DNA of 64,000 nt, from IMG/VR virus record IMGVR_UViG_3300023174_003154, positions 12,140 to 76,139 of that record. One strand, given 5' to 3'. Within the stretch, counting starts at the first letter, position 1. Every line of letters begins with the position of its first letter. The position numbers were made by a program, and so were the translations under genes. Of this stretch, positions 1 through 64,000 are shown piece by piece. Under the pieces are notes generated by a model. It was not told where the DNA came from. It worked only from the letters and a program-made list of their open reading frames with translations, and did not search any database. This DNA comes from a virus.

Positions 1-1094
1 AATCCAACGTTCACCACTTGGTCTTGTGCAACTATATCATAGACCACTAATTTATTTTCTAATTTAAAGTTCAAACTTTTGAATGCAATTGCAAATCCTC
101 TTTCAAAAACAGACTGTGGATCAGAGTTGTTATTAGATGTACCGGGTATATCACGACCGTATACAATTTGACCATTTGCATCATATCCATAAAACTTAAT
201 CAATAAGAAAAATATACCTTTAGTTTTAGTTATGTCAGGGATAGGTTCGTTTAACGCATTTGCTAATTTATGTGTAAAACTAAATCCATACGGTTCGTAG
301 ATTTTGAACTTATATTCTTTATTAGATGCCGTAGGTGCCCCTGCCATTTTTGAAGTTATTGGAGTTTTAATTTGTAAATCATCAATATACAAATCTAAAT
401 CAAATCCCTTTGCTCTAGTTTCACTGTCTAGATTGGATCCTCCACTTCTTACTATTAATTTAAAATCTTTAATTGCACCCTTATCCCCATCCATGTATCT
501 ATTATATGCATCAGGGTTCATCACATACAAACTGATATTGTAAGTATAGCTACTAAATTTTGAAAGTGGGTTGTAATCTCTTAATCCAAGTTTAGTGGTA
601 TTATTTGCAATTTCATTACTACCTGCTTTACCGGCAATTGTAGTGCCGGAATTAGGTGCTTCACTTGTTGTTGTAGTTTTGGTTGCAGGAGCCGGTTTAC
701 TGTCGCCTAGTTTGTCACTATCTGCAATCGTAGGTGATGCTTTTGTGGGTTCTGCGGCATTTGCAGGAGGAGGTGGAGTGTTTTTTGCAGCCTCTGTTTT
801 TTCTTTTTCTTCGGCTGCTTTATTTGTTCCATTCCAATAATCATTGACAATTGCTTGTGCGGCGGATAACTCACTGTTAGCTGTATCTAAATTACCCTGA
901 GCAGTTGCCAATGCTTTTTGTGCGTTTGCTAAAGTTTTTTCAGTATATTTTGGATTGGGACTTGCTAAATCAGCCTGTATTGTTTGTATGTCTCTTTGAA
1001 TTTCTAAAACTTTAATTTGGTACCCTGTTACTCTACCCTGCAAGAGATTTACATCAGCTTGTGCTTGTGTATATTGGTCGTATGAGACAGCCAT
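1..1094 (-). CDS. Baseplate hub/tail structural protein, truncated at the window edge (not in the ORF track)
   Basis: ATG at 1094 directly after the stop of 1096-1395; the frame reads MAVSYDQYTQAQ...DYNPLSKFSSYTYNISLY...FKIYEPYGFSF. The NPL..F.SYTY motif is typical of large-myovirus hub proteins. Confidence 0.6.
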   Translation of the reverse strand, partial: MAVSYDQYTQAQADVNLLQGRVTGYQIKVLEIQRDIQTIQADLASPNPKYTEKTLANAQKALATAQGNLDTANSELSAAQAIVNDYWNGTNKAAEEKEKTEAAKNTPPPPANAAEPTKASPTIADSDKLGDSKPAPATKTTTTSEAPNSGTTIAGKAGSNEIANNTTKLGLRDYNPLSKFSSYTYNISLYVMNPDAYNRYMDGDKGAIKDFKLIVRSGGSNLDSETRAKGFDLDLYIDDLQIKTPITSKMAGAPTASNKEYKFKIYEPYGFSFTHKLANALNEPIPDITKTKGIFFLLIKFYGYDANGQIVYGRDIPGTSNNNSDPQSVFERGFAIAFKSLNFKLENKLVVYDIVAQDQVVNVG

Positions 1095-1095
1095 C

Positions 1096-1395
1096 TTATA
1101 AACCTAACGCAGTTTTTAATATAGCTAATTGAGGAATATAAATTCCAGTTCCAGCAACAAAATCAAACACAGGATCTTTCAATCTATTGGGATTTCTTTG
1201 TGCAAAAACCCACCATAGTCTACTATCATCATATAAGTCATACGCTAACAAATCAGGACGCATGTGATATGTTTGAGTTATTTCCCAATATGAGTCATCA
1301 CCATTCATTGGAATTGTTCTGTTTATCATTACATCTAAAAACTCATTATTGTATGTGTTAGTTAGATAATACGGACTTGTTTGTGGGTAACTCAT
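1096..1395 (-). CDS. gp53: Baseplate wedge subunit, gp53/LysM-like
   Basis: RPDLLAYDLYDDSRLWWVFAQRN..G..IYIP motif; likely start MSYPQ at 1395 overlapping the upstream stop (TAATG). Confidence 0.75.
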   Translation of the reverse strand: MSYPQTSPYYLTNTYNNEFLDVMINRTIPMNGDDSYWEITQTYHMRPDLLAYDLYDDSRLWWVFAQRNPNRLKDPVFDFVAGTGIYIPQLAILKTALGL

Positions 1396-2687
1396 TACCA
1401 AATACCTCCACCTTGACGTTTTGACCCTTGCAACAACTCACCGGTTGCATATTTTTGTAGACTAAAATTCTGACTAATGTCTCTACGTGTTATCATTGGG
1501 GCTAGTGTCAATGAAATTTGTAACTTAGAAGGCACATATGTTGCTTGTTTATTAGACAATGACTTAAACGTTGGTGCTGGTTTTTGTCCTCCGGGTTGTA
1601 AACCATTACTTTTAACTCTGAAAATCTTATTGATAAATCCTGTTATAGGATTTGTTGGTGCTTTAGCAGAAGTACTTCCAGTCAATGTAGAAATTGATGA
1701 ACCTGCCCATGTATCTGATACACCTGCTCTGATATAATCAACGTCATTAGGCAAAGTATATGAGAAGCTGGTTAATACTAAAGGATGGTTGTCATATTGA
1801 TATGCTCCAAACCCACTTAGGTATAACAACGGCGGGGGTGTTCCGGGTTTAGGTTCAACATCTTGTCCATAAAACATTTTTGTAGCAGTTTTAAAGAAAT
1901 GCAATACTGCTAGTAAATAATTTGCTTCCACTGTATCCTGAGCAGTAAATTCTGCTGTTATACTCACATCTTCTACACTGCTATTTTTATAAAAATGTAA
2001 TTTATAGTTGCTATGAGTTACGTCAGTTGTTTCGTAGTTAGCCTTATATCCCATTTGAATAGTAGGCGAATATGGGAATATAACACCGTTTGTTGCAATC
2101 AATGGTTCTAAAATACCAGGGTCTTCAGCATTGTAGAAATATTTTGATCCAGGTGCTAATGTTAGTCTAACTCTCCAATCTTCAGCTTTGGTAAATTTAA
2201 TTTCAGGTGGTAAATTTACCGTAGATGGTGGTGCCGTTACACCTGTATTACCTGCTCTCGCTAATCTAGCTGACTCAGCCGCACTTTCATTTTGGCTTGC
2301 TGGTGCAATTGCGCTAAGTATACCTTGATTAGTTGCAGAATTAAAGTTTGCGGCTGCAACAGCGGGGTCAACTGCTTCAGGTTGTTTCTGTGCTTTGGCA
2401 ATAGATTCTGCTGGGGTTAATAACGGTGCTTCAGAAGCGGTAGTAGGTTCAACTATTGATTGTGCTGGCGCAGCCGCACCTGCACCTGCGTATGGATTTT
2501 TTGTTAGATTTGCACTTGTTGTTGTTTCTTCTAATACTGGTTGTGCTGGCGCAGCCGCACCTGCACCTGCGTATGGATTTTTTGTTAGATTTGTATTTGT
2601 AGTTGTCTGCTCTACTACTGGTTGTTCAGGTGCGGCTGCACCTGCTCCTGCGTATGGATTTGTTGCTGTTGGTGAACCTGTAGCCAT
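1395..2687 (-). CDS. Tail tube initiator/baseplate protein (contractile tail, gp48/gp54-like) with a low-complexity N-terminus
   Basis: GVIFPYSP..Y.ANY...HSNY..FYKNS, ITAEFT and GTPPPLLYLSGFG motifs; start chosen at 2687 (AAAGG RBS, GATAAATA upstream). Confidence 0.6.
   Translation of the reverse strand: MATGSPTATNPYAGAGAAAPEQPVVEQTTTNTNLTKNPYAGAGAAAPAQPVLEETTTSANLTKNPYAGAGAAAPAQSIVEPTTASEAPLLTPAESIAKAQKQPEAVDPAVAAANFNSATNQGILSAIAPASQNESAAESARLARAGNTGVTAPPSTVNLPPEIKFTKAEDWRVRLTLAPGSKYFYNAEDPGILEPLIATNGVIFPYSPTIQMGYKANYETTDVTHSNYKLHFYKNSSVEDVSITAEFTAQDTVEANYLLAVLHFFKTATKMFYGQDVEPKPGTPPPLLYLSGFGAYQYDNHPLVLTSFSYTLPNDVDYIRAGVSDTWAGSSISTLTGSTSAKAPTNPITGFINKIFRVKSNGLQPGGQKPAPTFKSLSNKQATYVPSKLQISLTLAPMITRRDISQNFSLQKYATGELLQGSKRQGGGIW
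2461..2665 (-). repeat. Three ~81-nt repeats encoding NPYAGAGAAAP
   Basis: 2461-2512 is repeated at 2542-2593; a third, diverged copy lies near 2629-2665. Confidence 0.9.
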
Positions 2688-2707
2688 ATATGTACCTTTA
2701 CTAAATA

Positions 2708-2715
2708 TATTTATC
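2708..2715 (-). promoter_or_regulatory. T4-like late promoter GATAAATA for the baseplate operon
   Basis: Plus strand reads TATTTATC, about 20 nt upstream of the ATG at 2687. Confidence 0.65.
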
Positions 2716-2758
2716 GCTATCAAAAAGTGGTATTTTTACCTTTTCCACTCTCAAATTG

Positions 2759-2787
2759 TTGCATTTCTGCAACTAATGTGTTACAAT
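2759..2787 (+). promoter_or_regulatory. Sigma70-type promoter (extended -10) for the gp55-like gene
   Basis: TTGCAT (2759-64), 17-nt spacer, TGn-TACAAT (2782-87); GGAG RBS before the ATG at 2813. Confidence 0.7.
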
Positions 2788-2812
2788 GAGTACATCATAA
2801 CAACGGAGATTT

Positions 2813-3712
2813 ATGTCTATAGCTGTCAAAAAACCTGTAAATTATCTTAATAATAAGGATATTTTAAAAGAGATTCATTCAAGTAAAAACTCATACTGTA
2901 CATTCTTAACCCCCGAGGATCATAGATACGATTTCATCGTGGACATGCCCACAGAGTCTATTGAAAAAAGTTTAGAGTATGCGTTAAAACCAGAGAATAT
3001 TCAACTAGCCCGAGAAACTAGGGCAATACGAATTGACTTAGAACAAGAACTAGGGAAAGGAACTACTGACCCAGCAAGTATCCCAGTCACTGATTTAGTA
3101 TTTCGTGTAATGACTTGGGATCATGTTCCGGTTGCACCCAAGCAACCCAGAAAATCAGATAAAAAGAAATCAGCCAAAGATATCTTTGAGTTTGAGGACG
3201 AAACTGATGAGTTGTTTGCTGAACTAGAAGATATTGTTACCAAAGCAGAAATTGACGATATGGTACATGTTAAAGTTAACTTCCCTCCCTTCCAGCACTT
3301 CCGTGTTGATAAGACAAATACTTTCAAATGTATCGGAAAAAGTCATTGGAAAGGTGATTTGGTAAACGGAGAGTTTGGTAAGGATCACGGTAACATCACA
3401 AACAAACTTGCACGTATGTACATTATGATGTGTGAAAAATACGCTATGAAGTTCAATTGGCGGGGATACACATACAATGATGAAATGCGTAACAGTGCCA
3501 TTCTTCAACTTACATATGTTGGACTAAGATTCAATGAAGCCAAAAGTGCCAACCCATTCGCTTACTATACAGCCGCTATTACTAATAGCTTTTGCCGTGT
3601 ACTGAACACAGAAAAGCGTAATCAAAACATACGGGATGACATTTTAGAAATCAATGGTCTTAATCCATCGTGGTCTAGACAAAGTTCTAGTTCCACAATG
3701 TACGAAGAATAA
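2813..3712 (+). CDS. gp55: Late transcription sigma factor
   Basis: YLNNKD N-terminal motif; YTYNDEM...FNEAKSANPFAYYT..I.NSF.R.L..EK C-terminal motif; adjacent to gp47/gp46. Confidence 0.85.
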   Translation: MSIAVKKPVNYLNNKDILKEIHSSKNSYCTFLTPEDHRYDFIVDMPTESIEKSLEYALKPENIQLARETRAIRIDLEQELGKGTTDPASIPVTDLVFRVMTWDHVPVAPKQPRKSDKKKSAKDIFEFEDETDELFAELEDIVTKAEIDDMVHVKVNFPPFQHFRVDKTNTFKCIGKSHWKGDLVNGEFGKDHGNITNKLARMYIMMCEKYAMKFNWRGYTYNDEMRNSAILQLTYVGLRFNEAKSANPFAYYTAAITNSFCRVLNTEKRNQNIRDDILEINGLNPSWSRQSSSSTMYEE

Positions 3713-3726
3713 TTTAACCGACGGTG

Positions 3727-3755
3727 TTGCTTTGCGACACCATCTCCTATATAAT
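3727..3755 (+). promoter_or_regulatory. Sigma70-type promoter for the gp47 operon
   Basis: TTGCTT (3727-32), 17-nt spacer, TATAAT (3750-55); the -35 lies inside the inverted repeat GGTGTTGC/GCGACACC (3723-3741). Confidence 0.7.
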
Positions 3756-3761
3756 CAATAG

Positions 3762-4775
3762 ATGACTAACCTTTTTAAGAAAGCCGCAACCTTTACTGAC
3801 ATTCACTTCGGTTTAAAGAGCAACAGCTTACAACACAATCAAGACTGTTCCAATTTTGTAGATTGGTTCATTGCTGAGGCAAAGAAAGAAAACTGCGAGA
3901 CTTGTTTCTTCTTGGGCGATTATAACCATCATCGTGCAAGCATTAACATTCATACATTGCAGTTTGGTTTGCAAGCATTAGAAAAACTCAATAAGGCATT
4001 TGACCAAGTATATTTTATACCAGGTAATCATGACCTTTATTACAGAGACAAGCGAGACATTCATAGTGTAGAGTGGGCTAGACATTTACCTAACGTCACT
4101 ATTGTCAATGATTGGTTTGTTAGAGATGATGTTGTTATTGCACCCTGGCTTGTACAAGATGATTATAAAAAGATTCAAAAACTAAGTGGCAAATATATGT
4201 TTGGTCATTTTGAACTACCAAACTTCTACATGAATGCTATGGTAGAGATGCCCGATCACGGTGAGATTAGTGCTGAACACATGACAGGTTTTGATACTGT
4301 ATTCAGTGGTCACTTTCACAAACGACAAGCAAAGAAAAACGTTTGGTATACAGGCAATGCTTTCCCACATAACTACGCAGATGCAGGTGATGATGCACGT
4401 GGTATGATGATATTAGAATGGGGTAAAGACCCAGAGTTTCGTAGTTGGCCAAATCAACCCATGTATAGAGTTTATAAACTCAGTGATATATTAGAAAATC
4501 CTAAAGGATTGCTATTACCTGACAGTCATGTTAGAGTACATCTTGACATTGATATCAGTTATGAAGAAGCAAACTTCATCAGGGAGACACTTATTCCAGA
4601 ACATAAACTACGTGAAATGGCATTGATACCTATGAAGGTTGAACAAGTAGAACAACAGGCTAACGGTGGCTTGAAGTTTGAAAGTGTAGACCAAATCGTT
4701 ATTGACCAGATTAACAGTATTGAATCAAACACATTTGACAAACGAATTTTGTTAGAGATTTACAACAACCTATGA
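3762..4775 (+). CDS. gp47: Recombination endonuclease subunit (Mre11/SbcD-like)
   Basis: Metallophosphoesterase motifs TDIHFG, LGD, GNHD, GHF, SGHFH. Confidence 0.92.
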   Translation: MTNLFKKAATFTDIHFGLKSNSLQHNQDCSNFVDWFIAEAKKENCETCFFLGDYNHHRASINIHTLQFGLQALEKLNKAFDQVYFIPGNHDLYYRDKRDIHSVEWARHLPNVTIVNDWFVRDDVVIAPWLVQDDYKKIQKLSGKYMFGHFELPNFYMNAMVEMPDHGEISAEHMTGFDTVFSGHFHKRQAKKNVWYTGNAFPHNYADAGDDARGMMILEWGKDPEFRSWPNQPMYRVYKLSDILENPKGLLLPDSHVRVHLDIDISYEEANFIRETLIPEHKLREMALIPMKVEQVEQQANGGLKFESVDQIVIDQINSIESNTFDKRILLEIYNNL

Positions 4776-4993
4776 AGTCACCCAAAGAAGTTAAAGAATT
4801 AGAATCATTGATTAAAGTAAACAAACATCTGGGTATTGCTTTATCTGAGTTAACTCATACTCATTCCTATATAGGTAGCTTACGTGAACAAAAGAGTTTG
4901 ATTAAAGTTAAACTAAAATTAGAAGGTATAATAGAACGGACATTGAAGGAAGAGAAATCATCCAAAGACAGTTTTTTTAGAAAATTAAAATGA
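4772..4993 (+). CDS. Small basic hypothetical protein
   Basis: ATGA overlaps with both gp47 and gp46 suggest translational coupling. Confidence 0.65.
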   Translation: MKSPKEVKELESLIKVNKHLGIALSELTHTHSYIGSLREQKSLIKVKLKLEGIIERTLKEEKSSKDSFFRKLK

Positions 4994-7062
4994 TATTATT
5001 AAAGAACATTACACTACGAAACTTTCTATCGATCGGACAAGTCACGCAAGCAGTTGACTTTAACCGACAAGACTTAACACTTATTCTAGGTGAGAACTTA
5101 GACTTAGGTGGTGACGGTGCTCGTAATGGTACAGGTAAGACTAGTCTTATTCAAGGTCTAAGCTATGCATTGTTTGGTGTGCCCATTAACTCAATTAGAA
5201 AAGATAATTTAGTTAATCGTACAAATGGAAAGGGCATGTTAGTCACACTTGAGTTTAGTGTAAATGGTATTGACTACAAGATTGAGCGTGGTCGTAAGCC
5301 AAACCTATTGAGATTTTATGTAAACAGTGATTTACAAAAAGGTACAGACGATGCACAGGGTGAGAACAAAGAAACACAGATAGCAATTGAAAAAGTTCTG
5401 TGTATGTCTAGTAGCATGTTCCGCCATATCGTAGCATTGAATACATATAGCGAACCGTTCTTAGCACTTAAAGCAAACGAACAACGTGAAATCATTGAAC
5501 AGTTATTGGGTATCACATTACTATCTGAGAAAGCAGAGACAATTAAGGTACTGTTAAAAGATACCAAAGATAGTATTCAAGGTGAAGAATTCAAAGTCAA
5601 AGCTATTGAAGAAGCCAATAAGCGAGTAAAAGAACAGATTGAAAGTTTGAAACGCAGACAAGGTCTTTGGCAAAAGAAACACGAAAGTGACTTAGCATAC
5701 CTAGTTGCACAGTATGATGAACTAGGCAAGATTGACATTGAAGTTGAATTATTAGCGCACAAAGAATTAGTCATTTGGAATGAGAAGAAAAAGCAACAAG
5801 ATGCATACAATTCATTATTGGCTAGACAAACTGCTTGGAAACAAAAGCAAGAAAAAGACATATACGATTTAGAGAAAAACGGTATCAAGATGAGCCAAAT
5901 TGATATCGTACAAGAAATATTAGCACATCGTGCTTTGGCTGAATATAACAACAAGTTAAAAGAAATTGCAGACAGAGACAAAGAAGTTGCAAGAATCGAT
6001 AAGGACATTGAAAAAGAAAACAAGTTAATTGAGAAATTAAATGTTGAAATTTTAAAACTGTTAGCACATCAATGCTATGCTTGCGGGCAAGACTTCCATG
6101 ATGAACAACATTCTAAGGTGTTGGCTGACAAAGAAAAGATGTTGGAAGATGCACAGTTTCATGTCACTACGTTGTTGAATCAACTTAAAGAATTGAGTGA
6201 CAAGGACATTGTATTGGGTGATAAACCCAAGACACATTACAAGACAGAAGCAGAAGCGATTCGTCATGGTAGCGATGCAGAAAATATTCGCACAAAAATA
6301 CTTGAAAAAGAAAAAGAAGTTGATCCATATGCTGAACAACTAGCAGAATATAAACCAGTTGAGATTGGTGTTATGCCAGTCACTCATTATGATACAGAAA
6401 CGCAAGCGATTGAACATCGTAGTAAAGTATCTGGGTTATTACAACAGATTGAAACAAAAGCAGTTGAGTCTGATCCATATGCTGAACAAGTAGTTGAGAT
6501 GGAGTCAAATGCGTTACAAGCAATTGACTTTGAAGCAATCAACAAACTAACAAAGACTATGGAACATCAAAAGTTTCTATTAGATATTCTAACTAGCAAA
6601 GATAGCTTTGTTCGTAAGAAAATCATTGACCAAAATTTGAGTTATTTGAATAGTCGGTTGACGCATTACTTAGACAAGATTGGTTTACCGCATCAGGTTA
6701 TCTTTCAGAATGATTTGAACGTTGAGATTACAGAGTTGGGTCGTGAACTTGATTTTGATAACTTAAGTCGTGGTGAACGTAACAGATTGATTCTTGGCTT
6801 AAGTTTTGCTTTCCGTGATGTTTGGGAGAACTTATATGCACCAATCAATACACTATTCATTGACGAATTGATTGACAGCGGGCTAGATACAATGGGTGTT
6901 GAAAACGCTATTGCTATTCTCAAAGATATGTCACGTAAGAGACAGAAATCAATTTGGCTTGTAAGTCATAGAGAAGAATTAGCAGGGCGTGTTCCTAGTG
7001 TGCTAAAAGTAGTTAAGGAGGGAGGCTTTACTTCTTATTCAAGCGCATCTGATATGGTGTAA
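4990..7062 (+). CDS. gp46: Recombination ATPase subunit (Rad50/SbcC-like)
   Basis: Walker A NGTGKT, CYAC zinc hook, LSRGE signature, Walker B LFIDE, VSH. Confidence 0.93.
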   Translation: MILLKNITLRNFLSIGQVTQAVDFNRQDLTLILGENLDLGGDGARNGTGKTSLIQGLSYALFGVPINSIRKDNLVNRTNGKGMLVTLEFSVNGIDYKIERGRKPNLLRFYVNSDLQKGTDDAQGENKETQIAIEKVLCMSSSMFRHIVALNTYSEPFLALKANEQREIIEQLLGITLLSEKAETIKVLLKDTKDSIQGEEFKVKAIEEANKRVKEQIESLKRRQGLWQKKHESDLAYLVAQYDELGKIDIEVELLAHKELVIWNEKKKQQDAYNSLLARQTAWKQKQEKDIYDLEKNGIKMSQIDIVQEILAHRALAEYNNKLKEIADRDKEVARIDKDIEKENKLIEKLNVEILKLLAHQCYACGQDFHDEQHSKVLADKEKMLEDAQFHVTTLLNQLKELSDKDIVLGDKPKTHYKTEAEAIRHGSDAENIRTKILEKEKEVDPYAEQLAEYKPVEIGVMPVTHYDTETQAIEHRSKVSGLLQQIETKAVESDPYAEQVVEMESNALQAIDFEAINKLTKTMEHQKFLLDILTSKDSFVRKKIIDQNLSYLNSRLTHYLDKIGLPHQVIFQNDLNVEITELGRELDFDNLSRGERNRLILGLSFAFRDVWENLYAPINTLFIDELIDSGLDTMGVENAIAILKDMSRKRQKSIWLVSHREELAGRVPSVLKVVKEGGFTSYSSASDMV

Positions 7063-7085
7063 TTCGTATAAAACTTACATTAAAA

Positions 7086-7097
7086 GATAAATAAATA
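7086..7097 (+). promoter_or_regulatory. Late promoter (overlapping GATAAATA/ATAAATA)
   Basis: GATAAATAAATA upstream of the AAGGA RBS and the ATG at 7122. Confidence 0.55.
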
Positions 7098-7121
7098 TGT
7101 AAGTTTTATAAAGGATTTAAC

Positions 7122-7757
7122 ATGTGGTATGTATACATTTTGTATGACCCTAGAAATAATACACCATTTTATATAGGTAAAGGTGTCAAAAGAAGAATGA
7201 CAGCAACTATCAATATAAATCAAACGGGTAATGGATTAAAACGCAAGTTTCTTAAAGAAATTAAAGATATTGGTTTAAAACCAATAGTTACTGTAGTAGC
7301 AGAGTATGACTCAGAAAAAGATGCGTTAGAAAAAGAAAAAATACTAATTTCAGAATTTGGTAGAATTATTAAAGGAGACGGGTGTTTGACAAATTATTCT
7401 GAAGGTGGGGACTTAAGTAATGCAGGTTGGATCCCATCGGATGATACTAGAAAATTATGGTCTAAGCAACGCAAGGGTATTAAACAGAGTGAGAATCATG
7501 TTTCCGCTAGGGTCGCAAAAACCAAAGGCCTAACTCGGTCGGATACTCAAAGAAAAAATTATATTCTTGCTAGTATTAGGCGTACTAATCCAGAATTAAA
7601 AGCAAACATTATACACGAATTAGAAAGTAATTTGATACAGCACGGTACATTAACTACGATAGCTAAAAAATTCAATTGTAGCATTGACTTGATAAGTAGA
7701 ATACACAAAGATATTAATTTATACAAAGAGGCATTAAATGAGTGGATCAAAAAGTAA
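7122..7757 (+). CDS. Free-standing homing endonuclease, GIY-YIG/LEM-3-like
   Basis: YVYILYDP...FYIGKG..R, A.EKE..LI, LTN motifs; basic NUMOD3-like middle region; overlaps the next gene by 20 nt. Confidence 0.75.
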   Translation: MWYVYILYDPRNNTPFYIGKGVKRRMTATININQTGNGLKRKFLKEIKDIGLKPIVTVVAEYDSEKDALEKEKILISEFGRIIKGDGCLTNYSEGGDLSNAGWIPSDDTRKLWSKQRKGIKQSENHVSARVAKTKGLTRSDTQRKNYILASIRRTNPELKANIIHELESNLIQHGTLTTIAKKFNCSIDLISRIHKDINLYKEALNEWIKK

Positions 7758-8313
7758 GAATAAAGGTAACGCATTTGAGCGTGAAGTTGCTAATTTTTTA
7801 TCTAAAACATACAATGCCTCTTTTGTTCGGGCAGCACATAGCGGTGCATTTATAGGTGGGACAAACAATCACCGAAAAGAATATCTAAGTGAGAATCAAG
7901 TTAAATCATTCAAAGGTGATATCATACCACCTGATGATTGGAAACATTTCAATGCCGAAGCGAAAAGTTACGCTGACTTTCCGTTTCATCTGGTACTAAC
8001 AGGTGAATGCAAACAACTTGATTCGTGGTTAGCACAATTACTTGATGTAGAAGATACTGACGATTTAAATATTCTTTTTATGAAGTTTAATCGTAAAGGT
8101 CAATATGTCGCTGTACAAGGTAAACTAACATGGAAAGCAGATAATTGTCTTTTATATAGTAGTCCTACACACGGCGACTGGGTCATCATGGAACATTCTA
8201 GCTTTTTTCAAAACAATGCAGAATTAGTAAAAACATATTCAAGCACAACAATCGACACCACGTCAACTCTTAATACAAATATAAACGAATTTCATAAACA
8301 ATTAGTCGGCTGA
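7738..8313 (+). CDS. Holliday junction resolvase (Hjc-like PD-(D/E)xK nuclease)
   Basis: KG..FERE.A..L, GDII and EAK motifs. Confidence 0.8.
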   Translation: MSGSKSKNKGNAFEREVANFLSKTYNASFVRAAHSGAFIGGTNNHRKEYLSENQVKSFKGDIIPPDDWKHFNAEAKSYADFPFHLVLTGECKQLDSWLAQLLDVEDTDDLNILFMKFNRKGQYVAVQGKLTWKADNCLLYSSPTHGDWVIMEHSSFFQNNAELVKTYSSTTIDTTSTLNTNINEFHKQLVG

Positions 8314-8660
8314 GTTGTCAGTCCTCCTTGAGATTGTACAGATTGTGCTGTGCCGTCAGATTCTGGAGTATGCATGTTAGCAATAACATGGAACACCGAG
8401 AAGGCTCTCGTCAAAGCGAACCTTCAATGAGTCTATAGCTACTCCATTTTGATGCTATAGAACATGCGTTGCAGAATGAAACACTAGAGTGCGTAATTCA
8501 ACTACAGACCAATAAACCCTACAGGGCAACCGGTGGCGAACAATAACATAAAAACGTTGATTGTTCGGGTAAAGATGGCAAGGATGACGGTCATGGCATG
8601 TCACCATTGGTAGTGCTTAAATAGCACTACCATGGCTTCTAATCGGCATGATATATCCGA
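8304..8660 (+). ncRNA. Putative large structured non-coding RNA of unknown family
   Basis: No ORF in the track; long-range stems 8314-25/8581-91 and 8351-57/8574-80; hairpins at 8373-90 (GCAA loop), 8432-61, 8537-67 and 8604-35. G-U pairs favour the plus strand. Ends approximate. Confidence 0.6.
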
Positions 8661-8708
8661 TGAGTAATTAGATAAAAACAATAATTAAGAATAGATAAGA
8701 GTACAACC

Positions 8709-8751
8709 AAGAACGAGTGATAACGAGTTCTTAGAAGAACGAAGTTCTTCT
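8709..8751. repeat. Two adjacent inverted repeats at the point of convergent transcription
   Basis: AAGAAC-gagtgataacga-GTTCTT and AGAAGAAC-gaa-GTTCTTCT. Confidence 0.75.
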
Positions 8752-8789
8752 CCATAAGAAACAACAACTTGATAAATGAACCTTTCCGT

Positions 8790-9020
8790 TTAAAAGAATG
8801 GCAATTTCGTATTCTTTGTAGTTTCTAAGTTACTTTCAATAATAGCAGTTATGGCATTTCTTTCGTCATTGCTCATATTGAGTATATCCTCATAGGATGC
8901 TCCTCCCCTCATATACCATGACATTTTAAGTGCTCCTTTTCTTATATCAGAGCACTCCTGTTCCATACCATCTATCATTCGCTTAATCCCCTCGGAACCA
9001 AGGAGAAGAAGCCTTAGTCG
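8790..9020 (-). CDS. Small tail/baseplate assembly ORF (gp51-like); probably the -1 frameshift extension of the upstream gene
   Basis: The frame is open from the slippery site at 9026-9020 through the ATG at 8978 to the stop at 8790; WYMRGG.SYEDILNMS..ER motif. Confidence 0.65.
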   Translation of the reverse strand, partial: RLRLLLLGSEGIKRMIDGMEQECSDIRKGALKMSWYMRGGASYEDILNMSNDERNAITAIIESNLETTKNTKLPFF

Positions 9021-9841
9021 AAAAAATCAGATATATTGATGTTTAGTGATTGTTGATGTGTGTGACTGCAATGACTACATGTAATATCTAAAGGTTTTAG
9101 TTCCGTTGTTTTACGCAATTCAATATTCTTTTCTTTGATAAAGTTATGAGTATTTTTATCACATTGTTGTAGGAATTCATTTATAAATTCTTTATCAAAA
9201 ACTGTTGCATCTGGGGTTTTGATATACTCAATGGTTTCTATCAACAATTCAGTAGTGAGGTCATTAATGCTTGCTATTAATTGACTTGTTTTTGTATTCT
9301 TTAAATCAACATCTTCAATTCTGTCTATATCCAATAGAGTACGTTGAATCTCAAATTGCTTTTCATTTGCTTTACTAACTTCTTTATACGTCAGAGGTCT
9401 AAATTTAATTTTTAACTCACCTATTGTCACTGGAGTGTTATAGTCACCAGGTGTAAAAGTTCCCAACAATCCTGACAGGTTAACATCAAACTTACTTTCT
9501 TCCTTACATTCTGGACAAGTAGAATCAATCTCCATTAATTGACCATTAGTAGCAATTTTAATAGCAACTAATATTGGATCTAAATCAATGTTCAGTAATT
9601 CCCAGGGTCTTTTGATTGATGGAACACAACTTTTGATGATTTCTGTTACTGCTACCCCATTGAAAAGTGCATCAGGAGTTCTGCTTGTTATCTCATCAAT
9701 AGCAGACATTGGGTATATTGGTAATTCTCCGCTCTCGGGGAATTCAATAGCACCTTCACTATATCCTACACCCCCGCTTGGTAGTTTTAAATACAATGCT
9801 GGGCGGCGAAAGAATTGTCGTAATGGATTATCTTGAGTCAT
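9014..9841 (-). CDS. gp26: Baseplate hub assembly protein/tail chaperone
   Basis: YLKLPSGG, PM.A.DE, D.D.IL.AI.IAT, CPEC and CSHC pairs, C-terminal DFFD. Confidence 0.75.
   Translation of the reverse strand: MTQDNPLRQFFRRPALYLKLPSGGVGYSEGAIEFPESGELPIYPMSAIDEITSRTPDALFNGVAVTEIIKSCVPSIKRPWELLNIDLDPILVAIKIATNGQLMEIDSTCPECKEESKFDVNLSGLLGTFTPGDYNTPVTIGELKIKFRPLTYKEVSKANEKQFEIQRTLLDIDRIEDVDLKNTKTSQLIASINDLTTELLIETIEYIKTPDATVFDKEFINEFLQQCDKNTHNFIKEKNIELRKTTELKPLDITCSHCSHTHQQSLNINISDFFD
9020..9026 (-). other. Candidate programmed -1 ribosomal frameshift heptamer T TTT TTC
   Basis: GAT TTT TTC GAC TAA; the -1 frame opens exactly here (preceded by TGA) and runs into ORF 8978-8790. Confidence 0.7.
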
Positions 9842-9875
9842 TTGGGTTCCTAAAAAAATGGTAAGATTATGAATA

Positions 9876-9906
9876 CTAAATACAATTAGTACCGAAAGTA
9901 TTTATA
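9876..9906. promoter_or_regulatory. Overlapping late promoters for the divergent gp26 and tape-measure genes
   Basis: CTAAATA on plus (9876-82); perfect TATAAATA on minus (9899-9906). Confidence 0.65.
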
Positions 9907-9916
9907 ACTCAAAAAT

Positions 9917-12676
9917 ATGGCTACAAATAATCCAATGACACAAGAGCAAATGGAACAGTTTGCTCAATCGCTAGCAAGATTAGCGTCCCAGGTTGACACT
10001 ACCCGTCAAGGATTCGGTCCCTTTGCCGATGCACAGCGTGAGGCAGGTGATGAGTTAAAGAACGGAATGAAGCAGGCTGCACAGCAGTTAGGTAATTCAG
10101 TTGTTAGTTTAACTAAAGCAATGGATCCACTTAGTGGGCAACAGGGTCTAGGAAAGTTTTCAGGAGCAGTTTCAGGCGCTGCCGACGCTGCAGGTACAGC
10201 GGCTCAAACAATGCTTGCGTCATTTGGGCCTTTGGGATTAGTAGTTGGTACAGTCATAAAATTATTTGGCCAGTTAGCAGGAGCTAGCTTAAAGCAAAAT
10301 GATGTAATGATGAAAGCATACAGGGATCTGGCTGAAACAGGTTCTGTTAGTGGTAGTTTAGAAAAACTTAATACTGATTTACATAGAGTAGGATTAACAT
10401 CTGGGGAAGCTGAAAAGTTTGGTCAGATGATTGGAAAAGTAACACCAGACCTTGCGGCTTTTGGTGGTAGTGTTACTGCTGGTAAAGATAAGTTTATCAA
10501 AGTATTTGAGGGAATGATTGGTGTCGGTAGCAAAACCGAAATGCAATTAAATCGTTTAGGGTATAGTACTGACACGATGCGTGAAGCAACTGCCGATTAT
10601 ATTGCAAGACAGTCAAGGTTAGGATTAACACAAGGTAAAACTACTGAACAGTTACGCGGTGAATCTGTAAACTACATGAAAACTCTGCGTGAGTTACAAG
10701 AAGTTACAGGTATGAGTCGTGACGAAGCACAAAAGATACTAGACCAACAGCAGAAAGACGCACGTTGGGCAATGACATTACGTGAGATTGAAGCTACTCA
10801 AGGACACGAAGCTGCCGAAAGAGCAAGAATGGGTATGGCTGCGTTCTCTCAAACTTTCGGTTCAGAAGCTGCCGCTGATTTGATGGAACAAGTTGCTAAT
10901 AAGGGTGCAATTGTTGGTGAAGCTAGCGCACGTAGCGAAAGAGCAACATTAGGTCAGGGGTATAAACAACTGCAAGCTGTTATTGATGGTCAAATTACAT
11001 CAGGTCAAATGGTTGTTGGTGTAAGTCAAGCAGTATCGAGAAATATGGATGCGCTTGGCCCAGCTTATAAAATTTCAGGTGATGGCCTGAAAGATATGAC
11101 AGGTTCTATGGGATTGGTTACCGGAGCATATGCTAATGCTAACAAGAAGTACGAAGATGTAAACAAAACATTAGGAGACAAGACAAAAATAGCCGGTGAT
11201 AGACTGCAAGAAAACGTTGAAATTGAACAAAAACAAAGAGTTATGCGTATAGCGGCTGATAAAGCTATATGGGAAATAGGTAACGTAACTGTTGGCATGT
11301 TCCAAAAGTTAAATGATATCATGTTTAAGTTTGCTAAAACTCTAGCAAAATTAGTTGATTGGGTAATGGATAAAGTCTTTAATAAGAAAACTAATTATGC
11401 TGACATGTTCAAAGACCAAGATGATTTTAAACAGGATCAAACAGCCGCACTAAAAGATAAGGCTGCGACCGAGGAAGAAATTGCTAGGGTTAAAAAACAG
11501 TATGCAGAACTTGAAGGTGATGCTACAGGTAAAATATTTGAATCTAAATTGGCAGCACTTAAGAAAACTGTAGCTGAAACTAATAATTACCAAGACGTTG
11601 AAGGTAATGTACAAGACTCTGCAATGATGGAGAAAAATTTAATTGCTAGACAAGAAGTTGCACGATTAGAAGAATTAAAGAAACAAGCAGTCAAACAAGA
11701 TGGCACAATTGACTTACAAAAATTAAATGCTTTAAAACAACAAAAATTACAAGCATTACAAGAACAGATTGCAAAAGAAGATTTAAGACTACAAGAAGCT
11801 GAGAAAAAATTAAAGAATTTTCAAGCTGAAGGTGGTGCTGGTAATGCTACATTAGAGGAAGCAAGACAACGAACTTCAAGTGCGTCAAAAGGAACAGCCT
11901 TTACTACTGATGAAAAAGGTAATCAAGTATCACAACAGAAATTTGAACAACGTTCAGGGGCACAAGCTAACTTAGCCGCCCGAGCAGCCTCAGTGGATTC
12001 TTCTGAAATTTTAAACAAACTTAATTTTAAAAATAAAGGAGAAAATACAGGAGGCGGAGAAGCAGATCCTAAGTTACTTGCATTAGCTGAAATGGTACAA
12101 AAAGAATTTCCAGGTGCAACATTTACTGCATTGAACGATGCATTCCATAAAAATAATAGACCAAATAGTAAGCACACGGTAGGAAGAGCATTAGATTTCG
12201 TTCCCGGCAAACCACCGAAGAGTGTTGATGAAGCGGCACTAATGAAAGAAAAGTTAAAAGATTTAGGTGCTAATGTAGTTAGAGATGAGTTCTTTGCTGA
12301 CAAAGGTGATAGTACTACTGGTGGACATTTTCACTTAGAAGTTGCTAGAGAAGGTGGGCTGTTTACTGGTCCAACATCAGGTTATCCAGTTGAATTGCAT
12401 GGTAAAAATGAAAGTGTTTGGCCTGAACCAAAATTACAAGGTCTACTAAAAGAGGTAGAGAAGTCAAGTATTGAAAAATACAAACAAGAACTGATGGATC
12501 AAATGGGTTTATCAGATTATAACAAATCTAACCAAACTACAAGTTCATCTAGTAGTGATCCTAAGCAAATGGAAGATTTGTTCAATCGGATGATTACTAA
12601 ATTTGATACATTAATAGCATTACAAGACAAGTCTAATAACATATCTGATGAATTATTAACCTATACACGGGCTTAA
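9917..12676 (+). CDS. Tape-measure-like tail protein with a C-terminal peptidase M15-like domain
   Basis: Long Ala/Gly/Gln/Lys helical protein; SKHTVGRALD...GHFH zinc peptidase motif; GG.F.GP.SGY..ELHG.E motif. Confidence 0.7.
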   Translation: MATNNPMTQEQMEQFAQSLARLASQVDTTRQGFGPFADAQREAGDELKNGMKQAAQQLGNSVVSLTKAMDPLSGQQGLGKFSGAVSGAADAAGTAAQTMLASFGPLGLVVGTVIKLFGQLAGASLKQNDVMMKAYRDLAETGSVSGSLEKLNTDLHRVGLTSGEAEKFGQMIGKVTPDLAAFGGSVTAGKDKFIKVFEGMIGVGSKTEMQLNRLGYSTDTMREATADYIARQSRLGLTQGKTTEQLRGESVNYMKTLRELQEVTGMSRDEAQKILDQQQKDARWAMTLREIEATQGHEAAERARMGMAAFSQTFGSEAAADLMEQVANKGAIVGEASARSERATLGQGYKQLQAVIDGQITSGQMVVGVSQAVSRNMDALGPAYKISGDGLKDMTGSMGLVTGAYANANKKYEDVNKTLGDKTKIAGDRLQENVEIEQKQRVMRIAADKAIWEIGNVTVGMFQKLNDIMFKFAKTLAKLVDWVMDKVFNKKTNYADMFKDQDDFKQDQTAALKDKAATEEEIARVKKQYAELEGDATGKIFESKLAALKKTVAETNNYQDVEGNVQDSAMMEKNLIARQEVARLEELKKQAVKQDGTIDLQKLNALKQQKLQALQEQIAKEDLRLQEAEKKLKNFQAEGGAGNATLEEARQRTSSASKGTAFTTDEKGNQVSQQKFEQRSGAQANLAARAASVDSSEILNKLNFKNKGENTGGGEADPKLLALAEMVQKEFPGATFTALNDAFHKNNRPNSKHTVGRALDFVPGKPPKSVDEAALMKEKLKDLGANVVRDEFFADKGDSTTGGHFHLEVAREGGLFTGPTSGYPVELHGKNESVWPEPKLQGLLKEVEKSSIEKYKQELMDQMGLSDYNKSNQTTSSSSSDPKQMEDLFNRMITKFDTLIALQDKSNNISDELLTYTRA

Positions 12677-12677
12677 T

Positions 12678-12685
12678 GATAAATA
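12678..12685 (+). promoter_or_regulatory. Late promoter GATAAATA (portal)
   Basis: Ends 7 nt before the ATG at 12693. Confidence 0.65.
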
Positions 12686-12692
12686 TATAACT

Positions 12693-14456
12693 ATGTCATA
12701 TAAAAAGCGTTTCCAAGCCCCAAATCTAACCGGTGCAGTCAGTCCTATCTCAGGTGCAAACAGTAATCGTGGTGCCTGGAATAGTCAAGTAACCCCATCA
12801 GGTGGTTATAACAATACAGACTTTGGTTATAAGAACTATCAAAGTCGTTTACCAGAAGTTTATACTGGTCATCCAAATCGTGTTGAACGATATAATCAAT
12901 ATGAAATGATGGATGTAGATGCTGAAATCAATGCATGTTTAGACATTATTGCTGAGTTCAGTACACAGAAAAACGAACAGAATAATACACCTTTTGAGAT
13001 AGAATTCTCAGAAGATCCAACCCCCCATGAAGTTGAATTGATTAAAAAGCAATTACAGCAATGGTGTAAACTCAATGAGTTTGATACTAGGTCATTCAAA
13101 ATCTTCCGTAATACTATCAAGTACGGGGATCAGGTTTTTGTACGTGATCCAGAAAACTTCAAGTTATATTGGGTTGACATGACTAAAGTTACTAAAGTCA
13201 TTGTTAACGAAAGCGAAGGTAAAGCACCAGAGCAATACGTTATCAAAGATATTAACGTTAACTTACAGAATCTAAGTATTGCTGAAAAGACAACAACAGA
13301 CTTTATGACACCTCAGGGCCCTGGTGGATATCAAGGTACCTCAAACTACAGCGTACCAAACGGTGGTAGCGGTAATAGTGGTAGTCGTTTTACATTGGGT
13401 ATGAACGAAGCAGCCATTGATGCAAAGCATGTTGTTCATCTAAGTTTAACAGAAGGTCTAGACCGTTATTGGCCTTTTGGACAAAGTATCTTAGAAAACA
13501 TTTTCAAAGTCTATAAGCAGAAAGAATTGCTTGAAGATGCTATTCTTATCTATCGTGTACAACGTGCACCAGAACGTAGAGTCTTTAAGATTGACGTTGG
13601 TAACATGCCAAGTCATATGGCTATGGCATTCGTTGACCGCATTAAAAATGAAATTCATCAACGTAGAATTCCAAGCGTAAGTGGTGGACAAAGCGTAATG
13701 GATGCAACATATAATCCATTGTCAATGAACGAAGATTACTTCTTTCCAGTCACAGCAGATGGTCGTGGTAGTGATGTAACTACATTACCCGGTGGTGATA
13801 ACTTAGGTCAAATTGATGACTTGCGTTATTTCAACAACAGATTAGCACGTGGATTACGTGTTCCAAGTTCATACTTACCTCAAGGTCCAGAAGACAGTCC
13901 TACTCCATTAGCTGATGGTAGAGTTGGAACTGCTATGATTCAAGAGTTCCGTTTTAATCAATATTGTGAACGATTACAGAAGTACATTAGCCAAAAGTTC
14001 AATGACGAATTCAAACTATTCATGCGTTGGAGAGGCTTCAATATTGATTCAAGTTTATTTGATATCAAGTTTAATGCACCGCAAAACTTTGCCGCTTATC
14101 GTCAAAGTGAATTAGATACATCACGTGTAACAGTATTTCAAACAATGGAAGCATTTCCTTATATTAGTAAACGTTTTGCTATGACACGTTTCTTAGGATT
14201 GACAGAAGAAGAAATCGAAGAAAATCAACGATTGTGGTTTGAAGAACGTGAAGCTCCTGAAGATAATGAAGCTAAAGGTAGTGACTTACGTAGTATCGGT
14301 ATCAGTACTGGCGACTTGGAAACTGATGCAGAAGCAATGGATGAGATTCCGGATGAGAATGCAGAAGAAATGCCAATGGACGATATGGCAGGTGCTCCGG
14401 CAGTAGCGGCTCCTGCAGGCTTAGGTAACGCAGCCGCCCCTCCCCCACCGGTATAA
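12693..14456 (+). CDS. gp20: Portal vertex protein
   Basis: LEDAILIYRVQRAPERRVFKIDVGNMP, EDYFFP, TLPGGDNLGQIDD, LRVPSS motifs of T4 gp20. Confidence 0.95.
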   Translation: MSYKKRFQAPNLTGAVSPISGANSNRGAWNSQVTPSGGYNNTDFGYKNYQSRLPEVYTGHPNRVERYNQYEMMDVDAEINACLDIIAEFSTQKNEQNNTPFEIEFSEDPTPHEVELIKKQLQQWCKLNEFDTRSFKIFRNTIKYGDQVFVRDPENFKLYWVDMTKVTKVIVNESEGKAPEQYVIKDINVNLQNLSIAEKTTTDFMTPQGPGGYQGTSNYSVPNGGSGNSGSRFTLGMNEAAIDAKHVVHLSLTEGLDRYWPFGQSILENIFKVYKQKELLEDAILIYRVQRAPERRVFKIDVGNMPSHMAMAFVDRIKNEIHQRRIPSVSGGQSVMDATYNPLSMNEDYFFPVTADGRGSDVTTLPGGDNLGQIDDLRYFNNRLARGLRVPSSYLPQGPEDSPTPLADGRVGTAMIQEFRFNQYCERLQKYISQKFNDEFKLFMRWRGFNIDSSLFDIKFNAPQNFAAYRQSELDTSRVTVFQTMEAFPYISKRFAMTRFLGLTEEEIEENQRLWFEEREAPEDNEAKGSDLRSIGISTGDLETDAEAMDEIPDENAEEMPMDDMAGAPAVAAPAGLGNAAAPPPPV

Positions 14457-14465
14457 AGAGTAATA

Positions 14466-15047
14466 ATGCACTCATCAGCTAAAGAAAGTGGTAAACAGTT
14501 TTTTGAAATATATTGCAAATCATTCCCAGAAGATAATTTAAAAATTGTTGAAGTTGGATCACAGAATGTTAACGGTAGTTTAAAAGAAGTTGCACCAACA
14601 AGATTTCAATATATAGGATTAGACTTTGCAAAAGCAAACGGTGTAGATATTGTATTGGAAGACGCTTATTCATTCCCATTAGAAGATAATTCAGTAGACA
14701 TAGTAGTCTCAAGTTCTTGTTTTGAACATGCTGATATGTTTTGGCTAACTTACTTAGAGATAATGAGAATTCTAAAGCCAAAAGGTATATTCTACTTGAA
14801 TGCTCCTACTAAAGGACCACATCATAGATACCCTGTTGACTGTTGGAGATTCTACCCAGATGCAGGTAAAGCACTTACTAATTGGGGAAAAAGAAACAAT
14901 TATAATAACATCTTATTAGAATCGTATATATATAACGCTGATACTTGGGGTGATTTTGTAGGAGTTTTCTTAAAAGATGAGTCATATAAACATGAGTTCA
15001 CTACAAGAATTATTGATACTAAACAGAATATAAATCATAAGAGATAA
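14466..15047 (+). CDS. Class I SAM-dependent methyltransferase
   Basis: IVEVGS, YIGLD, DIVVSSSCFEH, RILKPKG, YPVDCWRF. Confidence 0.85.
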   Translation: MHSSAKESGKQFFEIYCKSFPEDNLKIVEVGSQNVNGSLKEVAPTRFQYIGLDFAKANGVDIVLEDAYSFPLEDNSVDIVVSSSCFEHADMFWLTYLEIMRILKPKGIFYLNAPTKGPHHRYPVDCWRFYPDAGKALTNWGKRNNYNNILLESYIYNADTWGDFVGVFLKDESYKHEFTTRIIDTKQNINHKR

Positions 15048-15050
15048 ATA
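15043..15050 (+). promoter_or_regulatory. Late promoter GATAAATA
   Basis: Ends 5 nt before the ATG at 15056. Confidence 0.6.
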
Positions 15051-15055
15051 TTAGT

Positions 15056-15283
15056 ATGAGATTAATGGAAATGTTTGATTCACCCGTTCAAGGGTTTCAA
15101 GATGTTGAGAAAGACAGCAGTAGACCTAAGTGGAAACAATTCCGTAAAAGTAAATTAACTTTACGCCAAATTCGCAAATTACGTAAGATGAATGATGTAC
15201 GTAACTATGAAAAAAATCAAAACTTAAAGAAAATTCGTAAACAATATCAACCGGCACCAGCGGAAGGTGCACCGGCAATGTAA
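15056..15283 (+). CDS. Small basic head-module protein
   Basis: RK.KLTL.QI.KLRKM motif; lies between portal and core genes. Confidence 0.7.
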   Translation: MRLMEMFDSPVQGFQDVEKDSSRPKWKQFRKSKLTLRQIRKLRKMNDVRNYEKNQNLKKIRKQYQPAPAEGAPAM

Positions 15284-15312
15284 CAATATTGACATAAAAT
15301 TAAGAAAAACGC

Positions 15313-15342
15313 AAAAAATGAGCACTTATTGTGCTCTTTTTT
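15313..15342 (+). terminator. Intrinsic terminator
   Basis: GAGCAC-ttatt-GTGCTC-TTTTTT, with an upstream A tract. Confidence 0.8.
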
Positions 15343-15392
15343 ATGATACTTGCTAAGTATATAACAAGCCATTAATCTATAGGAGACCAACA

Positions 15393-16232
15393 ATGGACAA
15401 TAGAAAATTTGAACAACTTATTGATTTGATTATCAATGAGAACGAAGAACAAGCTAAAGCATTGTTTCATGATATCGTAGTTGAAAAAAGCCGCGAAATC
15501 TATGAATCAATGATGGATGAAGAAAATTTAGAAGAATCTGAAGATGACGAATCTAAAGACGCAGATAAAGAACCTGTTGAAGAAGGTTTTGATGAAGTTG
15601 GCGGTATGCTAGACGAAATCGATGCTGAAGAACATGGTATGATGGAAGAAGAAGATGAATTTGCTGATATCGATGTTGATGCAGAAGATGACGGCGAAGC
15701 TCCAGAAGGTGACTTAGAAGACCGCGTAGTCGAACTAGAAGATAAACTAGACGAACTAATGGCTGAGTTTGAAGAACTAATGGCCGGTGAAGAAGGTGAA
15801 GAGCACATGGGCGGTGACGAAGAAGGTATGGGCGATGAAGAAGGCTCAGAAGATTTCGGCGGCGAAGAAGGTATGGATGACGAAGATGCAATGATGGAAT
15901 CTACAAACCTAATCGCTGTTAAGAACCCAGTACATGGTGATAACGGTACAAACACAAAAAGCCCAGTAAGCAGTGGACCAAAAGTTCCTGGTAACGGTGC
16001 AAAAGCTGTTTCAATGGGCGGCGGTGAGTCAGGTGGTAAGGGTGGTACACAAGGTGGACTATTAAACCCAGCTACTAAAGATGTTAAGGGTGCAGGATCA
16101 TTTAAAAATGCTCCAGGACAAAAAGGTCAAGACTTGTCAGCAGCCCCAAAGCCAACACACGGTGACAACGGTGTAAACACTAAGTCAATCGTTGGTGAGT
16201 CTAAAAAGACTGTTAAGAAAATTGTTAAGTAA
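15393..16232 (+). CDS. Acidic prohead core/scaffold-like protein
   Basis: Very Glu/Asp-rich; AGGAG RBS; directly upstream of gp21; HGDNG.NTKS occurs twice. Confidence 0.65.
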   Translation: MDNRKFEQLIDLIINENEEQAKALFHDIVVEKSREIYESMMDEENLEESEDDESKDADKEPVEEGFDEVGGMLDEIDAEEHGMMEEEDEFADIDVDAEDDGEAPEGDLEDRVVELEDKLDELMAEFEELMAGEEGEEHMGGDEEGMGDEEGSEDFGGEEGMDDEDAMMESTNLIAVKNPVHGDNGTNTKSPVSSGPKVPGNGAKAVSMGGGESGGKGGTQGGLLNPATKDVKGAGSFKNAPGQKGQDLSAAPKPTHGDNGVNTKSIVGESKKTVKKIVK

Positions 16233-16246
16233 GAATACCTAAGATA

Positions 16247-16891
16247 ATGGCTTTGTATCTTAAAGAACACCTAACTTTCGACCGTGCTAGCATGGTAGTA
16301 GAAAGTACCGGTGAAGGTAGTTTGAAGTCTCTTTATATGAAAGGGATCTTCATTCAGGGTGGGGTCAGAAACGCCAATGAGCGTGTCTACCCCGTGTCTG
16401 AAATTGAAACTGCTGTAGAAACTTTGAACAAACAAATTACTGAAGGGTATTCAGTTCTAGGTGAAGTAGATCACCCAGACGATTTGAAAATCAATTTAGA
16501 CCGTGTATCACATATGATTAGTTCTATGTGGATGGATGGAGCAAATGGATTTGGCAAATTAAAGATTCTACCAACTCCAATGGGACAGTTAGTATCTACA
16601 ATGTTGGAGAGTGGTGTTAAACTAGGCGTAAGTAGCAGAGGTAGCGGTAACGTTAATGATGCTAATGGCCATGTTAGTGACTTTGAAATAGTCACTGTCG
16701 ATATTGTCGCACAACCAAGCGCACCTAATGCATATCCCAAAGCAATTTATGAAGGCATGATGAACATGAAGCATGGACATAAAATGTTAGGTATTGCACA
16801 GGACGCCCAGAGTGACAAAAAAGTACAGAGATACCTGAAAGATGAAGTGGTTCGTCTTATCAAGGATCTCAAAATCAATAAAGGGGAATAA
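16247..16891 (+). CDS. gp21: Prohead core protease
   Basis: GIFIQ...N.N.RVYP, GEVDHP, VSH, GVSSRG.G, D.VAQPSAPNAY. Confidence 0.95.
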   Translation: MALYLKEHLTFDRASMVVESTGEGSLKSLYMKGIFIQGGVRNANERVYPVSEIETAVETLNKQITEGYSVLGEVDHPDDLKINLDRVSHMISSMWMDGANGFGKLKILPTPMGQLVSTMLESGVKLGVSSRGSGNVNDANGHVSDFEIVTVDIVAQPSAPNAYPKAIYEGMMNMKHGHKMLGIAQDAQSDKKVQRYLKDEVVRLIKDLKINKGE

Positions 16892-16893
16892 GC

Positions 16894-17991
16894 ATGTTAG
16901 ATGCTATCAAACCATTACTTGAATCTGGAATCATCAACGAAGAAACTAGCATCGCCATAAACGAAGCATGGAAATCAAAGTTGAATGAAGCCAAAGAGCA
17001 AGTACGTGCAGAATTGAGAGAAGAATTTGCACAACGTTATGAACACGATAAGAACGTAATGGTCGAAGCCCTAGATAAAATGGTTACAGATGGTCTATCA
17101 GAAGAAATTTCCGAATTTCAACTAGAAAGACAAGCAATGAACGAAGACCGCGTTGCCGCTAAACGCAAGCTACATGAAAATGCAGCCAAGTTCAACAATT
17201 TCATGGTTACTAAACTATCCGAAGAAATCAAAGAACTACGCAGTGAGCGCAAACTACAAATGGAAAGTCAGCAAAAGCTAGAACAGTTTATCGTTCATGC
17301 ACTTGCACGTGAAATTAAAGAATTCGCACAAGACAAACAAGCAGTAGTTGAAGCAAAGGTTAAGTTAGTTGCAGAAGGTCGTAAACAACTTGAAGCATTG
17401 AAGGCGAAATTCGTCACAGAAAGTGCTAAGAGAATGAACGAATCTGTAAGCAAGCATCTAAAGGGTGAAATGAGCCAATTGAGAGAAGATATTAAGACCG
17501 CACGTGAAAACGATTTTGGTCGTAAGATTTTCGAATCTTTTGCAAGCGAATTCAGCACAACCTATCTACAGGAAAAAGCTGAGACACGCAAGTTGTACAA
17601 CCAACTAATGCAAAAAGATGCACAGTTAGCCGAATCCATTAAATCAGCCAAAGACGCACAGAAATTGGTTGAAAACAAAGAACGTGAAATTCGTATTATC
17701 AAAGAATCCACAAGCCGTCAAAAAACTATGGATGAATTGCTAGGAACTCTAAATGAGGAAAAAGCAACTATAATGCGTGATTTACTAGAGAGCGTCCAGA
17801 CACCTCGTCTACAGGCCGCATTTGAAAAGTATCTACCAGCAGTTCTAAATAACATCAATGAAAGAAAAGAAAATAAAAAATCTGTTCTATCAGAAAGTGT
17901 TAAAGAAGTTACTGGTGATAAATCTGTTAAACAAGCTGAAGTTGAGCCGCGTGATAACGTGATCGACCTAAGACGTTTGGCAGGGCTTTAA
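16894..17991 (+). CDS. gp22: Prohead scaffolding protein
   Basis: Long coiled coil between gp21 and gp23; KIFESF motif. Confidence 0.8.
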   Translation: MLDAIKPLLESGIINEETSIAINEAWKSKLNEAKEQVRAELREEFAQRYEHDKNVMVEALDKMVTDGLSEEISEFQLERQAMNEDRVAAKRKLHENAAKFNNFMVTKLSEEIKELRSERKLQMESQQKLEQFIVHALAREIKEFAQDKQAVVEAKVKLVAEGRKQLEALKAKFVTESAKRMNESVSKHLKGEMSQLREDIKTARENDFGRKIFESFASEFSTTYLQEKAETRKLYNQLMQKDAQLAESIKSAKDAQKLVENKEREIRIIKESTSRQKTMDELLGTLNEEKATIMRDLLESVQTPRLQAAFEKYLPAVLNNINERKENKKSVLSESVKEVTGDKSVKQAEVEPRDNVIDLRRLAGL

Positions 17992-18023
17992 ATAAAAAAG
18001 ACATAATTTAGGAGAATATAAAA

Positions 18024-19223
18024 ATGTCACAAGTTCTATTAGAAAGTCGTTGGGATGAGACTAGAGAAGCCCTACTTGAAGGTCTTAAAGGTAATCGCCG
18101 CTCAACAATGGGTGTTATTTTAGAAAACACTCGCAAATCATTATTGTCTGAATCTTCAGCCGGTACAACAATGGCAGGTAATATCGCTACATTAAATCGT
18201 GTGATTCTACCAGTTATCCGTCGTGTAATGCCAACAGTTATCGCTAACGAGTTGGTCGGTGTTCAGCCAATGACAGGACCAGTTGGTCAAATTCATACTC
18301 TACGTGTTCGCTACGCAGAAACATTGAATGACACAAGCGGTGCAGGTACATCAACAATTGCTGGTGAAGAAGCACTAAGTCCATTCAAGATTGCTCAAGC
18401 ATACTCTGCAGGTACAGGTACATCTAACCAGTCTAACTATACAGCTACTTCAACAGCAGCTTTAGAAGGTCAAGGCGGTCGTCAGATTTCCGTACAAATT
18501 CTACGTCAAGCTGTTGAAGCTAAGTCACGTAAATTGCAAGCACGTTGGACATTCGAGGCAGCACAAGATGCTCAGTCTCAACATGGTATTGACGTAGAAG
18601 CAGAAATCATGGCAGCTTTAGCACAAGAAATTACTGCTGAAATTGACCAAGAAATTCTATTGTCATTAAGCACATTAGCTACTTCAGAAGAAACATATAA
18701 CCAAGCTACAGTATCTGGTACAGCTACATTCGTTGGTGACGAACATGCCGCATTGGCAGTTCTTATCAATCGTGTTGCTAACAAGATTGCTCAACGCACA
18801 CGTCGTGGTGCTGGTAACTGGGCAGTTGTTTCTCCAGCAGCATTGACAGTTCTACAATCAGCTACAACATCAGCTTTTGCTCGTACAACAGAAGGTACAT
18901 TCGAAGCACCTACAAACACTAAGTTTGTTGGTACATTGAACGGTGCTATGCGTGTATTCGTAAACAGCTATGCGGCTGATGACCAAGCTGTTCTAGTTGG
19001 TTACAAAGGTACAAGTGAAACAGATGCGGCAGCTTTCTATTGCCCATACATCCCATTGATGTCATCTGGTGTTGTTCTAGATCCAGCAACATTCGAACCA
19101 GTCGTATCATTCATGACACGTTATGGTTATATCGAATTGACAAACACTGCATCATCTTTTGGTAATGCGGCTGATTATGTTGGTGAAATCGATATCAACA
19201 GTACTACACTATCATTCTCTTAA
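18024..19223 (+). CDS. gp23: Major capsid protein
   Basis: VGVQPMTGPVGQI, V.AKSRKL.A.WT.E.AQD...HG.D.E.E, FYCPYIPL, F.TRYG. Confidence 0.97.
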   Translation: MSQVLLESRWDETREALLEGLKGNRRSTMGVILENTRKSLLSESSAGTTMAGNIATLNRVILPVIRRVMPTVIANELVGVQPMTGPVGQIHTLRVRYAETLNDTSGAGTSTIAGEEALSPFKIAQAYSAGTGTSNQSNYTATSTAALEGQGGRQISVQILRQAVEAKSRKLQARWTFEAAQDAQSQHGIDVEAEIMAALAQEITAEIDQEILLSLSTLATSEETYNQATVSGTATFVGDEHAALAVLINRVANKIAQRTRRGAGNWAVVSPAALTVLQSATTSAFARTTEGTFEAPTNTKFVGTLNGAMRVFVNSYAADDQAVLVGYKGTSETDAAAFYCPYIPLMSSGVVLDPATFEPVVSFMTRYGYIELTNTASSFGNAADYVGEIDINSTTLSFS

Positions 19224-19257
19224 TCAGAGAGTAAATCTACCCAAGGGATGGGAAGGT

Positions 19258-19286
19258 AAAAAAAGGGCACTTAGGTGCCCTTTTTT
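19258..19286 (+). terminator. Intrinsic terminator after the capsid gene
   Basis: A7-GGGCAC-ttag-GTGCCC-T6. Confidence 0.88.
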
Positions 19287-19296
19287 GTTAGAGAGG

Positions 19297-19304
19297 CATA
19301 AATA
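19297..19304 (+). promoter_or_regulatory. Late promoter CATAAATA
   Basis: Between the terminator and the next gene. Confidence 0.6.
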
Positions 19305-19352
19305 ATATTATGCATTCTCTATATGAAGTGCAACAATTTAAAGGAAATTATT

Positions 19353-19721
19353 ATGCCATTCGTAACACGTTCACATGGTGACTTAAAACCAGTAGCAAAC
19401 TTTGACACACCAGACTATACAGTTGGTGCAGTTAACGCTGTAACATCAGCCGCAACAGTTCAACCACAAGGTCCAAAATTAGACTTTGCAACTATCACTA
19501 AAGGTAGTGGTGCATGGACAGCAACACAAGTAAAAACTATTGTTGATGTTATCCAACAAAAAGCAGTTGTTTATATCTATGAATATACAAACTCTTCACC
19601 AGACACATTAGCAGTTGCTTACTACCCAACAGGTGCATGGACAACTAGTGATTTAGATGATGCAGTTACAGCCGCTACAGCCGCATGTACAGTTGCCGCA
19701 ACAGCAACATTCACAGGTTAA
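19353..19721 (+). CDS. Small virion protein, possibly a capsid decoration protein
   Basis: AAGGA RBS favours the start MPFVTRSH at 19353; own promoter and terminator, immediately after gp23. Confidence 0.55.
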   Translation: MPFVTRSHGDLKPVANFDTPDYTVGAVNAVTSAATVQPQGPKLDFATITKGSGAWTATQVKTIVDVIQQKAVVYIYEYTNSSPDTLAVAYYPTGAWTTSDLDDAVTAATAACTVAATATFTG

Positions 19722-19741
19722 TCAGTAAACTGATTAAAAAT

Positions 19742-19768
19742 AAAGAGCACTTCGGTGCTCTTTTTTTT
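19742..19768 (+). terminator. Intrinsic terminator
   Basis: GAGCAC-TTCG-GTGCTC-T8. Confidence 0.9.
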
Positions 19769-19800
19769 GGATATAGTCATTATTAGTATCTCTCAATATT

Positions 19801-19808
19801 GATAAATA
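19801..19808 (+). promoter_or_regulatory. Late promoter GATAAATA at the start of the fibre cluster
   Basis: Upstream of the ATG at 19839. Confidence 0.6.
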
Positions 19809-19838
19809 AAGAATAAAATATTATTTGGAAGAATAAAC

Positions 19839-20537
19839 ATGTCAGATCCCTTTAATTCACCCGGCGGTTACACTGTAGGAATTCCACCTATTCAAGTAGT
19901 TGCAGCCAATGGTGCTATTACTTCAGATAAAGCAAATTTTGGTAACGTTGCAATGTCAGGTAATCTGGCTGTCTCAGGTGCAATTACTGCAACAAATTTT
20001 TATGGAAGTTTAGTCGGTAATATTAATGCTAATATTACTGTTTCAGGAAGTAATGGGGCTGTTCTTTTCAATGATAACGGTTTAGCTGTAGGTGCTGACG
20101 GTGTAGTCTATAATAAAGGAGATAAATCACTAACTGTAGAAAATGATTTATCGGCTACAACATTTACATTAGGTTTAGCACCTAGTCAATTTTATGAAAT
20201 TTCATCTCAAATTGCAACTACCAGTAGTACATCTGCAAATCAAGTTTTACACAGAACATATGCAAGTAGTGTGATTGCAGTAGATTATACTATCATTGCA
20301 ACAAACACAGTTTTAAATTATCGGCAAGTAAGTAAATTAGATTCAGCTATTTTAGGTAGTATAGTTGAATATGCTGAATTTGGAACTGTTGATTTACCAC
20401 AGTCAAGTCCAGGAGTAGCAGATTTTAGAGTTAGTTTTGAATCCGGTGGTGGTGCAGGAAATGTAGTTTTAACTGCAACACCTGTTGCATCAGACTTAAC
20501 AGAATACAAAATTTTGATTACAAAATTTAAAGAATAA
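19839..20537 (+). CDS. Virion structural/fibre protein
   Basis: FNS.GG.TVG N-terminus and a C-terminal beta domain shared with the next gene. Confidence 0.6.
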   Translation: MSDPFNSPGGYTVGIPPIQVVAANGAITSDKANFGNVAMSGNLAVSGAITATNFYGSLVGNINANITVSGSNGAVLFNDNGLAVGADGVVYNKGDKSLTVENDLSATTFTLGLAPSQFYEISSQIATTSSTSANQVLHRTYASSVIAVDYTIIATNTVLNYRQVSKLDSAILGSIVEYAEFGTVDLPQSSPGVADFRVSFESGGGAGNVVLTATPVASDLTEYKILITKFKE

Positions 20538-20549
20538 GGATAACAAGAA

Positions 20550-23534
20550 ATGGCTATTCGCACGTTTAACTCAGTTGGCGGCTTTTCAGTAGGGGAAATC
20601 CCAACCAGTGTCATATTACCCAACGGCGATGTAACTACTGGTAATGCAAGACTAACATCAAATGTTATAGTTGGTAACATTATAACAGGTAGTGGTAATA
20701 TTACTGTAGGTAACACTATACTTACTGGTAATCTAAGAACAGATAACTTACTATACGCTAATGGTGTTACTTGGGATTTACAACAGGCTGCTGGAAGTAA
20801 CAATCAAATTCAATATAACGTTGGTAATGATTTTGGTGCAAGTACTAACCTAGCATTTTATCCTGCCAATGGACAATTTATTACATCAAACATCAATGTT
20901 TCTGGAAACATTGTTGCAGCCAACTTATTATCAAATACATTAACAAGTGGTAGACTTGTTATATCTAATTCTAACCTACTAACTGATGCCCCTAATCTAA
21001 AATATGATACTGCTACTCAGAAATTAACAGCGGTAAATTTTGAAACATTAGGTGATACAGTTATCGGTGGTAACTTAACTGTTCAAGGTACATTAACAAG
21101 TTTAGAAACAACAAATACAACGATTGAAGATAATACAGTTTTACTTAACAAAGGTGAAACTGGATCGGGTGTTTCTAGTGGTACATCCGGTCTTGAAATT
21201 GACAGAGGAACAAGCAATAATACTACATTGCTTTGGACTGAATCTTCTAACGCATGGGTGTTTAAATACGGTAATGCAAATGCAAGTATAGTTGCCGGCA
21301 ATGCATCATTATCCGGTGACGTTAGTATAGGCAATAGTCTATCCGTTACTGCTAATATTAATGCTGGTAATGTTAGCGGTAATATTTATGGTAACATCTA
21401 TGGTAATGTTAATGCTAACTTAACAGCACCAGGATCAAACACACAAATTCTTTTCAACGATGCAACTGCCATTCAAGCCGCATCTGGTCTAACATATAAT
21501 AAGACAAGCAATCTAGTAACTCTATCAGGTAATATCAGTGTAAGTAACGTTACTAGTGTATCAAATATTGCGTTCTCTAATGGTGGCTATTTTAATCAAT
21601 TGGGCAATGTTATCAGCATTGCTACATCAGGTACAACAAGCAAAGTTGAATTAAAAACAGTAGACGGTGCAAATACAACAACTGTTTCAGCTAATGCGAA
21701 TGGTGTAACTTTTGTCGCTGGTACAGGGACATTAACATTCAGTACAAATGGCAATTTGATAACATCAGGTAACATTTCTGCAAGTGCAGGATTAATTACC
21801 GGCAACTCATTATATATAAACACAACAGCTAATGTTCGCGGAGATACGACATTAGGTGGTAATCTATCAGTATCTAGTCAAACTACAATTGGTGGTAATG
21901 TTACTATTGGTAACGTATCAGCCACTGCAAATGCAAACATCTCAGGTAACTTATATGTTGGTGTAGATGCAAACATTGTTGGTGCATTGACAATTGGTAA
22001 TCTAAATGTTAGAAATTATGTCAACTCAAATCTAATTCCAGGAATAGCAGGTAACGGGGATGCTAATACAGGTTATAGTTTAGGAACTCAAGTATTTCCT
22101 TGGAAAGACTTATGGTTATCAAGTAATGCTATTCATTTGGGAACAGCAAATATTAATGCTAATAGTTCCGGAGTAGTATTCACATCTAATCAAGCAATCA
22201 CACAAAACTTATACGCCGGTAACATTCAAACAAGTGGATATGTATTCATTGGTAATGCAAGTATCCCTGCTAACTTAGTAGCATACGGTACTGGTAACAT
22301 TGCAAATACAACTGTTTCTACAAACACAACAACAGGTGCATTTATTGTAGCGGGTGGTGCTGGTGTTGGTGGAAATTTAAATGTAGGTGGCGCAGGTAGT
22401 ATTTTAGGTAATTTACTTGTAGGAAATTCTACATCACCTAAGAGTGCAAATATTACACAAGATATTACTATAGGAGGAGATGGCTCAGTTACAGGTAATT
22501 TTTCTATTTCAGGAAACTTACTAGTAACCGGTACAACCACTTATCTTAATGTTCAAAGTATAGATTCAAAAGATTCTATCATATCTTTGGGTGGTAAAGG
22601 AAGTGCAACTAATTTAGATACTTCAACAACAAATGACAGTGGTTTATTCTTACGAAATTATTACAGCGGTTCCCCATCTAATCAGTTTATGGGATGGTCA
22701 ACATCTGGTAAAGAATTTCAATTACTATCATCAGCATCACTAACTAATGAGGTTGCAACAGGTACTTTTGCAAACTTACATATTGGTCTATTGAATAGTT
22801 CAAACATTTATGGTAGAATAGAAACATCTAGTCAGCCAAACGTCACTACAATGTCAGGTCTAACTGATATTGCTGTTTCTAATGTTGCTAATATTAATAT
22901 TGCTACTATAGGTAATTTAATAGCAAGTGGATTGCGTTATCCATTAGCAGACGGAACAAATGGTCAACTATTAACAACGTATGGTAATGGTACATTATAT
23001 TTCTCATCAATTAGTCAAACTAGTATTTCAAATGGTTCTAGTAGCATAAATGTTGCACAAAATTCAAACATATCATTTACAGCTAACGGAAATACTTCAT
23101 TAGTAGTTACTAGTACTGGTGCAAATGTAATTGGTAATTTAAATGTTACTGGATCAGTAACATTAGGTAATATTTCAGTTGGTGAGATTTCTCCAACTAC
23201 AATTAAAATTGGTAACTCATCAATTAGGTCAAGTACAGTTACTACAACATCTACTACACCGGGGCAAATACTTGCAGAAGTAAGTGCAACTGGAGTTCGT
23301 GGTATTGAATTCTTTATTAAAGGTGAAGATACTACTGGATTAAAATACTCTATTGCAACAGTGGCAGCAGTTCATAACGGTACTGATATTGCATATGATG
23401 TATACGGTACTGTTAATATAGGTGGTTACGTTGGGAAACTTAGTGCTAGTTATGCAGGTGGAAATGTTCAATTGATAGTAACACCTTCTAGTACTAATCC
23501 AACAGTTTGGACAACACAGTTTAAGACTATCTAA
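20550..23534 (+). CDS. Long Asn/Gly/Thr-rich fibre protein
   Basis: Beta-repeat shaft; GSNTQI.FN modules; GLEIDRG module. Confidence 0.7.
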   Translation: MAIRTFNSVGGFSVGEIPTSVILPNGDVTTGNARLTSNVIVGNIITGSGNITVGNTILTGNLRTDNLLYANGVTWDLQQAAGSNNQIQYNVGNDFGASTNLAFYPANGQFITSNINVSGNIVAANLLSNTLTSGRLVISNSNLLTDAPNLKYDTATQKLTAVNFETLGDTVIGGNLTVQGTLTSLETTNTTIEDNTVLLNKGETGSGVSSGTSGLEIDRGTSNNTTLLWTESSNAWVFKYGNANASIVAGNASLSGDVSIGNSLSVTANINAGNVSGNIYGNIYGNVNANLTAPGSNTQILFNDATAIQAASGLTYNKTSNLVTLSGNISVSNVTSVSNIAFSNGGYFNQLGNVISIATSGTTSKVELKTVDGANTTTVSANANGVTFVAGTGTLTFSTNGNLITSGNISASAGLITGNSLYINTTANVRGDTTLGGNLSVSSQTTIGGNVTIGNVSATANANISGNLYVGVDANIVGALTIGNLNVRNYVNSNLIPGIAGNGDANTGYSLGTQVFPWKDLWLSSNAIHLGTANINANSSGVVFTSNQAITQNLYAGNIQTSGYVFIGNASIPANLVAYGTGNIANTTVSTNTTTGAFIVAGGAGVGGNLNVGGAGSILGNLLVGNSTSPKSANITQDITIGGDGSVTGNFSISGNLLVTGTTTYLNVQSIDSKDSIISLGGKGSATNLDTSTTNDSGLFLRNYYSGSPSNQFMGWSTSGKEFQLLSSASLTNEVATGTFANLHIGLLNSSNIYGRIETSSQPNVTTMSGLTDIAVSNVANINIATIGNLIASGLRYPLADGTNGQLLTTYGNGTLYFSSISQTSISNGSSSINVAQNSNISFTANGNTSLVVTSTGANVIGNLNVTGSVTLGNISVGEISPTTIKIGNSSIRSSTVTTTSTTPGQILAEVSATGVRGIEFFIKGEDTTGLKYSIATVAAVHNGTDIAYDVYGTVNIGGYVGKLSASYAGGNVQLIVTPSSTNPTVWTTQFKTI

Positions 23535-23546
23535 TTGAGAGAATAA

Positions 23547-26500
23547 ATGGCATCAATACTTAAAAAATTCAACTCAATCGGCGGATTCTCGGTAGGTGAT
23601 GAAACACCTATTGACGTAATTGACGCTAATGCTAATGTAACTGCTAATAACCTATCAGTATCAGGTGATGCTTCTATCACAGGTAACTTAAGTGTTTTGG
23701 GTACTGTTTCATATATTGAAACCAGTACTACTTACATTACTGATCCTATAACAGAAACAGGTGGTGGACCAAACGGTAATGTATTAACTACTGATGACAA
23801 TATGGATCGCGGTTCGTTGCTACATTACTATGATGGTAAAGCAATTGATGCGTTTATTGGTTGGGACAGCAGTAATTCAGAATTTACACTTGCTAGTAAT
23901 GTATCAGTAAACAACAATGTTGTAACAGTTAATGACCTTGGTAATATAAGATTAGGTAACATAATTGCTAGCAATGTCGATGTTACTGGATATGTTAATT
24001 CAAATTTGATTCCAGGTATTCCGGGTGATGGATTAACTCATGCTGGGTATGATTTAGGATCAGAAGCTAATCCTTGGAAAGACTTGTGGTTATCTGGTTT
24101 TAGTATTAAGTTAGGTAATACAACAATTACTTCAGGAGCCGCAAATTCTCTTAGTACAGCTAACGCAAATATTCCCGACACATTACTAGTAGGAAATATC
24201 AATGCAACTGGTTTTGCCAACATTACAGGTAACATCACTGGTGCAAATGCTAATCTTGGTAACTTAGTAACAGCTAATTTTGTAAGTATTACTGCTAATC
24301 TAACATCCGGTAACGCAAGTTTAGGTAATTTAGCAACAGCTAACTACTTCAATATAACATCTAACTTAACATCTGGTAATGCGAGTTTAGGTAATTTAGC
24401 AACAGCAAACTATGTCAACGTTACTGCTAACATAACATCCGGCAATGCAAGTTTAGGTAACTTAGCTACTGCAAATTACGTTAATGTTGCTAATAATTTA
24501 ACAGTATCAGGTGATGCATCTATTGCAGGTAACTTGAATGTTATGGGTACAGTTTCTTATATAGAGACTACTACAACTTATGTGACTGATCCGCTATTTG
24601 AATTAGGTGGTGGTGCAAACGGCAATGTTCTAACAAGCAATGACAGTATGGACCGTGGCACTGTGTTGCATTATTACACAACTAAACCAGTAGATGCATT
24701 TATTGGATGGGATAATTCAAATGCTGAATTTGCTTTAGGAAGCAATGTAACAGTTGATTATGCTAACAATATAGTAGGGTTCAATGAATTTGGTAATCTA
24801 CGTGCAGGTAATATAACTACTCAAGGTGATATAACTACCTCAGGCAATATAACAATTACCGGTAATATTAATGTTACTGGTAGTATTAGTTCAGGCACCG
24901 GTGGTGCAGCCATCAACGGAAATTCGATACCATTAGGGTATCCAACTGACGGCAATCTCGTATCCCCAGGAGCGCTAGCTATTTGGTCAAACACTACCAC
25001 TGTAACTGATGCTATTGATGATTTAAATGAAGTAATGTTAAATGTTGTAAAAGGTACTTTTGTTGGAAATGTAGATTTTACAGCCAACATTGTAGCAGGG
25101 CCTAGTCCATTGGCTCTATCATTTAGTAGAACGTTTACTGGTACTGCTACTAATTATCTTTGGGATTTTGGTGATGGTACAACAAGCACAAGTTCAACAC
25201 CCACAAAAACATATTCTAATGTATCAGGTGGTCAATTTACAGTTGCGTTAACTGTAAGTAATTCCGGTGGTTCTGGGTCAGGAGCTAGCGATACTAAAAC
25301 TAGAACAAATTATATTACTCTATATACACCAACCCCAATTGCAAGTTTTACTTTAGATAAAACTACTATTGATACCGGTTCTGTTATAAGTTTAACAAAT
25401 ACAAGTCAGTACGCACAGAGTTATGTTATATACTGGGGTGATGGAACATCAGATACTATTGTTTCCAATAGTGTAGCCGGTGGTGTTGGAGGCGGGGCAA
25501 AAACACATACATATACTGTTACTGGATCAGCAGACACACGTTATCAACCCTATATTGTCGCAACCAGTACAACTGCAGGGGCTAGTCCAACAAGTGTAAC
25601 TAGTTCTACACAGAATGTTTATGTTTACAAAACACATAGTCCGGCATTCACTTATAGTAGTACAACAAGTTATGTTTCTCAACTTGAAGGTAATGACCAA
25701 TATGACACCGTCGGTGGTCATGGATTTAATATAACTTTTACAAACACAACACCTGCAGGTGTTGGAGCTACAACTACATTCTCAGGTAACTATTATAAAT
25801 GGACATGGGGTGATGGTACAACAACTTCAGTAAATGCAGGTTCTGGTAGTGCCGGAGATAGAAGTGTTGCTATTACTCATAAATTTAGTTTAACTAACGT
25901 TTTGGTAGGACAAACATTCACTGTAAAATTAGAAGTTTACAATGGATATTCAACTAGCCCATTCAGTTCAAGCACAGTAACAGTAACAGTACATCCTGAT
26001 CCACAAGCCATCTTTACTGGCAATTTAGTTACATTATCAGACAGAACAGGTGATACATCACAAACTGGTTATTACTTTACTGATTTGAACGGAGTTGATA
26101 GGGCAATTGTAAGATTTACAAATAGCTCATTAAATGCCAATTCATACAAATGGACATGGGGCGATGGTAGTAATAGCGGAGTGATAACAACTGGTGCAGG
26201 AACTCCAGGATCTACTATAGACCATACATTTGCTAGTATTGGAAATTATACTGTTGCTTTGTTAGCAACAGGTACATATAGTGAATCTGCAAGTGATGAT
26301 ACAAATACAAAAACAAATTATATTTCGATTAATGCGGCTCCTACAGCACCAGCTGGATTAAGTTCTAAAACTTTGACTATGAGTACTTCTAGTGTTGGAA
26401 CAAGTCCTTATTTGGCAGCACTCGCAACTGATAATTCTGGCGGTAATATACCGGCAGCAGGTACAAGCGTAACACGTTATACTACTGGTACAGTAGTAAC

Positions 26501-27914
26501 CAACACTGTTACTGATGTATATAATTCATATACCGGAACATTAGGTACACGATTTAACGGATCAGATGATGGTAATATTGCTTTTACATCAAGTGATGAT
26601 TCAGGTACTTATGGTAATTTGGTAGTTACTTCTGATAGAGATGCTCATGTACCTAGTCCAGCTACATACCCTAGTAATTTTTATAAAGTATTTTCAGCAT
26701 ACGCTACTAAAGCAATTGGTAGTATAAGCACAGGTTATAACGAAATCAAATTAACTCATTCTACCACTGGAAATACTAACCCGGTTGGTTATGTAAAAGA
26801 CGATGTTACTTCTGTACCAACAATTGACGTTACCAGTGCTACTCTTACTACCGGAACAGCGGGTACTTACTTATATGTTTCTGGTATCCCGTATTTTAAC
26901 ACAGGAAGTCCTACTGTCGTATTAGCTGGAGCACAAATTTATAATTGGATTGGTCAAACATATCAAAATACAACTACACCTTTCACTATTTCACCTGATA
27001 CAAATGATGAAAGTACTAGTGGTAGTGTTATTACATCTCAAACCAAAACTTACAGTAATCTAGATGGAGCTACAACATTCTTATCTAGTGGTATTCCTAA
27101 AGCAAATACAGGTAAAGATTCTGGTAACAAATATACAATAGGAAATCAAACTATAAACGTAGCACCAGCTAGTACAATGGCAGTTCAAACTATTAAGTAT
27201 AGCATAACTAACGTAAATGGTACAAGTGCGACTGCAACAGTAGCAAAGAAAATTCAAGTCTTTACATCTACTCCAAGTGGTTTCGTAGAGACAAGTATTA
27301 CTGCTCCAGCAGGAGCAACAACTGCAAAACGCATTGCAATCACCGGAGCAACTGGTGCAAACCCAACATTCAGTAACAGCACTAACTATTATACAGGTAG
27401 TGCATGGACGGGGGCAGTAACAATTGCAGGTACTGACGAAGCGGTAGTTCGATGGAATCAACTTAAGTGGTTCAACACTGATTTAAGTACAGGTTATCTA
27501 CCGGTAGGACCTAATCTCAATTCAGGAAGAACTAGTGGTAATCAATATTTCCGAGGTGCATTTACTAAAGGATCACTACAAAATTTTAATGTAACATTTA
27601 CTGGTAAAATATCTGGATTGTTTTTTGCGGCACCTGGAACAGCAATTAGTACAGCAAGCACATTGAACGGATGGATTAATGCATCATTATCGTATGCTGG
27701 CAGTGGTGTACCGGGTGCAGGAACCGGTGGCAATGGCAGCAACGGTTGTGCTATTACAGTTGCAGATAGAGTACCTACTGGAAGTGTTGTTTCAGGAACA
27801 ACATATCGTTTTACATTGGGTAGCGAAAATCTAGCAAATGCATATGGCAATCAATTGTTATTCTGCATAGTTTTAGCTTCTGGCGACTATATAACAGCAT
27901 GGAGTTTTAGCTAA
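23547..27914 (+). CDS. Fibre/structural protein with four PKD-like domains
   Basis: W(DF/TW)GDG motif four times; two DRG..HYY modules; 22-aa tandem repeats. Confidence 0.75.
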   Translation: MASILKKFNSIGGFSVGDETPIDVIDANANVTANNLSVSGDASITGNLSVLGTVSYIETSTTYITDPITETGGGPNGNVLTTDDNMDRGSLLHYYDGKAIDAFIGWDSSNSEFTLASNVSVNNNVVTVNDLGNIRLGNIIASNVDVTGYVNSNLIPGIPGDGLTHAGYDLGSEANPWKDLWLSGFSIKLGNTTITSGAANSLSTANANIPDTLLVGNINATGFANITGNITGANANLGNLVTANFVSITANLTSGNASLGNLATANYFNITSNLTSGNASLGNLATANYVNVTANITSGNASLGNLATANYVNVANNLTVSGDASIAGNLNVMGTVSYIETTTTYVTDPLFELGGGANGNVLTSNDSMDRGTVLHYYTTKPVDAFIGWDNSNAEFALGSNVTVDYANNIVGFNEFGNLRAGNITTQGDITTSGNITITGNINVTGSISSGTGGAAINGNSIPLGYPTDGNLVSPGALAIWSNTTTVTDAIDDLNEVMLNVVKGTFVGNVDFTANIVAGPSPLALSFSRTFTGTATNYLWDFGDGTTSTSSTPTKTYSNVSGGQFTVALTVSNSGGSGSGASDTKTRTNYITLYTPTPIASFTLDKTTIDTGSVISLTNTSQYAQSYVIYWGDGTSDTIVSNSVAGGVGGGAKTHTYTVTGSADTRYQPYIVATSTTAGASPTSVTSSTQNVYVYKTHSPAFTYSSTTSYVSQLEGNDQYDTVGGHGFNITFTNTTPAGVGATTTFSGNYYKWTWGDGTTTSVNAGSGSAGDRSVAITHKFSLTNVLVGQTFTVKLEVYNGYSTSPFSSSTVTVTVHPDPQAIFTGNLVTLSDRTGDTSQTGYYFTDLNGVDRAIVRFTNSSLNANSYKWTWGDGSNSGVITTGAGTPGSTIDHTFASIGNYTVALLATGTYSESASDDTNTKTNYISINAAPTAPAGLSSKTLTMSTSSVGTSPYLAALATDNSGGNIPAAGTSVTRYTTGTVVTNTVTDVYNSYTGTLGTRFNGSDDGNIAFTSSDDSGTYGNLVVTSDRDAHVPSPATYPSNFYKVFSAYATKAIGSISTGYNEIKLTHSTTGNTNPVGYVKDDVTSVPTIDVTSATLTTGTAGTYLYVSGIPYFNTGSPTVVLAGAQIYNWIGQTYQNTTTPFTISPDTNDESTSGSVITSQTKTYSNLDGATTFLSSGIPKANTGKDSGNKYTIGNQTINVAPASTMAVQTIKYSITNVNGTSATATVAKKIQVFTSTPSGFVETSITAPAGATTAKRIAITGATGANPTFSNSTNYYTGSAWTGAVTIAGTDEAVVRWNQLKWFNTDLSTGYLPVGPNLNSGRTSGNQYFRGAFTKGSLQNFNVTFTGKISGLFFAAPGTAISTASTLNGWINASLSYAGSGVPGAGTGGNGSNGCAITVADRVPTGSVVSGTTYRFTLGSENLANAYGNQLLFCIVLASGDYITAWSFS
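24240..24500 (+). repeat. 66-nt tandem repeat (ANLTSGNASLGNLATANY), about 4 copies
   Basis: Units start at 24302, 24368 and 24434, with a partial earlier copy. Confidence 0.85.
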
Positions 27915-29080
27915 TGGCTTTATCTACTACAGAACAACTTGACTATCTTTGGAAAAAGCTAGGGTACGGTGTAACTAAAACTGATACCGCGGCAAATAAG
28001 TTAGCGTATAATGAGGGTATACCTAGTCCGTTATTATTACGTGCTGATAAAATATGGGCGCAGGCTGCTGATATACCAAATTCTAAACCAAGTACAACAT
28101 CTTCGGTTGTTCAAGTTTATAAAGACGGTACAGGAGCTTGGTCACCCACTGTTAAATGTACTGAAGATTTGGGTGCAAGTGATAATAGAACTTGGAAAAC
28201 TAATGTTACTGATTGGATCCCACCTGAATTTGGTGCAACCTATCTGGTTAGTGTTTATATCGATAATGATAATGCAACAGCACCGCAAACTACAGGTACA
28301 CAAATCTTTGCCGCAGGCGCAAGTGCAAGCAGTAATGATGAATGGTTTTTTGACTATCAATCAGGTGTCTTACACTTTATAGGAATTAGTTTACCAACTG
28401 CCATTACAACCGGCGTTACAGGTAAGAGTATTTTCATAAGTGGTGCAAGATATATTGGTTCTTTTGGTTTTAGCGAAACTGCAAATATTTCAAATGCTAG
28501 TATCACAACTGCAAATATCACAACTGCAAATATTACCACTGCAAACATTACCACTGCAAACATTGGTAATCTTAATATTACTGATAATATTGTTTCAAGT
28601 ACCAATGCTAACGCTAATATTACTCTTCAACCAAATGGAACTGGAAACGTAACTTTAGCCGCTAATACTGTTGTTACTGGTAGCTTTACTGTACAAGGTA
28701 ATGTAATTCTTAGTGGTGGCTCGCAGTCAGATAAAGTAACAGCGAATATAGTTACAACACCAAAGATTGAGAGTAGCACCACAAATATAGCAGTTGGATC
28801 AATGACACTAATTGACTCTTTCTTACCAACAAATTACAGAACGGCTAAATATGTTATAAAGGCTAGTGATAACACCGGGTACGAATCAGTTGAAGTGTTA
28901 TTAGTGCATAATGGGTCAGAGAGCTATATTACAGTATACGGAGCAATTAGTTCTACAGACGATGATATCATCTCAATTTCTAGTAACATAGGTGGCGGAA
29001 ACGTAAATCTATATGCATCTAATGTATCAGGAAGAACAAACACGATAGTAAATTTTGTAGGAACTTACGTCAAGGACTAA
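27914..29080 (+). CDS. Virion structural protein
   Basis: EWFFDYQSGVLHF domain; TANIT repeats; C-terminal YRTAKYVI..EVLLVHNG domain. Confidence 0.65.
   Translation: MALSTTEQLDYLWKKLGYGVTKTDTAANKLAYNEGIPSPLLLRADKIWAQAADIPNSKPSTTSSVVQVYKDGTGAWSPTVKCTEDLGASDNRTWKTNVTDWIPPEFGATYLVSVYIDNDNATAPQTTGTQIFAAGASASSNDEWFFDYQSGVLHFIGISLPTAITTGVTGKSIFISGARYIGSFGFSETANISNASITTANITTANITTANITTANIGNLNITDNIVSSTNANANITLQPNGTGNVTLAANTVVTGSFTVQGNVILSGGSQSDKVTANIVTTPKIESSTTNIAVGSMTLIDSFLPTNYRTAKYVIKASDNTGYESVEVLLVHNGSESYITVYGAISSTDDDIISISSNIGGGNVNLYASNVSGRTNTIVNFVGTYVKD
28478..28567 (+). repeat. 15-nt tandem repeat (TANIT)
   Basis: act gca aa(t/c) at(t/c) ac(a/c) repeated about 5-6 times. Confidence 0.85.
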
Positions 29081-29089
29081 AAATAGGAT

Positions 29090-29587
29090 ATGGCAAACAA
29101 ATATTTTAATGTAAAAACAGGAATTAGAACCGGTAACATTGTCCTTGATGCCGATAGTGGTAATGCCAATGTAGGTAACATAAATGTATCCAGATATGTT
29201 ATGTCGAACCTACATCCCGGAATAGATGGTGTTTTGAGTTTGGGTAACGCAACTAATAGATATCAAAATGTCTTTATAGCTAACCAATTAAATATAAACG
29301 GTCAGAGTATTACTGCTAACGCTACTACCACTACTTTCTCCGGAAATATAGATGCAAATGGTATTTTTGCTAACACTGTAACAGTTAATAATCAATTAAT
29401 CATAAATAGTAGTACAGATTCCAATACTACGGCTTCGGGAAGTCTTATAACTCAGGGCGGTGTAGGAATAAAGAAAGATTTGACTGTAGGTGGGAATATA
29501 AATTTAGCTAACGCTGCAGGTAATGCAAAAGGTGTTATAAATTATAATGATACCTCAGATAGTATAGATTTTAAATTTAACGGATAA
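29090..29587 (+). CDS. Short fibre protein ending in SIDFKFNG
   Basis: GSLITQGGVGI module; C-terminus matches that of 30573-34715. Confidence 0.65.
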   Translation: MANKYFNVKTGIRTGNIVLDADSGNANVGNINVSRYVMSNLHPGIDGVLSLGNATNRYQNVFIANQLNINGQSITANATTTTFSGNIDANGIFANTVTVNNQLIINSSTDSNTTASGSLITQGGVGIKKDLTVGGNINLANAAGNAKGVINYNDTSDSIDFKFNG

Positions 29588-29598
29588 GGAAAAACAAA

Positions 29599-30501
29599 AT
29601 GGTAGCACCAAGAACGATAGCGGCAAGATTAGAACACGACGGTACATTATTAGCCCGTACAGAATTTGATGAAGTTACACTCACTTATAATTCTATTGAA
29701 AAGACAGGCCATGTATATTCAGAAGAATTTGATGAACTAACATTGTCTAGTAATACCCCAAGTGGTGGTTCATTTTTATTAAATGGAACATCAGACAGAG
29801 TTTATATAGCAGGTAGTTCCGACTTAATGTTTGGATCCGCCGCATATACAATTGAAGGTTGGTTTAACACAAGTTCTACATCGTATCAACGTCTTTGGGA
29901 CTTTTCAAACGGAGATAGCGTAGATATTAATGGATCTACTATCTACTATTGGAATGGTTCTGGAACTAGTTCTAGCGGATCGGGATTGATTCCGCAGAAT
30001 CTATGGTTTCATGTTGCATTAGTTAGAAATAGTTCTACTGATGTAAGATTGTATGTGAACGGTGTCGAAAGAATACATGATACAGCCCCTTCATATAACT
30101 CAACAGCATCTAGACCATTAGCAATCGGCGGCGAAGTATTGACAAATGCTGATGGCAATTTTGCTGGAAATATTGCACAATTTCGTATTGTTAAGGGACT
30201 AGCAATATATACTGGGACATTCTCTACTGCAATTCGCCCATTGGCAGCAACACAACCTCCTACACTAAACACACGTGCTATTACTGGTACAGAGACAAAA
30301 TTGTTACTAAGTGTAGCAGATTCAGGACATCTTACAACTGATTCTGGAAACGGATCAGCAAAAACGATAACAACAACCGGAACTTATTCTGGTTCTACCC
30401 CATCTACCCAAAATTTTAATGGTAAGATGAAGCAACGAAGTACTGGAGAATTGTTAGTAGCTAACGAATTTGACGAGTATAATACAGCCGCTCTACAGTA
30501 A
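29599..30501 (+). CDS. Adaptor-like protein carrying a LamG/ConA-like domain
   Basis: YTIEGWF, WFHVALVR, LYVNG, FRIVKG.A.Y motifs; both termini match 34729-34962. Confidence 0.7.
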   Translation: MVAPRTIAARLEHDGTLLARTEFDEVTLTYNSIEKTGHVYSEEFDELTLSSNTPSGGSFLLNGTSDRVYIAGSSDLMFGSAAYTIEGWFNTSSTSYQRLWDFSNGDSVDINGSTIYYWNGSGTSSSGSGLIPQNLWFHVALVRNSSTDVRLYVNGVERIHDTAPSYNSTASRPLAIGGEVLTNADGNFAGNIAQFRIVKGLAIYTGTFSTAIRPLAATQPPTLNTRAITGTETKLLLSVADSGHLTTDSGNGSAKTITTTGTYSGSTPSTQNFNGKMKQRSTGELLVANEFDEYNTAALQ

Positions 30502-30516
30502 TTAATGTAGATAAGA

Positions 30517-30524
30517 GATAAATA
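30517..30524 (+). promoter_or_regulatory. Late promoter GATAAATA
   Basis: Intergenic, upstream of 30573. Confidence 0.6.
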
Positions 30525-30572
30525 TAAGCATCGGCTAGATAAAAAATCACCAAACTATAAGGAAAAGATAAA

Positions 30573-33500
30573 ATGGCACAGTTAAAAGACAGTACGGTAC
30601 ATGGTAATTTAGACGTTACTACAGCACTTACCGCAGTTGATGTTACAATTAGCGGTAACTTGATTATTAGAGGTACAACAACTACTGTTGATACTACCAC
30701 TTCACGAATCGAAGATTCAGTATTAGAATTAGGTGGCGGACCAGACGGTAATGCACTTGTCGGAGATGACGGGCATGATCGTGGTACGTTATTGCATTAC
30801 TATGACGGTAGTGCAAAAAATGCATTTATTGGTTACAAAGACGGTGAGATTGTTCTTTCTGCAAACGTAACTTATACTGATAATGACATCACATTAGGTG
30901 CAAATAATGTATCAAAGGGTAATATTGTTGGTGGATATTTTGTAGGTAATGGTGATTATCTAACTAACTTGACTGGTAGTGAAGTTACTGGTACAGTTGC
31001 ATTAGCAAACTATGCAACATATTCTGGTACTGTTTTAACTAATGCTCAACCTAATATTACTAGTGTTGGTACATTAGAATCATTGACTATAGGTAACGCA
31101 ACATCAAACTCAGTTTTTGGTAATGGTACAATTCTAACAACTGGCTTAGCTAACTTATATCAACTAGTAGTTCGAAATGGTGCTAACATCACTGGTGATT
31201 TGAATGTGACTGGTGGAAATATTTACGGTAATTTTTCAGGAAATATTTCCGCTAAAGGTAGTGATACACAAGTTCAATTTAATGACGGTGGTTTAACAAA
31301 TGCTACTTCTGGACTTACATTCACAAAAGCAAACAGTGGCTTGTATGTAAATGGTGAAGTCAACGCAGGCAGCTTCTATACATTAGGTGGTGCTACTATT
31401 GGCACAACTGCAAACGTTGGTAATTTAGTAACTCTTGGTTATGCTAACATTGCAACAGGTAACATTGGAAACTTAACTGTTACTGGAACAGCAGAAATTG
31501 CCGGAACAGCAAACGTAGGTAATCTAAAAACATTGGGTTATGTAACTTCTAATGCAAATGTTACTGGTGCTAATTTAGTATCAAATGCAGACGTAACTAC
31601 AGTTACATTATCCGCTTCTGGTAACGTAAGTACTCAAGCTAATTTAGTTGCTTCCGGATGGGCAAACATAACATTAACTGCTAATGTTGGTAATCTAGAA
31701 TCAGCAGGTAATATTTACTCAACTGGTTGGGCTAACGTCAATCAATTATTCAGTCGCACACATGCTAACGTAACAGGTTATGCAAATGTTGGTAACTTAG
31801 TTACTGGTGGATTTGTTAATGCAGTAGGTAATGTTGTTGGTGGTAATGTAATAGCAAATACTTTAGCTGAAGTCGGTAACCTAAAAATTCAAGCAGGTGG
31901 AACTGTTACAGGTGATTTGATCCCAGCAGTAAACGTCAATCAAGATTTAGGTAATGCAACAAATGCATGGAAAGATTTATGGTTAAGTGGTTCTAGTATT
32001 AAATTAGGAACACAGACAATTACATCTAACGCATCAGGTATTACACAATCAAATACTATTTTTGCTGTTGATTTTGTAGCTTCAAACAGTATTGTTGGAA
32101 ATAGTATCTATGCCGCAGTTGAATTAAAGGGTGCAAACGTATTTGCAAATAACTTAACATCAACACGTGTTACATTTGCTGGTACAGATGGTAAGTTAGT
32201 TGATGATGCTAACATGACATTTGCTACAGATACTTTATCCGTTACAGGTAACGTTAACGGTACTAAGAGTGTAGTTGGTGGCAATGTTTATTCAAACAAT
32301 TTGACTGACACACGTTTAGTATTCTCAAATGCAGACCACAAATTAGTAGATGACGCAAAACTTACATTTAATGGTACTACATTTACAGTTGATGCTATTG
32401 CAAACGTTACAGGTAACTTAACAGCAGCCAATGTTACAACAGGTGGAAACATTGTTGCAAACGATGTAACTGCTAATGGTAACATAATTACAAATAATAT
32501 TAGTGCTAGAACAACAGGTGATATTACTATCTCCGGTGGTTCAGCAAATGGTAATGTTATATTAGCTCCTCAAGGTAATGGTACAATTAGTGCTTCTAAT
32601 TTCCGTATCACTAATATTGCTTCTCCAGATGCATCTACTGATGCGGCTACAAAAGGTTATGTTGATGCTAACTCACAAGGTCTTGATATTAAGGCAAGTG
32701 TTCGTTTAGCAACAAGTGGCGACAGAGCATTGTCTGGATTAACAGCAGTTGACGGAGTTACACCAGTAGACGGTGATCGTATTCTTGTAAAATCACAAAC
32801 TCTAGGTAGTGAAAACGGTATCTATGTTGCACATAGCGGTGCGTGGACTAGAGCAACTGATGCAGTACAAGATAGTATTACTGGTGGTTCTTTCACATTC
32901 GTTGAAGAAGGTACAAATTATGCTGATACTGGTTGGGTTGTTTCTACAAATAATCCTATCACTGTTGGTTCAACATCTATTGTTTGGACACAGTTCAGTT
33001 CAGCTGGTACAGTTTCAGTCAACGTAGCATTAAGCAAAGTTGGTAATGAAATCAATGTAAAGTTTGACACTACTACACTAGCAGTTAGTGGTACAAATGA
33101 GTTAAAAGTTGCAGACAGTGCAAGTTTCGTAACACCAAACATTGGTTCAGCAACTGGTTCAAGTTTAGATTTAGCTACTGGTAATATCACAGCAGGTAAT
33201 GCTACAATTGGTACAGGTTCAGGTGGTTCTATTACTGGTGCAAACTTGGTAAGTGCTACATACTTCACAGGTACATTAACAACAGCGGCTCAGCCAAATA
33301 TTACTAGTGTTGGTACGTTAGCTAACTTAACTGTTTCAGCAGACATTAATGCTAACGGTAATATTCGTATCTCTAATACTCCTGGTGCGGCAAATGGTAT
33401 CTTCAGTGATAACTATTACTACGCTAACGGTGTTGCAATTGACTTCCAAACAGCGGCAGGTAATGCATATGAAATTCAATTCAAGTCTGGTTCAGGTGAT

Positions 33501-34715
33501 AACTTGGCTGCATCTGGAAACTTATCATTTGATACTTCTGGTAACACATTAACTACTGATAATTTAGGTTTATATGGTACAGCAAACGTAAATGATGCAG
33601 TTGTTAGAACACTAACAGATACACATATCCCGTTTGCTAACGCAGGTCATGCATTGGTAGGTAGTTCTAGTTTAACATTCAGTTCAGTTAATAACGAACT
33701 AACAGTTACTAACGCTAATGTTACAACTACATTAAAAGCTGGTAACATCATTGATGACCACTTAACTGCTGGCCGTATTACTTTTGCTGGTATAAGTAAA
33801 GAATTAGCTGATTCTGCAAATTTAGTTTATGATACAGCAGGTAAAGAACTACAAGTAGATAATGCTAACATTGCAGGTGATACTAAAACAGGTAACGTAA
33901 TAGTTTCTGCACTAACAACTATTGGTGGTATTCCTTACGCAGTATCAGGTAAATTAACTAATGTTTCTACTCTATATTATGAGTCAACATCTAAGCAAGT
34001 TTACATGCCAAATGCAAACGTTACAGGTGCTATTGTTGCAAGCACAACTATAACAGCAACTGGAAATGTTGATGGCGGTAACATTACAACAGGTGGTAAT
34101 ATTGTTGCAACAGGAAATATTTCTGGTGGAAACATCTCTGGTACATTAGTCGGTGGTACATTAACAACAGCAAGTCAACCAAACGTAACAAGCGTTGGTA
34201 CATTGTTGGGAGTTACTGTTAACGGAGTTGCAAACTTAGGACCAATTGGTAATGTTTACATCTCCGGTGGTTCTGATGGTCAGTACTTAAAGACTGATGG
34301 TGCTGGTAATCTAAGTTTTGGTACAGTTAACCAAGATAAAATTGCAAATGGTACAAGTAACGTAAGCATCCCAACATCAAATGGTAACATTAATTTAGTT
34401 GTCGGTGGCACACAAATAATTGCTGTTACTGGTACAGGTGCTAATGTAACAGGTTACGTTGATGTTACAGGTGATATTAATGCTAACAACATTACTGCAG
34501 GCAATGTATTAACAGTTGGTGCTCTTGCAGTATCAGCAGTTGATTCAACAAGTAGTATTACTGGTGCATTAAAAGTAACTGGTGGTATTGCGGCTACAGG
34601 TAACATCTATACTGGTAAATCAGTTGGATTTGCAGATAACAACGGTGGTTCATCAAGCAAGGCTTACATTCAATTTAACTCTACTTCTAATAGTCTAGAT
34701 TTCATCTTCAATTAA
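30573..34715 (+). CDS. Long tail fibre protein
   Basis: Contains the common fibre module DAATKGYVD..QGLDIKASVR.AT...GDRILVK.Q...ENGIY...WTRATD; AQPNITSVG repeats. Confidence 0.78.
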   Translation: MAQLKDSTVHGNLDVTTALTAVDVTISGNLIIRGTTTTVDTTTSRIEDSVLELGGGPDGNALVGDDGHDRGTLLHYYDGSAKNAFIGYKDGEIVLSANVTYTDNDITLGANNVSKGNIVGGYFVGNGDYLTNLTGSEVTGTVALANYATYSGTVLTNAQPNITSVGTLESLTIGNATSNSVFGNGTILTTGLANLYQLVVRNGANITGDLNVTGGNIYGNFSGNISAKGSDTQVQFNDGGLTNATSGLTFTKANSGLYVNGEVNAGSFYTLGGATIGTTANVGNLVTLGYANIATGNIGNLTVTGTAEIAGTANVGNLKTLGYVTSNANVTGANLVSNADVTTVTLSASGNVSTQANLVASGWANITLTANVGNLESAGNIYSTGWANVNQLFSRTHANVTGYANVGNLVTGGFVNAVGNVVGGNVIANTLAEVGNLKIQAGGTVTGDLIPAVNVNQDLGNATNAWKDLWLSGSSIKLGTQTITSNASGITQSNTIFAVDFVASNSIVGNSIYAAVELKGANVFANNLTSTRVTFAGTDGKLVDDANMTFATDTLSVTGNVNGTKSVVGGNVYSNNLTDTRLVFSNADHKLVDDAKLTFNGTTFTVDAIANVTGNLTAANVTTGGNIVANDVTANGNIITNNISARTTGDITISGGSANGNVILAPQGNGTISASNFRITNIASPDASTDAATKGYVDANSQGLDIKASVRLATSGDRALSGLTAVDGVTPVDGDRILVKSQTLGSENGIYVAHSGAWTRATDAVQDSITGGSFTFVEEGTNYADTGWVVSTNNPITVGSTSIVWTQFSSAGTVSVNVALSKVGNEINVKFDTTTLAVSGTNELKVADSASFVTPNIGSATGSSLDLATGNITAGNATIGTGSGGSITGANLVSATYFTGTLTTAAQPNITSVGTLANLTVSADINANGNIRISNTPGAANGIFSDNYYYANGVAIDFQTAAGNAYEIQFKSGSGDNLAASGNLSFDTSGNTLTTDNLGLYGTANVNDAVVRTLTDTHIPFANAGHALVGSSSLTFSSVNNELTVTNANVTTTLKAGNIIDDHLTAGRITFAGISKELADSANLVYDTAGKELQVDNANIAGDTKTGNVIVSALTTIGGIPYAVSGKLTNVSTLYYESTSKQVYMPNANVTGAIVASTTITATGNVDGGNITTGGNIVATGNISGGNISGTLVGGTLTTASQPNVTSVGTLLGVTVNGVANLGPIGNVYISGGSDGQYLKTDGAGNLSFGTVNQDKIANGTSNVSIPTSNGNINLVVGGTQIIAVTGTGANVTGYVDVTGDINANNITAGNVLTVGALAVSAVDSTSSITGALKVTGGIAATGNIYTGKSVGFADNNGGSSSKAYIQFNSTSNSLDFIFN

Positions 34716-34728
34716 TTGGAGGTGATTA

Positions 34729-34962
34729 ATGGCTACTATTGCGGCGAGATTAAATAATTCCGGCACACTCTACGCTAACTCGCAAGGTAGCGTAGGGTTT
34801 GATGAAGTAAGTCATAGTGAAATAAGCATTACCCCGGAAGGGGTATTTGCTTATACTTTGGATGAATACTCAGGCACCCAAAATAGCAAGGCAATGCAAC
34901 AGCTAAATACGGGTGTACTTAAAATTTCCGGAGTTTTTGACGAGGTGTCAGGAATTACATAA
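34729..34962 (+). CDS. Small adaptor-like protein (TIAARL...FDE)
   Basis: GGAGG RBS; paralog of the termini of 29599-30501. Confidence 0.7.
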   Translation: MATIAARLNNSGTLYANSQGSVGFDEVSHSEISITPEGVFAYTLDEYSGTQNSKAMQQLNTGVLKISGVFDEVSGIT

Positions 34963-34983
34963 GTATATGTAAGGCAAAAAACT

Positions 34984-37719
34984 ATGGCACTATTACGCTC
35001 CGAAACACGAATATACGGTAATGCTACAGTCGATACTTTCTTAAAGATTGACGGTAACAATACCGCTTTTCCTGCCACAAGTAATAGTACAGGGGCATTA
35101 AGAGTTGCTGGTGGTATTGGCGTAAAAGGTAATGTATTCAGTAGTGGAAACATTACTGCATTGAACGCAGACCTTGGTAATTTAGTAGTAGCAAACTATG
35201 TTACTGGAACATTAACAACAGCAAATCAATACAACATTACTAATGTAGGAACATTGGGTAATGTAACAGTCACAAACAGTGCCAACGTAGGTACATTAAA
35301 CTCAGTAGATGGTGTATTTACTGGTAATTTAACAGTAAGTGGAAATTTTGTATACGCAAACGTATTAACGTTAAACATCAAAGACCCTATAATTGAACAG
35401 GGTGGCATCACTGATGGATCTCCATTAACGACAGATGATAACAAAGACCGTGGTTCATTACTTCATTACTATGATGGTACAGCAATTGATGCGTTCATGG
35501 GTTGGGATAATAGCAATTCTGAATTTGCATTTGGTAGCAATGTAAGCGTTTCCGGTGAAGTAGTTACATTCAATTCATATGGTAACATTAGAGCAAATTA
35601 CTTTTTAGGAAATACACTAGGTTCTTCCGAAACTGCATCAACCGTAACAGGAAATGCACAACCAAACATTACAAGTGTTGGTACATTAAATTACTTAAAT
35701 GTATCTAATCTTAATGGCGGTAACGGAACAGTTACTGCTAACTATTTTACTGGTATAGTAACTACCAGTTATCAACCAAATATTAATAGTTTAGGTGTAT
35801 TATCTAATTTAACAGTCACTGGCCCTGTTAACTTAGGTAATGTAGCTAATCTAACTGTCTATGGCGGTAGTGTTGGGCAATATTTAAAAACAGATGGCAA
35901 TGGTACTTTATCTTGGTCAACTGTAACAGCCGGTAATGCAAACATATCCGGTAGCAATACACAGTTATTTTTCAATGATGCTAATAGTAATACATTAGGT
36001 ACGAGTGCAAACTTAACATTCAATAAGTCATCAAATACGCTTACTGTTGATAGTATTGTTGCTAATGGATCATTACTAACTAATATCAATGGTTCAAATA
36101 TAGTAGGTAATGTTGCTAGTGCAGTACAATCTCACTATGCTAATATCGCTAACTCAGTTACATTTGCTAATGTTTCAAATACACCAACATCAATTAGTGG
36201 GTATGGTATTACTGATGCATATAGTAATACAAATACTGCCTCATACTTAACAACATACACAGGTAATTTAACAGCAGGAAATGCTAATTTAGGTAATGCA
36301 GTTGTTGCAAACTATTTTGTTGGTAATGGTAGTCAATTAACTGGAGTGGCAGCATCATCAGCATCATCCGCAAATACTGCTGGTACAGTAACAACAAATG
36401 CACAACCTAATATTACAAGTGTTGGGACACTAACAAGTTTAAATGTTTCGGGAAATGTTAATTTCACTGGTCCTAATGTAAGTTTGGGTAATATTAGTAA
36501 TCTACATATTACAGGTGGTACAGCAAATTATGTACTACAAACAGATGGGTCGGGTAATTTAGCTTGGGTAAGCGCAGGAACTGCACTTGCACAGGCAGGT
36601 GGTATTAATATTATATCAAATATTTCTAATGTTATTGCAGGATCGTCACTTGACTTTACTGTTAGTTATGCTGATCCGGCATACCCGGGTGGAACTTTCT
36701 ATTTAGATTCTGCAGGACCGGTATCATTCACAACTACAGACGCATGGTCAACTGGTGGATTGAGTAAAAATGCATATGCTAATTATATTGCCGGTACAGT
36801 TAATACAGCAAACGCATCAATCACTCTGACACTTGCTAATGCAACATTTAATATTCAATCAAGTGATACTATCACTATTGGTGGAAGTTCAGTAACAGGG
36901 GCAAATCTTACTGGATTAGGTATTACTGGCACAGGCGGCACTTACACGATTCCTAATACATATTTAAATGCTAACGTACAGACAAATGCAACTAACAGCG
37001 TAACTACAAGTTTAACAACAAGTCGAGGTGTAAAAACATCATCTGGTTCTACACTTACGAATAATCAACCAGTACCGTTCAACGTGACTGCACTAAGTGG
37101 GTCATTTGGTAGTGCAACAGTTCCATATTGGAGCTTGAATCAAACATTCAACTGGAATGCATCTACAACATCTGGCGCAACAGTTTCAAGCGGTAACGTC
37201 ACTTATGCCAATACAGCTAATAGTATTTCTGGGACATTGACAAGTATAGGTGCAACAAGTGGAACAAGTTCTTCATTGGACAGTACTATGAATTATACTA
37301 TCACTTCTAGTGATTATTTTGGTTCTGGAGCATTTGGTGCAGGCAGTAGAACAATGACTGCAACTGTAAATGGTACAGTAACTGCGGCAACTAAATATTA
37401 TCCATTGTTCTATCAAATTACATCTAATAGTACAGTTCCTTCATTTACTACAAGCACTACTCGTTTATCAGTCAATGTTGCAGTAGGAACATCTGCAACA
37501 TCGTCTGGCACAGCAAGTAATTATTTGTGGATGGCAACACCATCTACAAACACCGGAACTTTATCTGGGGCAAATCGAACATTTAAGCACATATTTTTAG
37601 GGTCAGATATTATTGATACTCCTGATGTAACAAGCAGTACAACAATTTCCGGACAACCTTATAATATATACGGCTTTACTAATTTTAGTACAGCAACAGC
37701 AATATTGGTAACGGGGTAA
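34984..37719 (+). CDS. Fibre protein
   Basis: Shared shaft modules followed by a unique Ser/Thr-rich C-terminal half. Confidence 0.7.
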   Translation: MALLRSETRIYGNATVDTFLKIDGNNTAFPATSNSTGALRVAGGIGVKGNVFSSGNITALNADLGNLVVANYVTGTLTTANQYNITNVGTLGNVTVTNSANVGTLNSVDGVFTGNLTVSGNFVYANVLTLNIKDPIIEQGGITDGSPLTTDDNKDRGSLLHYYDGTAIDAFMGWDNSNSEFAFGSNVSVSGEVVTFNSYGNIRANYFLGNTLGSSETASTVTGNAQPNITSVGTLNYLNVSNLNGGNGTVTANYFTGIVTTSYQPNINSLGVLSNLTVTGPVNLGNVANLTVYGGSVGQYLKTDGNGTLSWSTVTAGNANISGSNTQLFFNDANSNTLGTSANLTFNKSSNTLTVDSIVANGSLLTNINGSNIVGNVASAVQSHYANIANSVTFANVSNTPTSISGYGITDAYSNTNTASYLTTYTGNLTAGNANLGNAVVANYFVGNGSQLTGVAASSASSANTAGTVTTNAQPNITSVGTLTSLNVSGNVNFTGPNVSLGNISNLHITGGTANYVLQTDGSGNLAWVSAGTALAQAGGINIISNISNVIAGSSLDFTVSYADPAYPGGTFYLDSAGPVSFTTTDAWSTGGLSKNAYANYIAGTVNTANASITLTLANATFNIQSSDTITIGGSSVTGANLTGLGITGTGGTYTIPNTYLNANVQTNATNSVTTSLTTSRGVKTSSGSTLTNNQPVPFNVTALSGSFGSATVPYWSLNQTFNWNASTTSGATVSSGNVTYANTANSISGTLTSIGATSGTSSSLDSTMNYTITSSDYFGSGAFGAGSRTMTATVNGTVTAATKYYPLFYQITSNSTVPSFTTSTTRLSVNVAVGTSATSSGTASNYLWMATPSTNTGTLSGANRTFKHIFLGSDIIDTPDVTSSTTISGQPYNIYGFTNFSTATAILVTG

Positions 37720-37720
37720 T

Positions 37721-39319
37721 ATGGCATCATTAACGTTCCCCTCACCAACGCAACTGAAGAATATTTCTGACCCTTCAGCTAATTCAGATGCGGCTACAAA
37801 ATATTATGTAGACACGCAACTTACGAGTGGAGCCGCTGTAGCAAACGCAGCCGGTAGTAATACACAAGTACAATTTAATAACGCTAATGTATTAGGTGCA
37901 AGTGCTAATTTTACATTCAATAGCGCAACTAGCCTACTAACAGTCACCGGTAACATTGTATCATCTAATGCTAACTTAGGCAATGCAGTTACTGCTAATT
38001 ACTTTATTGGTACATTAACAACAGCTATACAACCTAATATTACCTCAGTTGGTACATTAAGTAATTTAGCAGTAACCGGTGATATATCTGGCGGTAACTT
38101 AACGTTAACAGGTAACTTACTAGTCGGCGGTACATTAACTACAGTAAATTCTACAACCACACGTGTAGTTGACCCAATAATGGAACAAGGCGGTGGCGCA
38201 AATGGCGCGGCACTAAGTTCTAATGATGGTAAAGATCGCGGTACATTATTACATTATTATAGTGGTAGTAGTGCAGTTGATGCGTTTATGGGTTGGGATA
38301 ATTCAAATGCAGAGTTTGCATTTGGTAGTAACGTTACAGTAGCTAGTGAAGTCGTAACATTTAATACATTTGGTAATATACGTGCAGGTAATGCTGTATT
38401 CAGCAATACAGTAACTGCTAACTACTTCACCGGTACATTAACAACAGCATCTCAACCTAACATTACTTCAGTTGGTACATTAACTAGTTTATCAGTTACC
38501 GGTAATATATCTGCTGGAAATGCTAGTTTAGGCAATTTAGTAACCGCAAATTATTTTAGCGGTGATGGTAGTTTATTAACTGGTATTACTGGTTCTTATA
38601 GCAATACAAATGTATCCTCTTATCTATCAACATATACCGGCAATCTGTCTGCAAGCAATGTATCATTTACTGGTGCAAATGTAAGTTTAGGTAGTGTCAG
38701 CAATCTACACATTGACGGCGGAACAAGTGGTTATTTCTTAACAACAGATGGCTCAGGTGGATTGAGTTGGGCAGCACAAACTGCACTAACTGCCACTGTA
38801 GATGAGTTTACTGCTAACGGTACATATACTACATTTACATTATCTACTACACCGTCAAGTGAAAATGTTACAATGGTTGCCGTTCAGGGTGTATTGCAAC
38901 CTAAATCGTCTTATTCATTAATGGGACCTCAACTAACATTTGACGCACCTCCCCCGGCATCAGCGTTTATTGAAGTAACAACATTTAGTGGTGGCGCAGG
39001 CGGAGCTGGTGGTGGCGGTAGTTCTGCACTAACTTGGAATATTGCAAGTAGTAATGCTACTATGAGTGCAAATAATGGATATTTTGTTGATACATCAAGT
39101 GCCGCAAAGACAATGACATTACCAAGTAGTGCAACATTAGGTGATACTATTCGTATCAATGATTTAGCTGGAACATTTAATACAAACAATTTAACAGTAG
39201 CACGAAATGGTCATAAGATTCAGGGTGTTGCACAAGATTTATTAGTAGATACGGATCAAAGTAGTTTTGGTTTAGTATACAGTAACAGCACATATGGCTG
39301 GAAAGTATTGGAGTTATAA
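37721..39319 (+). CDS. Fibre protein with a T4 gp34-like C-terminal domain
   Basis: YFVDTS...T.TLP.SA.LGD.I.I.D..G.F..NNLTV.RNG.KI.G...LVY....GW. Confidence 0.7.
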   Translation: MASLTFPSPTQLKNISDPSANSDAATKYYVDTQLTSGAAVANAAGSNTQVQFNNANVLGASANFTFNSATSLLTVTGNIVSSNANLGNAVTANYFIGTLTTAIQPNITSVGTLSNLAVTGDISGGNLTLTGNLLVGGTLTTVNSTTTRVVDPIMEQGGGANGAALSSNDGKDRGTLLHYYSGSSAVDAFMGWDNSNAEFAFGSNVTVASEVVTFNTFGNIRAGNAVFSNTVTANYFTGTLTTASQPNITSVGTLTSLSVTGNISAGNASLGNLVTANYFSGDGSLLTGITGSYSNTNVSSYLSTYTGNLSASNVSFTGANVSLGSVSNLHIDGGTSGYFLTTDGSGGLSWAAQTALTATVDEFTANGTYTTFTLSTTPSSENVTMVAVQGVLQPKSSYSLMGPQLTFDAPPPASAFIEVTTFSGGAGGAGGGGSSALTWNIASSNATMSANNGYFVDTSSAAKTMTLPSSATLGDTIRINDLAGTFNTNNLTVARNGHKIQGVAQDLLVDTDQSSFGLVYSNSTYGWKVLEL

Positions 39320-40470
39320 TGGCAACAACAAGTTTAAAATCAGTTAAAGCGACTGCACTTTCTCCTGTTATAACTATTGCAGGAGTCTCATCAAGTCCTA
39401 AAATAACAAGTTTAACTTATCCTAATAACAGTGGTAATGGCGGCACACCTGCAGGTAGTGAAACAATTACAATCACCGGAAGCGGATTTAATACTGGTGC
39501 AACAGTTTATGTTGATACTATAAGTTGTTCAACCACCTATGTAAGTGCAACTAGTGTAACATTTACTAGTCCTGCAAAATCGTCAGGATCATATCATATA
39601 TTTGTTTATAATACTGATGGTACTTTTGCAATGAAACCTGCAGGAATGTATTATGTTCCTGGAGCACCATCAACAGTTGAATACCTAGTAGTTGCAGGTG
39701 GCGGTGGTGGTTCTGGTGGTGCTAACGGTGGTTCTGGTGGAGGTGCTGGTGGCTATAGAACTAATACAGGATTTGCAATAAGTTCCGGAGTAGCAATTAC
39801 TGTTACAGTTGGTGCCGGCGGTGCAGGAGCCTCAGCTTCAAATGCTTCCGTAGGTTCCAATAGCGTATTTGATACTATAACAAGTTCAGGCGGAGGTAGA
39901 GGCACAATTGGAGCAGCCGGCGGTAGTGGTGGTAGTGGTGCAGGTGCACCAGCATCAAGTAATAGTTATGGCGGCGGTTCTGGAAATCTAGGTGGATATA
40001 CACCAGTAGAAGGATATGCAGGCGGCGCCAATAGTACAGGTTATCCGTATCCTGGTGGCGGTGGTGGTGGCGCCGGCGGTTTAGGTGGTAGTGGTGGGGG
40101 TAGCCAATCAGGAGCCGGCGGTATTGGACGAGCAAGTGCTATTTCAGGATCATCAGTAGATTATGCTGGTGGAGGTGGAGGTGGAGGAACAGGTCAAGGT
40201 GCAACCGCAGGCAGTGCTAGCTTTGGCGGTGGCGCAGGTGGCGGTGGAAATTCTAACGGTACTAGTGCTACTGTAAATACCGGTGGTGGCGGTGGTGGTG
40301 CTGGCAATAGTTCTGGAAACACCGGTGGTACTGGTGGTTCCGGTGTAGTAATCATTCGCTATTCAGATGCATATTCAGCCGCAGTGACAACAACAGGTAG
40401 TCCAACCATAACAGTTGCTGGTGGCTATAGAGTATACAAATTTACTGCATCAGGCAGTATAACATTCTAA
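39319..40470 (+). CDS. IPT/TIG plus glycine-rich domain protein
   Basis: ITITGSGF IPT motif; YLVVAGGGGG...GGSGVVIIRY. Confidence 0.75.
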   Translation: MATTSLKSVKATALSPVITIAGVSSSPKITSLTYPNNSGNGGTPAGSETITITGSGFNTGATVYVDTISCSTTYVSATSVTFTSPAKSSGSYHIFVYNTDGTFAMKPAGMYYVPGAPSTVEYLVVAGGGGGSGGANGGSGGGAGGYRTNTGFAISSGVAITVTVGAGGAGASASNASVGSNSVFDTITSSGGGRGTIGAAGGSGGSGAGAPASSNSYGGGSGNLGGYTPVEGYAGGANSTGYPYPGGGGGGAGGLGGSGGGSQSGAGGIGRASAISGSSVDYAGGGGGGGTGQGATAGSASFGGGAGGGGNSNGTSATVNTGGGGGGAGNSSGNTGGTGGSGVVIIRYSDAYSAAVTTTGSPTITVAGGYRVYKFTASGSITF

Positions 40471-40479
40471 GAGAACAAC

Positions 40480-41658
40480 ATGGAATTCAATAACATTACA
40501 TTCTCTAATTTAACTGTACTACCCCCTCCACCTATATATACTTTTGGTACAATACCAAGTAGCATCGATGAAGGTTCATCTGGAACTTTCAATGTTATAA
40601 CTTATAATGAAGTACCAAACGGTACTACTTTGTATTGGACTATTGATAATGTTTCAACTGCTAATGCTGATTTTTTAGCATCATCCGGATCATTTACTAT
40701 TACCAATAATGCAGGTTTATTTTCAATTACTCCAACCACTGACTTATTAACTGAAGGTAGTCAAACATTTACAGTTTCTATAAGAACAATCTCTGTTTCA
40801 GGTAATGTAGTTGTAACAAGTAGTTCAGTTGCAGTAAATGATATTAGTACTACTCCTGCATCAGTTGCAGGTTTGTATTTAGTAGTCGCTGGTGGCGGCG
40901 CAGGCGGAATAAGTGGAGCGTCAACTAATTATGGAGGTGGCGGCGGAGCCGGTGGTGTATTAACTGGTGCTGATCTTAGCATTGATTCAGGAAATTCTTA
41001 CACAATTACTGTTGGTGGCGGTGGTGCATCAGTTGCGGCAAACGGCAGTAATTCAATATTATCCGGTGCTGGATTTGCGACAAAGACTGCAATAGGTGGC
41101 GGTGGAGGTGGATTGACTTCAACTTCAGGTGGAAATGGTAAAGCAGGTGGTTCAGGTGGTGGTGCATCATTTAATTCAGGCTTTGTTGGTGGTTCAGGAA
41201 CTGCTGGCCCTCCAAGACAAGGTTATGACGGTGGCGGACCTGGAGGCGGAGCCGTTGCAAGAACTGCTTCTGCTGGTGGAGGTGGCGGAGCTACCCAAGC
41301 AGGAACTAAAGGTAGAGGGGGTTTTGGTGGTAATGGCGGTAATGGATATTTATGGGTAGACGGCAATTATTATGGCGGCGGCGGCGGTGGTGCATCAGCA
41401 CTTGGTAAAACAACTTATGCTTCCGGCGGCCTTGGCGGCGGCGGCCAAGGGTCGATCGGAGGAGTAGGTGAGGTTGCAGGTACTTCAAACACCGGTGGTG
41501 GCGGTGGCAATCAGACTACTGGAGGTAGTGGAGTTGTAATTATTCGTTATGTAGACTCATTCCCAGCCGCATCATCAACAACAGGAAGTCCAACATACAC
41601 TGTGTCAGGTGGATATAGGACATATAAATACACTGCATCAGGCAGTATAACATTTTAA
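40480..41658 (+). CDS. Calx-beta-like plus glycine-rich domain protein
   Basis: SIDEG...ADF...G.F.I...D.LTEG.QTFTV motif, then the Gly-rich domain. Confidence 0.7.
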   Translation: MEFNNITFSNLTVLPPPPIYTFGTIPSSIDEGSSGTFNVITYNEVPNGTTLYWTIDNVSTANADFLASSGSFTITNNAGLFSITPTTDLLTEGSQTFTVSIRTISVSGNVVVTSSSVAVNDISTTPASVAGLYLVVAGGGAGGISGASTNYGGGGGAGGVLTGADLSIDSGNSYTITVGGGGASVAANGSNSILSGAGFATKTAIGGGGGGLTSTSGGNGKAGGSGGGASFNSGFVGGSGTAGPPRQGYDGGGPGGGAVARTASAGGGGGATQAGTKGRGGFGGNGGNGYLWVDGNYYGGGGGGASALGKTTYASGGLGGGGQGSIGGVGEVAGTSNTGGGGGNQTTGGSGVVIIRYVDSFPAASSTTGSPTYTVSGGYRTYKYTASGSITF

Positions 41659-41679
41659 CATTTAACAAGGAGATATAAA

Positions 41680-42033
41680 ATGGCACATTTTGCACAAATC
41701 GATGGTAATAACATCGTAACACAAGTTTTAGTAATAGAACAAGACGTAGTTAATACAGGTTTATTCGGAGAACCAAGTTCTTTCGTACAAACAAGCTATA
41801 ACACATATGGTGGAGTACATAAATTAGGTGGTACACCATTAAGAAAGAATTACGCTGGTATAGGATATACTTACGATTCAGTTCGTGACGCATTCATACC
41901 ACCAAAACCATACAATAGTTGGGTTTTGAATGAAACTACATGTCTATGGGATGCACCAGTTGCAATGCCAACAGACGGTAAACATTATTCATGGGATGAA
42001 AATTCTACAAATTGGGTAGAAATCACCGAATAA
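41680..42033 (+). CDS. Conserved small phage protein (MAHFA...RKNYAGIGYTYD type)
   Basis: AAGGAG RBS; a motif I recognise beside Gly-rich virion genes in aquatic phages. Confidence 0.75.
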   Translation: MAHFAQIDGNNIVTQVLVIEQDVVNTGLFGEPSSFVQTSYNTYGGVHKLGGTPLRKNYAGIGYTYDSVRDAFIPPKPYNSWVLNETTCLWDAPVAMPTDGKHYSWDENSTNWVEITE

Positions 42034-42046
42034 TTATCGTAACTAA

Positions 42047-42054
42047 GATAAATA
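42047..42054 (+). promoter_or_regulatory. Late promoter GATAAATA
   Basis: Intergenic, upstream of 42077. Confidence 0.6.
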
Positions 42055-42076
42055 CATTCTGTAAAGGGTATAAACC

Positions 42077-45000
42077 ATGTCATTATTAAAAATTCGCCAA
42101 TTCAGTATCGATCAAACCGATACATTCACGTTTGCTAACGCTAACGTTACCGGAAACTTAATTTCCGGAAATGCTAGTTTAGGCAATCTTGCTTCTGCTA
42201 ACTTCTTTCAAGGTAATGGTAGCTTATTAACAAGTTTAACTGGTGGCAATGTCACTGGGCAAGTTGCTAATGCGTTGCTCGCAGGCACTGTTTACACAAA
42301 TGCACAACCCAACATTACAAGTGTTGGTACCTTGTCAGGTATAACTGCTACCGGAGTTATTGATTTTATTGGGACTAGTAACGTAAGTTTAGGCAATGTT
42401 GCTAATCTAAAGATTACAGGAGGCACTGCTGGACAAGTACTACAATCAAGTGGTAGCGGAGTAGTAACATGGTATACCCCAACATCTGGTACTGGTAATG
42501 CGAATATCAGTGGCAGCAATACTCAAATATTTTTTAATGACAATGGTAGTACAGATTTAGGCGCAAGTGCAAACTTAACATTTAATAAAGGCACTAAAAC
42601 TCTTACAGTAGATAATATCACTGCAAACGGTGCAGGTATAACATATATTACTGGCGCTAATGTATCAGGTAACGTAACAAGTGCAGTACAAGCACATTAT
42701 GCTAATATTGCTAACTCAGTAACTGGCGCTAATGTATCAGGTAACGTAACAAGTGCAGTACAAGCACATTATGCTAATATTGCTAACTCAGTAGCCGGTG
42801 CTAATGTATCCGGTAATGTTACATGGGCAATAACTTCTAATTATGCTAATACAGCTAATAGTGTTTCTGGAACTAATGTATCAGGTAACGTTGCATACGC
42901 AGTAACAAGTAATTGGGCTAATATTGCTAATTCAGTAACAGGTGCTAATGTAACCGGTGAAGTTGCGTATGCAAATACAGCAAATAATGTTGCGGGCTCT
43001 AACGTATCAGGTAATGTAAACTGGGCAATAACTTCTAATTATGCTAATACAGCTAATAGTGTTTCTGGAACTAATGTATCAGGTAACGTTGCATACGCAG
43101 TAACAAGTAATTGGGCTAATATTGCTAATTCAGTAACAGGTGCTAACGTATCGGGTAATGTTGCATGGGCTTTAACTTCTAATTACGCAAACACAGCTAA
43201 TGCAGTAGCAGGTGCTAACGTATCAGGTAACGTAAACTGGGCTATCACTAGTAATTACGCAAATACAGCAAACGCTGTAGCCGGTGCTAACGTTAGTGGT
43301 AATGTAGCATATGCAGTAACAAGTAACTATGCTAATACAGCAAACGCAGTTTCTTGGAATAACGTATCAGGTACACCAAATACAATCAGTGGTTATGGCA
43401 TCACAGACGCATATAGTAATTCAAATGCAGGGGCATATTTATCAACACATTCCGGCGATTTAGCTGGAGCTAATTTAACATTGACTGGCAACTTAATTAT
43501 CAGTGGAACAACAACGTCAGTTAATTCAACTGTAACACGTGTAGTCGATCCACTCTTTGAATTAGGCGGTGGTGCAAACGGTGCGGCATTATCAGCAGAT
43601 GATAATAAAGACAGAGGTTTAATACTACACTATTACAACGGCGGTGTAGTTGATGCATTCATGGGTTGGGATGATTCTAATGTAGAATTCGTACTAGCAA
43701 GTAATGTGTCAGTACTAAATGAAGTAGTAACATATAATACATTTGGTAACTTACGTTTAGAAAATATTTTTGCTAATAACGCTAACTTTGGTGGTGTTGT
43801 TTTTGCTAATGGTAACATTTCAACATCAGGTAGTTTTACTGGTAATTTAATTGGTAACGTTCAGGGTAATATTTCTGGTACAGTTACTGTTACCGGTGGC
43901 GCAGGTGCATTGCAATTCTCAAATGCGGCAAATGCATTGACATCGACGGCAAATTTAAACTTTGACACTGCAACAAACACATTGACTGCAAATTACTTTA
44001 AGGGTGATGGCAGTAAACTAACAAGTATTACTGGTGCTAATGTTACAGGTAATGTACCCTTTGCTGGTACAGCAAATTATGCAAATACTGCTAATTCAAT
44101 TGACGGTGCTAATGTTTCTGGTAATGTAAACTGGGCTATCACTTCTAATTATGCAAACACTGCAAATGCAGTAGCAGGTGCTAATGTTTCAGGTAATGTA
44201 AGTTGGGCAATTACAAGTAATTACGCAAACACAGCGAATGCAGTAGCAGGTGCTAATGTATCAGGTCAAGTAGGTAACGCATTAATCGCTGGAACTGTAT
44301 ATACAAATGCACAACCAAATATCACATCAGTTGGTACATTAACAAGTTTAGCAGTATCAGGTACAACTAACTTAGGTGCTGTGGGTAATGTAACTATCAC
44401 CGGTGGTTCAGCAGACTATTATCTTAAAACAAACGGCAGCGGCACATTAAGTTGGGCAGCAGTTCCAACTACAACATTGAATGTAGATACGTTTACCGGT
44501 GATGGTAGTTGGACAATGAAAACATTGACAGCAACACCAACAAGTATTAATTATACACTTGTTGCAATTGGTGGTGTCTTTCAACCAAGAGATGCATATT
44601 CGTTATCAACAAATGTTGTAACATTTGATGATCCTCCCCCAAATGGCGCTATTGTTGAAATTACAACAATAGTAGCCGGCGCAGGTGGCGGCGGCGGTGG
44701 CGGTGCGAGTGTATTAGATGATTTGACTGATGTAACTATAACTAGCCCTGCAACTAATCAAGTATTGAAATACAATGGTAGTGCTTGGGTAAATGGTACA
44801 GGTGGTGCAAGTTGGACATATTCAGCAGTAAGTGCAAATACAACTGCGGTTGCTGGTTATAGATATATTGTTGATACATCTACTGCTAATATAACAATTA
44901 CATTACCGGCATCAGCTACATTGGGTGATGAAGTTATGATTATTGATGGTACTGGAAATGCAAGTTCACATCAAATTACTGTTGACAAGAATGGTCATAG

Positions 45001-45106
45001 TAAGATTGCAGGTAGTGCTAGCAACATGACAGTAACTACTGACAGAGCCGCATTCACACTAGTATATTATAACAGTACACAAGGTTGGATATTGACAAAC
45101 GTATAA
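42077..45106 (+). CDS. Fibre protein with 24-aa repeats and a gp34-like C-terminal domain
   Basis: GANVSGNV.WAITSNYANTAN repeats; C-terminus paralogous to that of 37721-39319. Confidence 0.75.
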   Translation: MSLLKIRQFSIDQTDTFTFANANVTGNLISGNASLGNLASANFFQGNGSLLTSLTGGNVTGQVANALLAGTVYTNAQPNITSVGTLSGITATGVIDFIGTSNVSLGNVANLKITGGTAGQVLQSSGSGVVTWYTPTSGTGNANISGSNTQIFFNDNGSTDLGASANLTFNKGTKTLTVDNITANGAGITYITGANVSGNVTSAVQAHYANIANSVTGANVSGNVTSAVQAHYANIANSVAGANVSGNVTWAITSNYANTANSVSGTNVSGNVAYAVTSNWANIANSVTGANVTGEVAYANTANNVAGSNVSGNVNWAITSNYANTANSVSGTNVSGNVAYAVTSNWANIANSVTGANVSGNVAWALTSNYANTANAVAGANVSGNVNWAITSNYANTANAVAGANVSGNVAYAVTSNYANTANAVSWNNVSGTPNTISGYGITDAYSNSNAGAYLSTHSGDLAGANLTLTGNLIISGTTTSVNSTVTRVVDPLFELGGGANGAALSADDNKDRGLILHYYNGGVVDAFMGWDDSNVEFVLASNVSVLNEVVTYNTFGNLRLENIFANNANFGGVVFANGNISTSGSFTGNLIGNVQGNISGTVTVTGGAGALQFSNAANALTSTANLNFDTATNTLTANYFKGDGSKLTSITGANVTGNVPFAGTANYANTANSIDGANVSGNVNWAITSNYANTANAVAGANVSGNVSWAITSNYANTANAVAGANVSGQVGNALIAGTVYTNAQPNITSVGTLTSLAVSGTTNLGAVGNVTITGGSADYYLKTNGSGTLSWAAVPTTTLNVDTFTGDGSWTMKTLTATPTSINYTLVAIGGVFQPRDAYSLSTNVVTFDDPPPNGAIVEITTIVAGAGGGGGGGASVLDDLTDVTITSPATNQVLKYNGSAWVNGTGGASWTYSAVSANTTAVAGYRYIVDTSTANITITLPASATLGDEVMIIDGTGNASSHQITVDKNGHSKIAGSASNMTVTTDRAAFTLVYYNSTQGWILTNV
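42650..43350 (+). repeat. 72-nt coding tandem repeat array, about 10 units
   Basis: Exact unit at 42651 and 42723; a 125-nt identical block at 42824-42948 and 43022-43146. Confidence 0.9.
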
Positions 45107-45129
45107 CATAGATAAGGGAAAATATTGCT

Positions 45130-46869
45130 GTGGCAAACTATCATAATTTAAAAAACGCGGCAATATTAACGCCGACTACAGGTACAGATTTAGGTAGTGA
45201 TAGTAATCGCTATTCAAACGTCTTTATGTCAGGTAATATTGTTATGAGTAATGGCGTTACTGTTACATCAAGCAATGTTATCGCACCTAGGGTTGCTAGT
45301 TTAACATATCCGGGAACTGAGACAGCTACGGATACAGCAGGTGGAGAAACTATCATTGTTACTGGTTCTGGATTTAATAATACAGGCGGAACACCTTCAG
45401 TGATTGTGGGAAGTGCTGTAGCTCCAGTAGTAACTTATATCAGTTCTACTAGTGTTAGTTTTACTGCCCCTGCACTAAGTGCCGGTACATATGTATTATA
45501 TGTAATCAATGCAGATGGTGGTACAGCAACATATCTCACTGGTATAAGTTATAGCGGTACACCTACTTGGACAACAAGTGCAGGTAGTTTGGGTAATGTA
45601 CCTACATCAACATCTGCTAATCTTAGTGTAGCCGCAACTGGTGATGCACCAATTACATATGCAGTTAAAGCAGGTAGTAGTTTACCAAGTGGTTTAAGTT
45701 TAAATACTAGTACAGGAGCTATAACAGGCACTGCACCCACAGTTGGTAGCCAAACAACATATAGTTTTACATTAACTGCAAAAGATGGTCAAAATCAAAC
45801 AACTGACAGAAATTTTAGTATTACTGTAATCACTACTGTAACCGCAGTGGAATACCTAGTAGTAGCTGGTGGAGGTGCAGGTGGTAATACTGTTGGTGGC
45901 GGTGGCGGTGGCGGCGGATACAGAACTAATACTGGTTTCGCAGTGACTGCTGGATCACCAATAACAGTTACTGTTGGTGGAGGTGGAACTACTGCTGCCA
46001 CGTACGGAGCTAGTGGAACAAATTCAGTATTTGGCTCAATAACTGCATCAGGTGGCGGTGGCGGAGGATCCATATCACCTACTTCTGCTAGAGCAGGTAG
46101 AGCAGGTGGTTCTGGTGGCGGCGGCGGCGGTTATGCAACAGCAGGTGACACAACTCCAGGCACGGCAGGCGCAGGTAATGCAGGTAGCTATACTCCAGTA
46201 GAAGGATATGCAGGCGGAAGTGCGCTTCAATTTGGTGGTGGAGGTGGTGGAGCCGGAGCTGTAGGCGGCAACGGTGGTTCAGGTGCTGCAGGTGCCGGAG
46301 GTACTGGCGCATTGAGTACTATCACTACCAACTTTGCAGGTACTGCATCTATTGCATCAAGTACAACATTAACTGTAACGGCAGTTTCTGCTGGAGTAAT
46401 TGGAATAGGTACCCAAGTGACTGGAACAAATATTCCAGCTAGTACATATATTATTGCATTAGGTACTGGTACAGGTAGTACAGGCACATATATAATGAGT
46501 GCGGCAGCTACTTCTACTACTTCAGGTGTGTCAATCACCAGTTCAGGTGTGTACTATGCAGGTGGAGGCGGATCTAGCGGTGATGGTTATGGTGGGTCAG
46601 CAGGTGGCGCCGGCGGCGGCGGTGCAGGCCAAAGTTCTAGTGGTGGCAAAGCCTATGTGAATGGTGGAACTAATTCTGGTGGTGGTGGCGGTGGCGGTGG
46701 TGGACAATCAGGTGCTGGACAATTTGGTCAAGGTGGATCTGGAGTAGTAATTATTCGCTACGACAGTACATATCCGGCAGCAACATCAACAACGGGTTCA
46801 CCCACAGTTACAACAGCAGGTGGATATAGAATTTATAAATGGACTAGTTCTGGTAGCATAACATTCTAA
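45130..46869 (+). CDS. Anchor-IPT-Ig-glycine-rich adhesin paralog 1 (GTG start)
   Basis: NY..LKNAAILTP anchor, IPT, He_PIG-like LPSGLSLN..TG.ITGT, Gly-rich domain. Confidence 0.75.
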   Translation: MANYHNLKNAAILTPTTGTDLGSDSNRYSNVFMSGNIVMSNGVTVTSSNVIAPRVASLTYPGTETATDTAGGETIIVTGSGFNNTGGTPSVIVGSAVAPVVTYISSTSVSFTAPALSAGTYVLYVINADGGTATYLTGISYSGTPTWTTSAGSLGNVPTSTSANLSVAATGDAPITYAVKAGSSLPSGLSLNTSTGAITGTAPTVGSQTTYSFTLTAKDGQNQTTDRNFSITVITTVTAVEYLVVAGGGAGGNTVGGGGGGGGYRTNTGFAVTAGSPITVTVGGGGTTAATYGASGTNSVFGSITASGGGGGGSISPTSARAGRAGGSGGGGGGYATAGDTTPGTAGAGNAGSYTPVEGYAGGSALQFGGGGGGAGAVGGNGGSGAAGAGGTGALSTITTNFAGTASIASSTTLTVTAVSAGVIGIGTQVTGTNIPASTYIIALGTGTGSTGTYIMSAAATSTTSGVSITSSGVYYAGGGGSSGDGYGGSAGGAGGGGAGQSSSGGKAYVNGGTNSGGGGGGGGGQSGAGQFGQGGSGVVIIRYDSTYPAATSTTGSPTVTTAGGYRIYKWTSSGSITF

Positions 46870-46878
46870 GAAAAGAAC

Positions 46879-48585
46879 ATGTCAAATTACAATCAACTAA
46901 AAAACGCGGCAATATTAACGCCGACCGCAAATCAAGATTTAGGTAGCGATGCAAATCGCTATGGTAATGTATACATGACCGGTAACATTGTTATGAGTAA
47001 CGGAATTACTGTTACATCAACTAACGTTGTTGCACCTAAAATTGCTAGTCTAACATTACCGGGTACTGTAACAGCAGTTGATGTTGCAGGTGGTGAAACA
47101 GTTATTATAACTGGTTCAGGATTCTCTAATTCTGGCGGAGTACCTACAGTTACAATAGGAAGTACGCCGGCATCATCAGTAACATACAATAGTTCTACTA
47201 GTATTACTATTACTACACCCGCATTGAGTACGGGAACATATTTTCTATACGTAGTTAATACTGACGGTGGAACAGCAACGTATGCACCGGGTATCTCGTT
47301 CAGCGCCACACCAATTTGGACTACTGCATCAGGTAGTTTAGGTACTGTTGGTTCAAGTGCTTCTGCAAGTTTTACAGTGGCTGCAACTGGCGATCCAACA
47401 ATCACATATGCAGTTAAAGCAGGTAGTAGTTTACCAAGTGGCTTAAGTTTAAATACCAGTACCGGAGCTATTACAGGCACTGCACCTTCAGTTGGTAGTC
47501 AAACTACATACAACTTTACACTAACCGCAACAGACGGTCAAAATCAACCTACAGACAGATCATTTAGTATCACGGTTGCAATCGCACCAACATCAGTTCA
47601 ATACATGCTTATTGCAGGCGGAGGAGGTGGCGGCGGCTATAGCGGTACCTATGGCGGTGGCGGAGGAGGAGCCGGTGGGTATCGTTCATCAATTACGGGT
47701 GAATCTTCTGGTGGTGGAGCCTCAGCCGAATCTGCACTTAGTGTAAGTGGTGGCGCAACGTTTACAGTAACTATCGGTGCAGGTGGTACAGGTTTTGGTG
47801 GTGAAGAACAAGCCGGTCTCAGTGGAACAAATAGTTCAATTAGCGGAACATCTATATCAACACTTACTGCGATTGGTGGCGGCGGTGGTGGCGGAAATAG
47901 TGTTACTGGTAAGAACGGTGGTTCTGGTGGTGGCGGTGGTAACACTCCAGGTACCGGAACTGCGAATCAAGGATATGACGGTGGATTACCATCAGGTGGA
48001 TTAACGGGAGGTGGAGGTGGAGGTGGTGCTGGAGCAGTAGGTGGAAGAGGTGAAGGTGGTGCCGGTGGGGCCGGTGTAAAAACTGGTGTTTTATTATTTA
48101 CAGGTACGGCTTCTATTGCATCAAATACAACATTAACGATAACAGCAGTATCAGCAGGATCAATAATAGTAGGTACACAAGTTACTGGTACAGGAATTCC
48201 TGCAGGAGCTTATATTATTGCATTGGGTAGTGGCGCAGGCGGTATAGGAACATACACAATGAATACAGCCGCAACTGCTACTAATTCAGGTGTAGCAATT
48301 TCTAGTACAGGTAGATATCATGCAGGTGGCGGTGGTGGCGCAGGCGGCACTCCAGGTATAGGTGGCGCCGGTGGCGGCGGAGGCAGCGGTAATCCAGTTA
48401 ATGGAACTACAAACACGGGCGGTGGAGGCTCTAATTATTTAGGTAATGGGGGTTCGGGTGTAGTATACATAGTCTATTCATCTACTTATCCGGCATTAAC
48501 GTCAACAACAGGTAGTCCAACTTATACAGTTGAAAATGGATATAATGTTTATAGATTTACCGCATCTGGAAGTTTTACAATTTAA
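46879..48585 (+). CDS. Anchor-IPT-Ig-glycine-rich adhesin paralog 2
   Basis: Same architecture as paralog 1. Confidence 0.75.
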   Translation: MSNYNQLKNAAILTPTANQDLGSDANRYGNVYMTGNIVMSNGITVTSTNVVAPKIASLTLPGTVTAVDVAGGETVIITGSGFSNSGGVPTVTIGSTPASSVTYNSSTSITITTPALSTGTYFLYVVNTDGGTATYAPGISFSATPIWTTASGSLGTVGSSASASFTVAATGDPTITYAVKAGSSLPSGLSLNTSTGAITGTAPSVGSQTTYNFTLTATDGQNQPTDRSFSITVAIAPTSVQYMLIAGGGGGGGYSGTYGGGGGGAGGYRSSITGESSGGGASAESALSVSGGATFTVTIGAGGTGFGGEEQAGLSGTNSSISGTSISTLTAIGGGGGGGNSVTGKNGGSGGGGGNTPGTGTANQGYDGGLPSGGLTGGGGGGGAGAVGGRGEGGAGGAGVKTGVLLFTGTASIASNTTLTITAVSAGSIIVGTQVTGTGIPAGAYIIALGSGAGGIGTYTMNTAATATNSGVAISSTGRYHAGGGGGAGGTPGIGGAGGGGGSGNPVNGTTNTGGGGSNYLGNGGSGVVYIVYSSTYPALTSTTGSPTYTVENGYNVYRFTASGSFTI

Positions 48586-48602
48586 TTAAGAAAAGAATAA
48601 AA

Positions 48603-50360
48603 ATGGCAAATTATCACCAATTAAAAAACGCGGCAATTTTAACGCCTTCTACTGCTACTGATTTAGGTAGCGATGCAAATCGCTATTCAAACGTCTTTAT
48701 GAGTGGTAATATCCTTATGAGCAATGGTGTTACTGTTACATCATCCAATGCTATTACACCTAGAATTGCTAGTATAACATATCCCGGTATTACGACTGCA
48801 ATATCAACTGCAGGTGGTGAAACTGTTTCTATTACTGGTTCTGGGTTTTCAAATCAAGGCTCATTGCCCACAGTTTTAATTGGTAGTACACCTGTATCAT
48901 CAGTAACTTATAACAGTTCTACTAGTATATCTTTCGTGACTCCTGTAAAAAGTGCAGGAACATATGTATTGTATGTAATTAATGCAGATGGTGGAACAGC
49001 AACATATGTTTCAGGTATTTCTGTTAGCGGTACACCAACATGGTCTACTGCTGCCGGTAGCTTAGGTTCTGCTGGTTCGGCTGTTTCTGCAAGTTTTACA
49101 GTATCTGCAACAAGTGATTCAACTATTACATATAGTGTGACAAGTGGAAGTCTACCTACTGGATTAACATTAAATTCTAGTACAGGTGCCATTACCGGTA
49201 CGATGCCATCGTTTGCTAGTGCAACTACTTATAATTTTACAATTACAGCAACAGATGTAGAAAAACAAGCTACTGCACGTGCTTTTAGCATTAATGGTGT
49301 GTTAGCTCCTAGTACAGTTGATTATCTAGTAGTAGCAGGCGGCGGCGGTGGCGGTGGATATTATTATTCTGGCGGCGGCGGCGCCGGTGGATTATTACAA
49401 GCTACAGGATTTTCAATATCAGCTGGCGTTACTTACACAATAACAATTGGTGGCGGTGGCTCAAATGGTGCACCTAGTGCAAATGGTGTTAGTGGATCAA
49501 ATTCCGTATTCTCATCAATAACATGCTATGGCGGAGGAGGTGGTGGAGGCGGTAATTGGTCAGCACCAAACGGAGGATCTGGTGGCGGTGGCTTAGCCGA
49601 TCTAGTAAATGCAGGTGGTAAGGGTGTTTATCCAGGCTCAACTTATATAAGTGCAACAAGACAAGGATATGATGGTGGTTCTTCATCAAGTGGTGGTGCT
49701 GGTGGAGGTTCAGGAGGAGGCGGCGGCGCTGGTGGGGTAGGTGGTGCAGGATCTGGTGTGAACGGAGGAAACGGTGGTATTGGATCATTACAAACAATGA
49801 CAGTTTCTTTCGTAGGTACAGCAACAACTAATTCAACCACTACATTGAATATAACAGCGGTATCTGCTGGTGAAATTCTAGTAGGTACCCAAGTTACTGG
49901 TACAGGAATCCCTGCAGGAGCTTATATCAAATCATTAGGTACAGGTATTGGTGGGGTAGGTACATACATAATGAGTGCAGCCGCAACTGCTAGTAGTTCA
50001 GGTGTAGCAATTACAAGTTCAGGTAGATATTTTGCAGGTGGTGGCGGAGGAGAAAGTTTCCAAGGTACTAATGGTACTGGTGGCGCTGGTGGCGGGGGTC
50101 AAGGTGCTCAATATACTCCAAATAACATAATAGGTGGAACTGGCGCAACTAATACCGGCGGAGGTGGAGGCGGTGCTAGTCATAGTGCTGGTAGTAATGC
50201 CCAATATGGTGGGTCAGGTGGTTCCGGGGTAGTGATTCTTCGCTACTCAGATGCATACCCGGCAGCTATAACAGCAACAAACGTAGCATCAGGATATCCA
50301 ACAACCGGTGGTGGATATAGAATATATAAATGGAATAGCTCCGGTACCATAGCTTGGTAA
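48603..50360 (+). CDS. Anchor-IPT-Ig-glycine-rich adhesin paralog 3
   Basis: Same architecture as paralog 1. Confidence 0.75.
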   Translation: MANYHQLKNAAILTPSTATDLGSDANRYSNVFMSGNILMSNGVTVTSSNAITPRIASITYPGITTAISTAGGETVSITGSGFSNQGSLPTVLIGSTPVSSVTYNSSTSISFVTPVKSAGTYVLYVINADGGTATYVSGISVSGTPTWSTAAGSLGSAGSAVSASFTVSATSDSTITYSVTSGSLPTGLTLNSSTGAITGTMPSFASATTYNFTITATDVEKQATARAFSINGVLAPSTVDYLVVAGGGGGGGYYYSGGGGAGGLLQATGFSISAGVTYTITIGGGGSNGAPSANGVSGSNSVFSSITCYGGGGGGGGNWSAPNGGSGGGGLADLVNAGGKGVYPGSTYISATRQGYDGGSSSSGGAGGGSGGGGGAGGVGGAGSGVNGGNGGIGSLQTMTVSFVGTATTNSTTTLNITAVSAGEILVGTQVTGTGIPAGAYIKSLGTGIGGVGTYIMSAAATASSSGVAITSSGRYFAGGGGGESFQGTNGTGGAGGGGQGAQYTPNNIIGGTGATNTGGGGGGASHSAGSNAQYGGSGGSGVVILRYSDAYPAAITATNVASGYPTTGGGYRIYKWNSSGTIAW

Positions 50361-50379
50361 AAAAGAAAGAAAAATAAAA

Positions 50380-52137
50380 ATGGCAGACTACAATCAATTA
50401 AAAAATGCGGCAATATTAACTCCAACTACGACTACGGATTTAGGTAGTGATGCTAATCGCTATTCAAATGTATACATGAGTGGTAACATTGTCATGAGTA
50501 ATGGGGTTACTGTCACATCAACTAATGCTGTTGCACCTAGAATTATTAGTTTGGCATTGCCCGGTACAGAAACAGCAGTTGATATTGCAGGTGGTGAAAC
50601 TATTTCTATTATTGGATCCGGATTTACTAATGTCGGCGGAACACCGTCAGTTTTAATTGGAAGTACATCTGCACTATCAGTAACTTATATCAGTTCTACT
50701 AATATATCTTTTGTGACCCCGGTGTTAAGTGCAGGAACATATACTGTATATATAATTAATTCAGACGGTGCTACAGCAACATATGCCCCGGGTATATCTT
50801 TTAGTGGTACTCCTACTTGGACTACTGCTGCCGGTAGTTTAGGTAATATGGGTAGTAACGTTTCTGTAAATTTATCAGTAGCCGCAACTGGTGATGCACC
50901 AATTACATATGCAATTAAAGCAGGTAGTAGTTTACCCGGTACCTTAAGTCTAAATACTAGTACTGGCGCTATAACTGGAACTGCACCAACGTTTGCTAGT
51001 GCAACAACATATAATTTTACCATTACAGCAAAGGATGGTCAAAATCAACTAACTGATCGCTCTTTTAGTATTAACGGAGTCTTAATTCCTAGCACAGTTG
51101 ATTATCTAGTAGTAGCAGGTGGAGGCGGAGGTGGCGGATATTATTATGCTGGTGGCGGTGGTGCGGGTGGATTACTATCTGCTACTGGATTTTCGATATC
51201 ACCAAATACATATACTGTTACAATAGGCGCAGGCGGCCCAGGTGGTGCACCTAGTGCAAATGGTGTTAATGGTGGTAATTCGGTATTCTCGTCAATAACA
51301 TGTTATGGCGGCGGTGGCGGTGGCGGTGGCGGAAATCGTCCAGCACCAAACGGAGGATCAGGTGGTGGCGCCATGTCTGACCAAGTAAATGCAGGTGGTA
51401 AAGGTGTTTATCCAGGTTCAACATACATAGACGGACCTAGACAAGGCTACGATGGAGGAGCCTCATCTTCCGGAGCGTCAGTTGGTTCTTCAGGTGGTGG
51501 TGGAGGCGCAGGAGGTGTAGGTGGTGCTGGGGTATACATGTATACTGCGGGACCCGGTGGTATTGGATCATTACAAACACTGACAACTTCTTTTATTGGT
51601 ACAGCAACAACTAATTCGACCACTACATTAAATATAACAGCAGTAATTGCCGGTGAAATTCAAGTAGGTACACAAGTCACTGGTACAGGAATTCCTGCAG
51701 GAGCCTACGTTAAATCATTAGGTACAGGTACTGGTGGCACAGGCACCTATATATTAAATGCAGGAACTGGTTCTGGTAGTGGCATTGCAATTACTAGTTC
51801 AGGTAGATATTTTGCAGGTGGCGGAGGTGGACAAAGTTTGCAAGGTGGTGCCGGTGGTGCAGGTGGCGCTGGTGGCGGCGGAACCGGTGGATATATTTCC
51901 GGTGGAACTGGTTTTGCTGCTGTATCAGGTGCTACTAATACTGGTGGCGGCGGCGGAGCCGCTGTTCATGCTAGCTATCCTCCTTCTGAAATCCCGGGTG
52001 CAGGCGGTTCCGGTGTAGTAGTTATTCGTCATTCAGATACATTTACAACATTCTCAACTACAGGTTCACCAACAATAACAACTGCAGGTGGGTATAGGAT
52101 ATACAAATGGACTAGTTCTGGTACAATAACATTCTAA
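50380..52137 (+). CDS. Anchor-IPT-Ig-glycine-rich adhesin paralog 4
   Basis: Same architecture; Gly-rich tip closest to paralog 3. Confidence 0.75.
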   Translation: MADYNQLKNAAILTPTTTTDLGSDANRYSNVYMSGNIVMSNGVTVTSTNAVAPRIISLALPGTETAVDIAGGETISIIGSGFTNVGGTPSVLIGSTSALSVTYISSTNISFVTPVLSAGTYTVYIINSDGATATYAPGISFSGTPTWTTAAGSLGNMGSNVSVNLSVAATGDAPITYAIKAGSSLPGTLSLNTSTGAITGTAPTFASATTYNFTITAKDGQNQLTDRSFSINGVLIPSTVDYLVVAGGGGGGGYYYAGGGGAGGLLSATGFSISPNTYTVTIGAGGPGGAPSANGVNGGNSVFSSITCYGGGGGGGGGNRPAPNGGSGGGAMSDQVNAGGKGVYPGSTYIDGPRQGYDGGASSSGASVGSSGGGGGAGGVGGAGVYMYTAGPGGIGSLQTLTTSFIGTATTNSTTTLNITAVIAGEIQVGTQVTGTGIPAGAYVKSLGTGTGGTGTYILNAGTGSGSGIAITSSGRYFAGGGGGQSLQGGAGGAGGAGGGGTGGYISGGTGFAAVSGATNTGGGGGAAVHASYPPSEIPGAGGSGVVVIRHSDTFTTFSTTGSPTITTAGGYRIYKWTSSGTITF

Positions 52138-52153
52138 AAAGAAAAAAATAAAA

Positions 52154-55012
52154 ATGGCAAATTATCATAATTTAAAAAACGCGGCGATATTAACGCCGTC
52201 TACAAACCAAGACTTGGGTAGCGATACAAATCGCTATTCTAACGTCTACATGTCAGGTAACATTGTAATGAGTAACGGAGTTACTGTTACTTCTACTAAT
52301 GTTATTGTTCCAAAAATAGCATCAGTAACTTACCCCGGTAATGATACTGCGGCTGACACAGCAGGTGGACAAACTATCACTATTACTGGTACTGGATTTA
52401 GTGCAGGCGCAAGTGTATTATTAGGTACAACTCCGGCAACCGTTGTAACTGTTGTAAGTAGTACAAGTATCACATTTACTAGTCCGGTACTGTCCGCTGG
52501 TAATTATGCACTATATGTTATTAACAGCGACGGTGGAACAGCAATTTATATTCCGGGTATTGCTTTTAGTGGCACGCCAACTTGGAGTACAAGTTCTGGT
52601 AACATAGCTTCAGTATACGAAACTAATAGTATTAGTAGCACCGTAACAGCAACAGGTGATGCTACTATATCTTACAGTCTTAATTCAGGTACACTACCAA
52701 CAGGTAGTACATTGAATTCTAGTACTGGTTTGATTAGTGGTACAGCACCCGCAAGTGCAGGTAGCACTACATATTCTTTTAGTATTCGTGCAACTGACGG
52801 ACAAAATCAAGACACCGATCGTAATTTTACTATTACAGTTAACACAGATTCAGTTTCATGGAGTAGCCCAGCAGATAATACTTCTACTTCTTTGTCAGTA
52901 AATAGTGCAATGGCTAATGTTACATTAAGCGCAACTAGCGCCGCCGGTAAAAGCATTACATATTCAGCAAACACATTACCAACTGGTTTAAGTATTAGTG
53001 GGGCAAACATAACAGGAACACCAACAGTTACAGGAAGTACTACTAGTTTGATTACAGCAACTGCCGCAAGTTCAGGTCGTACTGCAACAAGAACACTTAG
53101 TTGGGTAGTAAGTGTAGCAACTGATACGTATTGGCCTTATGTTACACTATTACTTAATGGTGAAGGTACAGCCGCCATTAATAATGCACAAAATAACACA
53201 TATGTAGATTCTAGTACAAATGCATATACTGTTACTACTTCCGGCACAGTAACTCAGGGTGCATTCAGCCCCTTTAGTGCTTCCAGCTGGAGTAATTATT
53301 TTGAAGGTAGTAGTTCTTATCTGACTTCACCTAGCAGTACATCTAATGCTTTTGGTACTGGAGATTATACTATAGAATTTTGGTGTTTTCCACTAAGTCT
53401 GGGTAGTGGTAGTGCAGGTTGTATGTTTTATGTAGACATGGGAGGATATCAACAGTTAATGCGCTTTAACGGAGTATGGGAATGTTATTATAAAAGCGGG
53501 TTGTCTTTTACATCAGTAACGATATCAACGCTTCCATTGAATCAATGGGTACATCAAGCATTAGTTAGAAATAGCGGCACTGTAAAATGGTATCTTAATG
53601 GGGTACAACAAGGCAGTGTAAGTGATTCTACTAATTATAGCTCAAGTACTTACTTTCAAATGGGAATGTACTCAAATTATTTTTATGACGGTTATATAAG
53701 TAATGCACGTGTAGTAAAAGGTACTGCGGTCTATACTTCAGCATTCACCCCACCAACTACTCCACTAACTGCCATTTCAGGAACTATATTCTTAACTGCT
53801 CAAAGTAATAGATTTAAAGATAACAGCGCATCTGCTTTAACTATTACACGTACTAGCAATCCTTTAGTGCAAAAATTTAGTCCATTTAATGGTACGACTT
53901 CATATAATCCTACAACACACGGTGCCTCTGTATATTTCAATGGTTCCTCTTCACTACAAATTGCATCCGGTAGCTTATTGAATCTTTCATCTAATGCTGA
54001 TTGGACGCTTGAATGTTGGGTATATTTTACTTCACTTGGTGGTTCTTATCAACACTTATTTTATGGTTCAGGACTTTCATTTGGTTTACTAGGGTCTACC
54101 TATTATGTAACTAATAATGCTTCCGGTTTAATAAACGGCGGCACCGCAGTTACAGGACAATGGACCCATGTTGCATTAGTAAACATTGCAAGTACATCTT
54201 ATAAAATATATGTCAACGGGGTTGAGGTTGCTACAGGTAGTGCTACAGGGTTTACTGCAACTGCAACAGCGATTGGTGGAAATACAAGTAATGGTCAAAA
54301 TATTACTGGTTATATGTCAAATATTCGTATTGTTAAGGGTACAGCAGTATACACCGGATCATTCACCCCACCAACACAATCACTAACAGCAATATCAAAT
54401 ACTGCATTGTTAATAAGTTGTACTAATGCAGGTGTCATTGACCAAACTGGTATTCATATGGTAACAACAGCCGGCGATGCAAAAATATCTACTTCAGTAA
54501 AGAAATACAATTCAGGTAGTATCTCTTTTGATGGAACTGGCGATTATCTAAGCGTTGGTACTACTAGTAATCCGCTATTTTCATTAAATGGCGGCAAATA
54601 TACAATTGAATTTTGGGTATATTTTAATTCTTTGTCGGGAGAGCAAGTTATAGTTGAACGTTTTACTGCCGCAAGTGGTCCAGGATACACACTATATAAG
54701 ACTGGTTCAAATACTATTAATTTATATGGATCCGGTTCTGTGATAACAAACACTACTGTGTTCACTACTAGTACTTGGTACCATATTGCAGTAACATATG
54801 ACGGAACAAATACACGTATATTTGTTAACGGGACATTAGAAGCTACTGCCGCCGCAAATCTCACTGATGGAGGCACAACACTAATTGTTGGTAGTCGTAC
54901 CGGTGGAAGTGCATTCTTTAATGGTTATATAGATGACTTAAGAATCACAAAAGGATATGCACGTTACACTTCCACCTTTACAGCACCAACTTCTGCACTA
55001 CTTACACAGTAA
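52154..55012 (+). CDS. Anchor-IPT-Ig-Ig-LamG x3 adhesin paralog 5
   Basis: Same anchor; three (Y/W)T(I/L)E.W...W.H.A...NG...GY....R..KG LamG-like domains. Confidence 0.78.
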   Translation: MANYHNLKNAAILTPSTNQDLGSDTNRYSNVYMSGNIVMSNGVTVTSTNVIVPKIASVTYPGNDTAADTAGGQTITITGTGFSAGASVLLGTTPATVVTVVSSTSITFTSPVLSAGNYALYVINSDGGTAIYIPGIAFSGTPTWSTSSGNIASVYETNSISSTVTATGDATISYSLNSGTLPTGSTLNSSTGLISGTAPASAGSTTYSFSIRATDGQNQDTDRNFTITVNTDSVSWSSPADNTSTSLSVNSAMANVTLSATSAAGKSITYSANTLPTGLSISGANITGTPTVTGSTTSLITATAASSGRTATRTLSWVVSVATDTYWPYVTLLLNGEGTAAINNAQNNTYVDSSTNAYTVTTSGTVTQGAFSPFSASSWSNYFEGSSSYLTSPSSTSNAFGTGDYTIEFWCFPLSLGSGSAGCMFYVDMGGYQQLMRFNGVWECYYKSGLSFTSVTISTLPLNQWVHQALVRNSGTVKWYLNGVQQGSVSDSTNYSSSTYFQMGMYSNYFYDGYISNARVVKGTAVYTSAFTPPTTPLTAISGTIFLTAQSNRFKDNSASALTITRTSNPLVQKFSPFNGTTSYNPTTHGASVYFNGSSSLQIASGSLLNLSSNADWTLECWVYFTSLGGSYQHLFYGSGLSFGLLGSTYYVTNNASGLINGGTAVTGQWTHVALVNIASTSYKIYVNGVEVATGSATGFTATATAIGGNTSNGQNITGYMSNIRIVKGTAVYTGSFTPPTQSLTAISNTALLISCTNAGVIDQTGIHMVTTAGDAKISTSVKKYNSGSISFDGTGDYLSVGTTSNPLFSLNGGKYTIEFWVYFNSLSGEQVIVERFTAASGPGYTLYKTGSNTINLYGSGSVITNTTVFTTSTWYHIAVTYDGTNTRIFVNGTLEATAAANLTDGGTTLIVGSRTGGSAFFNGYIDDLRITKGYARYTSTFTAPTSALLTQ

Positions 55013-55022
55013 TCTCAATAGA

Positions 55023-55029
55023 CTAAATA
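55023..55029 (+). promoter_or_regulatory. Late promoter CTAAATA
   Basis: Ends 4 nt before the ATG at 55034. Confidence 0.55.
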
Positions 55030-55033
55030 CAGT

Positions 55034-58000
55034 ATGGCACTAGAAAAAATAAGACCCAGAGTAGTAGATGAGACCGGTAATTACACATTCAATAACGTAA
55101 CAGCAACCGGTAGCCTTATTTCGGCTAATGCTAATCTAGGCAATATTGCAACTGCAAACTATGTAAGAACAGACCACTTACAATATGCTAATGGAGCCGC
55201 TTGGAGTATTGGTACTGGTTCTGTTGTAGGTTCAAATACACAAGTTCAGTTTAATGATGGTGGAACAGATTTTGGCGCAAGTTCAAACTTCACCTTCAAT
55301 AAAGCTACAAACGTTTTAACAGTTACAAATATCACTGCAAATGGTGCAGGACTAACAAGTTTAACTGGTGCTAATGTTACCGGAACTGTTGCAAATGCAA
55401 CATATGCAACAAGTGCAGGTACTGCAACAACCGCTACTAATGCAGGAACGGTAACAACTAATGCCCAACCAAATATAACAAGTGTTGGATCACTATCAAC
55501 ACTAACAGTTACCGGAAACTTAGTTTCAGGTAATGCAGAGTTAGGTAACTCAACAACAAGTAACTATTACTTAGGTAATGGTTACTTTCTCTCAAGCGTA
55601 TCCGGTGGCAATGTTTTAGGTCAAGTCGCATATGCAGGTACTGCAAATAGTGTAGCAGGTTCTAATGTTGTCGGAGCAGTAACGTATGCTTCAACCGCAA
55701 ATGCAGTAGCTGGCGGTAATGTAATGGGACAAGTAGGCAATGCATTAATTGCCGGAACAGTTTACACAAATGCACAACCTAATATTACTAGTGTTGGTAC
55801 TCTAACAAGTTTAGATGTTACTGGAAATGTAAGTGCTAATTATTTTATTGGCAATGGTAGTCAATTAACCGGTATCACTTTTGCAGGCGATTATAGTAAT
55901 ACAAATACAGCCGCATATTTAATAGCGAATCCACCAACAGGAACTTATAGTAATGTAAATGTAGCCGCATATTTACCTACATATACAGGAAATGTATCTG
56001 CAAATTATTTCATTGGAAATGGTAGTACATTAACAAATATCACTGGTGCTAATATCACAGGAAACGCACCATTTGCAGGTACCGCTAATTATGCAAACAC
56101 AGCAAATGCAATAACAGGTGCAAATGTATCAGGTAATGTTGCTAGTGCAGTACAAAGTCATTATGCAAACATTGCTAATTCAGTAGCAGGTGCAAACGTA
56201 TCAGGTCAAGTAGGCAATTCATTAATAGCCGGCACAGTATATACAAATACACAGCCAAACATTACTTCAGTTGGCACATTAACAAGTCTAATAGTTTCTG
56301 GAAATATTACATCAGGTAATGCTAATTTAGGTAATAATGTAAGTGCAAATTTCTTTACTGGTAACGGATATTATTTAACTGGCATTCAAGCATCAGGTAT
56401 AACCGGATCATATAGTAATACAAATGTAGCCTCATATCTTCCAACTTATGGCGGTAATGTAACCGCAAATTATTATAGTGGTACTGATTTAACCATCAAT
56501 AGATTACCAATCACATACAGTATAAATTTTAGCGGAAGTAATTATGCTAATGTTACTTCAGGTTCTGGATTACTTGGATCAGGTGACTATACTATTGAGT
56601 TTTGGATCAAAACAACAGATGGTGAAAATGGCATCATGGTTTCAACTCCTGCTGGTATTAGTGGTCATCCTGCTATATTTGTTAGTGGTAATTCTTTAGT
56701 TTTTCAAAGAAGATATGCAGTAGCAAGTACAATATCCGAAGATATTACCAGTTATTTAAATGATGCTTGGCATCATATAGCTTTTGTACGTGGTTCAGGT
56801 ACAATTAGTTTATATATTGATGGAACAAGAATAACAACAGCATCAAATAGTGATGATTACAGTGCCGTTACTGCGGGACTTGCATTTGGTTGGTCACCAC
56901 AAACTTTCAACTATCTTAATGGTTACTTATCAAACTTTAGAATTGTAAGCGGTACTGCTCTTTATTCCGGCGCAACTCTTACTGTTCCTACTAGTCCATT
57001 AACCGCAGTATCAGGAACAACCTTATTACTATTTCAAAGTTCAACTCTAGTTGATAATTCCTCATATGCACGTGCATTAACATCTAGTGGCTCACCTACT
57101 ATCAGTTCTAGTGTTACACCTTTCGCAGGATATTTAGGTACAGGTAATATTACATCAGGTAATGCTAGTTTAGGTAATCTAACAACAAGTAATTATTTTA
57201 GTGGTAATGGATCACTACTAACAAGTTTAACTGGTGCTAATATCACAGGTAATGCACCATTTGCAGGTACAGCAAATTATGCAAACACAGCAAACTCAAT
57301 TACAGGTTCTAATGTATCAGGTAATGTAAGTTGGGCAATTACTTCTAACTACGCAAACACAGCAAATGCAATAGCAGGTGCTAATGTCACAGGTCAAGTA
57401 GGCAATGCATTACTTGCTGGTACAGTTTATACTAATGCACAGCCAAATATAACTTCAGTTGGTACACTAACTAGTTTAAATGTAAGTGGTAATGCAATTG
57501 TTGGTAATCTAACAGTTACTGGTACAACAACTACTGTCAATAGCACAACAACACAAGTAGTCGATCCAATATTTGAATTGGGTGGCGGTGCTAATGGTGC
57601 CGCACTGTCAACAGATGATAATAAAGACCGTGGTATACTATTGCATTATTACAGTGGTTCTTCTACTGTCGATGCTTTCATGGGTTGGGATGATTCAAAC
57701 GGTGAGTTTGGATTTGGTAGTAATGTAAGTGTATCTAGTGAAGTAGTTACTTGGAATTCTTATGCTAACGTAAGAGGTAACTACTTTATTGGTAATGGTT
57801 ATTATTTGTCCGGTGTTGACCAACTAGCGGCAGGCTCTGCTGACGTAGCTAACTCAATTGCAAACGGCACAAGTAATATCAATACTCCGTACCTAGATGG
57901 ACCAATAACAGTTGGTATAGGTGGTGCAGCCAATGCGGTTGTTTTCACAAGTACAGGCATTAATGTAGCAGGTTATTCTAATATAGGTGGAACAGTCACT

Positions 58001-60034
58001 GCTGGTACAGGCACTGGTGGTTCTATTACTGGTGCTAATGCAATCACATCTAATTATTTCATCGGAGATGGTAGTTATTTAACAAGTATTACTGGTGCTA
58101 ATGTAACAGGATATGTACCAACATCTTCTCTAGCTAATACAGTAACCACAAACGCACAACCAAATATCACTTCAGTTGGAACACTAACAAGTTTATCTGT
58201 TACGGGCAACGTATCAGCAAATTACTTTATTGGTAATGGTAGTCAATTAACAGGTATCACCGGTACATATAGCAATACGAATGTAGCCTCATATTTAACA
58301 GCAAATCCACCTACAGGAACTTATAGCAATACAAACGTAGCCGCATATTTACCAACCTATACTGGTAATTTTACTGCCGGTAATATCAATCTATCATACA
58401 CTACTACATCAACTGCTAACTTAGGTAATTCAGTAAGAGCAAATTACTTTGTTGGTAACGGTGCATATTTGACTGGCGTTGACTTGTTAACTGTAGGTAA
58501 TGCTGACATTGCAAATAGCATTGCAAACGGAACAAGTAATATCAATACAACTGTAGCTAATGGAAATATTACTGTTAATATAGGTGGAACTGCGAACACA
58601 GTAGTATTTGCTAATACAGGCAATTATATAACAACTACAGGTAACGTAAGTGCAAGTTATCTATTTGGTAATGGTAGTCAATTAACTGGAGTAGCTGCCA
58701 CATCAGTAACAGGTGGAAATGTTAGCGGTAACGTATCAACTGCTAATATTGCTTACTATGTCAACGTAACATCAAACTCTACAAATACAAGCAGTTTCTT
58801 TATTCCTTTTGTATCAAGTACAGGTAATAGTGCGGTGTATATAGATACAACTGCAAATGATTTAAGTTATCAACCATCAAGTGGTAATCTAACAGCCGCA
58901 TATCATGTTGGTAATGGTTATTACCTAACCGGTATTACAGCAACTGCTTCATTACCTATTACATCTGGCACTAGTAATATTAATATCAATTCAGGTGGTA
59001 ATGCAACCGTAAGCATCGGTGGTACTGCAAACATATTAGTAGTGTCTACGTCTGGACTAACAGTCACTAATAACGTAGATGTTGGGTTAAATTACTTCAA
59101 GGGTAATGGATTTTATTTAACTGGGGTAGATACTGCAGGTAAAGTGGCTAACGGATCTAGCAATCTTTCTATCAACACAAATAGTGGTAATATCACAATG
59201 GGTGTTGGTGGGTTTAGTAATGTTGTAGTTGTTGCTGGTACAGGTATTAATGTAGCAGGTTATGCTAATATAACTGGTATTATCAGTACAAATAGTAACG
59301 TTGCAATAGGATCAGCAGGTTATTTTGTAGGTAATGGTTATTACTTAACAGGTATTGGTGGTGCCGGCTATATCTTCAACGGAACAAGTAATGCAAACAT
59401 TGGTACAGCAAATGGTAATTTTACAATAGGTATCAATGGAACTGCTAACGTAGTAGTTGTATCTAATACAGGTATTAACTTACAATATACAACCAGTGCA
59501 GTTGCAAATTTAGGTAACTTAGTTACAAGTAATTATTTTGTTGGTAACGGTAACTTACTAACAAGTTTAACTGGTGCTAATGTAACAGGTCAAGTAGGTA
59601 ATGCATTACTAGCCGGAACGGTATACACAAATGCACAACCAAATATTACCAGTGTTGGTAATCTTACAAGTTTAGTAGTTACAGGCACAACTAATTTAGG
59701 TACTGTTGGTAATATTACAATAGGCGGTGGGGCAGCCAATTACTATCTAAAAACTGATGGCGCAGGAAATCTAACATGGTCTGCTGTGTCTGGCGGTGGC
59801 GGCGGCACAAGTTTAACATATACTACTGACACTCATCCACCGGCAACAGGTAATTTACTAGGAGATCAGTGGTTTAATACAACTACCAGTGTGTTGTATG
59901 AATATATCAGTGATGGTACAGCAAGTTACTGGGTTGATATAAGTTCACCTAGTATTACTACAACACCGGGTACAGGTAGTTCAGGAACAACAAGAGCCCA
60001 AGCAATGACTATGGGCATCATATTCGGAGGATAA
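55034..60034 (+). CDS. Very long fibre protein with an internal LamG domain
   Basis: Many NYF.GNG..LT and AQPNITSVG repeats; YTIEFW..WHHIAFVR LamG; ends AMTMGIIFGG. Confidence 0.75.
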   Translation: MALEKIRPRVVDETGNYTFNNVTATGSLISANANLGNIATANYVRTDHLQYANGAAWSIGTGSVVGSNTQVQFNDGGTDFGASSNFTFNKATNVLTVTNITANGAGLTSLTGANVTGTVANATYATSAGTATTATNAGTVTTNAQPNITSVGSLSTLTVTGNLVSGNAELGNSTTSNYYLGNGYFLSSVSGGNVLGQVAYAGTANSVAGSNVVGAVTYASTANAVAGGNVMGQVGNALIAGTVYTNAQPNITSVGTLTSLDVTGNVSANYFIGNGSQLTGITFAGDYSNTNTAAYLIANPPTGTYSNVNVAAYLPTYTGNVSANYFIGNGSTLTNITGANITGNAPFAGTANYANTANAITGANVSGNVASAVQSHYANIANSVAGANVSGQVGNSLIAGTVYTNTQPNITSVGTLTSLIVSGNITSGNANLGNNVSANFFTGNGYYLTGIQASGITGSYSNTNVASYLPTYGGNVTANYYSGTDLTINRLPITYSINFSGSNYANVTSGSGLLGSGDYTIEFWIKTTDGENGIMVSTPAGISGHPAIFVSGNSLVFQRRYAVASTISEDITSYLNDAWHHIAFVRGSGTISLYIDGTRITTASNSDDYSAVTAGLAFGWSPQTFNYLNGYLSNFRIVSGTALYSGATLTVPTSPLTAVSGTTLLLFQSSTLVDNSSYARALTSSGSPTISSSVTPFAGYLGTGNITSGNASLGNLTTSNYFSGNGSLLTSLTGANITGNAPFAGTANYANTANSITGSNVSGNVSWAITSNYANTANAIAGANVTGQVGNALLAGTVYTNAQPNITSVGTLTSLNVSGNAIVGNLTVTGTTTTVNSTTTQVVDPIFELGGGANGAALSTDDNKDRGILLHYYSGSSTVDAFMGWDDSNGEFGFGSNVSVSSEVVTWNSYANVRGNYFIGNGYYLSGVDQLAAGSADVANSIANGTSNINTPYLDGPITVGIGGAANAVVFTSTGINVAGYSNIGGTVTAGTGTGGSITGANAITSNYFIGDGSYLTSITGANVTGYVPTSSLANTVTTNAQPNITSVGTLTSLSVTGNVSANYFIGNGSQLTGITGTYSNTNVASYLTANPPTGTYSNTNVAAYLPTYTGNFTAGNINLSYTTTSTANLGNSVRANYFVGNGAYLTGVDLLTVGNADIANSIANGTSNINTTVANGNITVNIGGTANTVVFANTGNYITTTGNVSASYLFGNGSQLTGVAATSVTGGNVSGNVSTANIAYYVNVTSNSTNTSSFFIPFVSSTGNSAVYIDTTANDLSYQPSSGNLTAAYHVGNGYYLTGITATASLPITSGTSNININSGGNATVSIGGTANILVVSTSGLTVTNNVDVGLNYFKGNGFYLTGVDTAGKVANGSSNLSINTNSGNITMGVGGFSNVVVVAGTGINVAGYANITGIISTNSNVAIGSAGYFVGNGYYLTGIGGAGYIFNGTSNANIGTANGNFTIGINGTANVVVVSNTGINLQYTTSAVANLGNLVTSNYFVGNGNLLTSLTGANVTGQVGNALLAGTVYTNAQPNITSVGNLTSLVVTGTTNLGTVGNITIGGGAANYYLKTDGAGNLTWSAVSGGGGGTSLTYTTDTHPPATGNLLGDQWFNTTTSVLYEYISDGTASYWVDISSPSITTTPGTGSSGTTRAQAMTMGIIFGG

Positions 60035-60035
60035 C

Positions 60036-60392
60036 ATGACAGCACCAAATTTATTAACAAGTACAACAGTAACGGGAAAAACCGCAGTAGCAAGTTTAAC
60101 GACGGTAACAGCAAATATTATTACAAATAGTAGTTCTAGTAACACAGTAGATAAACTGAATAACATTGTGTTGTGTAATTATTCAGGATCGGCAGTTACA
60201 GCAAATGTGATGATTAATCGCAGTGCTACAACATATTATATAGGCGGTACAGTAGCAATACCAGCCAACTCAACATTGACATTGTTGGGTAAAGATACAA
60301 GTTTATACTTAGAAGAAGGTGATGTATTACAAGCAAATGTAAGTGCAAATTCAAGTGTAAGTATGAATGCTAGTTATGAATTGATGAGTTAA
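60036..60392 (+). CDS. Small virion protein (MTAPNL...YLEEGD type)
   Basis: IPANSTL...K...YLEEGD.L motif; follows the AM....FG tail of the preceding fibre. Confidence 0.7.
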   Translation: MTAPNLLTSTTVTGKTAVASLTTVTANIITNSSSSNTVDKLNNIVLCNYSGSAVTANVMINRSATTYYIGGTVAIPANSTLTLLGKDTSLYLEEGDVLQANVSANSSVSMNASYELMS

Positions 60393-60394
60393 TA

Positions 60395-61669
60395 ATGAGA
60401 ACAAGAAGTAATTATGGCATTGTTGGACCTACACAAACGGTTACAGCTGCCAGTACTGGCATTGCAGTCAGCGTGGTTGACGCACAATTACTTAAAAGTT
60501 CTGGCAACTGGGTAGGTCCACCAAGCGCACCAACAAGTATCACTGCTACAGCAAGTAGCACACAAGCAACAGTTTCTTTTGTAGCTCCTGTTTATGATGG
60601 TGGTTTTGCCATTACAAGTTATACTGTAAGAAGTAATCCAGGTAATATTACAGCAACAGGTTCATCTAGTCCTATTACAGTTACAGGGTTAACAAATGGA
60701 ACAAGTTATACATTCACTGTAACAGCGAACAATAGTGTAGGTCCAGGAACAGCAAGTTCTGCTTCTAATAATGTCGTACCTAATATTATTGTGACTTATC
60801 TATCGGTTGCTGGTGGAGGGGGTGGAGGATACTATGGAGGTGGTGGCGGGGCCGGTGGAGTATTATATGATACCTTTATATTGCCATCAGGTGTCATTAC
60901 AATTACTGTAGGTGGCGGCGGAACTGCAGGTCAAGGTGGTAGTAGTAGCGTATCAATATATTCTACTTCAGGAGCTAATTCTTCAATATCAGCATCTGGA
61001 CTAACTACAATTATTAGTATAGGTGGAGGTCGCGGTGCAAGTGGTACTGCTTCATTATCAGTAGCTCCAAATGGAAATTCAGCACCCGGTGGTTCGGGCG
61101 GAGGCGGCTGGGCTGGAAGTGGTGGCGATAACACGGGATCACCAGGTACTGCAGGTCCACCTAGACAAGGTTATGATGGTGGCGGTGGAGAACCACTGGG
61201 CGCTGGAGATCATTCAGGTGGAGGTGGTGGCGCCGGTGAAAATGGTTATCCTGGAACAAATGCGACTGTTTATGGACGCGGCGGTAATGGTACATCATCT
61301 TATAGTACATTCTTAAGTCAAGCAAGTGCTGGTGTAAACATATCAGGTACATATTGGATCGCTGGTGGCGGAGGTGGTGGCGGCTGGGCCGGTGTAACGC
61401 CTGCAGGTGGTAATGGTGGTGGTGGCGCTGGTAGGGGTTCGTCAGCGTCAGGTAATGCAACTAGCGGTACAACAAACACAGGTGGTGGCGGTGGCGGGTC
61501 TCCGTATGGTTCTACTTCGAACGGCGGCGCCGGCGGCTCAGGTATAGTAATATTAAGATATGCAGATACTGAAGCAGCTGCCTCAAGTACAACAGGTAGT
61601 CCAACTGTTATTGTTACAGGTGGTTACAGATATTATAAATTTACAAGTTCAGGTACAATAACATTCTAA
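60395..61669 (+). CDS. Fibronectin type III plus glycine-rich protein
   Basis: P.APT...GG..ITSY.V...GLTNGTSYTFTVTA.N.VG motif; Gly-rich domain. Confidence 0.8.
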   Translation: MRTRSNYGIVGPTQTVTAASTGIAVSVVDAQLLKSSGNWVGPPSAPTSITATASSTQATVSFVAPVYDGGFAITSYTVRSNPGNITATGSSSPITVTGLTNGTSYTFTVTANNSVGPGTASSASNNVVPNIIVTYLSVAGGGGGGYYGGGGGAGGVLYDTFILPSGVITITVGGGGTAGQGGSSSVSIYSTSGANSSISASGLTTIISIGGGRGASGTASLSVAPNGNSAPGGSGGGGWAGSGGDNTGSPGTAGPPRQGYDGGGGEPLGAGDHSGGGGGAGENGYPGTNATVYGRGGNGTSSYSTFLSQASAGVNISGTYWIAGGGGGGGWAGVTPAGGNGGGGAGRGSSASGNATSGTTNTGGGGGGSPYGSTSNGGAGGSGIVILRYADTEAAASSTTGSPTVIVTGGYRYYKFTSSGTITF

Positions 61670-61676
61670 CTAAATA
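61670..61676 (+). promoter_or_regulatory. Late promoter CTAAATA
   Basis: Directly after the stop codon, upstream of 61696. Confidence 0.55.
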
Positions 61677-61695
61677 TACACAGAGAATATAAATT

Positions 61696-62934
61696 ATGGC
61701 ATTCCCAAGTAGTCCAACAAACGGTCAAGTAGCGGTACAGAATGGTATCACATATACCTACGATAGTACGTACAGCACTTGGACAAGAAATCCAGCAACA
61801 TTACCATCACTAAGTGTATACATTGATACATTTACTGGTGATGGAGTCACAACATCATTTACACTAAGTATTACACCGAGCAGTGCAGATTTTATTAGCA
61901 TCAATATTGATGGTGTAAGTCAGTTAAAGTCTGCATATACATTATCTACTAACATTGTTACATTTACAGGTATTCCTGATGTTGGCGCTGTCATTGAAAT
62001 TAAGTCATGGAACGCAGCCAGTGTTGGTGTATTAACCGGATTAACATTTGACAGTTTTACTGGCAATGGTTCAGGAACTACATATACATTAAGCACAAGC
62101 CCAACAAACAAAAATTATACATTAGTAACTGTTGGTGGTATTACACAAGAAAAAGTTAATTATGGTGTTAGTGGAACAACATTAACATTTACAACACCAC
62201 CACCAAATACTTCACCAATTGAAGTAATGACATTTGGACCTGCAGTTAATAGTGCTTTAGCAGGCGGTAGTAACACACAAGTTCAATTTAATAATCAAGG
62301 AACACTATCTGGATCCAGTTTCTTAACATTTAATAATAGTACAAATACTCTTAGTACAGGAAATATATCAGTTACTGGAAATACAACTGTTACTGGTAAT
62401 GTGTCAGCAAATAATTTTATTGGTAATGGCAGTAGTTTAACTAACATTGCTGGTGCAAATGTAATTGGTCAAATTCCAAATGCTTTAGTATCTGGTACAG
62501 TCTATTCATCTGCACAACCAAATATTACAAGTGTTGGATCATTAACTGGCTTAAACATTGCAGGTACACTAACATATAATGCAGTAGTTGAGCCATTAGT
62601 GACTAAGACTGGTGCTACGGGAACAGTAGTACACGATGTGTCACAGGCAGCTACTTTTTATCATACTAGTATGACCAGTAACTTTACTGCTAGTTTTTCA
62701 AATGTATCAACAGTTGATGCTAGAATTACGGTTGTTAGTTTGGTATTAATTCAAGGGGCTACTGCCCGTGTTCCGGCGGCAAATGTAATCGTCAATGGTA
62801 ATGCTCAAACTGTTAAATGGTACGCTTCAAACTCACCAACGGGTATTGCAAATGCTACAGAAATATTATCTTACACATTCATAAAAGCCAATAATAATTT
62901 TACTGCATTTGCACAATTCTCTACATTCACTTAA
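61696..62934 (+). CDS. Fibre protein
   Basis: FPSSPTNGQ N-terminus; two FTG(D/N)G..T.(F/Y)TL modules; shared shaft motifs. Confidence 0.7.
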   Translation: MAFPSSPTNGQVAVQNGITYTYDSTYSTWTRNPATLPSLSVYIDTFTGDGVTTSFTLSITPSSADFISINIDGVSQLKSAYTLSTNIVTFTGIPDVGAVIEIKSWNAASVGVLTGLTFDSFTGNGSGTTYTLSTSPTNKNYTLVTVGGITQEKVNYGVSGTTLTFTTPPPNTSPIEVMTFGPAVNSALAGGSNTQVQFNNQGTLSGSSFLTFNNSTNTLSTGNISVTGNTTVTGNVSANNFIGNGSSLTNIAGANVIGQIPNALVSGTVYSSAQPNITSVGSLTGLNIAGTLTYNAVVEPLVTKTGATGTVVHDVSQAATFYHTSMTSNFTASFSNVSTVDARITVVSLVLIQGATARVPAANVIVNGNAQTVKWYASNSPTGIANATEILSYTFIKANNNFTAFAQFSTFT

Positions 62935-62936
62935 TT

Positions 62937-63869
62937 ATGCCTAGACTAAATGCATTCAATGGTGGTCAATTTGGTATGATTGCACCCACGGTTTGTGGTA
63001 CAGGTGGCGGAGGTATATTTTCTGCAACAGTAACACCGGTGAGTGTGAACATAAGCGGCACCTTATACAAAGTGTATACCTATACTAGTGGTGGTTCAAT
63101 TTTCGTTGGATCCGGCGCAGTAGTTGATGTATTAATAGTAGGTGGCGGCGGAGGCGGTGGCAGTTCAGGAAGTAATGGTAGTGGTGGAGGCGGAGGTGCA
63201 GGTGGATTGGTCTATTTGACAAACTATGTACCGGGAGTTGGTACTTATAATATAGTTGTAGGTGGTGGTGGCGCCCCAGACCCCGGAGGATATGGTAATC
63301 AAGCATCTACTAACATCGCAAGTCCCGGAAACCCTAGTAGTGTATTTGGATACACTGCATTAGGTGGAGGAAGAGGTGGAAGCCCCGGACCAACTAATAC
63401 AGGATCTGTTTTAGATGGTGGTTCAGGTGGAGGCGCAACTGGAGGTGGCAATACCGAAGGTGCGGGACTTCAGCCTGGCAGTGCTAGCGGTGGATTTGGT
63501 AACAGTGGTGGAAGTAATGCTCCTGGAAGTTCGGGAAATCAAACAGGCCAAGGTGGCGGTGGCGCCGGCGCTGCCGGAAGCGGTGGTGCAACAGTTGCTG
63601 GTAATGGCGGCATTGGAAAACAATATGATATTAGCGGTACATTATTATACTATGCAGGTGGAGGCGGAGCCGGAGCTTCAGCCGCACAAGGAGCAATAGG
63701 TTCAGGTGGCTCTGGTGGTGGTGCTAGTGGTGGTGCTAAATTAACTGCAGGAAATAATGCTACATTCTATGGCGGCGGCGGCGGCGGCGCAGGCGCTAAT
63801 TATCCTAGTAACTCTTTATCCGGCGGTTCTGGATATCAAGGTGTAGTCATCATTAGACAACGAATTTAA
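62937..63869 (+). CDS. Glycine-rich domain protein
   Basis: VLIVGGGGGGG...YYAGGGG...GVVIIR. Confidence 0.75.
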   Translation: MPRLNAFNGGQFGMIAPTVCGTGGGGIFSATVTPVSVNISGTLYKVYTYTSGGSIFVGSGAVVDVLIVGGGGGGGSSGSNGSGGGGGAGGLVYLTNYVPGVGTYNIVVGGGGAPDPGGYGNQASTNIASPGNPSSVFGYTALGGGRGGSPGPTNTGSVLDGGSGGGATGGGNTEGAGLQPGSASGGFGNSGGSNAPGSSGNQTGQGGGGAGAAGSGGATVAGNGGIGKQYDISGTLLYYAGGGGAGASAAQGAIGSGGSGGGASGGAKLTAGNNATFYGGGGGGAGANYPSNSLSGGSGYQGVVIIRQRI

Positions 63870-63870
63870 G

Positions 63871-63877
63871 CTAAATA
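63871..63877 (+). promoter_or_regulatory. Late promoter CTAAATA
   Basis: Upstream of the ATG at 63894. Confidence 0.55.
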
Positions 63878-63893
63878 TACAAGGGCAATAAAA

Positions 63894-64000
63894 ATGGCAT
63901 TAACAAAACTAGAACCATACATGGTAGATACAACAGCAACGTTTACATTTGCTAATACTACTATTGCCAATGTTACTGCTACTAACATAACAGGTAATGT
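63894..64000 (+). CDS. Start of the next fibre gene (truncated)
   Basis: MALTKLEPYMVDTTATFTFAN resembles the N-termini of 42077 and 55034. Confidence 0.7.
   Translation, partial: MALTKLEPYMVDTTATFTFANTTIANVTATNITGN

What the first reader, a model, noticed from the sequence alone, without database searches (positions are those of the whole stretch)
8304..8660. Candidate novel large structured ncRNA in the only long non-coding gap
Seen: the genome is otherwise wall-to-wall coding, yet about 475 nt after the resolvase has no ORF in the track and its first ~350 nt look GC-richer than the flanks. It contains nested pairings: a closing stem GTTGTCAgTCCT (8314-25)/AGGATGACGGT (8581-91); an abutting stem TGCCGTC (8351-57)/GATGGCA (8574-80), compatible with coaxial stacking; hairpins CATGTTA-GCAA-TAACATG (8373-90, GNRA loop), GAAGG (8400-04)/CCTTC (8421-25), TCTATAGC/GCTATAGA (8432-61) and CGAACAAT/ATTGTTCG (8537-67); and a perfect 10-bp TGGTAGTGCT/AGCACTACCA (8608-32). 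The G-U pairs and GNRA loop argue for a plus-strand RNA rather than DNA palindromes. I see no tRNA, tmRNA, RNase P or group I/II intron consensus. Inference: an ornate phage RNA (analogous in kind to GOLLD/ROOL, not identified as either) co-transcribed with the recombination nucleases; it could be a ribozyme, a scaffold or partner for the adjacent nuclease, or a replication primer.
Basis: partly seen in the sequence, partly recalled or inferred. Interest (0 to 1): 0.85.

Follow-up and report, generated by a model that had tools for sequence, protein, structure and literature searches.

The report
New knotted twin-box jumbo-phage RNA
The gene-free gap behind a small nuclease gene of this uncultured lake-water giant phage encodes a real non-coding RNA of about 345 bases with two pseudoknots; more than 200 related phages keep it, no RNA catalogue lists it, and its job is still unknown.

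Summary
The finding holds. Window ~8306-8650 (+ strand) is a conserved structured RNA.

- **Distribution:** Exact motifs from it hit more than 200 IMG/VR viral contigs, giving 133 distinct full-length copies. It is single-copy in five near-complete 303-525 kb phage genomes, and no copy turned up among the 49 places in prokaryote species-representative genomes that match its 3' hairpin pattern.
- **Structure:** I placed 89 base pairs in 16 helices. They are 95% paired, against 84% after shuffling and 31-43% when partners are slid. 58 pairs show changes on both sides. The fold includes two pseudoknots and a four-way junction.
- **Strand:** G-U outnumbers A-C 418 to 78, which fixes the plus strand.
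Five of the seven stems are confirmed. The two long-range closing stems are not.
- **Known families:** Rfam 15 has no match, even at E<=10.
- **Expression:** Contigs from lake-water RNA libraries cover the nuclease gene's 3' half plus the RNA and stop near 8658.
- **Twin boxes:** Two short single-stranded words flank the 3' hairpin. They differ between phages but stay the same within each RNA and have no complement inside the RNA.
- **Function:** Unknown. My best guess is a trans-acting scaffold RNA whose twin boxes pair with two copies of one short partner.

The scan had already found this family on other genomes. I could not reproduce the earlier link to the Polynucleobacter-1 motif.

The parts
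8296..8307 (+). Conserved 5' leader (AAxTxG) overlapping the end of the resolvase-like ORF. In most relatives it reads (T)ATAAAAATTNG, a 7-of-8 match to the T4 late promoter TATAAATA. The window copy is degenerate.
   Evidence: the promoter reading is inference
8308..8323 (+). P1 hairpin (GGCUGA/UCAGUC, loop GUUG). The window's resolvase stop codon TGA (8311-8313) lies inside it.
   Evidence: all 6 pairs show changes on both sides (helix 1); stop-codon positions
8324..8368 (+). P2-P2a-P2b composite hairpin. The invariant CCUCCUU (identical to the anti-Shine-Dalgarno end of 16S rRNA, from my own knowledge) pairs its CUCC with the invariant GGAG at 8365-68. P2a is 8330-34/8355-63 and P2b is 8336-40/8349-53.
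   Evidence: helices 2-3; P2 never varies, while P2a and P2b covary
8373..8390 (+). P3 variable hairpin (GCAA loop in the window; some relatives carry long insertions)
   Evidence: MIp 0.62-0.67 for 8376-87 and 8377-86
8394..8535 (+). Four-way-junction core. P4 8394-98/8531-35 encloses P5 8400-04/8421-25 with P5a 8408-10/8417-19, P6 8427-29/8463-65 with P6a 8432-39/8454-61, and P7 8468-73/8525-30 with the variable hairpin P7a 8474-8499. Two invariant UACAG words lie at 8502-06 and 8520-24.
   Evidence: helices 7-12; covariance model R1 of this domain scores 135-154 bits in five complete genomes
8444..8449 (+). PK1 5' strand (loop of P6a), pairing with 8573-8578
   Evidence: 6 pairs, 96-98% standard, UA:72/CG:57 and AU:76/GC:51 among 133 copies; helix 11
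8508..8510 (+). PK2 5' strand, pairing with 8568-8570 (4 bp in most relatives, 3 bp in the window)
   Evidence: UA:83, AU:19, CG:16 at 8508-8570; helix 13
8537..8567 (+). P8 hairpin (CGAACAAU/AUUGUUCG plus an inner 3 bp)
   Evidence: helices 14-15; 10 of 11 pairs change on both sides
8568..8578 (+). 3' strands of PK2 (8568-70) and PK1 (8573-78)
8589..8599 (+). Twin box A (GGUCAUGGCAU; family consensus GGKCAUGGCAA)
   Evidence: 8591 and 8643 carry the same letter (GG 75, UU 33 of 133); 8599 and 8649 likewise
8604..8635 (+). P9 hairpin, 13 bp with one bulge and nearly invariant. Its 3' strand reads GCACUACCAUGG.
   Evidence: helix 16; the pattern alone retrieved 119 or more viral contigs, all carrying the whole RNA
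8641..8650 (+). Twin box B (AAUCGGCAUG; consensus AAKCGGCAA) and the last conserved bases of the RNA
   Evidence: an RNA-library contig ends at 8658

Best explanation
Window ~8306-8650 (+) is a stand-alone gene for a non-coding RNA of about 345 nt, present in a lineage of uncultured freshwater T4-related jumbo phages.

Shown:
- It is an RNA read from the plus strand.
- It has a 5' hairpin domain (P1-P3), a four-way-junction core (P4-P7) locked by two pseudoknots (PK1, PK2), hairpin P8, and a 3' domain.
- In the 3' domain a nearly invariant hairpin (P9) is flanked by two single-stranded 'twin boxes'.
- It is single-copy and sits between the recombination nucleases and the baseplate-hub genes.
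- Contigs from RNA libraries cover it.

Inferred: the knotted core is a rigid body or a protein-binding platform. The twin boxes are two identical seed sequences that base-pair in trans with two copies of one short partner (RNA or single-stranded DNA), so the RNA acts as a scaffold or bridge rather than as a cis-regulator. The partner and the biological outcome are unknown.
For: - Family size: two 17-18-mers and the P9 pattern hit more than 200 IMG/VR contigs. Every one of the 202 loci with an nhmmer hit lies in a viral contig, and 133 distinct full-length copies were recovered.
- Structure: 89 pairs are 95.2% paired, against 84.3% after shuffling and 31-43% when partners are slid. 58 pairs change on both sides. 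The covariation score is 0.337 against 0.14 and about 0.05. The top mutual-information pairs are almost all helix pairs, PK1 and PK2 included.
- Strand: G-U 418 against A-C 78.
- Not cis-regulatory for a downstream gene: the next genes converge on it from the minus strand in 169 of 170 loci.
- Not part of the ORF: the upstream stop codon falls anywhere from 11 to 87 nt before the invariant CCUCCUUGAG.
- Single copy in five genomes of 303-525 kb.
- RNA-library contigs from four lake-water studies cover 7975-8658 at summed contig depth 21-235, against 0-6 over the convergent genes. One whole 490-nt contig spans 8169-8658.
- Twin boxes: 8591/8643 read GG 75, UU 33. Rare words recur in both boxes of the same RNA: GUUGAA, CGGUAA, GCAAGUA, AACAUGA, CGAAAGU, AAGCAG, CAGCAU, AGUAAU, GAUAAU.
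- No complement of the box word lies inside the RNA or at a fixed place within the fetched flanks.
- Two RNAs carry AGC in one box and AGU in the other, a difference that a G in a pairing partner would tolerate.
Against: - No partner has been found, so trans pairing is inference.
- Twin-box identity could equally reflect two sites for one dimeric protein.
- 20 of 133 copies differ at the K position (GA 12, GC 8).
- Most copies share one word (GGCAA), so the covariation rests on roughly a dozen variant lineages.
- Contigs cannot show the strand, the ends or the level of a transcript, and mapping at 88% likeness may simply fail in the less conserved downstream DNA.
- No cultured phage carries a detectable copy, so nothing has been tested at the bench.
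Confidence: 0.4

Rival explanations
1. Replication-origin RNA. The transcript forms a persistent RNA-DNA hybrid or primer at an origin placed between recombination and baseplate genes. This would resemble T4 oriF next to uvsY and genes 25/26, or the ColE1 RNA II pre-primer.
For: The position between the SbcCD/resolvase and gp26-like genes parallels T4 ori(uvsY), which lies beside genes 25/26 (my own knowledge of the T4 map). ColE1 RNA II shows that a folded RNA can prime replication (own knowledge). Cultured relatives 121Q and PA5oct keep unannotated non-coding DNA near the same slot.
Against: In the complete 364-kb relative G005, the cumulative GC skew peaks at 191 kb and is lowest at the contig start, whereas the RNA lies at 293.7 kb. 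The locus is a convergent transcription junction, not a divergent one. T4 origins need a promoter and an unwinding element, not a 345-nt doubly knotted RNA. No DNA-level complement of the twin boxes lies nearby.
Confidence: 0.12
2. Cis-acting 3' end element of the recombination-nuclease operon. In this reading it is a nuclease-resistant cap, a terminator or an insulator that stops early/middle transcription from running antisense into the late baseplate genes.
For: It always lies at the 3' end of the plus-strand unit and faces convergent genes. RNA-library contigs join the nuclease gene to the RNA and end near 8658. Conserved hairpins follow at about 8719-8765.
Against: About 345 nt with two pseudoknots, invariant single-stranded words and co-varying twin boxes is far more than a stabiliser or terminator needs. 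No terminator-like site was found. Where the gp26 side is lost (L096), the RNA is still kept.
Confidence: 0.13
3. Ribozyme: a self-cleaving or RNA-processing catalyst whose knotted core is an active site.
For: The size, the double pseudoknot, the four-way junction and many invariant unpaired nucleotides (GCGU, the UACAG pair, AACCGG) resemble those of large ribozymes.
Against: No match to any ribozyme or intron family in Rfam 15 at E<=10. The strand order of the helices does not fit group I (the P3-P7 order) or RNase P (my comparison, from memory). The contigs show no joints or splice-like skips (table 5).
Confidence: 0.1
4. Self-assembling ornate RNA. The RNA would form a homo-oligomeric particle, as cryo-EM showed for GOLLD and ROOL, and PK1 or the twin boxes would be contacts between molecules.
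For: GOLLD and ROOL are large phage-associated RNAs that form RNA-only multimers (PMC12286853). Covariation cannot tell an intramolecular from an intermolecular PK1.
Against: Identical words cannot pair with each other. There is no sequence or model similarity to GOLLD or ROOL. No data on oligomeric state exist.
Confidence: 0.1
5. DNA-level element (packaging site, recombination hot spot or protein-binding repeats), or a small protein gene.
For: The minus strand folds even better than the plus strand (z = -5.0). The twin boxes are direct repeats.
Against: The strong G-U over A-C asymmetry (418 to 78) is expected for RNA, not for DNA cruciforms. Box spacing varies from 52 to 67 nt. Helices keep pairing through compensatory changes without three-base periodicity, and the hairpins P3 and P7a carry insertions and deletions of varying length, so a conserved reading frame is unlikely; I did not test this formally.
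Confidence: 0.03

Closest known systems
GOLLD (RF01998) and ROOL (RF03087), large ornate RNAs often carried by phages
   Same: Several hundred nucleotides long, many covarying helices with pseudoknots, carried by phages, function unknown, found through metagenomes.
   Different: No sequence or covariance-model similarity. Shorter (about 345 nt against roughly 580-800 nt). Not next to tRNA genes: in G005 the tRNA cluster lies more than 50 kb away. Has twin boxes. Oligomeric state unknown.
Polynucleobacter-1 RNA motif (RF01718; Weinberg et al. 2010, PMC2864571), named by earlier agents of this scan as a catalogued fragment of the family
   Same: Freshwater/estuary metagenome origin (PMC2864571).
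   Different: RF01718 gives no hit at E<=10 in the window region, none at E<=5 in 17 family members, none at gathering score in 15 more, and none at E<=1 in five complete genomes that carry the RNA.
ColE1 RNA II and the T4 ori(uvsY) R-loop transcript
   Same: Non-coding transcript beside recombination and baseplate genes (T4); a folded RNA that could act on DNA (ColE1).
   Different: No evidence of an origin here (GC skew). Those RNAs lack a conserved knotted core.
T-box leader RNAs (specifier codon plus conserved purine pairing with a tRNA anticodon loop)
   Same: Each twin-box word reads as a triplet followed by A. GGCAA and AGCAA are exact complements of positions 32-36 of the phage's own tRNA-Gly(GCC) and tRNA-Ser(GCU) loops in G005.
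   Different: No Rfam T-box hit. No downstream gene to regulate. Two identical boxes instead of one. The co-varying K-C letters 5' of the triplet would not pair with tRNA positions 37-38.
Multi-copy non-coding element in the same slot of E. coli jumbo phage 121Q (NC_025447, 326509-327344)
   Same: Same slot: after the gp26-like gene and its small downstream ORF, before a junction-resolving nuclease and SbcC.
   Different: Four or more copies per genome against a single copy here. No similarity by nhmmer, by motif search or by model R1. I could not show homology.

Membership tests
Any Rfam 15 family (4227 models, including GOLLD, ROOL, OLE, raiA, HEARO, group I/II introns, RNase P, tmRNA, 6S, SRP, T-box, glmS) | Covariance-model score at or above the family's gathering threshold | tested here: not met
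   0 hits in the whole window and 0 in 15 diverse members. At E<=10 or E<=5 only chance miRNA/snoRNA hits appear outside or across the element.
Polynucleobacter-1 (RF01718) | Match to the 141-position model (gathering score 37 bits) | tested here: not met
   No match at E<=10 in the window, E<=5 in 17 members, or E<=1 in five complete genomes carrying the RNA. No match in the 121Q slot either.
tRNA / tmRNA | Cloverleaf or tRNA-like domain with a tag reading frame, as detected by ARAGORN | tested here: not met
   0 genes in the window. ARAGORN does find 45 tRNAs and a tmRNA elsewhere in relative G005.
Group I intron | P3-P7 pseudoknot strand order, P4-P6 domain, and flanking exons that join into a gene | tested here: not met
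   No Rfam hit. Helix order is P4[P5,P6,P7]P4' then P8. The upstream ORF is complete, with its stop 11-87 nt before the core. Contigs show no joints.
GOLLD/ROOL-type ornate multimeric RNA | Homo-oligomeric RNA-only assembly | not testable with these tools
   Needs native gels or cryo-EM of the transcript.
Conserved structured ncRNA (generic) | Base pairs kept through compensatory changes, beyond shuffled and slid controls | tested here: met
   95.2% paired against 84.3% (shuffled) and 31-43% (slid). 58 of 89 pairs change on both sides. 0 of 500 shuffles reach any observed measure.
T-box-like tRNA-binding RNA | Specifier triplet that matches a tRNA anticodon, plus a T-box bulge pairing with the NCCA end and controlling a downstream gene | tested here: inconclusive
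   The box words fit a triplet+A pattern and match phage tRNA loops for Gly(GCC) and Ser(GCU). There is no T-box model hit and no downstream gene. Binding is untested.

The most novel reading that the evidence does not exclude
The twin boxes are two identical 'specifier' words (triplet + A + A/G) that each capture the anticodon loop of the same tRNA species, for example the phage's own tRNA-Gly(GCC) or tRNA-Ser(GCU). The knotted core would hold the two tRNAs or present them to a phage or host factor. That would make this a new kind of phage RNA acting on the tRNA pool, perhaps shielding tRNAs from host anticodon nucleases or sensing them.
Probability: 0.08. Interest if true: 0.9.

Novelty: categorically new. 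Interest (0 to 1): 0.75.

Why it matters
Large, intricately folded RNAs with conserved tertiary pairings are rare, and most known classes turned out to be ribozymes, ribonucleoprotein scaffolds or self-assembling particles. This RNA is one gene per genome in a widespread group of 200-500 kb lake phages. It has a well-determined secondary structure, so it is ready for cryo-EM or chemical probing. Its twin boxes, which change together, give a direct handle for finding the partner. Learning what it does would add a new RNA-based function to jumbo-phage biology. The family has no cultured member detectable with these tools, which is the main obstacle.

Tried and rejected
- blastn of the gap against 50,697 cultured phage records found nothing.
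- nhmmer and model R1 on PA5oct, Phosso, SCTP-2 and 121Q gave only chance-level hits (E>=0.09). None of the four RNA-seq ncRNAs reported for PA5oct lies in the resolvase slot (PMC7318152).
- All 49 prokaryote-genome matches to the P9 pattern were chance; none carries the RNA.
- The Polynucleobacter-1 lead was not reproduced.
- A closing helix between 8579-8590 and the 3' tail is no better than with tails swapped between sequences (5.45 against 5.40 bp).
- A second twin box (UCCCUU-like, in the linker and the tail) shows a self match no longer than the cross match (4.04 against 4.04). It is a shared motif, not covariation.
- A search for the complement of the box words inside the RNA and in the fetched flanks (a few hundred bases to about 10 kb, as each locus allows) found no consistent site.
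- My first idea that the resolvase stop is the UGA of CCUUGAG was wrong: the stop lies 11-87 nt upstream.
- GC skew of the complete relative G005 shows no extreme at the RNA locus.
- No supplementary files are held for the 2023 IMG/VR structured-RNA survey (PMC10690425), so I could not check whether it lists this motif.
- RNA-library contigs give no transcript ends or strand, and the parts without cover downstream of 8660 are not evidence.

Full report
**Context.** The window is part of a 76-kb IMG/VR viral contig, estimated about 21% complete. It comes from a T4-related jumbo-phage lineage. The genes around the finding are:
- SbcD-like, 3762-4775
- SbcC-like, 4990-7062
- a GIY-YIG homing-endonuclease-like ORF, 7122-7757
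- a PD-(D/E)XK 'RusA-like resolvase' ORF, 7738-8313, plus strand
- the gap
- a 62-aa ORF, 8790-8978, minus strand
- a gp26-like baseplate hub, 9014-9841, minus strand
- a T4 gp20-like portal, 12693-14456

The nearest cultured relatives of the flanking proteins are only 34-49% identical: Rak2-like E. coli phages, PA5oct, SCTP-2 and Phosso.

**The observation.** The gap 8314-8789 has no conserved ORF. Its first 350 nt are GC-richer than the flanks, 43.5% against about 34-37%. The sequence folds better than dinucleotide shuffles on both strands: z = -2.9 to -3.0 for plus and -5.0 for minus. Energy alone therefore supports structure but not a strand. ARAGORN finds no tRNA or tmRNA. Rfam 15 gives nothing at gathering scores in the whole window, and only chance hits at E<=10 around the gap.

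**Conservation.** A relative whose gp26 is only 68% identical at the protein level keeps stretches of 40-55 nt of the gap unchanged, and its hairpins differ by paired substitutions.
- Two exact 17-18-mers from the element hit 61 and 58 IMG/VR contigs.
- A profile search found the whole element in every viral locus fetched, 202 loci in all, and in none of the 49 prokaryote-genome matches to the same pattern.
- There are 133 distinct full-length copies, 59-100% identical to the window copy.

Host contigs reach 525 kb. In five genomes of 303-525 kb (four complete, one 86% complete by CheckV), a covariance model of the core finds exactly one copy each, at 135-154 bits.

**Synteny.** The resolvase-like gene lies upstream on the same strand in 158 of 162 loci. 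The 62-aa ORF and gp26 lie downstream on the opposite strand in 169 of 170 loci. One locus (L096) has lost the gp26 side but keeps resolvase plus RNA.

**Structure.** RNAalifold on 65 copies predicted 58 pairs, 35 of them with compensatory changes. Mutual information with average-product correction on 133 copies ranks helix pairs at the top and exposes two pseudoknots. In window coordinates the model is:

| Element | Pairing |
|---|---|
| P1 | 8308-13 / 8318-23 |
| P2 | 8324-27 / 8365-68 |
| P2a | 8330-34 / 8355-63 |
| P2b | 8336-40 / 8349-53 |
| P3 | 8373-79 / 8384-90 |
| P4 | 8394-98 / 8531-35 |
| P5 | 8400-04 / 8421-25 |
| P5a | 8408-10 / 8417-19 |
| P6 | 8427-29 / 8463-65 |
| P6a | 8432-39 / 8454-61 |
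| PK1 | 8444-49 / 8573-78 |
| P7 | 8468-73 / 8525-30 |
| P7a (variable hairpin) | 8474-8499 |
| PK2 | 8508-10 / 8568-70 |
| P8 | 8537-44 / 8560-67 |
| P9 | 8604-17 / 8623-35 |

P4, P5, P6 and P7 form a four-way junction, and the 3' strands of P7 and P4 are contiguous.

Counting this structure on alignment A2 gives 95.2% standard pairs, against 84.3% after shuffling and 31-43% with partners slid. 58 of 89 pairs change on both sides. The covariation score is 0.337 against 0.140 and about 0.05. None of 500 shuffles reaches any observed measure. Position 8518 carries the same letter as 8394, and both complement 8535. This points to a base triple or an alternative pairing.

**Strand.** Across the helices there are 418 G-U/U-G cells against 78 A-C/C-A cells.

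Five hairpins are confirmed (P3, P5, P6a, P8, P9). The 'closing' stem 8314-25/8581-91 and the 'abutting' stem 8351-57/8574-80 are not kept in relatives: several of their pairs are standard in only 32-66% of copies, with no compensation. They also overlap P1, P2a/P2b and PK1, which do covary.

**Relation to the ORF, and a possible promoter.** The upstream stop codon lies 11-87 nt before the invariant CCUCCUUGAG, most often 27-41 nt. In the window it sits inside P1. The RNA is therefore a separate unit that starts at or just after the end of the ORF. Most relatives have (T)ATAAAAATTNG immediately 5' of P1. This is a 7-of-8 match to the T4 late promoter TATAAATA, and an exact copy of that motif stands before the window's gp26-like gene at 9906-9899. 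Reading it as a promoter is inference, and the window's own copy is degenerate.

**Expression.** Eighteen lake or freshwater metatranscriptome runs hold parts of the stretch. I laid four runs from four studies. Their assembled contigs, about 90-97% identical, cover 7975-8658 at summed contig depths of 21-235, against 0-6 over the convergent genes. One whole 490-nt contig spans 8169-8658, and a 267-nt contig spans 8323-8589. This fits transcription of the nuclease gene's 3' half together with the RNA, with an end near 8658. However, contigs show neither strand nor true ends, and weaker mapping in the less conserved downstream DNA could add to the drop.

**Twin boxes.** Positions 8591 and 8643 carry the same letter (GG 75, UU 33, GA 12, GC 8 of 133), as do 8599 and 8649. 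Most RNAs have KC(AU)GGCAA before P9 and KCGGCAA after it. Where the word differs, it differs in both boxes of the same RNA: GUUGAA, CGGUAA, GCAAGUA, AACAUGA, CGAAAGU, AAGCAG, CAGCAU, AGUAAU, GAUAAU, AGCAAG.

Of the 34 copies whose box-B 5-mer is not GGCAA, 21 carry the same 5-mer in their own box-A region. Most of the rest match after a shift of 1-3 nt. A box-B word is found in the box-A region of RNAs with another word in only 11% of comparisons. The boxes lie 52-67 nt apart. No complement of the word exists inside the RNA or at a fixed place in the fetched flanks.

Identical words cannot pair with each other. They therefore most simply mark two sites for one outside partner. Two RNAs have AGC in one box and AGU in the other, a change that a G in a base-pairing partner would tolerate.

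Every variant word can be read as a triplet followed by A and then A or G, occasionally U. GGCAA and AGCAA are exact complements of positions 32-36 of the tRNA-Gly(GCC) and tRNA-Ser(GCU) loops encoded by relative G005. I record this as an untested idea, because five-letter matches are weak evidence and the co-varying K-C letters would not pair with a tRNA.

**Leads from earlier agents of this scan.** The scan had already found this family on other genomes and described it as a doubly knotted 'twin-box' RNA of unknown function. My independent analysis agrees on structure, spread, twin boxes and the absence of an Rfam match.
- The claim that Rfam's Polynucleobacter-1 (RF01718) is a fragment of the family was not reproduced in the window, in 32 members or in five complete genomes.
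- The lead about a multi-copy element in cultured Rak2-like phages is partly confirmed. E. coli phage 121Q has an 836-nt unannotated gap in the same slot, followed by an endonuclease VII gene rather than a PD-(D/E)XK gene. That gap's element recurs at three other places in 121Q. I found no similarity between it and the window RNA.

**Function.** Nothing computed here fixes it.
- The RNA is not a leader for a downstream gene.
- It is far more elaborate than a terminator or stabiliser needs to be.
- It shows no ribozyme or intron signature.
- It does not sit at a GC-skew extreme in a complete relative.

My best-supported reading, held at modest confidence, is a trans-acting scaffold RNA whose knotted core is a rigid or protein-binding body and whose twin boxes pair with two copies of one short partner. 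The rivals are an origin or primer RNA, a cis 3' end element, a ribozyme and a self-assembling ornate RNA. All remain open and are listed with the tests that would decide between them.

**Verdict.** This is a real feature and a new RNA family by every test available here. It is widespread in uncultured freshwater jumbo phages and its function is unknown.

Noticed in passing
window 7122-7757: A GIY-YIG homing-endonuclease-like ORF sits between SbcC and the resolvase-like gene, overlapping the latter's start. It is present in 8 other family loci but absent from relative L002 (gp26-like protein 99% identical) and from L004, so it looks like a mobile insertion.
   Followed up: partly
L259:4038-4873 (E. 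coli phage 121Q, NC_025447 326509-327344): An 836-nt unannotated gap lies in the same slot, between the small ORF after gp26 and an endonuclease VII gene. Its element recurs at about 247.5, 192.8 and 90.3 kb of 121Q (69-80% identity). No detectable similarity to the window RNA and no Rfam family.
   Followed up: partly
G005 (364-kb complete relative; loci L265-L283): 45 tRNA genes lie in one cluster at 225.7-240.9 kb, and a permuted tmRNA (tag ANDSVFALAA) lies at 361980-362523. The twin-box RNA is more than 50 kb from the tRNA cluster.
   Followed up: partly
window 8518 with 8394 and 8535: Position 8518 always carries the same letter as 8394, and both complement 8535 (the closing pair of P4). 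This suggests a base triple or an alternative pairing.
   Followed up: partly
window 8324-8330: CCUCCUU is invariant in all 133 copies. It equals the anti-Shine-Dalgarno end of 16S rRNA (from my own knowledge), and its CUCC pairs with an invariant GGAG at 8365-68. No conserved start codon or ORF follows.
   Followed up: no
window 8502-8506 and 8520-8524: Two invariant copies of UACAG flank the 5' strand of pseudoknot PK2 inside the P7 loop.
   Followed up: no
window 8719-8765: Conserved hairpins (AAGAAC...GUUCUU and AGAAGAAC-GAAG-GUUCUUCU) lie between the RNA and the convergent 62-aa ORF. They are likely transcript-end structures for one or both directions, although none meets the simple terminator pattern.
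   Followed up: no
L257:988-2500 (PA5oct) and L256:2481-3494 (Phosso): Both cultured relatives have 1-1.5 kb with no gene or only tiny annotated ORFs just upstream of their resolvase genes, near the baseplate hub gene. Neither region was tested for structure.
   Followed up: no
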